NCBI GenBank assembly: GCA_002304845.1
Contig: DBPM01000017.1
Location: 1,198-29,141 of the forward strand
Length of the DNA: 27,944 bases
Direction: 5' to 3'
Source of the DNA: Candidatus Shapirobacteria bacterium UBA1420
Lineage (GTDB): Bacteria > Patescibacteriota > Microgenomatia > UBA12405
Of this stretch, positions 1 through 27,944 are shown in pieces. Made by a program: the position numbers and the translations under genes. The notes below the pieces were generated by a model. It was given only the letters and a program-made list of their open reading frames with translations, did not search any database and was not told where the DNA came from. Within the stretch, counting starts at the first letter, position 1. Every line of letters starts with the position of its first letter.

Positions 1-2
1 AT

Positions 3-80
3 TTTGTGGCCCGATTGGATATCAATGAATGGCAAGGTCACTCCTTTCCCCAGCTTATTATTCAAACTATTTTGAAGTAA
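3..80 (+). CDS. 3' end of a gene truncated by the window edge, probably the RecJ ssDNA exonuclease C-terminus
   Basis: Frame 3 reads FVARLDINEWQGHSFPQLIIQTILK* (TAA 78-80), resembling the RecJ C-terminal pattern L.INEW.G....QL.I. Only 25 aa are visible. Confidence 0.5.
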   Translation, partial: FVARLDINEWQGHSFPQLIIQTILK

Positions 81-88
81 AATAGGCT

Positions 89-1846
89 ATGGCTAGAATT
101 TTAATTTCAGAAACTTCTCAACATATTAATCAAAAAGTATTAATTGCCGGTTGGGTTCACAATGTTCGTGACCATGGTCAACTTACCTTTTTAGATTTAC
201 GTGACAGTAGTGGTTTGCTTCAGATTGTTATTAATGATCAATCTTCAGCTGATCTTAAAGAGATTGTTAAAAAAATTGGCAAAGAGTGGGTGCTGGAAAT
301 TGAAGGTACGGTTTTAAAAAGAGATCCTCAAACCATTAACCAAGATTTAATCACCGGAGAGATTGAAGTTTCTCCTCAAACCATTAATATACTGTCCGAA
401 TCACTGACTCCCCCCTTTCCTCTAGACAGTGACGGCAGTGAACTTGATGAAGCATTACGTCTCAAATATCGATATCTCGATATTCGTCGTCCTCGACTGC
501 AAAACATTATTGAAAAGAAACATAAATTTATTTTGGCTATCAGAAACTGGCTTGATCAACAAGGTTTTACTGAAGTCATTACCCCTTTACTCACCTCTAC
601 CTCTCCCGAAGGCGCTCGTGACTTCTTGGTTCCTTCTCGAATTCATCAAGGCAAATTTTTTGTTTTACCTCAGGCTCCGCAACAATTCAAACAATTGTTA
701 ATGGTCGGCGGTATCAATAAATATTTTCAAATCGCTCCTTGTGCCCGTGATGAAGATCCCCGAGCTGATCGACATGCTGGTATCTTTTATCAGATCGATA
801 TCGAAATTGCTTTTCCCACGATTGAAGAGATTTTTACTACCGCCGAACAACTCATGAAAGACACCTATCAAACTGTCGCTCCCCAAAAACATATTCCTCA
901 TCTGCCCTTTCCCAGAATTTCCTATCAGGATGCTTTAAATAAATACGGTAGTGACAAACCGGATTTACGTTTTGCCTTGGAACTGGTTGATTTTACTCAG
1001 ATCTTAAAAAACCAAAGTGAATTCAATATTTTTAATCAATCAGCAGTTATCAAAGGTATTATCGTGCCTCAGGGCGCTGCCTTTAGTAAATCCCAAATTG
1101 AGGCATTGGAGGAGACTGCTAAAAGCAAAGGTGCCCAGGGTTTGGCCTATACTAGAGTTAAAAATAAATTGTTGGATAGTGGTATTGCTCGTTTTCTCTC
1201 AGAAACTTTACAAAAAAAACTTATTCAAGAAATGTCTCTCAAGGAAGGGGATTTACTTCTCTTTGTGGCTGACCAGCTTTCGGTGGCCAATAAAAGTTTA
1301 GGTCAAGTCCGTAACCTTTTGGGTGACATGCTCAAATTAAAAGATAAAAATGAACTCTATTTTTGTTGGGTTACCGGTTTTCCTTTTTATGAAATTAATG
1401 ACGAGGGTAAACTTGATTTTGGTCACAATCCTTTTTCCATGCCCAAAGGCGGTCGTCAAGCTCTTGATTCTCAAGATCCTCTTTCTATTGAATCTTATCA
1501 ATATGATTTAGTCTTGAATGGTTATGAATTGGCCTCAGGTTCCATTAGAAATCATGAACCGGAAACTTTGGTCAAAGCATTTGAAATTCTTGGTTATAGT
1601 CAGGATATGGTTATCAAAAAATTTGGGGCCATGTATACCGCTTTTCAATACGGCGCTCCTCCTCATGGAGGTTGGGCTATCGGTCTTGATCGCTTGTTAA
1701 TGCTTTTATTGGATGAGGACAATATTCGGGATGTTTACGCCTTTCCTTTAAGCAGTAACGGAGTTGATTTAATGATGGGTGCCCCCAGTGTGGTTGATAA
1801 GACTCAACTCGATGATGTTGGTCTCAGTCTTAAAAAATCATCATGA
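89..1846 (+). CDS. aspS: Aspartate-tRNA ligase (bacterial type with GAD insertion), possibly non-discriminating
   Basis: OB-fold RDHG..FLDLRD, LRLKYRYLDIRR, motif 2 region PQAPQQFKQLLM/ARDED.RADR, motif 3 GAPPHGGWAIGLDR. Confidence 0.97.
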   Translation: MARILISETSQHINQKVLIAGWVHNVRDHGQLTFLDLRDSSGLLQIVINDQSSADLKEIVKKIGKEWVLEIEGTVLKRDPQTINQDLITGEIEVSPQTINILSESLTPPFPLDSDGSELDEALRLKYRYLDIRRPRLQNIIEKKHKFILAIRNWLDQQGFTEVITPLLTSTSPEGARDFLVPSRIHQGKFFVLPQAPQQFKQLLMVGGINKYFQIAPCARDEDPRADRHAGIFYQIDIEIAFPTIEEIFTTAEQLMKDTYQTVAPQKHIPHLPFPRISYQDALNKYGSDKPDLRFALELVDFTQILKNQSEFNIFNQSAVIKGIIVPQGAAFSKSQIEALEETAKSKGAQGLAYTRVKNKLLDSGIARFLSETLQKKLIQEMSLKEGDLLLFVADQLSVANKSLGQVRNLLGDMLKLKDKNELYFCWVTGFPFYEINDEGKLDFGHNPFSMPKGGRQALDSQDPLSIESYQYDLVLNGYELASGSIRNHEPETLVKAFEILGYSQDMVIKKFGAMYTAFQYGAPPHGGWAIGLDRLLMLLLDEDNIRDVYAFPLSSNGVDLMMGAPSVVDKTQLDDVGLSLKKSS

Positions 1847-2742
1847 TTCTCAAAATCTTTAAAAATCCTCATTTTTATTTAGGCTTATTTTTGGCGGTTA
1901 TTATTCTGCTTTTACTCTGGCCTTCCGGTTATAAATTTTCCCCTAAATCCATTGCTTTTAATTTCGAGCATCCTCCCCAACCGGTTGTTCTCAAAGCTCC
2001 TCGTCCTCAACTAAGTACCAATACTTATATTTTAGTTGATGTGGCCACCAACAAAATTCTCATTGCTGCCAATGAACATCAGCGTATTTATCCAGCTTCT
2101 ACCACTAAATTAGCTACCGCTTTAACTGCTCTTAACACTTACCCTTTGGATGAGATTGTCACTGTGACTCAATCTTATCAAGAAGGTAAAATTATGAACC
2201 TTCATCCCGGTGACAAAGTTACTGTCAAAACTCTTATTTCTGGACTCTTAATTCATTCTGCCAATGATGCTGCTTTTACTCTGGCTTCTCATTATTCTCA
2301 AGGCTATCAAGCTTTTGTTAATTATATGAATGAACTCACTAAAAAATACGGTCTTAAAAACACTCATTTTACCAATCCTGATGGTATTCATGATTCTTCT
2401 CATTATTCAACAGTCTACGATTTAGCACAATTAGGTCGTTTGGCGGCTCAAAATGATACTATTAGGCAAATTGTCAAAACCACAAAAATCACCCTTACCG
2501 ACACTACCCGTAGTGTTAGTTACCCAATAACTACCACCAATGAGCTCTTAGGGGTTATTCCAGAGGTGGAAGGTTTTAAAACCGGTTGGACTCCTGAAGG
2601 TGGTTCCAGTTTTATCGGTCTTTTAAATCTCGATGGTCATTATCTGATTTCGGTCATTGCTCAAAGTCAGGATAGGTTTGCTGATACAAAACTACTCTTA
2701 GATTGGGCTAAAAACAATCTTACTTGGCGTAACTATCGCTGA
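1843..2742 (+). CDS. D-alanyl-D-alanine carboxypeptidase (peptidase S11, low-MW PBP) with N-terminal membrane anchor
   Basis: SxxK (PASTTK), SxN (HSAND), KTG (FKTGWT), and HFTNPDG motif. ATGA overlap with aspS. Confidence 0.92.
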   Translation: MILKIFKNPHFYLGLFLAVIILLLLWPSGYKFSPKSIAFNFEHPPQPVVLKAPRPQLSTNTYILVDVATNKILIAANEHQRIYPASTTKLATALTALNTYPLDEIVTVTQSYQEGKIMNLHPGDKVTVKTLISGLLIHSANDAAFTLASHYSQGYQAFVNYMNELTKKYGLKNTHFTNPDGIHDSSHYSTVYDLAQLGRLAAQNDTIRQIVKTTKITLTDTTRSVSYPITTTNELLGVIPEVEGFKTGWTPEGGSSFIGLLNLDGHYLISVIAQSQDRFADTKLLLDWAKNNLTWRNYR

Positions 2743-3772
2743 CCGCTGATACATAACCGACAAAATTGTTTTTATTGTCCCCTTCAAAAACATACACTGG
2801 CTGCAAAAATTGCGTCAACGTTACCGGTTCAAAATAAGCCAAGTAAACTTTTCTGATAACTATATCTTGACCATTACCGTCACTGGCTGGCCAATAATTA
2901 CCGGCTTTTAGCTCTTCAAAGGCCTGTTGTACAGTTTTTATCGGATAAGTTGAGGCCGAATTTTCGGCAGTATCTATTTCCACATGTTTATAATTTACTT
3001 CCACAATTTTTTTACTGTTGACAGTTGATCCAGACACCAGAACTGATACCGGTGACTCTTGAGGGTTAGTACTAACAATAGTGATTCCATCAGCCAGTTT
3101 TTCTCTGAAAAAATCTACTCTCACTATATTGGCTTCTGATAACCCTTCAACTCTTTGTAAGCCATTGTAATTAATTTTCCAAAAACTGACTTCTTGAGTC
3201 CCGTTTTCCAAATCGGGACTTAATTTCTCAGCTTTTTGCAAAAAAGCTTTAGCCTGACTGATCGCTTCTTCACGGCTGGGCATTTTTTCCGGATTTTGTA
3301 AAAGTTGATCGGTTAAATAAGGGTAACTCATCTTAAAACTGCTCTCCAAAACATTCATTTCCAAGCTCCGACTTTGAGTATTATCAGTAAATCGATACAC
3401 CCCAGTCGAAATTTGCTGTGCTTCATTAGTAAAATCCATTAGAGCCGCGGTTCTTTTACCAAATTCCAAGGCCATTACCGGACTTTTAGGTCTATAAATT
3501 ACGTAAACATTAGCTTGATCTTTAAATACCGGAAACTCGTCATTGGGTAATTCAGCTACAAAATTCTTTTTCTGGAACTCTTTTTGAGGGAAGACAATTT
3601 TATCTAATACTCCAAAACGGACTGTGGGGGCCATATAAGGAGGGTGAGCTTTTTGGTAGGCCTTAATGGCCGCCCCAATCCCTACCCATAACAGTAAAAA
3701 TACTCCCATTCCTAAACTTCCGAACTTAATTATTTTTCTACTGGCATATGCCACTTCAGTCAAAGACGACAT
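2720..3772 (-). CDS. Membrane-anchored extracytoplasmic hypothetical protein; C-terminus weakly YycH/YycI-like
   Basis: 350-aa ORF with one N-terminal hydrophobic helix. C-terminal IRKVYLAYFEP...FLQPVYVFEG...GYVSAV pattern. TAGAAT box 5 nt before the ATG. Confidence 0.75.
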   Translation of the reverse strand: MSSLTEVAYASRKIIKFGSLGMGVFLLLWVGIGAAIKAYQKAHPPYMAPTVRFGVLDKIVFPQKEFQKKNFVAELPNDEFPVFKDQANVYVIYRPKSPVMALEFGKRTAALMDFTNEAQQISTGVYRFTDNTQSRSLEMNVLESSFKMSYPYLTDQLLQNPEKMPSREEAISQAKAFLQKAEKLSPDLENGTQEVSFWKINYNGLQRVEGLSEANIVRVDFFREKLADGITIVSTNPQESPVSVLVSGSTVNSKKIVEVNYKHVEIDTAENSASTYPIKTVQQAFEELKAGNYWPASDGNGQDIVIRKVYLAYFEPVTLTQFLQPVYVFEGDNKNNFVGYVSAVSDSYAK

Positions 3773-3810
3773 AAAACATTCTACCTTATTTTAGATGTTA
3801 AAATAATGCC
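3773..3810. promoter_or_regulatory. Back-to-back divergent -10 promoters
   Basis: Minus strand: TAGAAT (3778-3783) 5 nt before ATG 3772. Plus strand: TG-T-TAAAAT (3796-3804) 6 nt before ATG 3811. Confidence 0.6.
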
Positions 3811-5235
3811 ATGTCATCCTTGCCTGCACGTACTCGAATTGCGCCTTCACCTACTGGTGAATACCATATTGGTCATATGCGCACCTGTTTATATAATTAT
3901 GCTCTGGCTCGTCAAAGTGGTGGTCAATTTATTATTCGTATTGAAGATACCGATCAAAAACGTTTAGTTGTTGGTGCCCAAGATCGAATTTTAAAAGTCA
4001 TTAAAAATTACGGTTTATCTTGGGATGAAGGTCCAGACATTGGTGGTCCCTATGCTCCCTACGTTCAAACTCAACGACTTGATATCTACCAAAAATATAT
4101 TAAAAAACTTCTTGATCAAGGTCTGGCTTATTATTGTTTTTGTAGTCAAGAGCGTCTTGATCATATCCGTGATCAACAGAAAAAATTAAAACAAATTCCT
4201 AAATATGATCGTCATTGTTTAAAATTAACTCCTCAAGAAATCAAACAAAAAATTGATAGCGGTCAACCCTATGTTATTCGAATGAAAATGCCCGACAATG
4301 AGACCATTCGTTTTACTGATTCCATTCGTGGTCAAATTTCTTTTAACACCCGAGATTTGGATGACCAAGTTCTAATTAAATCTAATGGTATTCCTACCTA
4401 TCATTTTGCTGCCGTGGTTGATGATATCTTGATGAAAGTCACCCACGTTTTGCGTGGTGAAGAATGGATTTCCTCAACTCCTAAACAGATTCTTCTATAC
4501 AAATATTTAGACGCTCCTTTACCACAATTTGTCCACTTGACCGTTATTTTGGATCCACGTGGTGGCAAAATGAGTAAACGGAGTGGTTCCGTCGCTGCCC
4601 AAGCCTTTTTAGATGAGGGTTATTTGCCGGAAGCTATGCTAAATTTTCTTATGCTTCTCGGTTGGAATCCCGGTACCGACCAAGAATTATTTACCTTGGA
4701 TGAATTTGTGAAGGAATTTTCTATTGATCATCTTCACAAAAAATCACCGGTCTTTGATCGTAAAAAATTAGATTACTTTAACGGTCTTTACATTCGTCAA
4801 AAAAGTGACAAAGAACTTTTTCCTTACTTTCAAAAATTTTTACCCCATGCCAGTGACGAACAAATTAAAATTTTAATTCCGGTTTTAAAAGAACGTTTAG
4901 TTAAATTTGGTGATCTGCCCCAAACTCTCAATTTTTTATTTAATGACGTAGATTATGATTCGGAACTACTTCTCAAAAAGGGGACTAGGCCTGAAATCGC
5001 TATCGATATGCTCGAAAAAACTAAAACATTATTTACTGACAATTTCTCCGATTTACAGGCTAGATTAATGAATTTAATTCAAGCAAACAATTGGAATGTC
5101 GGTGAATATTTTATGGTTCTCCGAGTGGCTATTTGTGGCTCTGCTTTTACCCCGCCCATTGTCGACATTCTCCCCGCCCTCGGCTTCGACAAAACCCTCC
5201 ACAAACTGGACATCGCCCTTGACAAATTAAAGTAA
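3811..5235 (+). CDS. gltX: Glutamate-tRNA ligase
   Basis: RTRIAPSPTG..HIGH, RIEDTD, PTYHFAAVVDD, HVLRGEEW, KMSKR. Confidence 0.97.
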   Translation: MSSLPARTRIAPSPTGEYHIGHMRTCLYNYALARQSGGQFIIRIEDTDQKRLVVGAQDRILKVIKNYGLSWDEGPDIGGPYAPYVQTQRLDIYQKYIKKLLDQGLAYYCFCSQERLDHIRDQQKKLKQIPKYDRHCLKLTPQEIKQKIDSGQPYVIRMKMPDNETIRFTDSIRGQISFNTRDLDDQVLIKSNGIPTYHFAAVVDDILMKVTHVLRGEEWISSTPKQILLYKYLDAPLPQFVHLTVILDPRGGKMSKRSGSVAAQAFLDEGYLPEAMLNFLMLLGWNPGTDQELFTLDEFVKEFSIDHLHKKSPVFDRKKLDYFNGLYIRQKSDKELFPYFQKFLPHASDEQIKILIPVLKERLVKFGDLPQTLNFLFNDVDYDSELLLKKGTRPEIAIDMLEKTKTLFTDNFSDLQARLMNLIQANNWNVGEYFMVLRVAICGSAFTPPIVDILPALGFDKTLHKLDIALDKLK

Positions 5236-5254
5236 TTTTTATTACTTTAATTTA

Positions 5255-6592
5255 GTGAGTCTGATTATTTTTATACTTTGTTTATTTTTTCCCTCTAAAA
5301 TTTTAGCGGCCACTACGGTGTCTATTTTGAATTTTCCTGCCGAGGTTTTGGTCGGCGAAACTTTTCCCATTACCTTCAATGTTACTGCCTCTGACATTGG
5401 TACTACTTTTCACTATAAGGCCGTGTCCAACAATAGTGATATTTCCATTTTCCCTGCTTGTGCCAATCGCTATGATGACTGTCAAAATTTAATTATTGGT
5501 GAAAATTTTTTAGCTACAGCTTCTGCTTATCTTAAAATCAATCAAGCTCAACCCCAAAATTCTATTAAAATTCGTATCGCTAATCACTTTAAGCACCAGC
5601 AAAGCTTTGACAGTAATCCAGTAGACATTATTTCCTTAGCTCTACCCAGTATCTCACCTACACCTGAAATTTCCATAATTCCAACCCCAACTCTTTTTGA
5701 ATCCCAATATCCTTATATCACTGAAATTATGCCCAATCCTGAAGATGGCTCGGAATGGGTCGAATTTTATAACCCCCATGAGCAAAATATCCCCTTAAAA
5801 AATCTTTGTATTTTTGATTCATCTCAGAACAAGAAATGCCTGTCAGTCGATATCGATCTGGCTTCGCATCAATATTATCAATTTACCTTTTCAGGTTCTT
5901 TTCTCAATAATTCCGGTGATTCTGTTCATTTTAATCAAGAGACCATCAGTTACTCCAAAGCGCCTAAAAATCTCTCCTATTCATTCCAAAGTGATGGTAA
6001 CTGGTGTTTTGCCCCACCCAGTCCCGGTTTTGGGAATTTTAGTTGTCAAGATTTGTCTGTTGAGTCGTCAGAATTACATCCTGTAGATATTATTTTTATC
6101 CCCGATAAAATCAGAGCCGGGGAGGATTTTAATATTACTTTAAGTCTCAGGTCTGCCGATCTTTATTCTATTCGTCTGGTGCATCCTTTTTCTTCTCCTT
6201 ATTTTGCTTTTAATAATTATCAAAATGATTTTGCTACCGTTAATTTATCTTTATCAGCTTCTCAAAAACTACCCGAGGGTAAATACCCCCTTCTTTTTCA
6301 TCTTAAAAAAGCTGGTTCTAACAAAATTTATGATTATCAGCAGGGGACTTTAGAAGTTTTACCTTTTATTAAAAAAGCTAAAAGTAAAAAAACTACTACC
6401 ACCAAAACTAAATCAGCTCCACTGTGCCCTATCTCCACTCCCGCGGTTTTAGGTACACAGTCGGCTATTGCCAGACAAGCTGTCTTTACTCCCAGTTCAC
6501 CGGATTTCAACACCTTCTCCTGGCTGTTTTTAGCCACAGGTAGTATCCTATTTCTATCACCGATTCTATTTCCAAAACTCTACTCCGATTAA
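5255..6592 (+). CDS. Secreted, C-terminally anchored lamin-tail-domain (LTD) surface protein
   Basis: Signal peptide from a GTG start, LTD signature ITEIMPNPEDGSEWVEFYNP, Pro/Thr linker, Lys/Thr-rich stalk and C-terminal hydrophobic helix. Confidence 0.75.
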   Translation: MSLIIFILCLFFPSKILAATTVSILNFPAEVLVGETFPITFNVTASDIGTTFHYKAVSNNSDISIFPACANRYDDCQNLIIGENFLATASAYLKINQAQPQNSIKIRIANHFKHQQSFDSNPVDIISLALPSISPTPEISIIPTPTLFESQYPYITEIMPNPEDGSEWVEFYNPHEQNIPLKNLCIFDSSQNKKCLSVDIDLASHQYYQFTFSGSFLNNSGDSVHFNQETISYSKAPKNLSYSFQSDGNWCFAPPSPGFGNFSCQDLSVESSELHPVDIIFIPDKIRAGEDFNITLSLRSADLYSIRLVHPFSSPYFAFNNYQNDFATVNLSLSASQKLPEGKYPLLFHLKKAGSNKIYDYQQGTLEVLPFIKKAKSKKTTTTKTKSAPLCPISTPAVLGTQSAIARQAVFTPSSPDFNTFSWLFLATGSILFLSPILFPKLYSD

Positions 6593-6609
6593 TTCCTGCC
6601 CTCATTTGG

Positions 6610-6921
6610 ATGGGAATCATTTTTTATTTCTCCGGTCTGCCTACTACTGGTATCACTCCCCAAATTCTGCCTCGTTTTCTTTTCTTTAAACTATTGCATT
6701 TAGGGGAATATATTATTTTAGCTTTCCTGCTTTTTTATGCCTTTTTCGATCTCAAGCTTAGTTTTATTTGGGCCTATCTTTTTGCTCTCAGTGATGAGTT
6801 TCATCAAAGCTTTATTCCCGGACGTACCGGTAAATTTACCGACACTCTCTTTGATTTAAGCGGTATTTTATTAGGACTTTTATTGGCCACCTTCTTCATT
6901 CGTCAATCACCCAAACGCTAA
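6610..6921 (+). CDS. VanZ-family membrane protein (true start may lie upstream of 6610)
   Basis: WMGIIFYFS, KLLHLGEY, SDEFHQSFIPGR...DTLFD are VanZ signatures. Confidence 0.85.
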   Translation: MGIIFYFSGLPTTGITPQILPRFLFFKLLHLGEYIILAFLLFYAFFDLKLSFIWAYLFALSDEFHQSFIPGRTGKFTDTLFDLSGILLGLLLATFFIRQSPKR

Positions 6922-6994
6922 TTTGCCTCTTGCATCTTTTAAAATATTAGTATTATTATTTACTTTATATTTGTTATTTTTATTTCTAATTAAA

Positions 6995-7549
6995 ATGAAA
7001 AAAATTTTTATACTCCTATCAGTCTTAGTAGTTATCGTCTTTGCTACCAAATCAGCCAGAGCTTTATTTAGTTCTCAAGCTAAAACCGCTTCCTTGACCT
7101 TTACTACCGGCAACGCCGATTTACAAATCAGTGCCGATTCTCAAAATTGGAGTAATACTCTCGCTGTTGCCTCTAATCATAACAATATGAGTTCAGGTTA
7201 CAGTAGTAGCCAAGATTTTTATTTAAAAAACAACAGTCTTTCTCCGATTTCTTTGAAAATCAGTGTCCGTTTGGAAGATTTTTCTCCCACTGAAAATGCC
7301 CCTGCTTGGCCCATTATTGGTGATAAAATTCACATTACTTTTCAAAAATTAATTGGTACTCAATGGACCGATGTCGCTACTGCCAATCTAAAAGATTGGC
7401 GTGACTCTACTCAGGACATTGACACTTTGTCTCAAAATACTGCTTCTCAGTATCGTTTTCAGGTCACTCTCGACGATGTTGATAATACTCATGCCGGACA
7501 GTCTTTATCCAATCTCTCCTTTAAATTTACCGGTCTCCAGTCTCCGTGA
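6995..7549 (+). CDS. TasA/CalY (camelysin, M73)-like secreted subunit, 184 aa
   Basis: Start moved to ATG 6995 (MKKIFILL signal peptide). Mature N-terminus ALFSSQAKTASLTFTTGNADLQI resembles the SipW-cognate A.F.D.....N.F.AG..DL pattern. Internal N...GY.....FYLKN and C-terminal N.HAGQSL....FKFTGLQ. Confidence 0.65.
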   Translation: MKKIFILLSVLVVIVFATKSARALFSSQAKTASLTFTTGNADLQISADSQNWSNTLAVASNHNNMSSGYSSSQDFYLKNNSLSPISLKISVRLEDFSPTENAPAWPIIGDKIHITFQKLIGTQWTDVATANLKDWRDSTQDIDTLSQNTASQYRFQVTLDDVDNTHAGQSLSNLSFKFTGLQSP

Positions 7550-9156
7550 AAATCATTCTTACTTTAGTCAGTTTTTTACTGTTGTATTTTAAGGTTTCGT
7601 TGCCTGTTTTAGCTACTTTCAACTCCACCGCCACCTATCACAGTCTCAGTTTTTCCATCGCCGAACAAAATCCACCTCAGTCTGAGATTGAAGAGTTACC
7701 CTTTCAGGTCACTAATCAAAATTCTGTCCCTATTACCGTTAAAGCTCTCGATGATAGTGGTGTTCAAAAAATTTTTTTATATTACTCTTTTAATTTCGGA
7801 CCCTGGATTCTTTTTGATGAAGCCCAATCCGGTCAATATCAGTTTAATTTTTCAGCACCTCAAGGTGATGGTTTATATTCTTTTCGTTCTTTAGCTGTGG
7901 ATATTTACAATCATCTCGAAGATAAAGAAGAAGATTTTTTCAGCTCCCAACTTAAATTTGACACTACAGCTCCTACTAGCAATCTAATTATTTTTCCTGC
8001 TACTCACAGCTCCCTCTCTGCAACCCTGGATAATAACAACCCTTTGTTTGTTCAAGATATTTTTATACCCCAATCAGTCTCGGCTCATCTAGATTTTGCC
8101 TTTCGTTTTCGCAGCCAAGACATTGCTGAATATAATTTTTTTGATGTTTATTTAACCGATTCTTCCGGTGAAAATATTTTAGAAAAAATTCTCACTTATG
8201 GTAATTTGGACAGTAGTAATTTAGATCATGATTCTGGTTGGCTTCATCTGAGCCGTAATCTTAGTCATCTGGCGGGAAAGTTTTTTAAACTTATTTTTAG
8301 GCTCACCGATTTAAATCATGACTCTGATACCACCTCTGTTTTAGAAATAGCTGATCTCCAAACTCACTTACTCGACTCTCGATTGCCACTCAATCCAGAT
8401 CTAAACCTTTTGGTTACTGATCTTGGTTCGGAAATTATTGATTACCCAACCTTGTCTCCTCTGGAAGTTGGTGAAAATATAGTTTCCGTTTCCGCCACCG
8501 ATTCCGCCGGCAACTCTGAGTTACCACAACATTATCCCATTGTTGTTTTACCTGATTTAGTTATTAACAGAGTCGATAAATATGCTTTTACTCTCTTTAA
8601 TAATTCTCTGACCCAGGTTTTAGATTTATCAAATTTAACCTATTCTCTCAATAATTCATCGCCACTAACTATAGACAGTAGCCAATTATCACCTCTCCAA
8701 AGCCTGACTGTGTTTTTTCCCAGTACGCAAACCACTGCCAATTTAAAGCTCTTTCAAGATGATAATTTAGTTACTTCTTTTCAGGCTGACGATTTGGATA
8801 ATTTTTATTGGCAAAGACAATTTTCCGGTTTAGGTCCCTGGTTAAAAATTGCTTCTTTACCAACTGTCAATTTAGAGTCTAGATTGAGTGTCTCCAAGAT
8901 TACTTTGACCATTTCCGGATTGGCTACCACTCTCGCCGACATGAGTTATACCATTGATTATCAAGATGCTGCCGGCGATCAACAGATTTTTGGGCAAATT
9001 TTACCCGAGCAAATTGATGAACAAGGTTTTGTTTCCCGAGATTTTTTCCTAGGCACTTGCAGCAGTGGCGGTACCTGTGTTCCTGCCTCTGGCTTGTCTA
9101 AAAAATTTATGGTTACCTTTAGTAATCTCGCTCCCCAGGAGTTTAATTTTGAATGA
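7546..9156 (+). CDS. Large secreted beta-rich protein: TasA-like N-terminal strand, Ig-like repeats, degenerate LTD-like segment, C-terminal GTCSSGGTC domain
   Basis: 536-aa ORF, GTGA-coupled to the previous gene. Signal peptide then ATFNSTATYHSLSFSIA. Ig-like hallmarks (DTTAPTS, VSATDSAGNSE). No C-terminal TM helix. Confidence 0.7.
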   Translation: MKIILTLVSFLLLYFKVSLPVLATFNSTATYHSLSFSIAEQNPPQSEIEELPFQVTNQNSVPITVKALDDSGVQKIFLYYSFNFGPWILFDEAQSGQYQFNFSAPQGDGLYSFRSLAVDIYNHLEDKEEDFFSSQLKFDTTAPTSNLIIFPATHSSLSATLDNNNPLFVQDIFIPQSVSAHLDFAFRFRSQDIAEYNFFDVYLTDSSGENILEKILTYGNLDSSNLDHDSGWLHLSRNLSHLAGKFFKLIFRLTDLNHDSDTTSVLEIADLQTHLLDSRLPLNPDLNLLVTDLGSEIIDYPTLSPLEVGENIVSVSATDSAGNSELPQHYPIVVLPDLVINRVDKYAFTLFNNSLTQVLDLSNLTYSLNNSSPLTIDSSQLSPLQSLTVFFPSTQTTANLKLFQDDNLVTSFQADDLDNFYWQRQFSGLGPWLKIASLPTVNLESRLSVSKITLTISGLATTLADMSYTIDYQDAAGDQQIFGQILPEQIDEQGFVSRDFFLGTCSSGGTCVPASGLSKKFMVTFSNLAPQEFNFE

Positions 9157-10202
9157 TTTTTATTCTTTGTCTGTTTCTACTTTTGACCAAACCGGTTATG
9201 GCCAAGGAATTGATTATTGCTAATTTTTATCAAGCTAAAAATATCTATCCTGGCTTTAGCGGCCAAAATTCTCTTAAAATTACCAATCCGGAAAATACTG
9301 ATTGTCCTCTTAGTTTAAGATTGGAACCGCTTTCTTCAGATTATTTATCAGATCAAATCAATTTAAGCATCATTGGACGCCACCAAGTTCTCTACGGTGG
9401 TAACCTCAACCAACTTCATCATCAATTCACTTTTTTAACCACTCTCAAAGCCAAAGAAAGTCTTGATTTATTCTGGCAATTTTCTTTCCCTCGTCAAGCT
9501 GACAATCTTTTTCAAAATTCCCACTATCAATCAGATATCATTTTCAATTTTGATTGTAACCAACCTTCATCATCCTCTACAGGTTGTCATCAGTCCATTC
9601 CCAGATATACCCCCATTATTAACAAAGTAGTGCCGGGTATCAATTCAGTCACTTTATTTTGGACGGAACCTAATGATACTTTTACTTATTACCTAATCGC
9701 TTATAGCCAAGAAACGCATGCCGCCACTTTTGCCAACCCTAATATTGGTCCTCCTGGTACCACTAGTTACACCATTAACAATCTAGATGCAGGTGTTCCA
9801 TACTTTTTTAAGATTAAAGTCGGTAATGGTTGTGCCACCGGCTCTTTTTCAGAAATTGTCAGTGCCACTCCTTTGGGTGAAGCCACTTTTAACACTCCTG
9901 CCTCCGGATTTTTAAACTCATCTGTTTTAGGTTTATCCACTGCTCCTGATTATTTTCCTGAAGACTCACCCGCCTCTGAGGATAAAAAATGTCTAGCCAT
10001 AATTCCTTTCACCTTTGTTCTAGCTCTGATAGTTAATTTATTTTTTCTCAAAAAACCGGTTTTTCTTTTACTATCATCACTCCTGGCACTGACAGTTGAT
10101 TATTATCTGTCTCGTTTTACTTGTTTACCCACCTCGTACCTTGTTCTTACCCCCATTATTTCTTTTATTATTCCTTACCTACTTTCTTTCAAAATCCGAT
10201 AA
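9153..10202 (+). CDS. Membrane-anchored protein with a TasA-like domain, a fibronectin type III domain and C-terminal TM helices
   Basis: Signal peptide; NIYPGF.....KITN and DNLFQ......IIFNF; FN3 pattern SVTLFWTEP..YYLIAY..SYTINNL....YFFKIKVGNG.....SEIVSATP; hydrophobic C-terminus. ATGA-coupled. Confidence 0.72.
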   Translation: MIFILCLFLLLTKPVMAKELIIANFYQAKNIYPGFSGQNSLKITNPENTDCPLSLRLEPLSSDYLSDQINLSIIGRHQVLYGGNLNQLHHQFTFLTTLKAKESLDLFWQFSFPRQADNLFQNSHYQSDIIFNFDCNQPSSSSTGCHQSIPRYTPIINKVVPGINSVTLFWTEPNDTFTYYLIAYSQETHAATFANPNIGPPGTTSYTINNLDAGVPYFFKIKVGNGCATGSFSEIVSATPLGEATFNTPASGFLNSSVLGLSTAPDYFPEDSPASEDKKCLAIIPFTFVLALIVNLFFLKKPVFLLLSSLLALTVDYYLSRFTCLPTSYLVLTPIISFIIPYLLSFKIR

Positions 10203-10222
10203 ATTTAGTTTATACTGAATTT

Positions 10223-11083
10223 ATGAAAGGGTTTTTTTCTTTACTTTTTATTCCTCAAGAAAGGAATAATCACCGAGCTCTTCTCCTGCACCCTTCATTT
10301 TTAGGTGTTATTATTGCTGTTTATCTTCTCAATCAGTCTCTAATCAAATCGTTAAGTATGCTCAAGCCTGGAATCTTGGGTTATTCTTCGGAAATTACTG
10401 TCCAAAAAGTCCTCGATCAGACCAATTTGCAAAGACAAAAACTCGGTCTACCACCTCTGAAATATAACGCTTTGCTCTCAGAATCTGCGGTTCTGAAGGC
10501 TGAAGATATGTTCCAAAATGATTACTGGGCTCACAATTCTCCGGCAGGTAAAAGTCCTTGGGATTTTTTCCAACAGGCCGGTTACCATTATACTGTAGCT
10601 GGGGAAAATTTAGCTCGTGATTTTTATGATACTGAGTCCATGTTAAAAGCTTGGATGAACTCTCCAACTCATCGAGATAATATTGTCAATAGTAAATATC
10701 AAGAAATCGGTATTGGTGTGGTCAATGGTGTCCTCAATGGTGTTAAAACCACTCTGGTGGTCCAACATTTTGCCACCCCCACTCCTCAGCAATCTAAAAT
10801 CGCTGAAACTTCACCTACCCCTCTTCAATCTCAATCCCAAGCTTTAGGTTCTACTGTTGAAGTTTCTCCTCCGGTCTCTTCTCCTAAAATTAATCCTCTA
10901 TTTTTAAGTAAAATTTTGGGCACCGTTATTTTTGGGATTATTGTTGTCGTTTTAATTATCGATTCTTACATTACTCTTAAACAAGGCACCTCTCGTTTCA
11001 CTGGTTCTTCCGCTGGTCATATTGGTTTTTTGATGGTCATTTTAATGTTACTTATTTTTACTCAACAGGGGAGTATTTTTTAA
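10223..11083 (+). CDS. CAP (SCP/YkwD-like) domain membrane protein, 286 aa
   Basis: TNLQRQKLGLPPL, KAEDMFQNDYWAHNSP, AGENLA, WMNSPTHRDNI, IGIGV. Start moved to ATG 10223 because TATACT lies 6 nt upstream. Confidence 0.9.
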   Translation: MKGFFSLLFIPQERNNHRALLLHPSFLGVIIAVYLLNQSLIKSLSMLKPGILGYSSEITVQKVLDQTNLQRQKLGLPPLKYNALLSESAVLKAEDMFQNDYWAHNSPAGKSPWDFFQQAGYHYTVAGENLARDFYDTESMLKAWMNSPTHRDNIVNSKYQEIGIGVVNGVLNGVKTTLVVQHFATPTPQQSKIAETSPTPLQSQSQALGSTVEVSPPVSSPKINPLFLSKILGTVIFGIIVVVLIIDSYITLKQGTSRFTGSSAGHIGFLMVILMLLIFTQQGSIF

Positions 11084-11347
11084 ATGATTATCTTCAAAGA
11101 AATTAAAAAACAGCCCTTTGATTACATCCTTCTATTGGTAGTTTCTCTGGTGACCATTATTTCATTTCTCCTGTTTGGTAACCATGGTCACTCTCATTTT
11201 CAGCGTCAAGTTCTTTATGCTTTTGTGGTTTTTTATTTTATTTGGAGTTTAGTTCACCACAGTCGTCGCCGTGATTTACAACTATCTATTATTGTCGAAT
11301 ATTTACTTTTTGCCCTCTTGGCTCTGATTATTATCAGCGGGATTTAG
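11084..11347 (+). CDS. Small integral membrane hypothetical protein (about 3 TM helices)
   Basis: 87-aa hydrophobic ORF starting directly after the CAP stop (TAAATG). Confidence 0.7.
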   Translation: MIIFKEIKKQPFDYILLLVVSLVTIISFLLFGNHGHSHFQRQVLYAFVVFYFIWSLVHHSRRRDLQLSIIVEYLLFALLALIIISGI

Positions 11348-11972
11348 ATTTTTGCCATTCCTTAATTTTTTTAGGATCTCCTGACAACAAGACTTTCGGC
11401 ACTTTTTTGCCCTTATATTCGGTTGGTCGAGTGTATTGAGGATGTTCAATATTTTTTCCCTGGGAAAAACTTTCCACTACACTTGATTCATCCTTTCCTA
11501 AAACTCCTGGAATTAATCGTGAAATTGAATCAATCAATACCATCGCCGGAATTTCCCCACCGCTTAATACATAATCACCAATCGAAATTTCTTCGTCCAC
11601 TAGCTCTGAAATTCTTTCATCAAAACCTTCATAATGTCCACAAATTAACATCATGTTTTTTTCTTTTGACAACCTTCGCACATCTTTTTGAGTTAATCTT
11701 TTCCCTCTCGCCGACAACAGTATTATTCTAGTTTCTTGTTTCTGATTTCTGGTTTCTTCAATTGCCCTATCCACCACATCCACTCGTATCAGCATCCCCA
11801 CATCACCTCCGTATGGCCGATCATCAACCGAGCCATAACTATTCCAGGCCCATTTTCTTAGATTGTGGTAATTAATTTTTATTCGCTTATTTTTAATTGC
11901 TCGGGCTATAATACTCTTACTAAAAACGCTTTCAAACATTTCGGGAAACAAGGTTAAAACATCAAATTTCAT
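11334..11972 (-). CDS. trmD: tRNA (guanine-N1)-methyltransferase
   Basis: MKFDVLTLFPEMF, VDDRPYGG..GM, ICGHYEGFDER, SIGDYVLSGGE, EHPQYTRP. Confidence 0.97.
   Translation of the reverse strand: MKFDVLTLFPEMFESVFSKSIIARAIKNKRIKINYHNLRKWAWNSYGSVDDRPYGGDVGMLIRVDVVDRAIEETRNQKQETRIILLSARGKRLTQKDVRRLSKEKNMMLICGHYEGFDERISELVDEEISIGDYVLSGGEIPAMVLIDSISRLIPGVLGKDESSVVESFSQGKNIEHPQYTRPTEYKGKKVPKVLLSGDPKKIKEWQKSKSR
11724..11758 (-). repeat. Five tandem heptamers (consensus NAGAAAC) inside trmD
   Basis: Minus strand AAGAAAC CAGAAAT CAGAAAC AAGAAAC TAGAATA, encoding ETRNQKQETRI. Confidence 0.75.
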
Positions 11973-12004
11973 AGCTTATTTTATCATTGTGCTAATATAA
12001 ACTT
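11973..12004. promoter_or_regulatory. Divergent extended -10 promoters in a 32-bp gap
   Basis: Minus strand: TG-A-TAAAAT 5 nt before the trmD ATG. Plus strand: TG-C-TAATAT 6 nt before ATG 12005. Confidence 0.65.
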
Positions 12005-13198
12005 ATGAAAACTCAAACTAAGGCTAAAGAGACTGCAGTTATTATCATTCCTACTTACAATGAAGCCGATAACATCGGCAAAATGATTGAATATTTGTGT
12101 ACTAAAACCTTCCCCAGTCTGGACAAAAAATGGAATATGCATATTTTAGTCGTTGATGATAGTTCTCCCGATGGTACCGGTAAAGTAGTTGAAAAATTGT
12201 CTCGTAAATACAAAAATGTTCACCTTTATACCAATCCCACCAAAAATGGTATTGGTGCCGCTTATTTAGTTGGTTTTAAACATGCTATGGACCACCTCAA
12301 AGCCGATTATGTCTTTGAATTTGATGGTGATTTTCAACACCCCCCGGAGACTATTCCAGTCATGTTAAAAGCCATGGATGATGGTTACGATTACGTTATT
12401 GGTTCTAGAAAAATCAAAGGTGGTTCCAATCCTAAAGGTTGGGGTTTTAAAAGAGTTTTCTTTTCCGAAGTCGGTGGTTTTGTCGCTCGTTTTTTAATGT
12501 TTTTTCCTTTCAAAAATTTCTTCCAAGTTACCGATCCCACCACCGGTTTGAAAGTTACTCGCGTCAAAGGTTTTATTGATAAAATGAATCTGGACGCATC
12601 CCACTTATACACTAAAAGCTTTGGTTACAAACTCCAACTTCTCTACGAAACCCTCAAAATGGGCGCCAAGTTTAAAGAAATTCCTTTAGAATTCCACGTC
12701 CGTAATGCTGGTGAGTCTAAAATTGAATCAAAAACCGCCAAAGATATTTTCATGGTGGCTCTTAAAATGCGTTGGTATGATGAACTGACTCAGAAGTTTT
12801 TAAAATTTGCTGTAGTTGGTGGTATTGGTTTTATTGTCAATGTAGTTGGTGGACGTCTCTTTAAAAATTTTCTTACTCCTCGGATTGCTTCTACCAGTAC
12901 CGTCAATGGTTTAGCCAATGCTTTGGCTGCCGAACTTTCTATTATTTCCAACTTCACTTGGAATAATCTCTGGACTTTTTCCAAGGAAAAAATTACTGGC
13001 AGCTCCCTTCTAGGTAAGTTTTTAACCTTCAACGCCTCCTCATTAGTTACCGGGATTTTAATTCCCTCTACAGTTATTGCTCTGTTAACCAACCTCTTCG
13101 GGGATTATTTCCTTCTCTATCAAATTATCGCTATTTTTCTTTTAACCATTCCTCTTAATTGGTTTGTCTACAATAAAATCATTTGGAGGAAAAAATAA
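12005..13198 (+). CDS. GT2 polyprenol-phosphate glycosyltransferase (DPM1-like) fused to a GtrA flippase-like domain
   Basis: IIIPTYNEADNI, VVDDSSPDGT, EFDGDFQHPP, VIGSR; C-terminal KFLKFAVVGGIG...SIISNFTWNNLWTF. Confidence 0.9.
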   Translation: MKTQTKAKETAVIIIPTYNEADNIGKMIEYLCTKTFPSLDKKWNMHILVVDDSSPDGTGKVVEKLSRKYKNVHLYTNPTKNGIGAAYLVGFKHAMDHLKADYVFEFDGDFQHPPETIPVMLKAMDDGYDYVIGSRKIKGGSNPKGWGFKRVFFSEVGGFVARFLMFFPFKNFFQVTDPTTGLKVTRVKGFIDKMNLDASHLYTKSFGYKLQLLYETLKMGAKFKEIPLEFHVRNAGESKIESKTAKDIFMVALKMRWYDELTQKFLKFAVVGGIGFIVNVVGGRLFKNFLTPRIASTSTVNGLANALAAELSIISNFTWNNLWTFSKEKITGSSLLGKFLTFNASSLVTGILIPSTVIALLTNLFGDYFLLYQIIAIFLLTIPLNWFVYNKIIWRKK

Positions 13199-13926
13199 TG
13201 AAAGGGATAATTTTAGCTGGCGGTAAAGCCACTCGACTTCGCCCTTTAACCCTAGTCACCAGTAAACAACTTTTACCGGTTTACAACAAACCGATGATTT
13301 ATTACCCTTTACAGACCTTGTTAGATGCTGGCATTAAAGACATTCTCATTATTATTGCTCCTGATTATTCCGGACAATTTTTAAATTTATTAGGTGACGG
13401 TTCGGAATTTGGTGCCAGATTTAGTTATATTGTTCAAAAAGAACCTCGCGGTCTATCCGAAGCCTTCATTTTGGGTGAAAAATTTATTGGTAATGACAAT
13501 GTCACTATGATTTTAGGTGATAATATTTTTCTACAACAAGATTTTTCTCAAGATATTAGAAACTTCAACAGTGGTGGTCTGGTTTTTGCTAGACAAGTTG
13601 AAGACCCTCAGCGTTACGGCGTGGTGGAATTTGATAAAAATGGTAAAGTCATTAGTCTTGAAGAAAAACCTCAAAAACCCAAAAGTAATTATGCTGTCGT
13701 AGGACTTTATGTTTTTGATAATCGTGTTTCTGCAGCCGCCAAAAATCTTAAACCCTCACCTCGTGGTGAATTGGAAATTATCGACCTCCAAAAGTTTTAT
13801 TTGGACAAAAATGAATTAACTGTCAAAATTTTTGACGGTATCTGGGAAGACGCCGGCACCTTTGATTCCTTACTTAGAGTTGGTAACATAGTTGCTCAAT
13901 CTCAATTGACAAGCTCAAATTCTTAA
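13198..13926 (+). CDS. rfbA: Glucose-1-phosphate thymidylyltransferase, short form (242 aa)
   Basis: MKGIILAGGKATRL.PLT...SKQLLPVYNKPMIYYPL, Q.EPRGL, LGDN, RYGVVEF, EEKP, SPRGELEI, W.DAGT. TAATG coupling at 13196-13200. Confidence 0.93.
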   Translation: MKGIILAGGKATRLRPLTLVTSKQLLPVYNKPMIYYPLQTLLDAGIKDILIIIAPDYSGQFLNLLGDGSEFGARFSYIVQKEPRGLSEAFILGEKFIGNDNVTMILGDNIFLQQDFSQDIRNFNSGGLVFARQVEDPQRYGVVEFDKNGKVISLEEKPQKPKSNYAVVGLYVFDNRVSAAAKNLKPSPRGELEIIDLQKFYLDKNELTVKIFDGIWEDAGTFDSLLRVGNIVAQSQLTSSNS

Positions 13927-14384
13927 TGTTTAATACAGCTATGACTAAACTTGATTTTCTCCAACCCATCGAAGACTGGTTAGCTTTGTACTTTGGTAAA
14001 AAAGCTCCAGCTATGCCTAAAAAAGTCAAAGAATTTATCGTTAAATATGGTCCTTATCTTAGTTTAGTTCTATTAGTTTTTGCTTTCCCTGTGATGTTGG
14101 CGGCTTTTGGTGTCAGTACTTTCCTAACACCATTTAGCATTTTTAGAGGTTTAAGTCTTTTTGCTCAGTTATCCACTTTGATTGCTCTTTCAACTTTCAT
14201 TCTCCAAGTCCTTGCTTTACCGGGATTGTTTAAACGGACCCAGAAGGGCTGGTATTTTAGTTTTTATGCCTCCTTATTAACCGCTCTACACAGTTTAATT
14301 ACCTCTAATTTAGGGTCTTTAATTATCCAAGGTCTTCTTGTTTGGTACGTTTTATTTCAAATCAAGTCTTACTATAAAAACTAG
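13926..14384 (+). CDS. Multi-pass membrane hypothetical protein
   Basis: 152-aa hydrophobic ORF with TAATG coupling; alternative start at ATG 13941. Confidence 0.75.
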   Translation: MFNTAMTKLDFLQPIEDWLALYFGKKAPAMPKKVKEFIVKYGPYLSLVLLVFAFPVMLAAFGVSTFLTPFSIFRGLSLFAQLSTLIALSTFILQVLALPGLFKRTQKGWYFSFYASLLTALHSLITSNLGSLIIQGLLVWYVLFQIKSYYKN

Positions 14385-15454
14385 ACTTCTACAAAACTAA
14401 GGGCATTCACCGAACCGCTTTCCAACCAGTTGTTTCCATGTATCAAAAGTAGTTTGCTTTTATTTTTAATCAGTTTTGCTCTTTTAAGTTCTTCAAAAAT
14501 ATCGTGATTTTTATCAAAATATTTATCAGTAAATTTTTTAAAATAGGGGATTACCCCATAAGATAGATTTAATAATTTTGCTACTTCTTCTTGGTCGGTA
14601 ATGGCAATGATATTTTTCTTGAGACGATAATTACTTAATTTTTGCGCTGATCCTCCGGATTTTGTAAAGACAACGACTGCATCTGCAAATTCTGATAAAT
14701 CTTTAGCCGACTTAATTATTGTTTCCCCTAAAGTGTAGTTATTATGTTCAATTTCTTTGATATCACCGTTTTTCTCACTAAAACCTAAAATTTTACTCAT
14801 TACTTTAACTGCTTCCACTGGATGTTCTCCAATCGAAGTTTCTTCCGACAACATCACCGCATCGGCTCCGTCAAACAAAGCATGAGCCACATCAGAAGCC
14901 TCCGCTCGAGTCGGTAGGGGATTTTTAGTCATGGATAGCAGCATCTCTGTAGCCACAATTACCGGTTTGTTGGCTAATCTGGTGGTATCAATAATTTTTC
15001 CCTGTAATGTAGCTAATTCTTCAATCGGAATATTTCTTCCCAGGTCGCCTCTAGCTACCATGACTCCGTCTGCCACTTGAATAATTTCTTCCAAATTTTT
15101 GAGCGCTGAGATATTTTCAATCTTGGCAATAATCGGTAATTTTCGTCCCTGTCTTTTTAATCTCTCTTTTACTTTCTCAATCTCTAACGCATTTTTAATA
15201 TATGATACGGCCACCATATCCACATTTTCAAAAATTTCAAAATCAAGTCTGGGAATATCCAAAAGTATCGGCACCTTACTACCACTTACTTTTCTAATAT
15301 TTCTAATTGCTTTTTGATGCCAACTTTTATCATTATATTTAGTGTTTAATCGACAAACATTCACTCCGTTTTGAATAATTTCGCTCAAGACTTTTTCACT
15401 TTCCGTCGCCGGCCCCACCGTCGCCACAATTTTACTTTTTCTATTTTGAGTCAT
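14381..15454 (-). CDS. pyk: Pyruvate kinase, divergent, lacking the B (lid) domain
   Basis: SKIVATVGPA, IIAKIEN, DGVMVARGDLG, PVIVATEML, PTRAEASDV, DAVMLSEET, plus a C-terminal alpha/beta domain. Confidence 0.9.
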   Translation of the reverse strand: MTQNRKSKIVATVGPATESEKVLSEIIQNGVNVCRLNTKYNDKSWHQKAIRNIRKVSGSKVPILLDIPRLDFEIFENVDMVAVSYIKNALEIEKVKERLKRQGRKLPIIAKIENISALKNLEEIIQVADGVMVARGDLGRNIPIEELATLQGKIIDTTRLANKPVIVATEMLLSMTKNPLPTRAEASDVAHALFDGADAVMLSEETSIGEHPVEAVKVMSKILGFSEKNGDIKEIEHNNYTLGETIIKSAKDLSEFADAVVVFTKSGGSAQKLSNYRLKKNIIAITDQEEVAKLLNLSYGVIPYFKKFTDKYFDKNHDIFEELKRAKLIKNKSKLLLIHGNNWLESGSVNALSFVEV

Positions 15455-15515
15455 CTATACCATCATAGCAAAGAAAAATATTCCAAGATTTATTTACTTT
15501 ATGTTATTTGTTTTG

Positions 15516-15586
15516 TTACCCCGCATGGATTCGAACCACAATTCTTACGTTCAGAGCGTAATGTCCTACCATTAGACGACGGGGTA
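15516..15586 (-). tRNA. tRNA-Gln(CUG), 71 nt, CCA not encoded
   Basis: TACCCCG/CGGGGTA acceptor stem with U1-A72, D arm GTCTAATGGTAGGAC, anticodon arm TTACG-CTCTGAA-CGTAA, T loop GGTTCGAATCC. The next bases are CAA. Confidence 0.95.
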
Positions 15587-15593
15587 CAAACAA

Positions 15594-15658
15594 AATGTCC
15601 TACCATTAGCTGCCTCATCGGCAGCCCGCCGAAGAGGCGGGACGATGGTGTACAAACA
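15594..15658 (-). repeat. Copy B of the tRNA-Gln 5' end with a 32-nt double-hairpin insert (15609-15640)
   Basis: TGTTTG-TACACCATCGTC-[CCGCCTCTTCGGCGGGCTGCCGATGAGGCAGC]-TAATGGTAGGACATT, with two mismatches to the tRNA acceptor strand. Confidence 0.93.
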
Positions 15659-15660
15659 TT

Positions 15661-15918
15661 TTAGTCTTCCAAGCTATATTTTATCTTATCTTTTAATACT
15701 TCTCTACCGTAACCACTCTTCCAAAACACTTCGGCAGCAGTTGCATCCCTCTTATCTTTAAATGCTTCAAAAAATATTAATTCAAAAGGAGCATTTCGTG
15801 ACGTATATTTGCTTCCTATTTTTTTATTATGTTCCTTAAATCTTTTGTTTATATCTCCAGTGTAACCGGCATATAAAGAATGATTCTTTTTACTTCTTAG
15901 AACATATGTAAACCACAT
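15661..15918 (-). CDS. Small stand-alone GIY-YIG nuclease, 85 aa (alternative start 15933)
   Basis: FTYVL...LYAGYT...KRFKEHN...SKYT...AAEVFWKSGYGR retains the Tyr/Tyr-Gly/Arg/His/Glu positions of the GIY-YIG module. Confidence 0.88.
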   Translation of the reverse strand: MWFTYVLRSKKNHSLYAGYTGDINKRFKEHNKKIGSKYTSRNAPFELIFFEAFKDKRDATAAEVFWKSGYGREVLKDKIKYSLED

Positions 15919-15926
15919 TACAAATT

Positions 15927-15979
15927 CTACCATTAGCTGCCTCATCGGCAGCCCGCCGAAGAGGCGGGACGACGGGGTA
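15927..15979 (-). repeat. Copy A of the tRNA-Gln 5' end with an identical 32-nt insert (15936-15967)
   Basis: TACCCCGTCGTC-[same 32 nt]-TAATGGTAG, an exact match to the first 21 nt of the tRNA apart from the insert. Confidence 0.93.
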
Positions 15980-15989
15980 GCATTTTGAT

Positions 15990-16012
15990 ATTTTATCGTA
16001 AAAAGTTATAAT
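15990..16012. promoter_or_regulatory. Divergent -10 boxes: putative tRNA/GIY-YIG promoter (minus) and promoter of the 16018 ORF (plus)
   Basis: Minus strand: TAAAAT at 15990-15995, 10 nt before copy A. Plus strand: TATAAT at 16007-16012, 5 nt before ATG 16018. Confidence 0.55.
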
Positions 16013-16017
16013 TCTCT

Positions 16018-16188
16018 ATGAAAACTATCGATGAACTAGCCGTTGAACTTAAACTCACCCCCGATCAGACCCAAGGGATTAAAAAATATTTTGAAGATTC
16101 AGTAATCGAACTCTTAACTTCTCTTCAACAAGACAATCATCAAAGTTTTGAAGAGACCATTAATTCCATTCGCAATACTGACAATTAA
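16018..16188 (+). CDS. Unannotated 56-aa acidic helical protein
   Basis: MKTIDELAVELKLTPDQTQGIKKYFEDSVIELLTSLQQDNHQSFEETINSIRNTDN*. A perfect TATAAT lies 5 nt upstream. The ORF is below the track's size cutoff. Confidence 0.7.
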   Translation: MKTIDELAVELKLTPDQTQGIKKYFEDSVIELLTSLQQDNHQSFEETINSIRNTDN

Positions 16189-16804
16189 ACCACTCTCTGG
16201 CTTCAGCCACAGTTGTTTTTTCCCCATGTCCCGGCAATATTTCTACCTCATCGGGTAGTTTTAAAACTTTACAAATACTTCTAAACATTTCTCTATTGGA
16301 ACTGTATTGATGTCTGGTGTCACCTCTCATGCCTCCGGCAAAAATCAAATCTCCGTCAAATAAAAATTTATCCGCCAAAATTGACACCCCTCCGGGAGTA
16401 TGTCCGGGTGTTTTCATAATTTTTATTTTTTGCTCACCCAAGCTTAAACTCTGGGTTTTATCCAGATCAATGTCAATTTTTTTAAAATTCGGTACCTGAA
16501 TTTTTGCTCCTAAAAAATGGTTAGCACTTTCTTGTTGTCTGGCTAATAAAAAGAAGTCTTTTGGACTGGCACAAAAAGGCACTTGATAAATTAATTTCAA
16601 ATCCAGCGCCGCTAAATTATGGTCAAAATGCCCGTGAGTCGAAATGACGTATTTAAGTATCAGTTGCCTTTTTCCTATTTCTTCAGAAATTGTCTCCGCA
16701 CTGTCGGCAGCGTCTATCACCACTGATTCCTGACTTTGACTATCCCATAATAGGTAACAATTGGTCGCCAGTTCTCCTAAAACCAGTCTTTCATATTCAA
16801 ACAT
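16160..16804 (-). CDS. MBL-fold metallo-hydrolase (glyoxalase II-like)
   Basis: TNCYLL, THGHFDH, TPGHTPG, GDLIF, ILPGHG. Confidence 0.92.
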   Translation of the reverse strand: MFEYERLVLGELATNCYLLWDSQSQESVVIDAADSAETISEEIGKRQLILKYVISTHGHFDHNLAALDLKLIYQVPFCASPKDFFLLARQQESANHFLGAKIQVPNFKKIDIDLDKTQSLSLGEQKIKIMKTPGHTPGGVSILADKFLFDGDLIFAGGMRGDTRHQYSSNREMFRSICKVLKLPDEVEILPGHGEKTTVAEAREWFNCQYCEWN

Positions 16805-16829
16805 GACAATTATTATATAATATCCCTGT
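16805..16829. promoter_or_regulatory. Overlapping divergent TATAAT boxes in a 25-bp gap
   Basis: Minus strand: TATAAT at 16812-16817, 7 nt before ATG 16804. Plus strand: TATAAT at 16816-16821, 8 nt before ATG 16830. Confidence 0.6.
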
Positions 16830-17330
16830 ATGGAGAAAAATTTTTCACCCAGTAAACGTCTTTTTATCGGTTCCTTGCCTTATCGTTATACGGAAGGGGA
16901 GTTACTTAGCCTTTTTATTCCCTTTGGTAAGGTAATTTTTATCAAAATCATGCATAACCGTTGGGGTAAAAGTCGTGGTTTGGCCTTTGTGGAATTTGAA
17001 AATTTGGATGAGGCTATCGCTGCCAAAACCGCTTTACATGGCTATAAATTAGGTGATTTGTCTATTATTGTTGACTATGCTCAACCTGATCCCTTTCTCA
17101 CCCCCGAGGGTCAAGCTCGCCACCAAGAGGCTCTCGATCGTCACCCGGAGAGACGTGAACGTGAGGAAAAACGTTTCGACAGAAAACCGTTTAAAAAACC
17201 CAAAGATTCTTCCCAAAGAAACTTTAAAAAATCAAACGATTTTAAACATCAACGTCAATCGGTTTATGATTCCCGAACCCACCATGCTCGTGTTGGCGCC
17301 AAGTTTGCTCGCCGAAACAAAAAGAAATGA
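16830..17330 (+). CDS. RRM RNA-binding protein with a basic C-terminal tail
   Basis: RNP2 LFIGSL, RNP1 SRGLAFVEF, Arg/Lys-rich tail. Confidence 0.9.
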   Translation: MEKNFSPSKRLFIGSLPYRYTEGELLSLFIPFGKVIFIKIMHNRWGKSRGLAFVEFENLDEAIAAKTALHGYKLGDLSIIVDYAQPDPFLTPEGQARHQEALDRHPERREREEKRFDRKPFKKPKDSSQRNFKKSNDFKHQRQSVYDSRTHHARVGAKFARRNKKK

Positions 17331-17833
17331 AATATTTAGTCACCTTTGCCGGTCCCATCGGCTCCTCCAAGTCACCCATTGCCCATTATTTGAGTCATCA
17401 ATTCAATTTACCCATTATTTCCAACGATGTTATTAGAACTGAGGTTATTGAGGACTTAACTTTCCCTGATGAAGAGGAATTTCGCCACCGTGCTAGGACA
17501 CGTTGTCTAGATTTACTTCAATCAAGCCAACCCTTTATTTTTGACGCCAGTGTCGATCGTCAATGGCCAAATATTGAGGCACATATCCAACAAGCGCCAT
17601 ATCAAGTTTTTTTAATCAGTCTGGATATTAGTTATCCTTTTTTAGAAAAAATTCACGCTTACAAACAGTATCATGACAGTGCCGGTCGTCTTCGGGACAA
17701 TTATCAACAACACCAAGATTTTCTTAAACAATATTCCTCCTTGATTTCCGTATCTATTAATGATGACAACTTTAAAGATCGTCTCTCAATCTCTGCCGAC
17801 GCTCTCACCCAATGGCTCAAAGAACACCGTTAA
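17327..17833 (+). CDS. P-loop kinase-like protein (AAA_33/gluconate kinase-like)
   Basis: N-terminal Walker A variant GPIGSSKS, ISNDVIR, FIFDAS. Confidence 0.75.
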   Translation: MKYLVTFAGPIGSSKSPIAHYLSHQFNLPIISNDVIRTEVIEDLTFPDEEEFRHRARTRCLDLLQSSQPFIFDASVDRQWPNIEAHIQQAPYQVFLISLDISYPFLEKIHAYKQYHDSAGRLRDNYQQHQDFLKQYSSLISVSINDDNFKDRLSISADALTQWLKEHR

Positions 17834-18867
17834 AAAATATTCTCAATGCTAGTCAATTTCTTTTAGGTCTGTCTCCCATGGACGGGATTACTGATGCCGC
17901 TTTTAGATTAACTCAAACTCAAATTGCCAAACCCAATCTAATTTTTACCGAGTTTGTCAGTGCTGAAGGATTGGCTCACAATGCGGTAAAACTCTATGAT
18001 ACTCTCTTGTTCTCACCCCAAGAACGTCCGATAATAGGGCAATTATTTGGCAAAGACCCTCAATCTTTTTATACCGCTGCGGTAATTCTTTGTCACTTGG
18101 GTTTTGATGGTATCGATATTAATTTCGGTTGTCCGGCCAAAACTGTGACTCAACATGGTTCCGGTGCGGCCCTGATTGCTCAACCTCAATTGGCTGGAGA
18201 CATTATTAATTCTGTTAAAACGGCTATTGATGATTTTGCTACTAATAAAGTTTCCATAAATAGTCTGAAATTAAAACCCAAGGTTATTGAAGCTATCAAT
18301 AGAAATCTACAATATTCCCAACACCAAACTAAAATTATTCCCACCCTCTCTGTTAAAACTCGTCTCGGCATTGAGGCTGATGTCAGTCGTCAATGGATTC
18401 CTTTTTTATTGAATTTTAATTTGGATTTCTTAACTTTACATGGTCGCACTCTCAAGCAGGGTTATGCCGGTTTAGCTGATTGGCAGGCTATTTCCCGGGC
18501 CGGTAAATTGGCTAAATCAGCCGGAGTTTATTTTTTTGGCAATGGTGATATTGACTCAAGTCAAAAAGCTCTGGAATATTCGCAAAAATATCATATCCCC
18601 GGGATTTTAATCGGTCGGGCAGCCATGGGTAATCCATGGGTTTTTACTGGAAAACAGGCTAATTTTACAGAAAAATATCAAGCTATGCTGTTACACGCTC
18701 AAAATTTTTTAAAAATTTTTCCTCATCGTCGTTTTGATCCTTTGCGTCGTCATTTTCTCTTATATGTTTCCGGACACCCTCGCGCCAAAGCCTTGCGTCA
18801 AGAAATTGTTCAGTTGACCTCAATTGAGCAACTTTGTTCTCTTGAAGAAAAAATTCTTAATTGTTAA
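17812..18867 (+). CDS. dus: tRNA-dihydrouridine synthase
   Basis: SPMDGITD, QLFG, DINFGCP, VKTRLG, HGRT, GNGDI, IGRAAMGNPWVF. Confidence 0.93.
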   Translation: MAQRTPLKNILNASQFLLGLSPMDGITDAAFRLTQTQIAKPNLIFTEFVSAEGLAHNAVKLYDTLLFSPQERPIIGQLFGKDPQSFYTAAVILCHLGFDGIDINFGCPAKTVTQHGSGAALIAQPQLAGDIINSVKTAIDDFATNKVSINSLKLKPKVIEAINRNLQYSQHQTKIIPTLSVKTRLGIEADVSRQWIPFLLNFNLDFLTLHGRTLKQGYAGLADWQAISRAGKLAKSAGVYFFGNGDIDSSQKALEYSQKYHIPGILIGRAAMGNPWVFTGKQANFTEKYQAMLLHAQNFLKIFPHRRFDPLRRHFLLYVSGHPRAKALRQEIVQLTSIEQLCSLEEKILNC

Positions 18868-18877
18868 ATTAAACGGT

Positions 18878-19270
18878 ATGGCTAATTCCGACACTTTAAT
18901 TAATATTGAAAATCTAATTAAAAGTCATGACGACCGACTGCGACTTTTAACTCAGGAACTCAAAACTCAAACCGGCATGCTCTCAGACATCTTAGACAAC
19001 AACCAAGAATACAAAGACGCTACCGCTGAAGCCCAAAAAATGACCAAACTCAAAACTTTAGCCAAACAAAAAGTCTTAAAATTGCCCGAATCTACCACCT
19101 TGGTTGAAAAAATCAAAGATTATCAAGCTCAAATTAAAGAATTAAAAATTGCCCTCTCCGATTATCTGGCTCAATATGTCACCCTCTCCGGTTCCACTCA
19201 TATTGAAGCTTCCGATGGTACTCTTAAAACTATTATTTATACTGCCAAATTAGTTAATAAAAAAGATTAA
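18878..19270 (+). CDS. Coiled-coil hypothetical protein, 130 aa
   Basis: Start moved to ATG 18878 because TG-T-TAAATT lies 7 nt upstream. Heptad-rich helical sequence. Confidence 0.75.
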   Translation: MANSDTLINIENLIKSHDDRLRLLTQELKTQTGMLSDILDNNQEYKDATAEAQKMTKLKTLAKQKVLKLPESTTLVEKIKDYQAQIKELKIALSDYLAQYVTLSGSTHIEASDGTLKTIIYTAKLVNKKD

Positions 19271-19273
19271 TCT

Positions 19274-19585
19274 ATGTCTACCATCACTCTCACTCAAGAT
19301 AATTTTCAGACCGAAGTTCTCCAATCTGAACTACCGGTTTTAGTCGATTTTTGGGCGCCTTGGTGCGGTCCTTGTCAAATGCTGGGTCCGGTTATTGATG
19401 AGTTGGCTAATGAACTTTCCGGTACAGTTAAAGTCTGTAAACTAAATGTTGATGACAATTCTTCTTTAGCTTCTCAATACGGCATTGCCTCTGTACCTGC
19501 AGTCCTTATCTTTAACCAAGGTCAACTTAAAAATACTCTCATTGGTTTTCGTCAAAAACAAGACTATTTGGATGCGCTAAAATAA
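19274..19585 (+). CDS. trxA: Thioredoxin
   Basis: VLVDFWAPWCGPC, KLNVDD, YGIASVP. Confidence 0.96.
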   Translation: MSTITLTQDNFQTEVLQSELPVLVDFWAPWCGPCQMLGPVIDELANELSGTVKVCKLNVDDNSSLASQYGIASVPAVLIFNQGQLKNTLIGFRQKQDYLDALK

Positions 19586-19588
19586 GTC

Positions 19589-20539
19589 ATGTTAATCGAT
19601 GAAGCTAGAATTACTATCAAAGGTGGTAACGGCGGTGATGGTTTAGTTCATTTTTATTCTGACGCTTTTCGGCCCAAAGGCGGTCCTGATGGTGGTAAAG
19701 GTGGTAACGGCGGCAATCTTTATTTTAAAGCCGTCTCTGATATTAGTCGCCTTAATCTCTTTCGTTATTCCAAAAAATTTGCCGCTCAAGATGGTCAAAA
19801 AGGTGGTCCTAATAATCGTACTGGTCGGAATGGTAAAGATGTTGTTTTAGAAGTTCCTATAGGCACGGTTATTTCCTACGATAATGGCACCAGTCATGAG
19901 TTAACCACTGTCGGCGAAATTTTTTTGGGGGCCAAAGGTGGTCGAGGTGGTTGGGGTAATTGGCATTTTCGTTCTGCCACCAATCAGACCCCTCAAGAAT
20001 TTCAACCCGGTCAAAAAGTTGATCCTAAAAATATTTTTTTACAATTAAAATTAATTGCTGATGTTGGTTTTATCGGTTTACCTAATGCTGGTAAGAGCTC
20101 TTTATTAAATGAATTAACCTCAGCTAATGTTAAAGTCGCCAACTACCCCTTCACCACTCTGGAACCGAATTTAGGCGTTACCAAGGGTAATAAAGTTATC
20201 GCCGATATTCCAGGATTAATTGAAGGGGCTGGCACTGGCAAAGGTCTGGGTATTAAGTTTTTAAAACACATCGAAAGAACCAAGTTACTAATTCATTGTC
20301 TCGCTGTCGATAATCCTGATCTAAAAACAGCCTACGATATTGTCCGCCGAGAACTAACTAATTATTCCAGTTGTCTCGCTTCTAAAAAAGAAATTTTAAT
20401 TTTGACTAAATCAGATCTACTCGATTCAACATCTCTTAAAAAAGTGGAAAAAGCTATGAAAGCAAAACTGTCGGTCTCAATTATTAACACCGACAGTTTA
20501 AAAAAACTCAACGATTTAATCGCTGCTGAATTAGGCTAA
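19589..20539 (+). CDS. obgE: Obg/CgtA GTPase lacking the C-terminal OCT domain
   Basis: Gly-rich Obg fold GGPDGG.GG.GG; G1 GLPNAGKS, G2 YPFTT, G3 DIPG, G4 TKSD. Confidence 0.96.
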   Translation: MLIDEARITIKGGNGGDGLVHFYSDAFRPKGGPDGGKGGNGGNLYFKAVSDISRLNLFRYSKKFAAQDGQKGGPNNRTGRNGKDVVLEVPIGTVISYDNGTSHELTTVGEIFLGAKGGRGGWGNWHFRSATNQTPQEFQPGQKVDPKNIFLQLKLIADVGFIGLPNAGKSSLLNELTSANVKVANYPFTTLEPNLGVTKGNKVIADIPGLIEGAGTGKGLGIKFLKHIERTKLLIHCLAVDNPDLKTAYDIVRRELTNYSSCLASKKEILILTKSDLLDSTSLKKVEKAMKAKLSVSIINTDSLKKLNDLIAAELG

Positions 20540-20962
20540 AGATTTTTTGATTTTCTCCCAATCTTTTTTCAGATAGCCAGCGATTTTAACGGCTGCATTT
20601 TTAGTACTTTTCAAATCATCTTTAAATTCAACCACTACCTCATCGACTAATTTACCGTATTTAACCTTATCAATTTTCTCGCCGGCAGTTTTTAAGGAAG
20701 CTACCTTACCCATCAAAGAATTTTTAATTTTTTCGTATTTGATTTTGCCTTCTTCCGAATACTTACCAAAAGCCGCTGTGACCTCTTTTTTTGTTTTCAA
20801 AGCTTTACCTTTAACTTTCAGCGATAGTTCCGCGGCTAAATTTGAAATTTCCTGGCGGGTTTTTTTACCACTTTGAGGAGCCAATAATAAACCTCCAATC
20901 GCACCAGCCACTGCTCCTAGGAGTCCGGCTACAAACCAAGTCCCTTTTCTTTTTGTTGTCAT
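20531..20962 (-). CDS. YtxH-domain (general stress-like) protein
   Basis: GAVAGAIGGLLLAPQSGKKTR is the YtxH signature, followed by a charged helix. Confidence 0.85.
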   Translation of the reverse strand: MTTKRKGTWFVAGLLGAVAGAIGGLLLAPQSGKKTRQEISNLAAELSLKVKGKALKTKKEVTAAFGKYSEEGKIKYEKIKNSLMGKVASLKTAGEKIDKVKYGKLVDEVVVEFKDDLKSTKNAAVKIAGYLKKDWEKIKKSLA

Positions 20963-21018
20963 TTTAAAATTTAACTTATAACTATATTTAGTCTAAAGCA
21001 ATGCTTGTTATGTGTCAA

Positions 21019-21909
21019 TTAAAATTGCTCCATCCAATGTTTATCTACCTTGACTTCCAAACCCAAAAAAACCTTTTTTTGGGTCATTAACTCTAATTCT
21101 TTACGCGCGTTATAACCAATCTCTTTGATTTTTTGACCACCTTTACCAATAATAATTTTTTTGTATCTGTCGGTAGTGGTGACAATATCTGCCTCAATTA
21201 CTATAATTTTCCCTTTATTTTGAATTTCTTTAACCACTACTTGGATACTGTAAGGGATTTCTTCTCTTAAAAAGAGATAAGCTTTTTCTCGAATTAACTC
21301 AGCCACATATTCCTCGGGACTGGAATCAATAATCGGTCTATCCACACGCTGGAAGCTGTCTATATTAGTTTTCGTTGCTCCAGTAATTTTTACTGGTAAT
21401 AGTGAAAAAATTTTATTGACTACTTCTTTAACTCCTTTTTCTTTTAGGGCCGATATTTTGACCCACTCATCAAATTCATCTTCCAAATAATTGTAATCGG
21501 CAAAATGATCTTTACTCCCCACCGCCTTGTCTATTTTGTTATACACCAAGATTTTTTTGGCTTCGCTTTTTCTCACCAAGGCAATTACCTTATTTTCCTC
21601 TTCATTTTTCGGCCGGGAAATATCAACTACCACCACCAATACATCAATATTACTCAAAGTCTTTGGTAACTCTAAATTAACTTTTTTGCCAATTAAATCC
21701 TCAACTTTTCCCAAAACTCCGGGAGTATCTATAAATAAAATTTTCCCTCTCTCATCTTCATAAACTGCACTAATATTTCTCCTGGTAGTTTGCGGTAAGG
21801 GAGAGGTGATAGCTACTTTTTGTTGTAAAATAGCATTCAATAAAGTTGATTTACCCGTATTAGGTCTGCCAATGATGGCGACTATGCCGTATTTTTTTTT
21901 ATCTGACAT
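21019..21909 (-). CDS. era: GTPase Era
   Basis: GRPNTGKS, PQTTR, DTPG, NKID, and KH domain EEIPYS/IIIGKGGQKIKEIG. Confidence 0.96.
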   Translation of the reverse strand: MSDKKKYGIVAIIGRPNTGKSTLLNAILQQKVAITSPLPQTTRRNISAVYEDERGKILFIDTPGVLGKVEDLIGKKVNLELPKTLSNIDVLVVVVDISRPKNEEENKVIALVRKSEAKKILVYNKIDKAVGSKDHFADYNYLEDEFDEWVKISALKEKGVKEVVNKIFSLLPVKITGATKTNIDSFQRVDRPIIDSSPEEYVAELIREKAYLFLREEIPYSIQVVVKEIQNKGKIIVIEADIVTTTDRYKKIIIGKGGQKIKEIGYNARKELELMTQKKVFLGLEVKVDKHWMEQF

Positions 21910-21945
21910 CGCTTTATTTTAACCCAAAAAAGCGAAATTATCTCT

Positions 21946-21979
21946 TTGACACTTAGCAGTTAAAATGATAGACTGCTAA
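21946..21979 (+). promoter_or_regulatory. Sigma70 promoter of lon overlapped by a CIRCE-like (HrcA) operator
   Basis: TTGACA (21946-51), 17-nt spacer, TAGACT (21969-74). Inverted repeat TTAGCAGTT-N9-GACTGCTAA (21953-21979) versus consensus TTAGCACTC-N9-GAGTGCTAA. Confidence 0.8.
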
Positions 21980-21982
21980 ATA

Positions 21983-24307
21983 ATGAAAAAAATTCTACCT
22001 CTAATCCCTCTGCGTAATGTGGTTTTGTTTCCTTCTGTGGAAACTTCCTTGTTTTTTGGTCGTAAAGAATCCAGCAATTCTTTATTGGAAGCCTATGACA
22101 AATACGATCGTTTAGTCATTATTACCGCTCAAAAATCTCCTGATATTGATAAACCTGAACTTAAAGACATCTATCAAGTTGGTGTCATCGCTCGGATTGA
22201 ACATATTTTACAAACTGATGGTAGTCTCCATGCTATTGTTAAAGGCTTGTCCCGTATTCATATCACCAATTTTGTTCATACCGAACCTTTTATTTTGGCC
22301 GAATGTGATGAATTACCTATAGTCACTGAACCAGTGACTCAAGTCCAAAAATCTGCTGAAGCTCTGTTGTCTCAACTTAAAAAAGCCTTTGCCTTGGGTC
22401 GCCAATTTGATTTACCGGCCATGATGCAATTATCTACCGGTGTTTCTTCCTCAGATTTAGCTGATCAAGTTATCTTTTCTCTTAATGCTAAAATTCCCCA
22501 AAAACAGGCATTATTGGAAACCATTTCAGTGAGTGATCGATTGACTCGAGCCACCGAACTTTTAATTGAGGAAATGAAAGTGGCTGATTTAGAACGTAGT
22601 ATTGAAGAAAAAACTCAAGCTAAATTTAATAGTGCCATGAAGCGTAGTGTTCTCGAGGAGCGTAAACATCAAATTGAAAAAGAGCTTAAAAAATTAGGTC
22701 AAAACGGTGATAGTGAGACTGATGAATTGGCCAAGAAAATTAAACAAGCTAAAATTCCCCCGACCACCAAGAAAAAATTACTCAAAGAGCTTGATCGTTT
22801 GCAAGAAATGGGACCCATGGCTCCCGAAGCCAGTTACCTTCGAACCTATTTAGACAGTGTTTTGGAACTACCCTGGGGTAAATATTCTGATGCGACGATT
22901 TCTTTGAATAAATCCAAAAAACTGTTAGATCGTGATCATTATGGTCTCAAAGATGTTAAAGAAAGAATTCTGGAATATTTATCCGTCATTAAACTTAAAA
23001 ATCAACAAAAAGATAAAGATACTAAAATGACCAATATTCTTTGTTTTATTGGTCCTCCGGGTGTCGGCAAAACTTCTCTGGGCAAATCCATTGCCAATGC
23101 TTTGGGTCGGAATTTCGTTAGAGCCTCTTTGGGTGGTATTCGAGATGAAGCTGAAATTCGAGGTCACCGCCGCACCTATGTTGGTGCCATGTCCGGTCGC
23201 ATTGTCAATGGCATTAAAGAAGCCAAGTCTATGAATCCGGTTTTTATGTTAGATGAGGTTGATAAATTAGGTGCTGATTATCGGGGTGATCCCTCCGCTG
23301 CTTTACTGGAAGCTCTTGATCCTGAACAAAACAACAGTTTTACCGATCATTATCTCGATTTTCCTCTAGATTTATCTCAAGTTTTTTTCATTCTCACTGG
23401 CAACGATATTTCTACCATTCCTTTTGCTCTCAGAGATCGTCTGGAAATTATTCACTTTTCCGGTTATACCGAGGATGAAAAATATCATATCGCCAAGGAT
23501 TATTTGATTGACAAACAACTTAAAGCCAATGGTCTCAAACCTAAACAAATTACTCCTCTCACAGAAGAGACCTTGCGTTTCCTAATAGATAAATATACCC
23601 GAGAAGCTGGTGTCAGAGGTCTTGATCGAGTTATTGCCTCACTGTTTAGAAAAGTTGCCAAAAAAATTGTCACTAAAAAAACTGATAAAGTGGACCTTAA
23701 CAATCGAACTCTAATTAAAAAAATGTTAGGACCGGAAAAATTCACCTCTCAACTCAAAGGTAAAAAAGACGAGGTTGGTGTCGCTACCGGTTTAGCCTGG
23801 ACTGCCGTTGGTGGCGATATTCTCTTTATCGAAGTCAATATTATGCCCGGTAAAGGTCAGTTAATTTTAACCGGCAAACTAGGTTCAGTCATGAAAGAAT
23901 CGGCCCAAGCCGCTATTTCTTTTGTTCGCAGTCAAGCCCAAAAATGGGGAATTAAAACCACTTTTCATAAAATTGATATCCATATTCATGTGCCCGAGGG
24001 AGCCACCCCCAAAGACGGCCCTTCTGCTGGGGTGACCATGACCACCGCCTTAATTTCGGCTCTTAAAAATCAACCAGTTCCCAGAGATATCGGTATGACC
24101 GGAGAAATTACCCTTCGTGGCAATGTTCTGGAAATTGGTGGTCTTAAAGAGAAATCTATTGCCGCTCATCGCGCCGGTCTCAAAACTATTTTTATTCCCA
24201 CCGACAATAAAAAATCTCTGGTGGATATTCCCAAGGAAGTTAAAAAAGACATTAAATATATTCCCGTCTCTCACTATTCCGAAATTTACAAAAGAATTTT
24301 TAAGTAA
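21983..24307 (+). CDS. lon: Lon ATP-dependent protease
   Basis: LAN domain PLIPLRNVVLFP, Walker A GPPGVGKT, Walker B MLDEVD, catalytic PKDGPSAG and GGLKEK. Confidence 0.97.
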   Translation: MKKILPLIPLRNVVLFPSVETSLFFGRKESSNSLLEAYDKYDRLVIITAQKSPDIDKPELKDIYQVGVIARIEHILQTDGSLHAIVKGLSRIHITNFVHTEPFILAECDELPIVTEPVTQVQKSAEALLSQLKKAFALGRQFDLPAMMQLSTGVSSSDLADQVIFSLNAKIPQKQALLETISVSDRLTRATELLIEEMKVADLERSIEEKTQAKFNSAMKRSVLEERKHQIEKELKKLGQNGDSETDELAKKIKQAKIPPTTKKKLLKELDRLQEMGPMAPEASYLRTYLDSVLELPWGKYSDATISLNKSKKLLDRDHYGLKDVKERILEYLSVIKLKNQQKDKDTKMTNILCFIGPPGVGKTSLGKSIANALGRNFVRASLGGIRDEAEIRGHRRTYVGAMSGRIVNGIKEAKSMNPVFMLDEVDKLGADYRGDPSAALLEALDPEQNNSFTDHYLDFPLDLSQVFFILTGNDISTIPFALRDRLEIIHFSGYTEDEKYHIAKDYLIDKQLKANGLKPKQITPLTEETLRFLIDKYTREAGVRGLDRVIASLFRKVAKKIVTKKTDKVDLNNRTLIKKMLGPEKFTSQLKGKKDEVGVATGLAWTAVGGDILFIEVNIMPGKGQLILTGKLGSVMKESAQAAISFVRSQAQKWGIKTTFHKIDIHIHVPEGATPKDGPSAGVTMTTALISALKNQPVPRDIGMTGEITLRGNVLEIGGLKEKSIAAHRAGLKTIFIPTDNKKSLVDIPKEVKKDIKYIPVSHYSEIYKRIFK

Positions 24308-25888
24308 TTACATCTTTTTCACCGTCTCAATTCCCAACAGTTCTAGCCCTTGTTTTAAAATACTGGCCGTACTTTCAGTTAAAAAGAGACGATTAGCTTC
24401 TTCTTTTTCCCCAATAATTCGATTTTTAGCATAAAATTCATTATAACTTCTGGCTAAATTCAACAGATATTCCGCTAATACTGACGGTGCAAATCTGTCA
24501 GCTGCTTCAACAATCTTTTCTTCGAATTTATAAAACTCCCTCAATAAATTCATCTCCTCCTCGTTCCAATTCTCTTTTTCTGGTTTCTTGTTTCTAACAT
24601 CTAGTTTCTTCTTTGCCATAACACTCACACATCTAGCATAAGTATATTGCAGATAAGGTCCTGAGTTTCCCTCCATACTCATCACTCTCTGCCAGTCAAA
24701 AACAATATCTTTTTTGGGGTCTTGAGCCAAATCATTAAATTTAATCGCACCGATGGCTACCGCTTTAATTTGCTCCTGACTGTTATTTGGTGCGATTTTT
24801 TTCGCCTCTTCCATAGCCCTATCAATCACTTCAGATAAGTGAATTGTTTCGCCTTTTCTGGTCGAGAACTTACCACCTTCCCAACGAATTAAACCGTGAG
24901 CTACATGATAAAAATCATTAGTAAACCCCAGTTTTTTAGCCGTTTCAAATAATTGTCGGCAATGCAGGCTTTGATCCGCTCCAATTTCGTAAATCATTAA
25001 GTCCGGATTCCAGGTTTCAACCCTATACTTAATCGTGGCTAAATCTCTGGTGAAATAAGTAGTGGTACCGTTAGATTTTTCCACCATCGCCGGTGGCATA
25101 TTTTTAAATTCAACAATTTTGGCTCCCTGACTCTCTTTAATTAAATTTTTATTAACCAACATTTCAACTACCGCCGGCATTTTATCTTCATAAAACGATT
25201 CTCCGTAAGCGTAGTCAATTTTTACTCCCAGCAAATCATAAATTTTATTAAATTCTTTCAGAGAAATCTCCACACATTTTTGCCAAATACTTTTGGCTTC
25301 AGTGTCTCCTTTTTCTAATTTTAAAAACCAATTCCTCCCTTCTCCCACTAAATTTTCATCTTTTTTTGCCTCTTGGTGAAATTTCACATACAGCTTTTCC
25401 AAATCTTCTACAGTCATCCTATCCACTGCCGTTTTACCCCATTTTTTAATCGCTACAATCAATTTTCCAAACTGGGTTCCCCAATCTCCCAAATGATTGT
25501 CGCCGATACATTTCCATCCCAAAATTTCATAAAGATTATAAATTGCCTGACCAATATTGGTAGACCGCAAATGTCCAATTCCAAAAGCTTTGGCGATATT
25601 GGGAGCACTATAATCAATTACCATAGTTTTATTTTTACCCCTGGCCAAATCTTTTTTAAATTTTCCATCCTTTATTTTTTGAGCTCTATCTATCAACACC
25701 TCTGGACTTAAATATATATTGGTAAAACCGGCCACAAATTCCACCTTATCCACTAGATCGCTGTTAGTTAATTTAACCTCACTACCGGTCCTCACCGAAA
25801 AATCTCCAAATTTTTTGTCGGCCGGATGTTCTAATCGACCCTCAACTTTGTTTTTCCGAAGCCAATCTTGAATTTTATTTCTAATCAT
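24308..25888 (-). CDS. argS: Arginine-tRNA ligase with a shortened N-terminal domain
   Basis: IDYSAPNIAK.FGIGHLRS, NHLGDWGTQFG, KFSTRKG, GPYLQYTYAR, LGIETVKKM. Confidence 0.96.
   Translation of the reverse strand: MIRNKIQDWLRKNKVEGRLEHPADKKFGDFSVRTGSEVKLTNSDLVDKVEFVAGFTNIYLSPEVLIDRAQKIKDGKFKKDLARGKNKTMVIDYSAPNIAKAFGIGHLRSTNIGQAIYNLYEILGWKCIGDNHLGDWGTQFGKLIVAIKKWGKTAVDRMTVEDLEKLYVKFHQEAKKDENLVGEGRNWFLKLEKGDTEAKSIWQKCVEISLKEFNKIYDLLGVKIDYAYGESFYEDKMPAVVEMLVNKNLIKESQGAKIVEFKNMPPAMVEKSNGTTTYFTRDLATIKYRVETWNPDLMIYEIGADQSLHCRQLFETAKKLGFTNDFYHVAHGLIRWEGGKFSTRKGETIHLSEVIDRAMEEAKKIAPNNSQEQIKAVAIGAIKFNDLAQDPKKDIVFDWQRVMSMEGNSGPYLQYTYARCVSVMAKKKLDVRNKKPEKENWNEEEMNLLREFYKFEEKIVEAADRFAPSVLAEYLLNLARSYNEFYAKNRIIGEKEEANRLFLTESTASILKQGLELLGIETVKKM
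24576..24610 (-). repeat. Five tandem heptamers (consensus NAGAAAC) inside argS
   Basis: Minus strand AAGAAAC TAGATGT TAGAAAC AAGAAAC CAGAAAA, encoding KKLDVRNKKPE. Confidence 0.7.
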
Positions 25889-26220
25889 TAAAAAACTTTA
25901 CTCCCATTGTCTAAATCTTTATCTAATAGCAAAATAGACATATCATCTCCGTTTTCAGCTCCAAAAATCATTGCCTGACTCTCTTCCCCCATAATTTTTT
26001 TAGGTACCATATTGACTACAAATACTGTTTTTTTATTAATCAGTTCCTCCGGTTGATACCATTTTTTAATTCCTGAAAAAACTATTCTTTCTCCTAATTC
26101 TTTCCCAAAATCCACCACTAATCTAATCAATTTCTCTGAGCCTTCAACCGCTTGGGCTTCTTTGATTTCGCCAATTCTAAATTCCACTTTAGCAAAATCA
26201 TCATAATTTATTAACTCCAT
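25888..26220 (-). CDS. Stand-alone tRNA-binding OB-fold protein (MetRS C-terminal/Trbp111/CsaA family), 110 aa
   Basis: INYDDFAKVEFRIGEI..A..VEGSEKL.RL.VDFG, R.VFSGI, ESQAMI. Start moved to ATG 26220 because TG-T-TAAAAT lies 5 nt upstream. Confidence 0.9.
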   Translation of the reverse strand: MELINYDDFAKVEFRIGEIKEAQAVEGSEKLIRLVVDFGKELGERIVFSGIKKWYQPEELINKKTVFVVNMVPKKIMGEESQAMIFGAENGDDMSILLLDKDLDNGSKVF

Positions 26221-26259
26221 GGCTAATTTTAACATTCTCCTTGTGATATCCTTTAACAT
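26221..26259. promoter_or_regulatory. Divergent extended -10 promoters in a 39-bp gap
   Basis: Minus strand: TG-T-TAAAAT (26226-26234). Plus strand: TG-A-TATCCT (26244-26252), 7 nt before ATG 26260. Confidence 0.6.
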
Positions 26260-27621
26260 ATGACCCAACTAGACACTTCTATTTTCAAATCTTACGACAT
26301 TCGAGCTATTTACCCCGATCAAGCCGATGAAGCTCTGGCTGAAAAAATTGGTCGAGCTTTTGCCAAATATTTAAATTTTCCCGACAAAGTTTTGGTGGCT
26401 CGTGACGGTCGTATTTCTGGTGAGTCCATGAAAAACGCCCTAATTACCGGCCTAACCAAGGTTGGTGTTAATGTCTTAGACATTGATTTGGCCTCCACTG
26501 ATTCTTTTTATTATGCTTGTCAAACCCGCAATCTTCCCGGTGTTTCCGTTACTGCCAGTCACAATCCCAAACAATACACTGGTTTCAAAATGGTCAAAAA
26601 AATCCCTGAACTGTTATCGGGTGAAGCCGGTATCAAGGAAATTAAGGAATGGATTTTAAGTAATGATTTACCTGCCGATAGTCCCCAACCCGGCATGGTG
26701 GAACACGAGGATATTAAACAAGAATTTGTTGATTATGTGGCCTCTTTAGTCGATCTCTTTCAAGTTAAACCCATGAAAATTGTGGCCGACACCGCCAATG
26801 GTATGGTCGGTCCTTTTTTGGAAATTCTCTCTAAAAAAATTCCTCAAGTCGAATTTATTAAAATGTATTGGGAGGTGGACGGTAATTTTCCCAACCACGG
26901 TGGCGACCCGCTTTTAGCCGAAAATAGGGCAGAAATACAAAAGAAAGTTCCGGAAATTAAGGCTGATTTAGGGATTATGTTTGACCCGGATGGTGATCGT
27001 TTTTTTGTGATTGACAAAAAAGGTCGTTTTATTTCCGGTGATTTCATGACCGCTATTTTATCCGAATATTTTCTCAAACGTTATCCGGGTTGCGCTATTG
27101 TCTATGATATTCGCGCTTCTAAGGTTGTTCCCGAGACCATCAATAAAAATGGTGGCAAAGCTCTCGCCAATCGTGTCGGTCATACCCACATCAAAGCTCG
27201 CATGAAGGCAGAAAATGCCTATTTTGGCGGTGAAGTCTCTGGCCATTATTACTTCAAAGATTTTTTCCTTTGTGATACCGGCTTAACCACCTTTGTCTAT
27301 CTTTTGGATTTCCTCTCTCATACTCCAGTACCCTTGGAAGAAATTGTTGACCATATGAGCCAAAAGTACCATATCTCCGGTGAAATTAATTCTACTGTGG
27401 CTGATGCTACTGCCGTTTTGAAAAAACTAGAAAATACCTACGGTCCCCAGGCTATAGCCCCCATTGAATACATGGATGGGGTCACCTTTGAAATGGGGGA
27501 TTGGCGTTTTAATGTTCGTTCTTCCAATACCGAGCCCTTACTCCGACTTAATCTTGAAGCCAATTCACCTGAACTAATGGCTACCAAACGTGATGAAGTT
27601 TTGGCTTTAATTCGTTCTTAA
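26260..27621 (+). CDS. Phosphomannomutase/phosphoglucomutase
   Basis: IFKSYDIRA, TASHNP (phospho-Ser), FDPDGDR (metal loop), GGEVSGH, R.SNTEPLLRLNLEA. Confidence 0.94.
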   Translation: MTQLDTSIFKSYDIRAIYPDQADEALAEKIGRAFAKYLNFPDKVLVARDGRISGESMKNALITGLTKVGVNVLDIDLASTDSFYYACQTRNLPGVSVTASHNPKQYTGFKMVKKIPELLSGEAGIKEIKEWILSNDLPADSPQPGMVEHEDIKQEFVDYVASLVDLFQVKPMKIVADTANGMVGPFLEILSKKIPQVEFIKMYWEVDGNFPNHGGDPLLAENRAEIQKKVPEIKADLGIMFDPDGDRFFVIDKKGRFISGDFMTAILSEYFLKRYPGCAIVYDIRASKVVPETINKNGGKALANRVGHTHIKARMKAENAYFGGEVSGHYYFKDFFLCDTGLTTFVYLLDFLSHTPVPLEEIVDHMSQKYHISGEINSTVADATAVLKKLENTYGPQAIAPIEYMDGVTFEMGDWRFNVRSSNTEPLLRLNLEANSPELMATKRDEVLALIRS

Positions 27622-27624
27622 TTT

Positions 27625-27944
27625 ATGAACAAAAAATATCTGATTTTAGCTATTTTTTTGGCGCTTCTGTTACCTCTACTGGCTTATTTTTACCTTAGTT
27701 CTCAATATAAAAAAATGGTGGTAGTATCTAATCGACCTGAAATTATTACTCCCACCCTCACTCCCACTCCTGATCCCAATCGTTCTTTTTCTGTTTTACT
27801 TTTAGGTTTCGGTGGTCCCGGACATGAAGGACCATTTTTGACCGATTCTATCATTCTTGCCAGAGTTAATCCTAAACTTGAAAGTGTTGATTTAATTTCT
27901 GTCCCCAGAGATTTGTGGGTTTCTATTCCGATTAGTGACACCGC
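27625..27944 (+). CDS. LCP (LytR-CpsA-Psr) family protein, 5' part, truncated by the window edge and missing from the ORF track
   Basis: MNKKYLILAIF (TM), TPTLTPTP linker, VLLLGFGG..HEG..LTDSIILA..NP....LISVPRDLWVSIP. Confidence 0.9.
   Translation, partial: MNKKYLILAIFLALLLPLLAYFYLSSQYKKMVVVSNRPEIITPTLTPTPDPNRSFSVLLLGFGGPGHEGPFLTDSIILARVNPKLESVDLISVPRDLWVSIPISDT

Follow-up and report, generated by a model that had tools for sequence, protein, structure and literature searches.

It is not settled by what means TasA-like fibres are held on the cell, either in Bacillus, where the role of TapA is debated, or for the archaeal bundling pili. In Bacillus subtilis the tapA-sipW-tasA operon produces TasA as a donor-strand fibre (PDB 8AUR, 5OF1/5OF2; PMC9674648, PMC10151520). 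Related archaeal systems are the bundling pili with AbpA and AbpB (PDB 7UEG; PMC9245690) and the Pyrodictium cannulae with CanA (PDB 9H8B, 7UII). For haloarchaeal Tafi, a model with tip, shaft and membrane anchor has already been published, and such an architecture is therefore not unprecedented (PMC11821415). The Tafi anchor, TafF, contains an N-terminal pilin-like domain that accepts the shaft strand, followed by three transmembrane (TM) helices; its role rests on AlphaFold modelling (PMC11821415). The idea of a strandless anchor has so far appeared in print only for Tafi, from this modelling.

The window studied here is a stretch of 27,944 nucleotides (contig DBPM01000017.1) from Candidatus Shapirobacteria bacterium UBA1420, an ultra-small CPR bacterium with a 0.5 Mb assembly and a genome that is 89% complete; the organism occurs in samples of sludge and wastewater. 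CPR bacteria live attached to hosts, and type IV pili are, to our knowledge, the only organelles that have been studied in connection with this attachment. The original prediction for this window interpreted three adjacent genes as the shaft, tip and anchor of a TasA-like filament. Our data on fold, docking in trans and gene order support that interpretation, and a fibre with a shaft, an anchor in the membrane and a further protein, either accessory or at the tip, is the most likely reading of the locus.

Results

Organization of the three-gene locus

The locus consists of three co-directional genes on the forward strand. Gene 1 (6995..7549) encodes a TasA/camelysin-fold subunit of 184 residues from its ATG, which is the presumed shaft protein; gene 2 (7546..9156) begins with GTG and encodes a 536-residue secreted protein that is a candidate accessory or tip component; and gene 3 (9153..10202) encodes the presumed membrane base, 349 residues in length. 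Neighbouring reading frames overlap by 4 nt. The stop codon of gene 1 and the start codon of gene 2 share the GTGA at 7546..7549 on the forward strand (context ccGTGAaa), while the stop of gene 2 and the start of gene 3 share the ATGA at 9153..9156 on the same strand (context gaATGAtt). The genomes nearest to this one, G410 and G415, share both overlaps, and the start of gene 1 is the same MKK in its relatives. A-x-A signal-peptide sites can be read in each of the three proteins (ARA↓LF in gene 1, VLA↓TF in gene 2 and VMA↓KE in gene 3, with the arrow marking the cut). As read from the sequence, the signals are Sec-type (MKKIF...) and contain no RR twin-arginine motif. The operon of three overlapping genes with signal peptides that had been predicted is thus borne out by the two overlaps and by a signal peptide in all three products. 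Gene order is kept in close kin, and the order subunit, SipW, strandless body is kept across the phylum.

The metatranscriptome contigs of a single study contain portions of gene 2, of gene 3 and of the CAP gene, but nothing of gene 1. Because such libraries can contain DNA, we treat contig coverage as weak evidence either way.

Gene 1 is a distant relative of TasA

Gene 1 comprises a signal peptide (residues 1–23, 6995-7063, forward strand) that ends at the ARA↓LF site, a putative N-terminal donor strand (residues 24–42, 7064-7120) and a jelly-roll body (residues 43–184, 7121-7546). Its own sequence matched no Pfam or NCBIfam model at E<=1. The Peptidase_M73 model PF12389 found nothing at E<=1 in gene 1 or gene 3, nor in a six-frame search of the whole genome, and the SipW-cognate model TIGR04088 found nothing at E<=1 in gene 1 or gene 2. 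Gene 2 likewise has no match to PF12389, and gene 3 none to the SipW signal model. Sequence searches of the PDB with gene 1 and with a gene 1 profile also returned nothing. The kinship with TasA becomes visible only when the HMMER search is widened, folds are compared and profiles are aligned with each other. PF12389 is matched by 62 of 84 relatives, which are representatives found with gene 1 (best E 8.5e-9), and TIGR04088 is matched weakly by 7 of 16 close relatives (best E 0.0038). The motif A-x-A↓[AYLF]F[ST][SD] is near-universal in the family.

The AF2 model of gene 1 has a pLDDT of 85.7, and its best fold match in the PDB is the TasA fibre (8aur_A; Z 9.7, 131 residues aligned, rmsd 2.8), with CanA of the Pyrodictium cannulae (Z 8.9) in second place and monomeric TasA (5of2; Z 8.1) after it. 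These proteins all form donor-strand polymers. Gene 1 is, by homology through intermediates and by fold, a distant TasA/camelysin relative that may polymerize. The TasA-type N-terminus and body that had been assigned to gene 1 hold up through its relatives and its fold, and of the two HMM searches proposed earlier, both gave matches among gene 1 relatives and neither among the window's own copies.

Gene 3 is a strandless paralogue that may serve as membrane base

Gene 3 begins with a Sec signal (residues 1–17, 9153-9203, forward strand) cut at VMA↓KE. It continues with a strandless TasA-like domain (residues 18–139, 9204-9569), an FN3 domain (residues 145–243, 9585-9881; Pfam 6e-10, fold match Z 13), a disordered linker and three predicted TM helices (residues 281–349, 9993-10199), with KK and KIR on the inside. 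The helices themselves are predicted at residues 287–298, 302–320 and 329–348. When the gene 3 family was aligned with the gene 1 family, hhalign returned a probability of 97.4% and an E of 1.2e-11, and the gap in gene 3 fell at ALFSSQAKTASLTFTTGN of gene 1, such that the 16 residues of the gene 1 N-terminal strand are absent. The model of the gene 3 N-domain is moderately confident (pLDDT about 75-82). Because a fold search with the whole of gene 3 is swamped by FN3 matches, the assignment of the N-domain rests on hhalign and not on a fold match. By this profile comparison the gene 3 N-domain is homologous to the gene 1 body, minus the N-terminal strand. The predicted layout of gene 3, namely a strandless TasA-like body, FN3 and C-terminal TM helices, agrees with these results.

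A complex of gene 3 (residues 18–140) with two copies of gene 1 (residues 25–184) was modelled with an ipSAE of 0.70, compared to 0.00 for the best of three controls; among solved complexes, 58 of 80 attain a value of 0.70, and among mismatched pairs 2 of 110, and the score obtained here may partly come from the model's memory of solved TasA-like fibres. In the model, residues 31–41 of gene 1 lie between the first strand of gene 3 and its last one, with an interface to gene 3 residues 21–33 and 120–129. The model is therefore consistent with strand insertion in trans from gene 1 to gene 3, as had been proposed, and with gene 3 as the presumed membrane base of a fibre.

The docking that was modelled is heterotypic, from gene 1 into gene 3 only, and the gene 1 monomer model is self-complemented, with strand 29–38 packing on its own body like monomeric TasA. 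Both observations would also fit an arrangement with no polymer, in which gene 3 is a membrane receptor that captures single gene 1 copies by their strand, or a membrane-bound chaperone-like holder, and gene 1 is a TasA/camelysin-like protein displayed on the surface. We consider this improbable: the best structural matches of gene 1 all form polymers, the strand and groove residues are strongly conserved in the gene 1 family, and many loci in the phylum survey carry several full-length subunit paralogues. Instead, the cassette probably encodes a cell-anchored TasA-type filament that assembles by donor-strand complementation.

The cassette is common in the phylum

In the wide gene 1 alignment no stretch was conserved enough for a locus search, and a search of phylum genomes was used instead. 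Gene-1-like genes were found in 69 of 401 phylum genomes by whole-genome search, and 60 loci from 52 genomes were surveyed. SipW is located alongside the gene-1-like gene at 48 of these 60 loci, and large donor-only proteins are present at 22. Strandless-body genes occur at 25, with a C-terminal TM segment in 17 of the 25 proteins and none in the other 8 by a crude scan. The order subunit, SipW, body is found in 20 of the 60 loci. The only mention that we found in the literature is the occurrence of PF12389 in Patescibacteria (PMC9245690); we found no paper on the cassette in CPR bacteria and no filament reported for any CPR bacterium that carries it. The cassette is common in the phylum but unstudied.

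Gene 2 is the remnant of a peptidase fusion and a candidate tip protein

Gene 2 has a signal peptide (residues 1–23, 7546-7614, forward strand) cut at VLA↓TF, followed by the strand-like motif FNSTATYHSLSFSIAEQN (residues 24–41, about 7615-7668) and then by Ig-like and LTD-like β domains. These domain calls are weak: of the 12 members of the gene 2 family, 7 matched Big_13 and 5 matched LTD, with a best E of 0.0034. There was no significant BLASTP similarity between the LTD-like region and the LTD protein encoded upstream, and a protein atlas search with gene 2 gave no usable match. The HMM of the gene 1 body found no match in gene 2, which indicates that it has no TasA body. Gene 2 also has no C-terminal hydrophobic segment. 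The absence of an anchor was predicted correctly, and the Ig-like and LTD-like domains remain weak assignments.

The origin of gene 2 is revealed by its relatives. A SipW-type signal peptidase is fused N-terminally in 7 of 11 aligned relatives, in which the SipW domain is followed by an internal signal peptide and then by an A↓LYSSTATxSxLTFSI strand-like motif. On TIGR02228, which has a cut-off of 51.85, these fusion orthologues reach 87-93 bits, and gene 2 is the orthologue of their C-terminal part. Gene 2 is what remains of an accessory protein that was once fused to a SipW peptidase, the domain that this lineage has lost.

The N-terminal strand that was claimed earlier for gene 2 is a putative one. 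In the window's own copy, the motif is at noise level (-2.6 bits with the strand HMM; hhalign 15%). It is located where orthologues have a recognizable SipW-type motif; in 10 of the 12 family members the best match of the strand HMM falls at this homologous position, and three of these outscore all 2016 negative ORFs. Since the lone motif of gene 2 is not significant and coincides exactly with the position of internal cleavage in the fusion proteins, it could be a cleavage-tag relic of the fused SipW and not a donor strand. The filament or display unit would then consist of genes 1 and 3 only, with gene 2 as an independent secreted adhesin or enzyme. This reading is rather unlikely. The likeness between the gene 2 motif and the gene 1 strand (xF/YxSxxxxxxL[ST]FS) continues for over 12 residues after the point of cleavage, which is beyond what a peptidase site needs, and the motif is still conserved in three genomes without SipW. 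In addition, large donor-only proteins recur at 22 of the 60 loci surveyed, and TapA, AbpB and TafC provide precedents (PMC10151520, PMC9245690, PMC11821415). We therefore retain gene 2 as a candidate accessory or tip protein that would cap gene 1.

Signal peptide cleavage after the loss of SipW

As had been noted, the window contains no SipW-type peptidase gene. The 89%-complete genome, searched with TIGR02228 and with the peptidase domain of a relative, also yielded none, and the same was true of the genomes nearest to it, G410 (93% complete) and G415 (97% complete). The search of the genome for a SipW-like enzyme that had been suggested earlier returned, as the sole signal peptidase, one of LepB type (TIGR02227, 159 bits). 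Because gene 2 is a fusion remnant, the missing peptidase represents a lineage-specific loss and not a gene located elsewhere. Genes 1 and 2 have retained Phe or Tyr at P2' although SipW was not found, and sites with an aromatic P2' residue are poorly cut by the LepB of E. coli (PMC10269814), a point against the filament reading. The Arg at P2, where many relatives have Tyr or Phe, could in principle have arisen to suit LepB once SipW was gone; we rejected this, because Arg and other P2 residues are also found at loci that retain SipW.

One consequence of the loss could be that the proteins are neither processed nor assembled and that the genes are on their way out. The lack of a detectable SipW in the source genome (G000), G410 and G415, the retained aromatic P2' residue that suits SipW (PMC10269814) and the split of gene 2 into two ORFs in another relative, G404, would be in keeping with such decay. 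Nevertheless, decay is very improbable, as the three genes are intact and the 4-nt overlaps are kept in the three SipW-less genomes at dS values of 0.4-2.1, with dN/dS values of 0.10-0.19 for all three genes, indicating purifying selection, and parts of genes 2 and 3 are present on metatranscriptome contigs. Hence, we continue to regard the cassette as a probable filament system. The window represents a natural experiment on peptidase specificity, in which the dedicated peptidase was lost while SipW-style cut sites were kept under purifying selection.

Discussion

Taken together, the data suggest the following mechanism. Gene 1 would be the repeating subunit: after cleavage of the signal peptide, its strand (about residues 24–42) would enter the open β-sandwich of a neighbour. 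Gene 3 would be a paralogue of this sandwich whose own strand was never present or was lost, and which is tied to the membrane by its three C-terminal helices via the FN3 spacer. Since gene 3 would only be able to accept a strand, it would have to occupy the cell-proximal end. Gene 2, with a strand-like N-terminus but no sandwich, would only be able to donate and so would occupy the distal end, as an initiator, an adhesive tip or both, in the manner of TapA, AbpB or TafC. In its ancestral form, gene 2 was fused behind the dedicated SipW-type signal peptidase; with this domain deleted in the lineage, cleavage would now have to fall to the general LepB-type enzyme, which we infer to be the peptidase that cuts these signals. 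The fibre may function in attachment or as a matrix, and the attachment to a host that was envisaged in the original prediction would be one such role.

More broadly, and with rather less confidence than we attach to the filament itself, we propose that CPR bacteria (Patescibacteria) widely possess a second surface filament besides type IV pili. It would be a chaperone-free TasA-type donor-strand fibre that extends outward from a base, the strandless paralogue anchored in the membrane, and terminates in exchangeable adhesins that can only donate. The dedicated peptidase would often be fused to the tip protein, and in the present lineage the fibre would have become independent of that peptidase. 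If this is true, LepB must be able to cut sites with an aromatic P2' residue, and the strandless anchor would answer, for one branch of the family, how TasA-like fibres attach to cells. As an answer to that question, a strandless paralogue anchored in the membrane is simple and can be tested directly. A widespread second fibre with swappable tip domains would also be a candidate attachment determinant in CPR bacteria.

Among the known systems, the Bacillus operon shares with this locus the fold and superfamily of the subunit (Z 9.7 for gene 1, with relatives that match PF12389) and the A-x-A↓xF(S/N)D-type N-terminus, which in TasA becomes the donated strand. Like TapA, gene 2 is an accessory protein with a strand or strand-like motif and no subunit body. 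A dedicated signal peptidase of the ER/archaeal type is encoded alongside in both cases, though here only in relatives of the window. Unlike Bacillus, this locus has a third component, a TasA-like domain that lacks the strand and carries a membrane anchor of its own. In relatives the accessory protein bears the fused peptidase, which is lost in the window; the window's sequences fall below Pfam and TIGRFAM thresholds, and the organism is a CPR bacterium.

AbpA/AbpB and CanA, the latter being the second-best structural match of gene 1 (Z 8.9), are TasA-related jelly-roll subunits that polymerize by strand donation with no chaperone or usher. The general signal peptidase processes them, as it would have to do in the window, and no dedicated enzyme is encoded close by. 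AbpB, a proposed strand-donating initiator with adhesin domains, would be comparable to gene 2. In contrast to this locus, no strandless membrane-anchored paralogue has been assigned as a base in these systems, and operon content differs. The donor-strand principle and a terminal subunit that lacks a donor strand are also features of chaperone-usher pili (FimA/FimH), and the gene 1 model matches FimA at a Z of about 7. The polarity is reversed, however, as the strandless FimH is the tip whereas the strandless gene 3 would be the base, and there is no chaperone, usher or outer membrane here. This likeness is an analogy and not membership.

In the proposed Tafi scheme a donor-only tip or initiator starts the fibre, the shaft extends it and an anchor holds it, which is the arrangement suggested for this locus. 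Tafi also has a dedicated S26-type peptidase with an extra extracellular domain, as do relatives of the window. Tafi subunits use Tat signals, whereas those encoded here are Sec-type; the Tafi pilin is reported to differ in topology from bundling pilins that depend on Sec, while the structures closest to gene 1 are TasA and CanA; and Tafi is archaeal, whereas the present system is bacterial. Gene 3, with a pilin-like N-domain modelled to accept a strand and TM helices at its C-terminus, resembles TafF in both respects, and we classify it as a protein that would work like TafF rather than as a member of the Taf family.

Three overlapping genes in an envelope-gene neighbourhood

The cassette consists of three co-directional forward-strand genes, gene 1 (6995-7549, 184 aa), gene 2 (7546-9156, 536 aa, start codon GTG) and gene 3 (9153-10202, 349 aa), the presumed shaft, accessory or tip candidate and membrane base. 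The overlaps read as translational coupling are borne out: the gene 1/2 junction reads GTGA and the gene 2/3 junction ATGA, and these 4-nt overlaps are conserved in both closest genomes (G410 and G415). As had been proposed, each protein also opens with a signal peptide; it is hydrophobic in all three and comes with an A-x-A site (gene 1, ARA|LF; gene 2, VLA|TF; gene 3, VMA|KE).

The genes form part of a series of envelope genes, all read in the same direction, whose synteny is kept in relatives: a 445-aa protein that combines a signal peptide with an LTD domain and a C-terminal TM (5255-6592, forward strand), a VanZ protein (6610-6921, forward) and, beginning 20 nt past gene 3, a CAP/YkwD-domain protein that has TM segments towards its C-terminus (about 10223-11083, forward). 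The source assembly comprises 513 kb in 53 contigs (completeness 89%), the named homologues stem from MAGs of Candidatus Shapirobacteria and Woesebacteria, and the window's DNA occurs in metagenomes of sludge, wastewater and biofilm. Metatranscriptomic contigs (two runs, one study) match 8322-8640, 9181-10211 and 10273-10607 at 97-99% identity, so that genes 2 and 3 and the CAP gene are each covered in part, with DNA carry-over possible; none of them covers gene 1.

Gene 1 is distantly related to TasA and camelysin

The window's own gene 1 sequence has no match in Pfam, NCBIfam or PDB sequences; the original prediction of a TasA-type N-terminus and body stands through its relatives and its fold. 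A full HMMER search returned 117 clusters, with representatives about 180-190 aa long, and among the 84 aligned representatives 62 match PF12389 Peptidase_M73 (best E 8.5e-9); the SipW-cognate signal model is matched weakly by 7 of 16 close relatives. The family shares the motif A-x-A|[AYLF]-F-[ST]-[SD]...F.TG.A.L, which is that of a classic SipW-type N-terminus. The AF2 model (pLDDT 85.7) resembles the TasA fibre most (8aur_A; Z 9.7, rmsd 2.8 over 131 aligned residues), followed by CanA of the Pyrodictium cannulae (Z 8.9), monomeric TasA (Z 8.1) and FimA-type pilins (Z about 7).

Gene 3: a gene 1-type domain minus the strand, with a predicted membrane anchor

Profile-profile comparison of the gene 3 and gene 1 family alignments gave 97.4% probability (E 1.2e-11) spanning gene 3 residues 1-139, with a gap in gene 3 opposite gene 1's ALFSSQAKTASLTFTTGN, so that the start of mature gene 3 corresponds to gene 1 residue 40. 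This TasA-like domain is followed by an FN3 domain (Pfam 6e-10; fold match Z about 13), from which a disordered linker leads to three helices predicted at 287-298, 302-320 and 329-348, in agreement with the organization first proposed for this protein. The positive charges KK and KIR fit an ectodomain facing outside. Across 20 homologues the polar helix residues N295, D316 and Y317 are invariant, a sequence pattern suggesting that the helices have a role beyond passive anchoring, such as contact with another membrane protein. Also invariant in and beside this region (aa 281-349, window 9993-10199) are C280, P285 and P341.

Complex prediction with gene 3 (18-140) as partner and two copies of mature gene 1 gave a score of 0.70 (runs 0.70, 0.66 and 0.77), which resemblance to solved fibres might raise, versus 0.00 for the best of three controls. 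Of 80 solved complexes 58 attained that score, as did 2 of 110 mismatched pairs; these benchmark counts are only rough for our own alignments and chain layout. The confident interface pairs gene 1 residues 31-41 with gene 3 residues 21-33 and 120-129, the first and last strands of the gene 3 domain; as modelled, the predicted strand insertion in trans is exactly donor-strand complementation.

Gene 2 is left over from a fusion with a peptidase

A search with gene 2 returned 13 proteins, one being the window's own; among the 11 relatives aligned with it, seven (690-879 aa) carry an N-terminal ER/archaeal-type (SipW) signal peptidase I. TIGR02228 scores 87-93 bits in the four fusion relatives scanned (cut-off 51.85), and the family profile also matches SEC11A/C. 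In the fusions the peptidase with its second TM helix is followed by a loop that is short and basic, an internal signal peptide, A|LYSSTATxSxLTFSI and the domains common with the window's gene 2. The start of the window's gene 2 coincides precisely with the internal signal peptide.

Gene 2 had been described as a donor strand followed by Ig-like and LTD-like domains, with no TasA body. No TasA-body match was indeed found, and the Ig-like and LTD-like signals are weak. An HMM of the gene 1 family's strand has its best match at the post-signal site in 10 of 12 family members, three of which score 9.4-12.0 bits, above all of 2016 unrelated ORFs (maximum 7.2). The window's own motif is at noise level (hhalign 15%), so the donor-strand reading rests on orthology and on conservation of the motif after SipW loss.

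The dedicated peptidase is really gone from this lineage. As originally observed, the window holds no SipW-type gene, and searching its genome (G000, 89% complete) revealed a LepB-type peptidase (TIGR02227, 159 bits) and no SipW. SipW is likewise absent from the two nearest genomes, G410 (93% complete) and G415 (97%), and gene 1 is present in all three. Eight same-genus genomes have a SipW frame of 368-1047 aa directly after gene 1 (at least 732 aa in seven), and in a ninth, G404, SipW lies at another place on the contig. Among the three SipW-less genomes (dS 0.4-2.1) gene 1 has a dN/dS of 0.10-0.14, gene 2 one of 0.10 and gene 3 one of 0.15-0.19, indicating that the cassette is maintained. 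Genes 1 and 2 retain Phe or Tyr at P2' despite SipW loss (P1'-P2' LF at 7064-7069 and TF at 7615-7620), as do those of G410 and G415 (LF/LF; VY/AF). E. coli LepB copes poorly with Phe or Tyr at this position (PMC10269814).

Conservation and variation in relatives

A gene-1-like gene occurs in 69 of 401 genomes across the phylum. In close kin the trio sits in a syntenic neighbourhood, with insertions always outside it. Our survey of 60 loci from 52 genomes found SipW adjoining the subunit gene in 48 loci, with a frame of at least 300 aa (fusions) in 16, a strandless-body gene in 25 (with a C-terminal TM segment in 17) and donor-only large proteins in 22; the order subunit, SipW, strandless body recurs in 20, consistent with the expected conservation of gene order.

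Several loci show variants. In a relative with a SipW fusion (L005), a 1761-aa beta-helix protein (2614-7899; NosD/Beta_helix, Big_13) lies between VanZ and gene 1, and an opposite-strand 468-aa gene separates gene 3 from the CAP gene, leaving the trio uninterrupted. G404 (locus G404:C1:26500-39500) carries a SipW-less trio with gene 2 as two ORFs (392 and 192 aa), which could be a frameshift or assembly error, and, at a distance of about 6 kb on the opposite strand, a second small cassette of subunit, SipW, strandless body (192 aa) and SipW. In genome G110, locus L059 (8648-9976) encodes a 442-aa fusion of a SipW peptidase domain and a TasA-like body that lacks the strand and has a TM segment at the C-terminus.

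Comparison with known filament systems

Homology, the docking model and conserved gene order support, as far as computation goes, the originally proposed shaft, tip and anchor architecture of predicted fibre proteins. Our literature search found no paper on the CPR cassette itself; Wang et al. remarked that Patescibacteria have PF12389 homologues (PMC9245690). Bacillus tapA-sipW-tasA has the same parts list, the anchor being the cassette's addition (PMC9674648, PMC10151520). The whole architecture agrees with the published haloarchaeal Tafi model, in which TafC is the tip, TafA the shaft, TafF an anchor with three TM helices and TafD a two-domain peptidase mirrored by the 442-aa fusion (PMC11821415). 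The window's specific twist is loss of the dedicated peptidase from the fusion gene. Tafi, unlike the cassette, is Tat-dependent, and its pilin topology is reported to be different (PMC12337348).

Follow-up and report, generated by a model that had tools for sequence, protein, structure and literature searches.

A 393-nt unit in the window (a 27,944-nt stretch of a Candidatus Shapirobacteria genome) is dispensable: It is present or absent in the 5′ part of a tRNA-Gln(CUG) gene between near-identical strains and among relatives. The unit carries a small GIY-YIG nuclease gene together with two copies of a double hairpin. It is one of a large family of such cassettes that ultra-small (CPR) bacteria harbor beside tRNA and tmRNA genes, together with duplicated tRNA ends. 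The explanation we favor, at about even chances, is that the unit is an insertion-type cassette whose spread or retention is driven by the nuclease and the hairpin and not by classical homing.

Anatomy of the tRNA-Gln locus

All features of the locus lie on the minus strand. The order begins with a promoter-like site (TAGAGA, 17 nt, TAAAAT) and a leader, both native to tRNA-Gln (15990..16018, with the −10-like TAAAAT at 15990-15995); the empty site in genome G010 (locus L037) has nearly the same leader. They now precede copy A of the tRNA 5′ end, which consists of nt 1-12 (15968..15979; the upstream member of the 12-nt direct repeat bounding the 393-nt unit), a 32-nt double hairpin (15936..15967; stem-TCTTC loop-stem, then stem-GATGA loop-stem), and nt 13-21 (15927..15935). 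The nuclease gene of 85 codons follows (15661..15918, coordinates with the stop). Copy B is built in the same way from nt 1-12 with two mismatches, C4A and G7A (15641..15652), a double hairpin identical to the first (15609..15640), and nt 13-26 (15595..15608, repeat D5). An 8-nt spacer (15587-15594) separates it from the intact tRNA-Gln(CUG) at 15515..15586, which was identified with ARAGORN and Rfam and is the sole tRNA-Gln of the assembly. A second promoter-like site with the same hexamers lies within the 3′ end of the ORF (15678..15706, repeat D3); it duplicates the native promoter region at 74% identity and could drive the intact tRNA.

An earlier note on this DNA had placed the two partial tRNA copies, the GIY-YIG gene, the spacer, and the intact tRNA correctly; what it does not mention is the double hairpin. 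Since the identical 32-nt hairpins split both partial copies at nt 12/13, the true repeat is 53 nt long at 96% identity. One hairpin lies 17 nt before the ORF and the other 20 nt after it; the five orthologs have the upstream copy only. A terminator scan found no intrinsic terminator, and the hairpins are therefore not classical terminators. When positions 15000-16500 were scanned with Rfam 15 covariance models at E values up to 1, the tRNA was the sole match, with none for the hairpin or the leader and none to a known ribozyme; a hammerhead-like core that had been considered in CCGATGAGG was dropped on this account.

The 393-nt unit has no ORF besides the GIY-YIG gene. It has no integrase, and the duplicated piece is the 5′ end of the tRNA, not the 3′ end, which sets it apart from tRNA-integrating islands and prophages. 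Likewise, no HUH (Y1) transposase ORF was found within or adjoining the unit, so that it differs from REP/RAYT and IS200/IS605 systems in having a GIY-YIG enzyme in place of such a transposase.

The ORF product matches the Pfam GIY-YIG family (PF01541) with an E value of 7.6e-18 over residues 1-71. At 84-85 residues, the entire protein is a catalytic domain, with conserved residues Y5, Y16, R26, H30, and E63; across 30 homologs, Y5 and E63 never vary, and the conservation of Y16 is at least 90%. The best matches among solved structures were the UPF0213 proteins BH0048 and EF2693 (PDB 1zg2 and 1ywl; E values of 1.6e-14 and 3e-14), which belong to a group without assigned function. The nuclease domain of SLX1, an enzyme that works with partners on branched DNA, was also matched (E value of 1e-6). 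The gene begins with ATG-TGG, and this MWF start is conserved in orthologs. A 94-codon ORF starting from an ATG in the second hairpin loop was rejected, as that ATG is missing in orthologs (loops GAGGA and GAAGA). The loop sequence GAGG was also rejected as a Shine-Dalgarno sequence, being too far (~21 nt) from the start codon. Phage records contained only distant homologs, with less than 45% identity.

Filled and empty sites

A near-identical strain from an independent metagenome (run X7, a 22,990-nt contig) lacks exactly 393 nt, corresponding to 15575..15967 of the window. The joint falls inside the 12-nt repeat, whose 12 letters fit either side, and the frame of the unit can accordingly slide by up to 12 nt. 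In this one allele pair, 12 differences cluster in a 93-nt patch (15333-15425) adjoining the cassette; the remaining flanks are 99.8 to 100% identical. Empty sites with the same neighboring genes were found in at least 12 genomes of the genus, and the leaders of an empty and a filled genome among the relatives (G008 and G001) differ by only 2 to 3 bases. ORF-less relics of the cassette were found in G004, G014, and G015. Overall, the ~99% identical strain and the majority of genomes of the genus lack the cassette gene; in further genomes it has been replaced or has decayed. The discrete element of ~390 bp that the earlier note had postulated is thus real, and its proposed search for empty sites in relatives gave a positive outcome. 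The patchy pattern as such would be equally expected from long vertical descent with repeated loss through direct repeats.

That the duplications are mis-joined repeats of the assembly is hardly credible. Logan contigs are built on 31-mers, which the 53-nt repeat exceeds; they therefore end at each hairpin and do not tell which left junction belongs with which right one. However, contigs of an independent run (X2) contain all four distinct hairpin junctions without mismatch and at an even depth of about 16-17, the X7 contig represents the precise allele without the 393 nt, and five other genomes as well as dozens of paralogous loci share the architecture.

The earlier note had suggested homing-like entry of the nuclease at tRNA genes. 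In the classical form of this process, the nuclease would cut the duplex of the uninterrupted tRNA-Gln near nt 12/13, and double-strand-break repair would copy the cassette from a filled allele. Presence or absence at one conserved site among close relatives is indeed typical of free-standing GIY-YIG homing genes, protein clades mostly keep one tRNA type (57 label changes compared to 80.7 in shuffles), and the 93-nt patch beside the cassette could be a co-conversion tract. There is also a precedent among the free-standing GIY-YIG homing endonucleases of T-even phages: SegB of phage T4, whose gene lies in the tRNA gene cluster, is directed at a region of tRNA genes and shows preferential inheritance of that region (PMC2330249). 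Yet the intact tRNA of the filled allele, kept as the earlier note had said, has exactly the tRNA sequence of the empty G010 site (100% identity) and matches that of the empty X7 allele. The supposed target would thus be regenerated rather than destroyed, leaving no immunity, unlike in classical homing by enzymes of the SegB or I-TevI type. SegB, moreover, has DNA-binding domains, cuts duplex DNA, and sits between intact genes without duplicated tRNA ends or hairpins, whereas the window protein is a bare 84-residue catalytic domain with no DNA-binding module and its characterized single-domain relatives cut single-stranded DNA only. Finally, within single protein clades the ORF is found 5′ of one tRNA and 3′ of another, as well as at different tRNA types. 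We consider classical homing unlikely.

The double hairpin and the Ssn family

The double hairpin shows compensatory changes: outer stem pairs covary, with 43-46 of 48 being Watson-Crick compared to 25-37 expected. It is also co-inherited with the protein. The double hairpin is found just upstream of the ORF in all six orthologs and in ten further cassettes of distant CPR lineages. Among 61 relatives, it is confined to the six that have the Gln-type gene, apart from two other places, one of which is a relic at tRNA-Gln(UUG). Across different tRNAs, the hairpin type follows the protein clade, and other clades each have a hairpin type of their own.

By architecture and catalytic spacing, the closest described family appears to be Ssn, site-specific single-domain GIY-YIG nucleases acting on single-stranded DNA, such as SsnA of Neisseria meningitidis (Chenal et al. 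2025, PMC11893778; CDD cd10448). Each Ssn gene has copies of its own hairpin on either side, and cleavage of single-stranded DNA takes place just upstream of the hairpin (PMC11893778). The window protein, well under 150 residues, is similar in size to Ssn proteins of about 90 residues; its Y5, Y16, and E63 correspond to the catalytic residues Y6, Y17, and E64 of SsnA (PMC11893778). In addition, a hairpin-forming repeat lies within 500 bp both 5′ and 3′ of the window gene, and in both cases the hairpin type covaries with the protein lineage. Several features differ. The window hairpin does not fit the published SRM search pattern, which had 0 matches in the window or anywhere else in the 513-kb genome; it is rare, with 2 copies in the genome compared to hundreds of Ssn repeats; and the gene-hairpin module sits inside a tRNA gene, whose end it rebuilds. 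The word "tRNA" occurs 0 times in PMC11893778. By analogy with the published family, the double hairpin is probably the nuclease's own partner. The earlier suggestion of an undescribed system holds only for residence in tRNA genes.

A scheme for the cassette can be outlined from these comparisons. Its cargo is the gene for the 85-residue nuclease of the Ssn/UPF0213 kind and two copies of the clade-specific 32-nt double hairpin. It also brings a replacement for tRNA nt 1-12, and in this way one intact tRNA persists; the part of the ORF near its 3′ end probably supplies a copy of the promoter as well. Upstream, the native promoter is left with the original nt 1-12 that were displaced, and it probably drives the nuclease gene. 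If the enzyme acts as Ssn nucleases do, it would bind its own hairpin in single-stranded DNA and cut at the junction of cassette and tRNA, a few bases 5′ of the hairpin, and would not be a classical homing endonuclease recognizing an uninterrupted tRNA gene. Such breaks, with the conserved tRNA sequence serving as homology, may give rise to gene conversion and tandem duplication and may help the cassette to spread or persist. In agreement with this scheme, every one of the tandem units of G022 and of the window locus starts at the 5′ edge of the hairpin. GIY-YIG nucleases are not known to join strands, and the insertion step would therefore fall to host recombination.

A more far-reaching version, which we regard as doubtful, is that the nuclease and the hairpin form a new mobile element with hairpin-defined ends, transposition-like and specialized on tRNA genes. 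Single-stranded DNA would be cut just 5′ of the hairpin, and host recombination would insert or amplify units that start with the hairpin and end in a rebuilt tRNA segment. ORF-less units made of a hairpin and a tRNA fragment, as well as in-frame hairpins in protein genes, would then be non-autonomous derivatives.

Short GC-rich dispersed palindromes, some of them in frame in protein genes, are known from REP/BIME elements with their RAYT transposases and from Rickettsia palindromic elements; in REP systems, the palindromes lie on both sides of a cognate nuclease gene. The double hairpin could likewise be an independent palindromic mini-element, comparable to the Rickettsia ones, that happens to lie in decaying tRNA fragments and has nothing to do with the GIY-YIG gene. 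It is present in at least 120 stretches from many CPR classes, a GIY-YIG gene within 8 kb is missing from most of the 80 loci examined, and some ten copies are in frame within ORFs of at least 400 amino acids. No close Gln-type ortholog was found in five hairpin-rich genomes searched (including G061 and G064), which led us to reject a strict dependence of the hairpin on the Gln-type gene. Together with the many copies far from GIY-YIG genes, these genomes indicate that the hairpin can spread without the gene nearby. An accidental association is nevertheless improbable given the restriction of the hairpin to the Gln-type gene or its relics in the 61 relatives, its fixed place upstream of the ORF in distant lineages, and the separate hairpin types of other clades.

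A family of cassettes at tRNA genes

In related genomes, 83 of 118 homologous ORFs were located within 120 nt of a tRNA gene on the same strand; 1 of the 118 was equally close to a tRNA on the opposite strand. A significant duplicate of the tRNA end was detected on the far side of the ORF in 56 of the 83 tRNA-adjoining cases, which answers in the affirmative the question raised in the earlier note of whether homologs sit beside tRNAs with duplicated ends. The two paralogs in the window genome are at tRNA-Thr and at tmRNA. Of 61 related genomes, 51 have between 1 and 10 copies.

These numbers can also be read as those of a domesticated gene with a cellular role, for example restricting incoming or phage single-stranded DNA or modulating natural transformation, as SsnA does in Neisseria (PMC11893778), without active mobility today. 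The tRNA site would then only lend its promoter, with occasional loss by deletion between direct repeats. The nuclease is under strong purifying selection (dN/dS of 0.06-0.18), and synonymous sites are saturated among the six orthologous cassettes. Both suggest that the gene has long persisted by vertical descent; recent horizontal transfer among these cassettes is unsupported. The identity of the nuclease to orthologs from more distant genomes (67 to 81%) is also above that of the neighboring MBL-fold gene (49 to 59%). Against a domesticated gene stand its absence from the ~99% identical strain and most of the genus, the internal stops in some homologous copies, and the presence in small genomes of numerous copies that lie at a variety of tRNAs and each have a rebuilt tRNA end; this last feature is difficult to account for unless insertion has recurred. 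We hold domestication to be possible, though on the unlikely side.

If the preferred reading of a nuclease- and hairpin-driven cassette is true, then tRNA genes of CPR bacteria house a very compact selfish module of ~330 to 390 bp. The module would borrow the promoter of the tRNA, restore the tRNA into which it is inserted, and bring along the hairpin that its own nuclease recognizes. Ssn enzymes would be extended from genome-wide, transformation-modulating repeats to a tRNA-lodged, mobile-looking lifestyle. Such modules would account for the abundance of tRNA fragments and of GC-rich palindromes in genomes of CPR bacteria. They would probably also account for the poor assembly of tRNA loci, only 21 tRNAs having been assembled in the window genome. 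Annotation would be affected as well, since partial tRNA copies next to real tRNAs are easily miscalled, and natural nuclease-hairpin pairs of differing specificity would become available for single-stranded DNA tools.

A similar arrangement is said to have been found by Paquin, Laforest and Lang in 1994 in atp6 of Allomyces macrogynus, where a mitochondrial mobile endonuclease ORF reportedly carries a replacement gene end. Double-hairpin elements were reportedly described in the same fungal mitochondrial genomes by Paquin et al. in 2000. In the window, too, the combination of an endonuclease ORF and a duplicate of the displaced segment leaves the tRNA gene whole while a pseudo-fragment remains; in the fungal case, a GIY-YIG ORF in an essential gene is reportedly accompanied likewise by a duplicate of the displaced segment and a pseudo-fragment, and the hairpins are likewise GC-rich, with compensatory changes, in an AT-rich genome. 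The fungal enzymes, in contrast, are reportedly multi-domain, their hosts are protein-coding genes, and it is the 3′ end that is duplicated, whereas the window has a bare domain in a bacterial tRNA gene.

In the literature searched, we found no description of tRNA-lodged GIY-YIG cassettes. A related report from the same phylum-level host group is that of Tsurumaki et al. 2024 (PMC11270868), in which small GIY-YIG ORFs occur in non-intron insertions of CPR rRNA genes, likewise within a structural RNA gene, and residence in tRNA genes is not mentioned. One homolog in our set (L033/L034) is located in 23S rRNA.

Anatomy of the cassette and its empty allele

On the minus strand, a promoter-like site (TAGAGA-17-TAAAAT, 16018-15990) is followed by copy A of the tRNA-Gln 5′ end, whose nt 1-12 (15979-15968) and 13-21 (15935-15927) flank a 32-nt double hairpin A (15967-15936). 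After 8 nt comes an 85-codon ORF (15918-15661; Pfam GIY-YIG, E 7.6e-18) and, after another 8 nt, copy B, in which nt 1-12 (15652-15641, two mismatches) and 13-26 (15608-15595) enclose double hairpin B (15640-15609), also 32 nt and identical to A. An 8-nt spacer separates copy B from the intact tRNA-Gln(CUG) (15586-15515; Rfam 58.6 bits). The tRNA, ORF, and repeat positions agree with the layout and coordinates of the earlier note, and the duplicated tRNA ends that it described are present; its finding omits the hairpin splitting both of them. Since the same hairpin interrupts both partial copies at one place, the true repeat around the ORF is 53 nt (96% identity, hairpin included). Copy A and the ORF would now be transcribed from the native promoter; within the 3′ end of the ORF lies a second version of the promoter region (74% identity, both hexamers retained), which may drive the intact tRNA.

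Contigs from independent public sequencing runs (31-mer based) were aligned to window positions 15000-16500. Three mismatch-free contigs of run X2 span 15420-15629, 15616-15956, and 15943-16500. Jointly they carry all four distinct hairpin junctions, and two hairpin copies are therefore present in the X2 sample, with pairing across the 53-nt repeat not readable from 31-mer contigs. In run X7, a 22,990-nt contig aligns to 15000-15574 (13 differences) and 15968-16500 (1 difference) and omits exactly 393 nt between the matched parts, with 12 letters at the joint that fit either side. This contig is the empty allele of a near-identical strain, in which the leader is followed directly by the intact tRNA. 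The X2 junctions and the X7 allele lacking the 393 nt counter the concern that the duplications were mis-assembled: the arrangement is not an assembly artefact. Together, these data show a discrete cassette that is dispensable, lies inside a tRNA gene, and leaves one tRNA intact.

Twelve of the 13 X7 differences are clustered at 15333-15425, adjoining the tRNA, compared to one difference in the other 865 nt of flank. In this single allele pair, the cluster may be a recombination tract gained or lost with the cassette. The cluster falls within the initial codons of pyruvate kinase, and run X2 contains the same minor variant at roughly one third of the depth.

The locus was also compared in related genomes. 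The 513-kb CPR-type genome contains the window as contig C4. Within the genus, tRNA-Gln(CUG) has constant neighbours, namely a gene for an MBL-fold hydrolase, a divergent ORF of 56 codons, and often pyruvate kinase. Empty sites, which the earlier note had proposed to look for in relatives, were found not only in X7 but in at least 12 same-genus genomes, where only 18 to 50 nt separate the small ORF from the tRNA. The empty-site leader in G010 is nearly identical to that preceding copy A, and the leaders of G008 (empty) and G001 (filled) differ at two to three bases. The site is filled in G001, G018, and G022, as well as in members of two other genera (G024 and G027), with a protein identity of 67 to 81%; in the more distant genomes, the protein is 75 to 81% identical, compared to 50 to 59% for the neighbouring hydrolase. 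ORF-less relics are found in G004 and G014. In the closest relative, G015 (pyruvate kinase 95% identical), only the last ~39 nt of the GIY-YIG ORF are left beside the tRNA, the rest being replaced by ~1.2 kb with a radical-SAM gene. Long vertical descent with repeated loss of the cassette is a serious alternative to its spread, considered below.

The G015 replacement (L036:300-1430) contains two ORFs that look like a small peptide-modification pair: one is radical-SAM-like (283 aa, CxxxCxxC), the other has 84 aa and repeated Gly/Ser/Cys-rich units. In G022 (L044:1680-1914 and L058:1-125), at least three tandem 120-nt units lie downstream of the cassette, with a contig break inside the array; every unit consists of a pseudo-tRNA-Gln (nt 5-76) that is interrupted by the double hairpin between nt 12 and 13.

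A family of tRNA-adjacent GIY-YIG ORFs

Homologs of the cassette protein, 1 to 10 per genome, are present in 51 of 61 related genomes. In a survey of 118 ORFs in 112 loci, 83 had a same-strand tRNA within 120 nt (49 ORFs upstream of the tRNA, 33 downstream, and 1 overlapping) and one had an opposite-strand tRNA nearby; by our own estimate from tRNA density, chance adjacency is 1 to 2%. At least 16 amino-acid types are represented among the adjoining tRNAs. For 56 of the 83 tRNA-adjacent ORFs, the far side carries a significant duplicate of the tRNA end, aligned without gaps, the duplicated piece being 5′ for 40 of 49 upstream and 3′ for 15 of 33 downstream ORFs. The association of homologs with tRNAs and duplicated ends, suggested as a check in the earlier note, is thus borne out. 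The partial tRNA copies commonly carry a GC-rich hairpin, either inserted or replacing an arm.

Both paralogs in the cassette's own genome conform to this pattern. The first lies immediately after tRNA-Thr(GGU); upstream are three tRNA-Thr-like fragments that carry hairpins, and past the stop codon is a 3′ fragment. The second is downstream of tmRNA. ORF-less units of a tRNA fragment plus hairpin precede tRNA-Lys(CUU) and tRNA-Leu(UAG), and one follows tRNA-Cys (C39:4730-4790, C39:4990-5048, and C37:7086-7230). Before tRNA-Leu(UAG) and tRNA-Lys(CUU), the order is tRNA 5′ fragment, 20-nt palindrome CCTGCCTGCCGGCAGGCAGG, next tRNA bases, short leader, and intact tRNA; tRNA-Cys is followed by a hairpin-bearing 3′ fragment. 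Only 21 tRNA genes are assembled in this genome despite its 89% completeness rating, and repeated tRNA fragments and hairpins may break the assembly at tRNA loci.

A conserved AT-rich ~80-nt element precedes the ORFs of one GIY-YIG clade, which often lie 3′ of tmRNA or tRNA-Ser/Asp (L002:1740-1900 on own-genome contig C9, L012, L014, L018, and L028; downstream in L024). Two nested long-range pairings, ACGTAATAA...TTATTACGT and TTAAACGT...ACGTTTAA, each enclose a hairpin; the element had no Rfam match.

Hairpin types and protein clades

On a maximum-likelihood tree, proteins cluster by adjacent tRNA type more than expected by chance (57 changes, compared to 80.7 in shuffles). This is a weak test, since related genomes inherit labels in common. 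Well-supported clades contain switches of tRNA type and of 5′/3′ position. More telling is that hairpin type tracks protein clade across different tRNAs: a 20-nt palindrome in the Asn/Leu clade, hairpin CCCCGCAGCTGCGGGG in the Trp/Cys/Tyr clade, a longer form CCCGCCTGC...GCAGGCGGG in the clade at Pro, Lys, Val, Gly, Thr, and Met, and the double hairpin in the Gln(CUG) clade. Among the 61 relatives, the double hairpin was found only in the six genomes with a Gln-type gene, in a G015 relic beside tRNA-Gln(UUG), and once in G009. These observations show that gene, hairpin, and tRNA fragment travel together.

All six orthologous loci have the same inner GCC/GGC pairs and the same loop patterns, TCNNC and GANGA, and the outer pairs vary in compensatory fashion. 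In 48 distinct hairpin copies, outer pairs are Watson-Crick in 43 to 46, compared to 25 to 37 expected with unlinked sides. The hairpin position in the tRNA fragment varies by lineage: it follows nt 12 here and nt 21 in both G027 and many distant lineages. Across 30 homologs of the protein, residues Y5, G18, R26, H30, E63, and K67 do not vary; among solved structures, the UPF0213 proteins BH0048 and EF2693 match best (E about 1e-14), followed by SLX1. The dN/dS values of 0.06 to 0.18 among the six orthologs, with synonymous sites saturated, indicate that the protein is maintained by selection and that the copies are old relative to one another.

A motif scan of one genome per species revealed at least 120 double-hairpin stretches, nearly all in Patescibacteria, in many classes. 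Eighty of these loci were read: ~10 are Gln-type cassettes, ~14 are hairpin-bearing tRNA fragments without an ORF beside other tRNAs, and the remainder lie elsewhere. Two hairpin-rich genomes (seven to eight exact copies) yielded no close Gln-type ortholog; the hairpin can therefore multiply without that gene nearby. Of 69 low-GC hairpin sites, 28 are within open frames of at least 100 aa, 10 of these frames being at least 400 aa. The double hairpin is in frame in long ORFs of up to 756 aa (L109:3357-3383, L143:3893-3919, L123, L068, and others), where it would be read as short peptides such as SPRRRSADEAE. In manner of residence, these resemble Rickettsia palindromic elements.

Relation to Ssn nucleases and possible mobility

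Among published systems, the Ssn nuclease-hairpin pair is the closest relative. Ssn proteins are single-domain GIY-YIG enzymes of ~94 residues (cd10448), 42% of whose homologs have a hairpin repeat on both sides; they bind the hairpin solely as single-stranded DNA, cut a few bases upstream, and are inactive on duplex DNA and RNA (Chenal et al. 2025, PMC11893778). The likeness is one of layout and spacing: the gene lies between two hairpins and the catalytic spacing is equal, whereas the cassette hairpin is outside the published Ssn repeat search pattern. That paper does not mention tRNA (PMC11893778), and no description of a tRNA-lodged GIY-YIG arrangement was found in the literature searched. 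The new part is the tRNA residence with a rebuilt tRNA end. The locus adds a well-resolved case to a class of GIY-YIG/hairpin cassettes lodged in tRNA genes, and is a good example since it combines a strain-level empty allele with clear hairpin covariation.

By analogy, an Ssn-like enzyme acting on the hairpin would cut single-stranded DNA at its 5′ edge, which is the cassette/tRNA junction. This edge is the starting point of every repeat unit found, namely the 327-nt unit of this locus, the pseudo-tRNA units of 120 nt in G022, and the ORF-less units. Breaks there, repaired via conserved tRNA homology, could lead to gene conversion, tandem duplication, and spread. Classical homing, in which the enzyme cuts the uninterrupted tRNA gene, is unlikely because the filled allele rebuilds a tRNA identical to that of the empty site and the protein lacks a DNA-binding domain. 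The initial observation is confirmed and its first reading, a selfish or homing-like element, partly supported: the discrete unit and the intact tRNA stand, and cleavage of an uninterrupted tRNA gene is unlikely.

Non-intron insertions in CPR rRNA genes have also been described to carry GIY-YIG ORFs (Tsurumaki et al. 2024, PMC11270868), and our homologs include a matching case. At L033 and L034 (genomes G041 and G055), a homologous ORF within a 23S rRNA gene occupies the loop formed by a 15-bp stem (CCCCGCCCTTTCTGG / CCAGAAAGGGCGGGG), itself an extension of an rRNA helix.

Follow-up and report, generated by a model that had tools for sequence, protein, structure and literature searches.

A clade-specific double hairpin accompanies a single-domain GIY-YIG nuclease gene lodged in a tRNA-Gln gene of Candidatus Shapirobacteria

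Introduction

Why does the same 32-nt double hairpin occur twice at one tRNA-Gln(CTG) locus, each time within a broken copy of the tRNA gene? The locus belongs to a Candidatus Shapirobacteria genome of the CPR (G000; 513,459 bases in 53 contigs) and lies in a stretch of 27,944 nucleotides, hereafter the window, to which all coordinates without a contig label refer. A preliminary description of the window, drawn from the sequence alone, had likened the hairpin to REP repeats and tied it to the small nuclease gene beside it. Here the hairpin, designated H, is examined with respect to its position, its occurrence among relatives, its folding and the word at which it is inserted, and the explanations for its presence are weighed.

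Results

Organisation of the tRNA-Gln locus

Exact matches to the 32-mer occur twice in the window, at 15610–15641 and 15937–15968 (none in shuffled sequence), and a search of the whole 513,459-base genome at up to three mismatches found no further copy. The identical double hairpin of the preliminary description is real, but both copies lie one base to the right of the positions given there. Sequence identity between the two reaches 46 nt (15600–15645 against 15927–15972). On the plus strand H reads CTGCC-TCATC-GGCAG then CCCGCC-GAAGA-GGCGGG, with TTAG before the first copy.

The single intact tRNA-Gln(CTG) of the locus, recognised by ARAGORN and by Rfam (RF00005, 58.6 bits), is on the minus strand at 15516–15586 (start 15515/6) and, as had been described, carries no H. 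Read along the tRNA strand, the native upstream flank is followed by tRNA nt 1–11 (15969–15979), one copy of H (15937–15968) and a leader at 15919–15936, which consists of a copy of tRNA nt 12–21 (sense CTAATGGTAG) and 8 nt (sense AATTTGTA); then comes the GIY-YIG ORF (15661–15918). After the ORF there are 8 nt (15653–15660, sense AATGTTTG) and a middle unit without an ORF, made up of a copy of tRNA nt 1–11 with two mismatches (15642–15652, sense TACACCATCGT), the other copy of H (15610–15641) and a copy of tRNA nt 12–26 (15595–15609, sense CTAATGGTAGGACAT). A further 8-nt spacer (15587–15594, sense TTTGTTTG), similar to the spacer after the stop codon of the ORF, leads into the intact tRNA. 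These assignments were made by reading the sequence and, for the copies of tRNA nt 12–21 and 12–26, from k-mer blocks shared with the tRNA. In both fragments H follows tRNA nt 11 within the 5′ strand of the D stem, with the 1-nt ambiguity noted earlier (11|12 or 12|13).

A tRNA intron, either group I or bulge-helix-bulge, was considered and rejected: the H-bearing copies end at tRNA nt 21 or 26, and no Rfam intron family was matched. An Rfam search over 15300–16200 at E up to 1 returned tRNA alone, so H does not correspond to a known RNA family or intron. Terminator-like sites were sought and none was found, and the reading of H as an intrinsic terminator was dropped. Divergently upstream of the tRNA-Gln there is a 56-aa ORF (MKTIDELA...; 16018–16188, plus strand) that is kept as the upstream neighbour of tRNA-Gln in most of the relatives examined and provides a synteny anchor.

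The nuclease gene encodes 85 aa on the minus strand, with its ATG at 15918. A longer ORF, to 15945, extends into H and is not conserved; orthologues (52–81% identity) begin at the same Met. The GIY-YIG domain (PF01541, E 3e-18, residues 10–81 of the long ORF) accounts for approximately the whole protein, with no extra DNA-binding domain, and the residues Y5, Y16, R25 and E63 of the superfamily are present and kept in the orthologues. The nearest solved structures are the UPF0213 proteins BH0048 (2e-8) and EF2693, followed by Slx1. The dN/dS ratio of the ORF is 0.07–0.13, which indicates purifying selection.

Two promoter-like sites with identical hexamers (TAGAGA, 17 nt, TAAAAT) are present on the minus strand. 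One (15990–16018) is the native site, conserved upstream of tRNA-Gln in relatives and now placed to drive H and the ORF; the other (15678–15706) is inside the 3′ end of the ORF and is placed to drive the rebuilt tRNA. The end of the ORF and the native tRNA upstream region agree at 26 of 36 aligned positions. At the nucleotide level the last 16 codons are 77–94% identical and the rest of the ORF 61–73%, and derivatives from which the ORF has been deleted retain exactly its promoter-bearing end. The tail of the ORF therefore seems also to serve as a promoter for the rebuilt tRNA; judging from these sequences, the captured native promoter would drive H and the ORF, and the cassette would bring a promoter of its own for the tRNA.

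Distribution among relatives

The sister genome G010 has a tRNA-Gln that is 100% identical, with the same divergent small ORF and promoter-like stretch upstream, and no insert; G008 (empty) and G001 (filled) differ in the same way. Filled sites were found in six genomes (G000, G001, G018, G022, G024 and G069) and empty sites in G010, G008, G011 and others, their tRNAs being identical or near-identical, so that the cassette is a presence/absence polymorphism at one conserved site. Since the empty sites of G010 and of a wastewater metagenome run (X4) are collinear with it, the distal 11 nt (15969–15979) are the original start of the tRNA, displaced but still joined to the native flank. By the same comparison with G010 and G008, H, the ORF and the replacement 5′ end of the tRNA are inserted DNA: the first 11–21 nt of the intact tRNA-Gln come from the insert and the remainder is native. 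The carrier G000 and the empty-site genome G010 have functional tRNAs that are 100% identical, and only the displaced pieces are interrupted.

The layout with two copies of H also occurs in public metagenome contigs from four independent studies and is therefore not an assembly artefact. The same samples hold contigs with the empty site (as in run X4), an ORF-deleted derivative and a variant lacking the middle unit. Decayed remnants are present in G015, G004, G014 and G093.

Beyond this locus, H lies just 5′ of every full orthologous ORF. Twelve distinct variants stand beside full ORFs at tRNA-Gln(CTG), tRNA-Gln(TTG) and tRNA-Pro(TGG), one of them with a single hairpin only, and H is also found in two ORF-deleted derivatives. 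At tRNA-Gln it follows nt 11 or nt 21, and both orientations are seen. All H-type hairpins belong to a single clade of the protein tree (support 93–98). A sister clade has a different double hairpin, at tRNA-Lys and tRNA-Val, and in the sister clades the hairpins are downstream of the ORF. One further clade is without tRNA and hairpins, and its members look like ordinary YhbQ-type genes. The linkage between H and its clade may in part reflect common descent of orthologous loci.

Copies of H without an ORF were found upstream of tRNA-Arg(GCG) in two genera. Thirteen of the 15 Arg loci surveyed are empty, including that of G011, in which the Arg tRNA and its flank are identical. The short flank before the rebuilt tRNA is similar in the units of both genera and resembles the native flank of the genus of G000, not that of the other genus; it seems from this likeness that the ORF-less unit carries its own flank between genomes.

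The core pattern of H matched 11 of the 132 genomes of the order (nine with clear H copies), at one to four copies each, with no control hits. What the preliminary description had supposed about an element tied to the nuclease is borne out to this extent, that H behaves as a separable module, found with one GIY-YIG clade at non-orthologous tRNA genes (tRNA-Gln and tRNA-Pro) and without an ORF at tRNA-Arg. Its analogy with REPs, as dispersed repeats, is not supported by these counts, and the two copies in G000 are both at the tRNA-Gln locus.

Of 41 relatives, 33 have more than one small GIY-YIG gene. At the loci retrieved these genes adjoin an intact tRNA, of many isotypes, and on the far side there is an incomplete copy of that tRNA, in which a GC-rich hairpin nearly always interrupts the sequence or takes the place of part of it. 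A contig search added one partial orthologue and one distant relative to the known set.

Variant arrangements were also seen at tRNA-Gln. In G022 and in an independent metagenome (L075:1250–1700 and L006/L065), tandem units of ~120 bp are present downstream of an intact tRNA-Gln, each consisting of tRNA nt 8–11, H, tRNA nt 12 to the 3′ end and a 22-nt spacer; those of L075 and L006/L065 are nearly whole tRNA copies that contain H and lack the 5′ acceptor strand. In G018 (L005) and G020 (L047) a partial tRNA-Gln 3′ end is located downstream of tRNA-Gln, its T arm split by TCCCTAAAGGGA and AT-rich sequence, and in G020 there is no nuclease gene near this copy.

Folding, covariation and insertion site of H

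The two halves of H are inverted relatives with a shared core (GCCTCWTCGGC) and a compensatory T-A/C-G difference, as the preliminary description had pointed out, and H can fold either as two hairpins or as one long imperfect hairpin at near-equal energies. As RNA the two hairpins have a folding energy of −19.5 kcal/mol, and that of the long hairpin varies with the strand from −17.4 to −22.1; as DNA the energy is −12.1, with z about −3 to −4.

The two forms were compared in an alignment of 17 distinct H variants. Under the two-hairpin model, pairing is kept in 100% of 187 cells, and double-sided changes occur at 5 of 11 pairs (13 cells), a level reached by none of 500 shuffles, although such shuffle tests are inflated by the relatedness of the sequences. 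Three varying pairs are not covered by the pattern with which H was searched for, and so were not selected by the search. The long hairpin is paired in 87% of cells, which is below the shuffles, and shows no covariation; it is a possible fold by energy, as first suggested, but has no support from covariation. Covariation thus supports two hairpins and not one long hairpin. Paired changes of this kind can also arise without selection, through template switching in quasi-palindromes.

When the 5-bp and 6-bp stems are used to orient H, the triplet before it is TAG in 15 of the 17 variants, across four independent tRNA contexts (chance about 1.5e-6), and H is inserted without target duplication. 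The word CGTC, which had been read as a tag 5′ of the first stem on the minus strand, is present but is tRNA-Gln sequence; in other contexts AAAC, ATAC, GTAC or GTCC takes its place. The conserved 5′ neighbour is TAG, on the opposite strand.

Other hairpins and cassettes are present in the genome. On contig C16 (3190–3760) a GIY-YIG paralogue begins 11 nt after a tRNA-Thr(GGT), with tRNA-Thr-like copies on either side, two upstream and a diverged one downstream, that have the hairpin TCCGATGGACATCGGA in place of the anticodon arm; the same layout is found in G015 (L032). ORF-less units are located upstream of tRNA-Lys(CTT) and tRNA-Leu(TAG) (C39:4740–5050 and C20:6640–6700), where a tRNA 5′ copy split by the perfect palindrome CCTGCCTGCCGGCAGGCAGG is followed by a short-flank copy and then by the intact tRNA. 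The 20-nt palindrome CCTGCCTGCCGGCAGGCAGG also occurs at C37:22352–22372, in frame in an ORF of 480 aa resembling a membrane protein, to which it adds ~7 residues in the manner of Rickettsia palindromic elements. A third GIY-YIG paralogue (C9:5206–5436) comes after a fragment like a tRNA 3′ end (T arm and acceptor strand), with the AT-rich repeat TTTTTACGTTCCGCCTTCT twice upstream; ARAGORN found no tRNA on contig C9.

A RAYT-like HUH ORF (Y1 transposase, PF01797) at C21:1117–1737 (L115) carries an in-frame interruption directly behind the HUH motif, a palindrome with a GTAG head and the core GACGCCCCGCGGGGCGTC. RAYT-like ORFs are also present in G001, G009, G018, G022 and G024, with other hairpins alongside. 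About ten copies of a GC-rich repeat headed by GTAG (GCCGTAG, then TCCCGC-TCCG-GCGGGG and more) make up a further family in G000, at C11:8850–9360 and on C5, C10, C25, C28 and C37; the copies on C11 are within an ORF of 1022 aa, on the opposite strand.

Discussion

The best explanation of these data is that H is the cis module, particular to one clade, of a small selfish cassette residing in tRNA genes. As to what the module does, our analysis tentatively favours, at somewhat short of an even chance, H being a single-stranded DNA address tag of the adjacent single-domain nuclease. The nuclease gene is flanked by H on both sides in G000, and the tandem or duplicated units in G000 and G022 are counted in favour of such a role. 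H may, on the other hand, not need a neighbouring gene, because perfect stems persist in the ORF-less tRNA-Arg units and in the ORF-deleted remnants.

In this reading the cassette entered the tRNA-Gln gene and split off its original first 11–21 nt, and it supplies a replacement 5′ end and a putative promoter within the last codons of its only gene, so that a working tRNA is kept by the cell. H is a separate 32-bp insert, 3′ of TAG in redundant tRNA pieces, that forms two hairpins when single-stranded. We infer that the nuclease would bind H in single-stranded DNA, as Ssn nucleases do the NTS/SRM hairpins, and would cut beside it rather than in the essential tRNA; because the essential tRNA lacks H and would stay uncut, the main paradox of a homing model would be removed. 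Breaks beside H, flanked by tRNA homology, would then be repaired by recombination, which could duplicate units, giving the second H unit seen here, and could transfer copies of H, or of the cassette as a whole, to further tRNA genes and alleles. Spread by this route would depend on host recombination, because a GIY-YIG enzyme cannot rejoin DNA.

In its most complete form, which we regard as possible but doubtful, the proposal describes a ‘donor-cut’ self-propagating element. A hairpin-addressed single-strand nuclease would cut the border of its own element and not the empty target, and the element would be copied into tRNA genes by host recombination through the flanking tRNA homology, carrying a replacement tRNA 5′ end with a promoter in its last codons, so that an essential gene could be split without death of the host. 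Two simpler schemes were tried and rejected: a target-site duplication (repeat, element, repeat) misplaces H, and a tyrosine-recombinase att model does not fit, H being in only one junction. No one derived mechanism gives the order A-H-B′-ORF-A′-B.

The place of H in the D-arm region could also be read from the side of the target. A free-standing homing endonuclease that cuts double-stranded D-arm DNA would leave targets in the displaced tRNA pieces, and H would serve to split these so that the border of the element is not cut again; the preliminary description had raised such protection as its second possibility. H is indeed always in the D-arm region of redundant tRNA pieces (nt 10–12 or 21|22), the GIY-YIG enzyme SegB cuts within tRNA genes (PMC13096335, PMC2330249), and the gain, decay and loss seen among relatives resemble the life cycle of homing endonucleases. 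We nevertheless judge such a role to be quite unlikely: the tRNA beside the gene is identical to the empty-site tRNAs and has no protective change, the protein amounts to a catalytic domain of 85 aa and lacks a DNA-binding domain, and a mere spacer would need neither a conserved core nor conserved loop ends nor covarying stems. These conserved stems are equally compatible with a function in RNA, since covariation fits RNA as well as DNA. H could be a 5′-UTR double stem-loop that stabilises or tunes the nuclease mRNA, itself driven by the captured tRNA promoter, or one that blocks mispairing of the orphan tRNA piece with the real tRNA; in all full elements of the clade it is situated between the native promoter-like site and the ATG, 7–24 nt upstream of the start, and it folds as RNA at −19.5 kcal/mol. 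Such a role is improbable given that H is found in either orientation, that some units with H have no ORF and that H comes after the ORF in the middle unit of this locus; further points against it are the position of the hairpins of the sister clades downstream of the ORF, the failure to find a terminator-like feature and the lack of a match to any Rfam family.

Another enzyme might instead be responsible for moving H. As a REP/REPIN-like or RPE-like mini-insert, it would be mobilised by, for example, a RAYT-like HUH protein and would land 3′ of TAG where it does no harm, as in dead tRNA pieces. IS200/IS605 elements insert 3′ of a fixed short word without target duplication, which is how H is inserted, and classical REPs have a GTAG head. 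The two inverted, related hairpins of H resemble a REPIN, RAYT-like Y1 (HUH) ORFs are present in G000 and in all five relatives tested, and G000 has other GC-rich palindromes, some in ORF-less tRNA-Lys and tRNA-Leu 5′ copies and some in frame in protein genes. Against this, the type of hairpin tracks the GIY-YIG clade and not the genome: three types are found at three tRNA loci within G000, while H turns up again beside GIY-YIG genes of its clade in further genera and at other tRNAs. No full cassette of the clade lacks a hairpin (one has a single hairpin only), a regularity that opportunistic landing does not lead one to expect; the RAYT-like genes are flanked by hairpins other than H; and matches to the H pattern are confined to 11 of 132 genomes (nine clear), with one to four copies each. 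Transport by such an enzyme is, in our assessment, unlikely.

Targeted full-text literature searches found no paper describing cassettes of a GIY-YIG gene and a hairpin lodged in tRNA genes. The locus adds to what is known a covariation test, the TAG rule, inverted and ORF-less units of H, empty-site controls and a promoter in the end of the ORF. If H is an address tag, it and the nuclease would form a natural pair of a tiny enzyme and a 32-nt single-stranded DNA site, with a sequence unlike the Ssn/SRM pairs of 2025, and would widen the range of site-specific single-stranded DNA cutters. It would also explain how selfish cassettes colonise essential tRNA genes of genome-reduced CPR bacteria without destroying them; to our knowledge few other mobile elements are known from these bacteria. 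Natural substrates are at hand in TAG plus H on two strands and in copies of H whose stems and loops vary. The same habitats further supply naturally occurring alleles (empty, single, double and ORF-deleted) as test material.

Comparison with known systems

H shares with REP/REPIN-RAYT systems and with IS200/IS605 elements a short GC-rich palindromic form, insertion that is specific to one strand, takes place 3′ of a fixed short word and leaves no target duplication, and genomes that contain RAYT-like genes; its pair of related hairpins, inverted to each other, is like that of a REPIN. It differs from REPs and REPINs in that it is not dispersed, does not flank the RAYT-like genes and follows the GIY-YIG clade. 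We know of no covalent DNA intermediate in GIY-YIG enzymes, and they therefore cannot transpose DNA in the way that HUH enzymes do.

From fungal mitochondria, Paquin et al. reportedly described mobile ORF elements, among them the Allomyces atp6 insert, and GC-rich double-hairpin elements. In the atp6 insert an endonuclease ORF is said to bring a replacement gene end and to leave the displaced native end as a fragment, and the small GC-rich double hairpins are likewise said to be mobile in an AT-rich genome, both features being like those of the present locus. The fungal elements reportedly differ in being organellar and in protein genes, and in that the pairing of ORF and hairpin is not fixed.

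SegB of phages T4 and T6 is a free-standing GIY-YIG homing endonuclease that cuts double-stranded tRNA gene DNA (PMC2330249, PMC13096335); it is associated with tRNAs and drives segmental amplification of tRNA segments (PMC13096335). Here, too, GIY-YIG genes are embedded among tRNA genes of many isotypes, and the tandem or duplicated H units of G000 and G022 recall the nuclease-dependent tandem amplification of tRNA-containing segments that is characteristic of SegB. Unlike the present nuclease, SegB is a multi-domain phage enzyme without a hairpin module or hairpin-split partial tRNA copies, and it belongs to no cellular cassette by which a single tRNA gene is split and rebuilt.

In the Ssn system, exemplified by SsnA of Neisseria meningitidis, the GIY-YIG enzyme studied has one domain and 94 aa (Chenal et al. 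2025, PMC11893778). It binds a hairpin repeat solely when the DNA is single-stranded, and its cut falls a few nt upstream; cutting depends most on the three nt preceding the palindrome, and the hairpins of an ssn gene lie on one or both of its sides (PMC11893778). Membership of the present nuclease in the Ssn family (cd10448) is not established. The published degenerate SRM motif has no match at 15400–16100 of the window or in the whole genome (0.9 in shuffles), and H has one to four copies per genome compared with tens to hundreds for the SRM. H is situated in partial tRNA copies and the gene in an insertion that rebuilds a tRNA, whereas the Ssn paper never mentions tRNA. The likenesses are those of a single-domain GIY-YIG protein of ~90 aa (85 aa here) with a similar catalytic spacing (Y5/Y16/E63 here, Y6/Y17/E64 in SsnA), and of a gene flanked by its own 20–50 nt hairpin repeat, on both sides in the present case. 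As in the Ssn system, the orientation of the hairpin is set by a few conserved 5′ nt, here TAG, and the type of hairpin co-varies with the protein clade.
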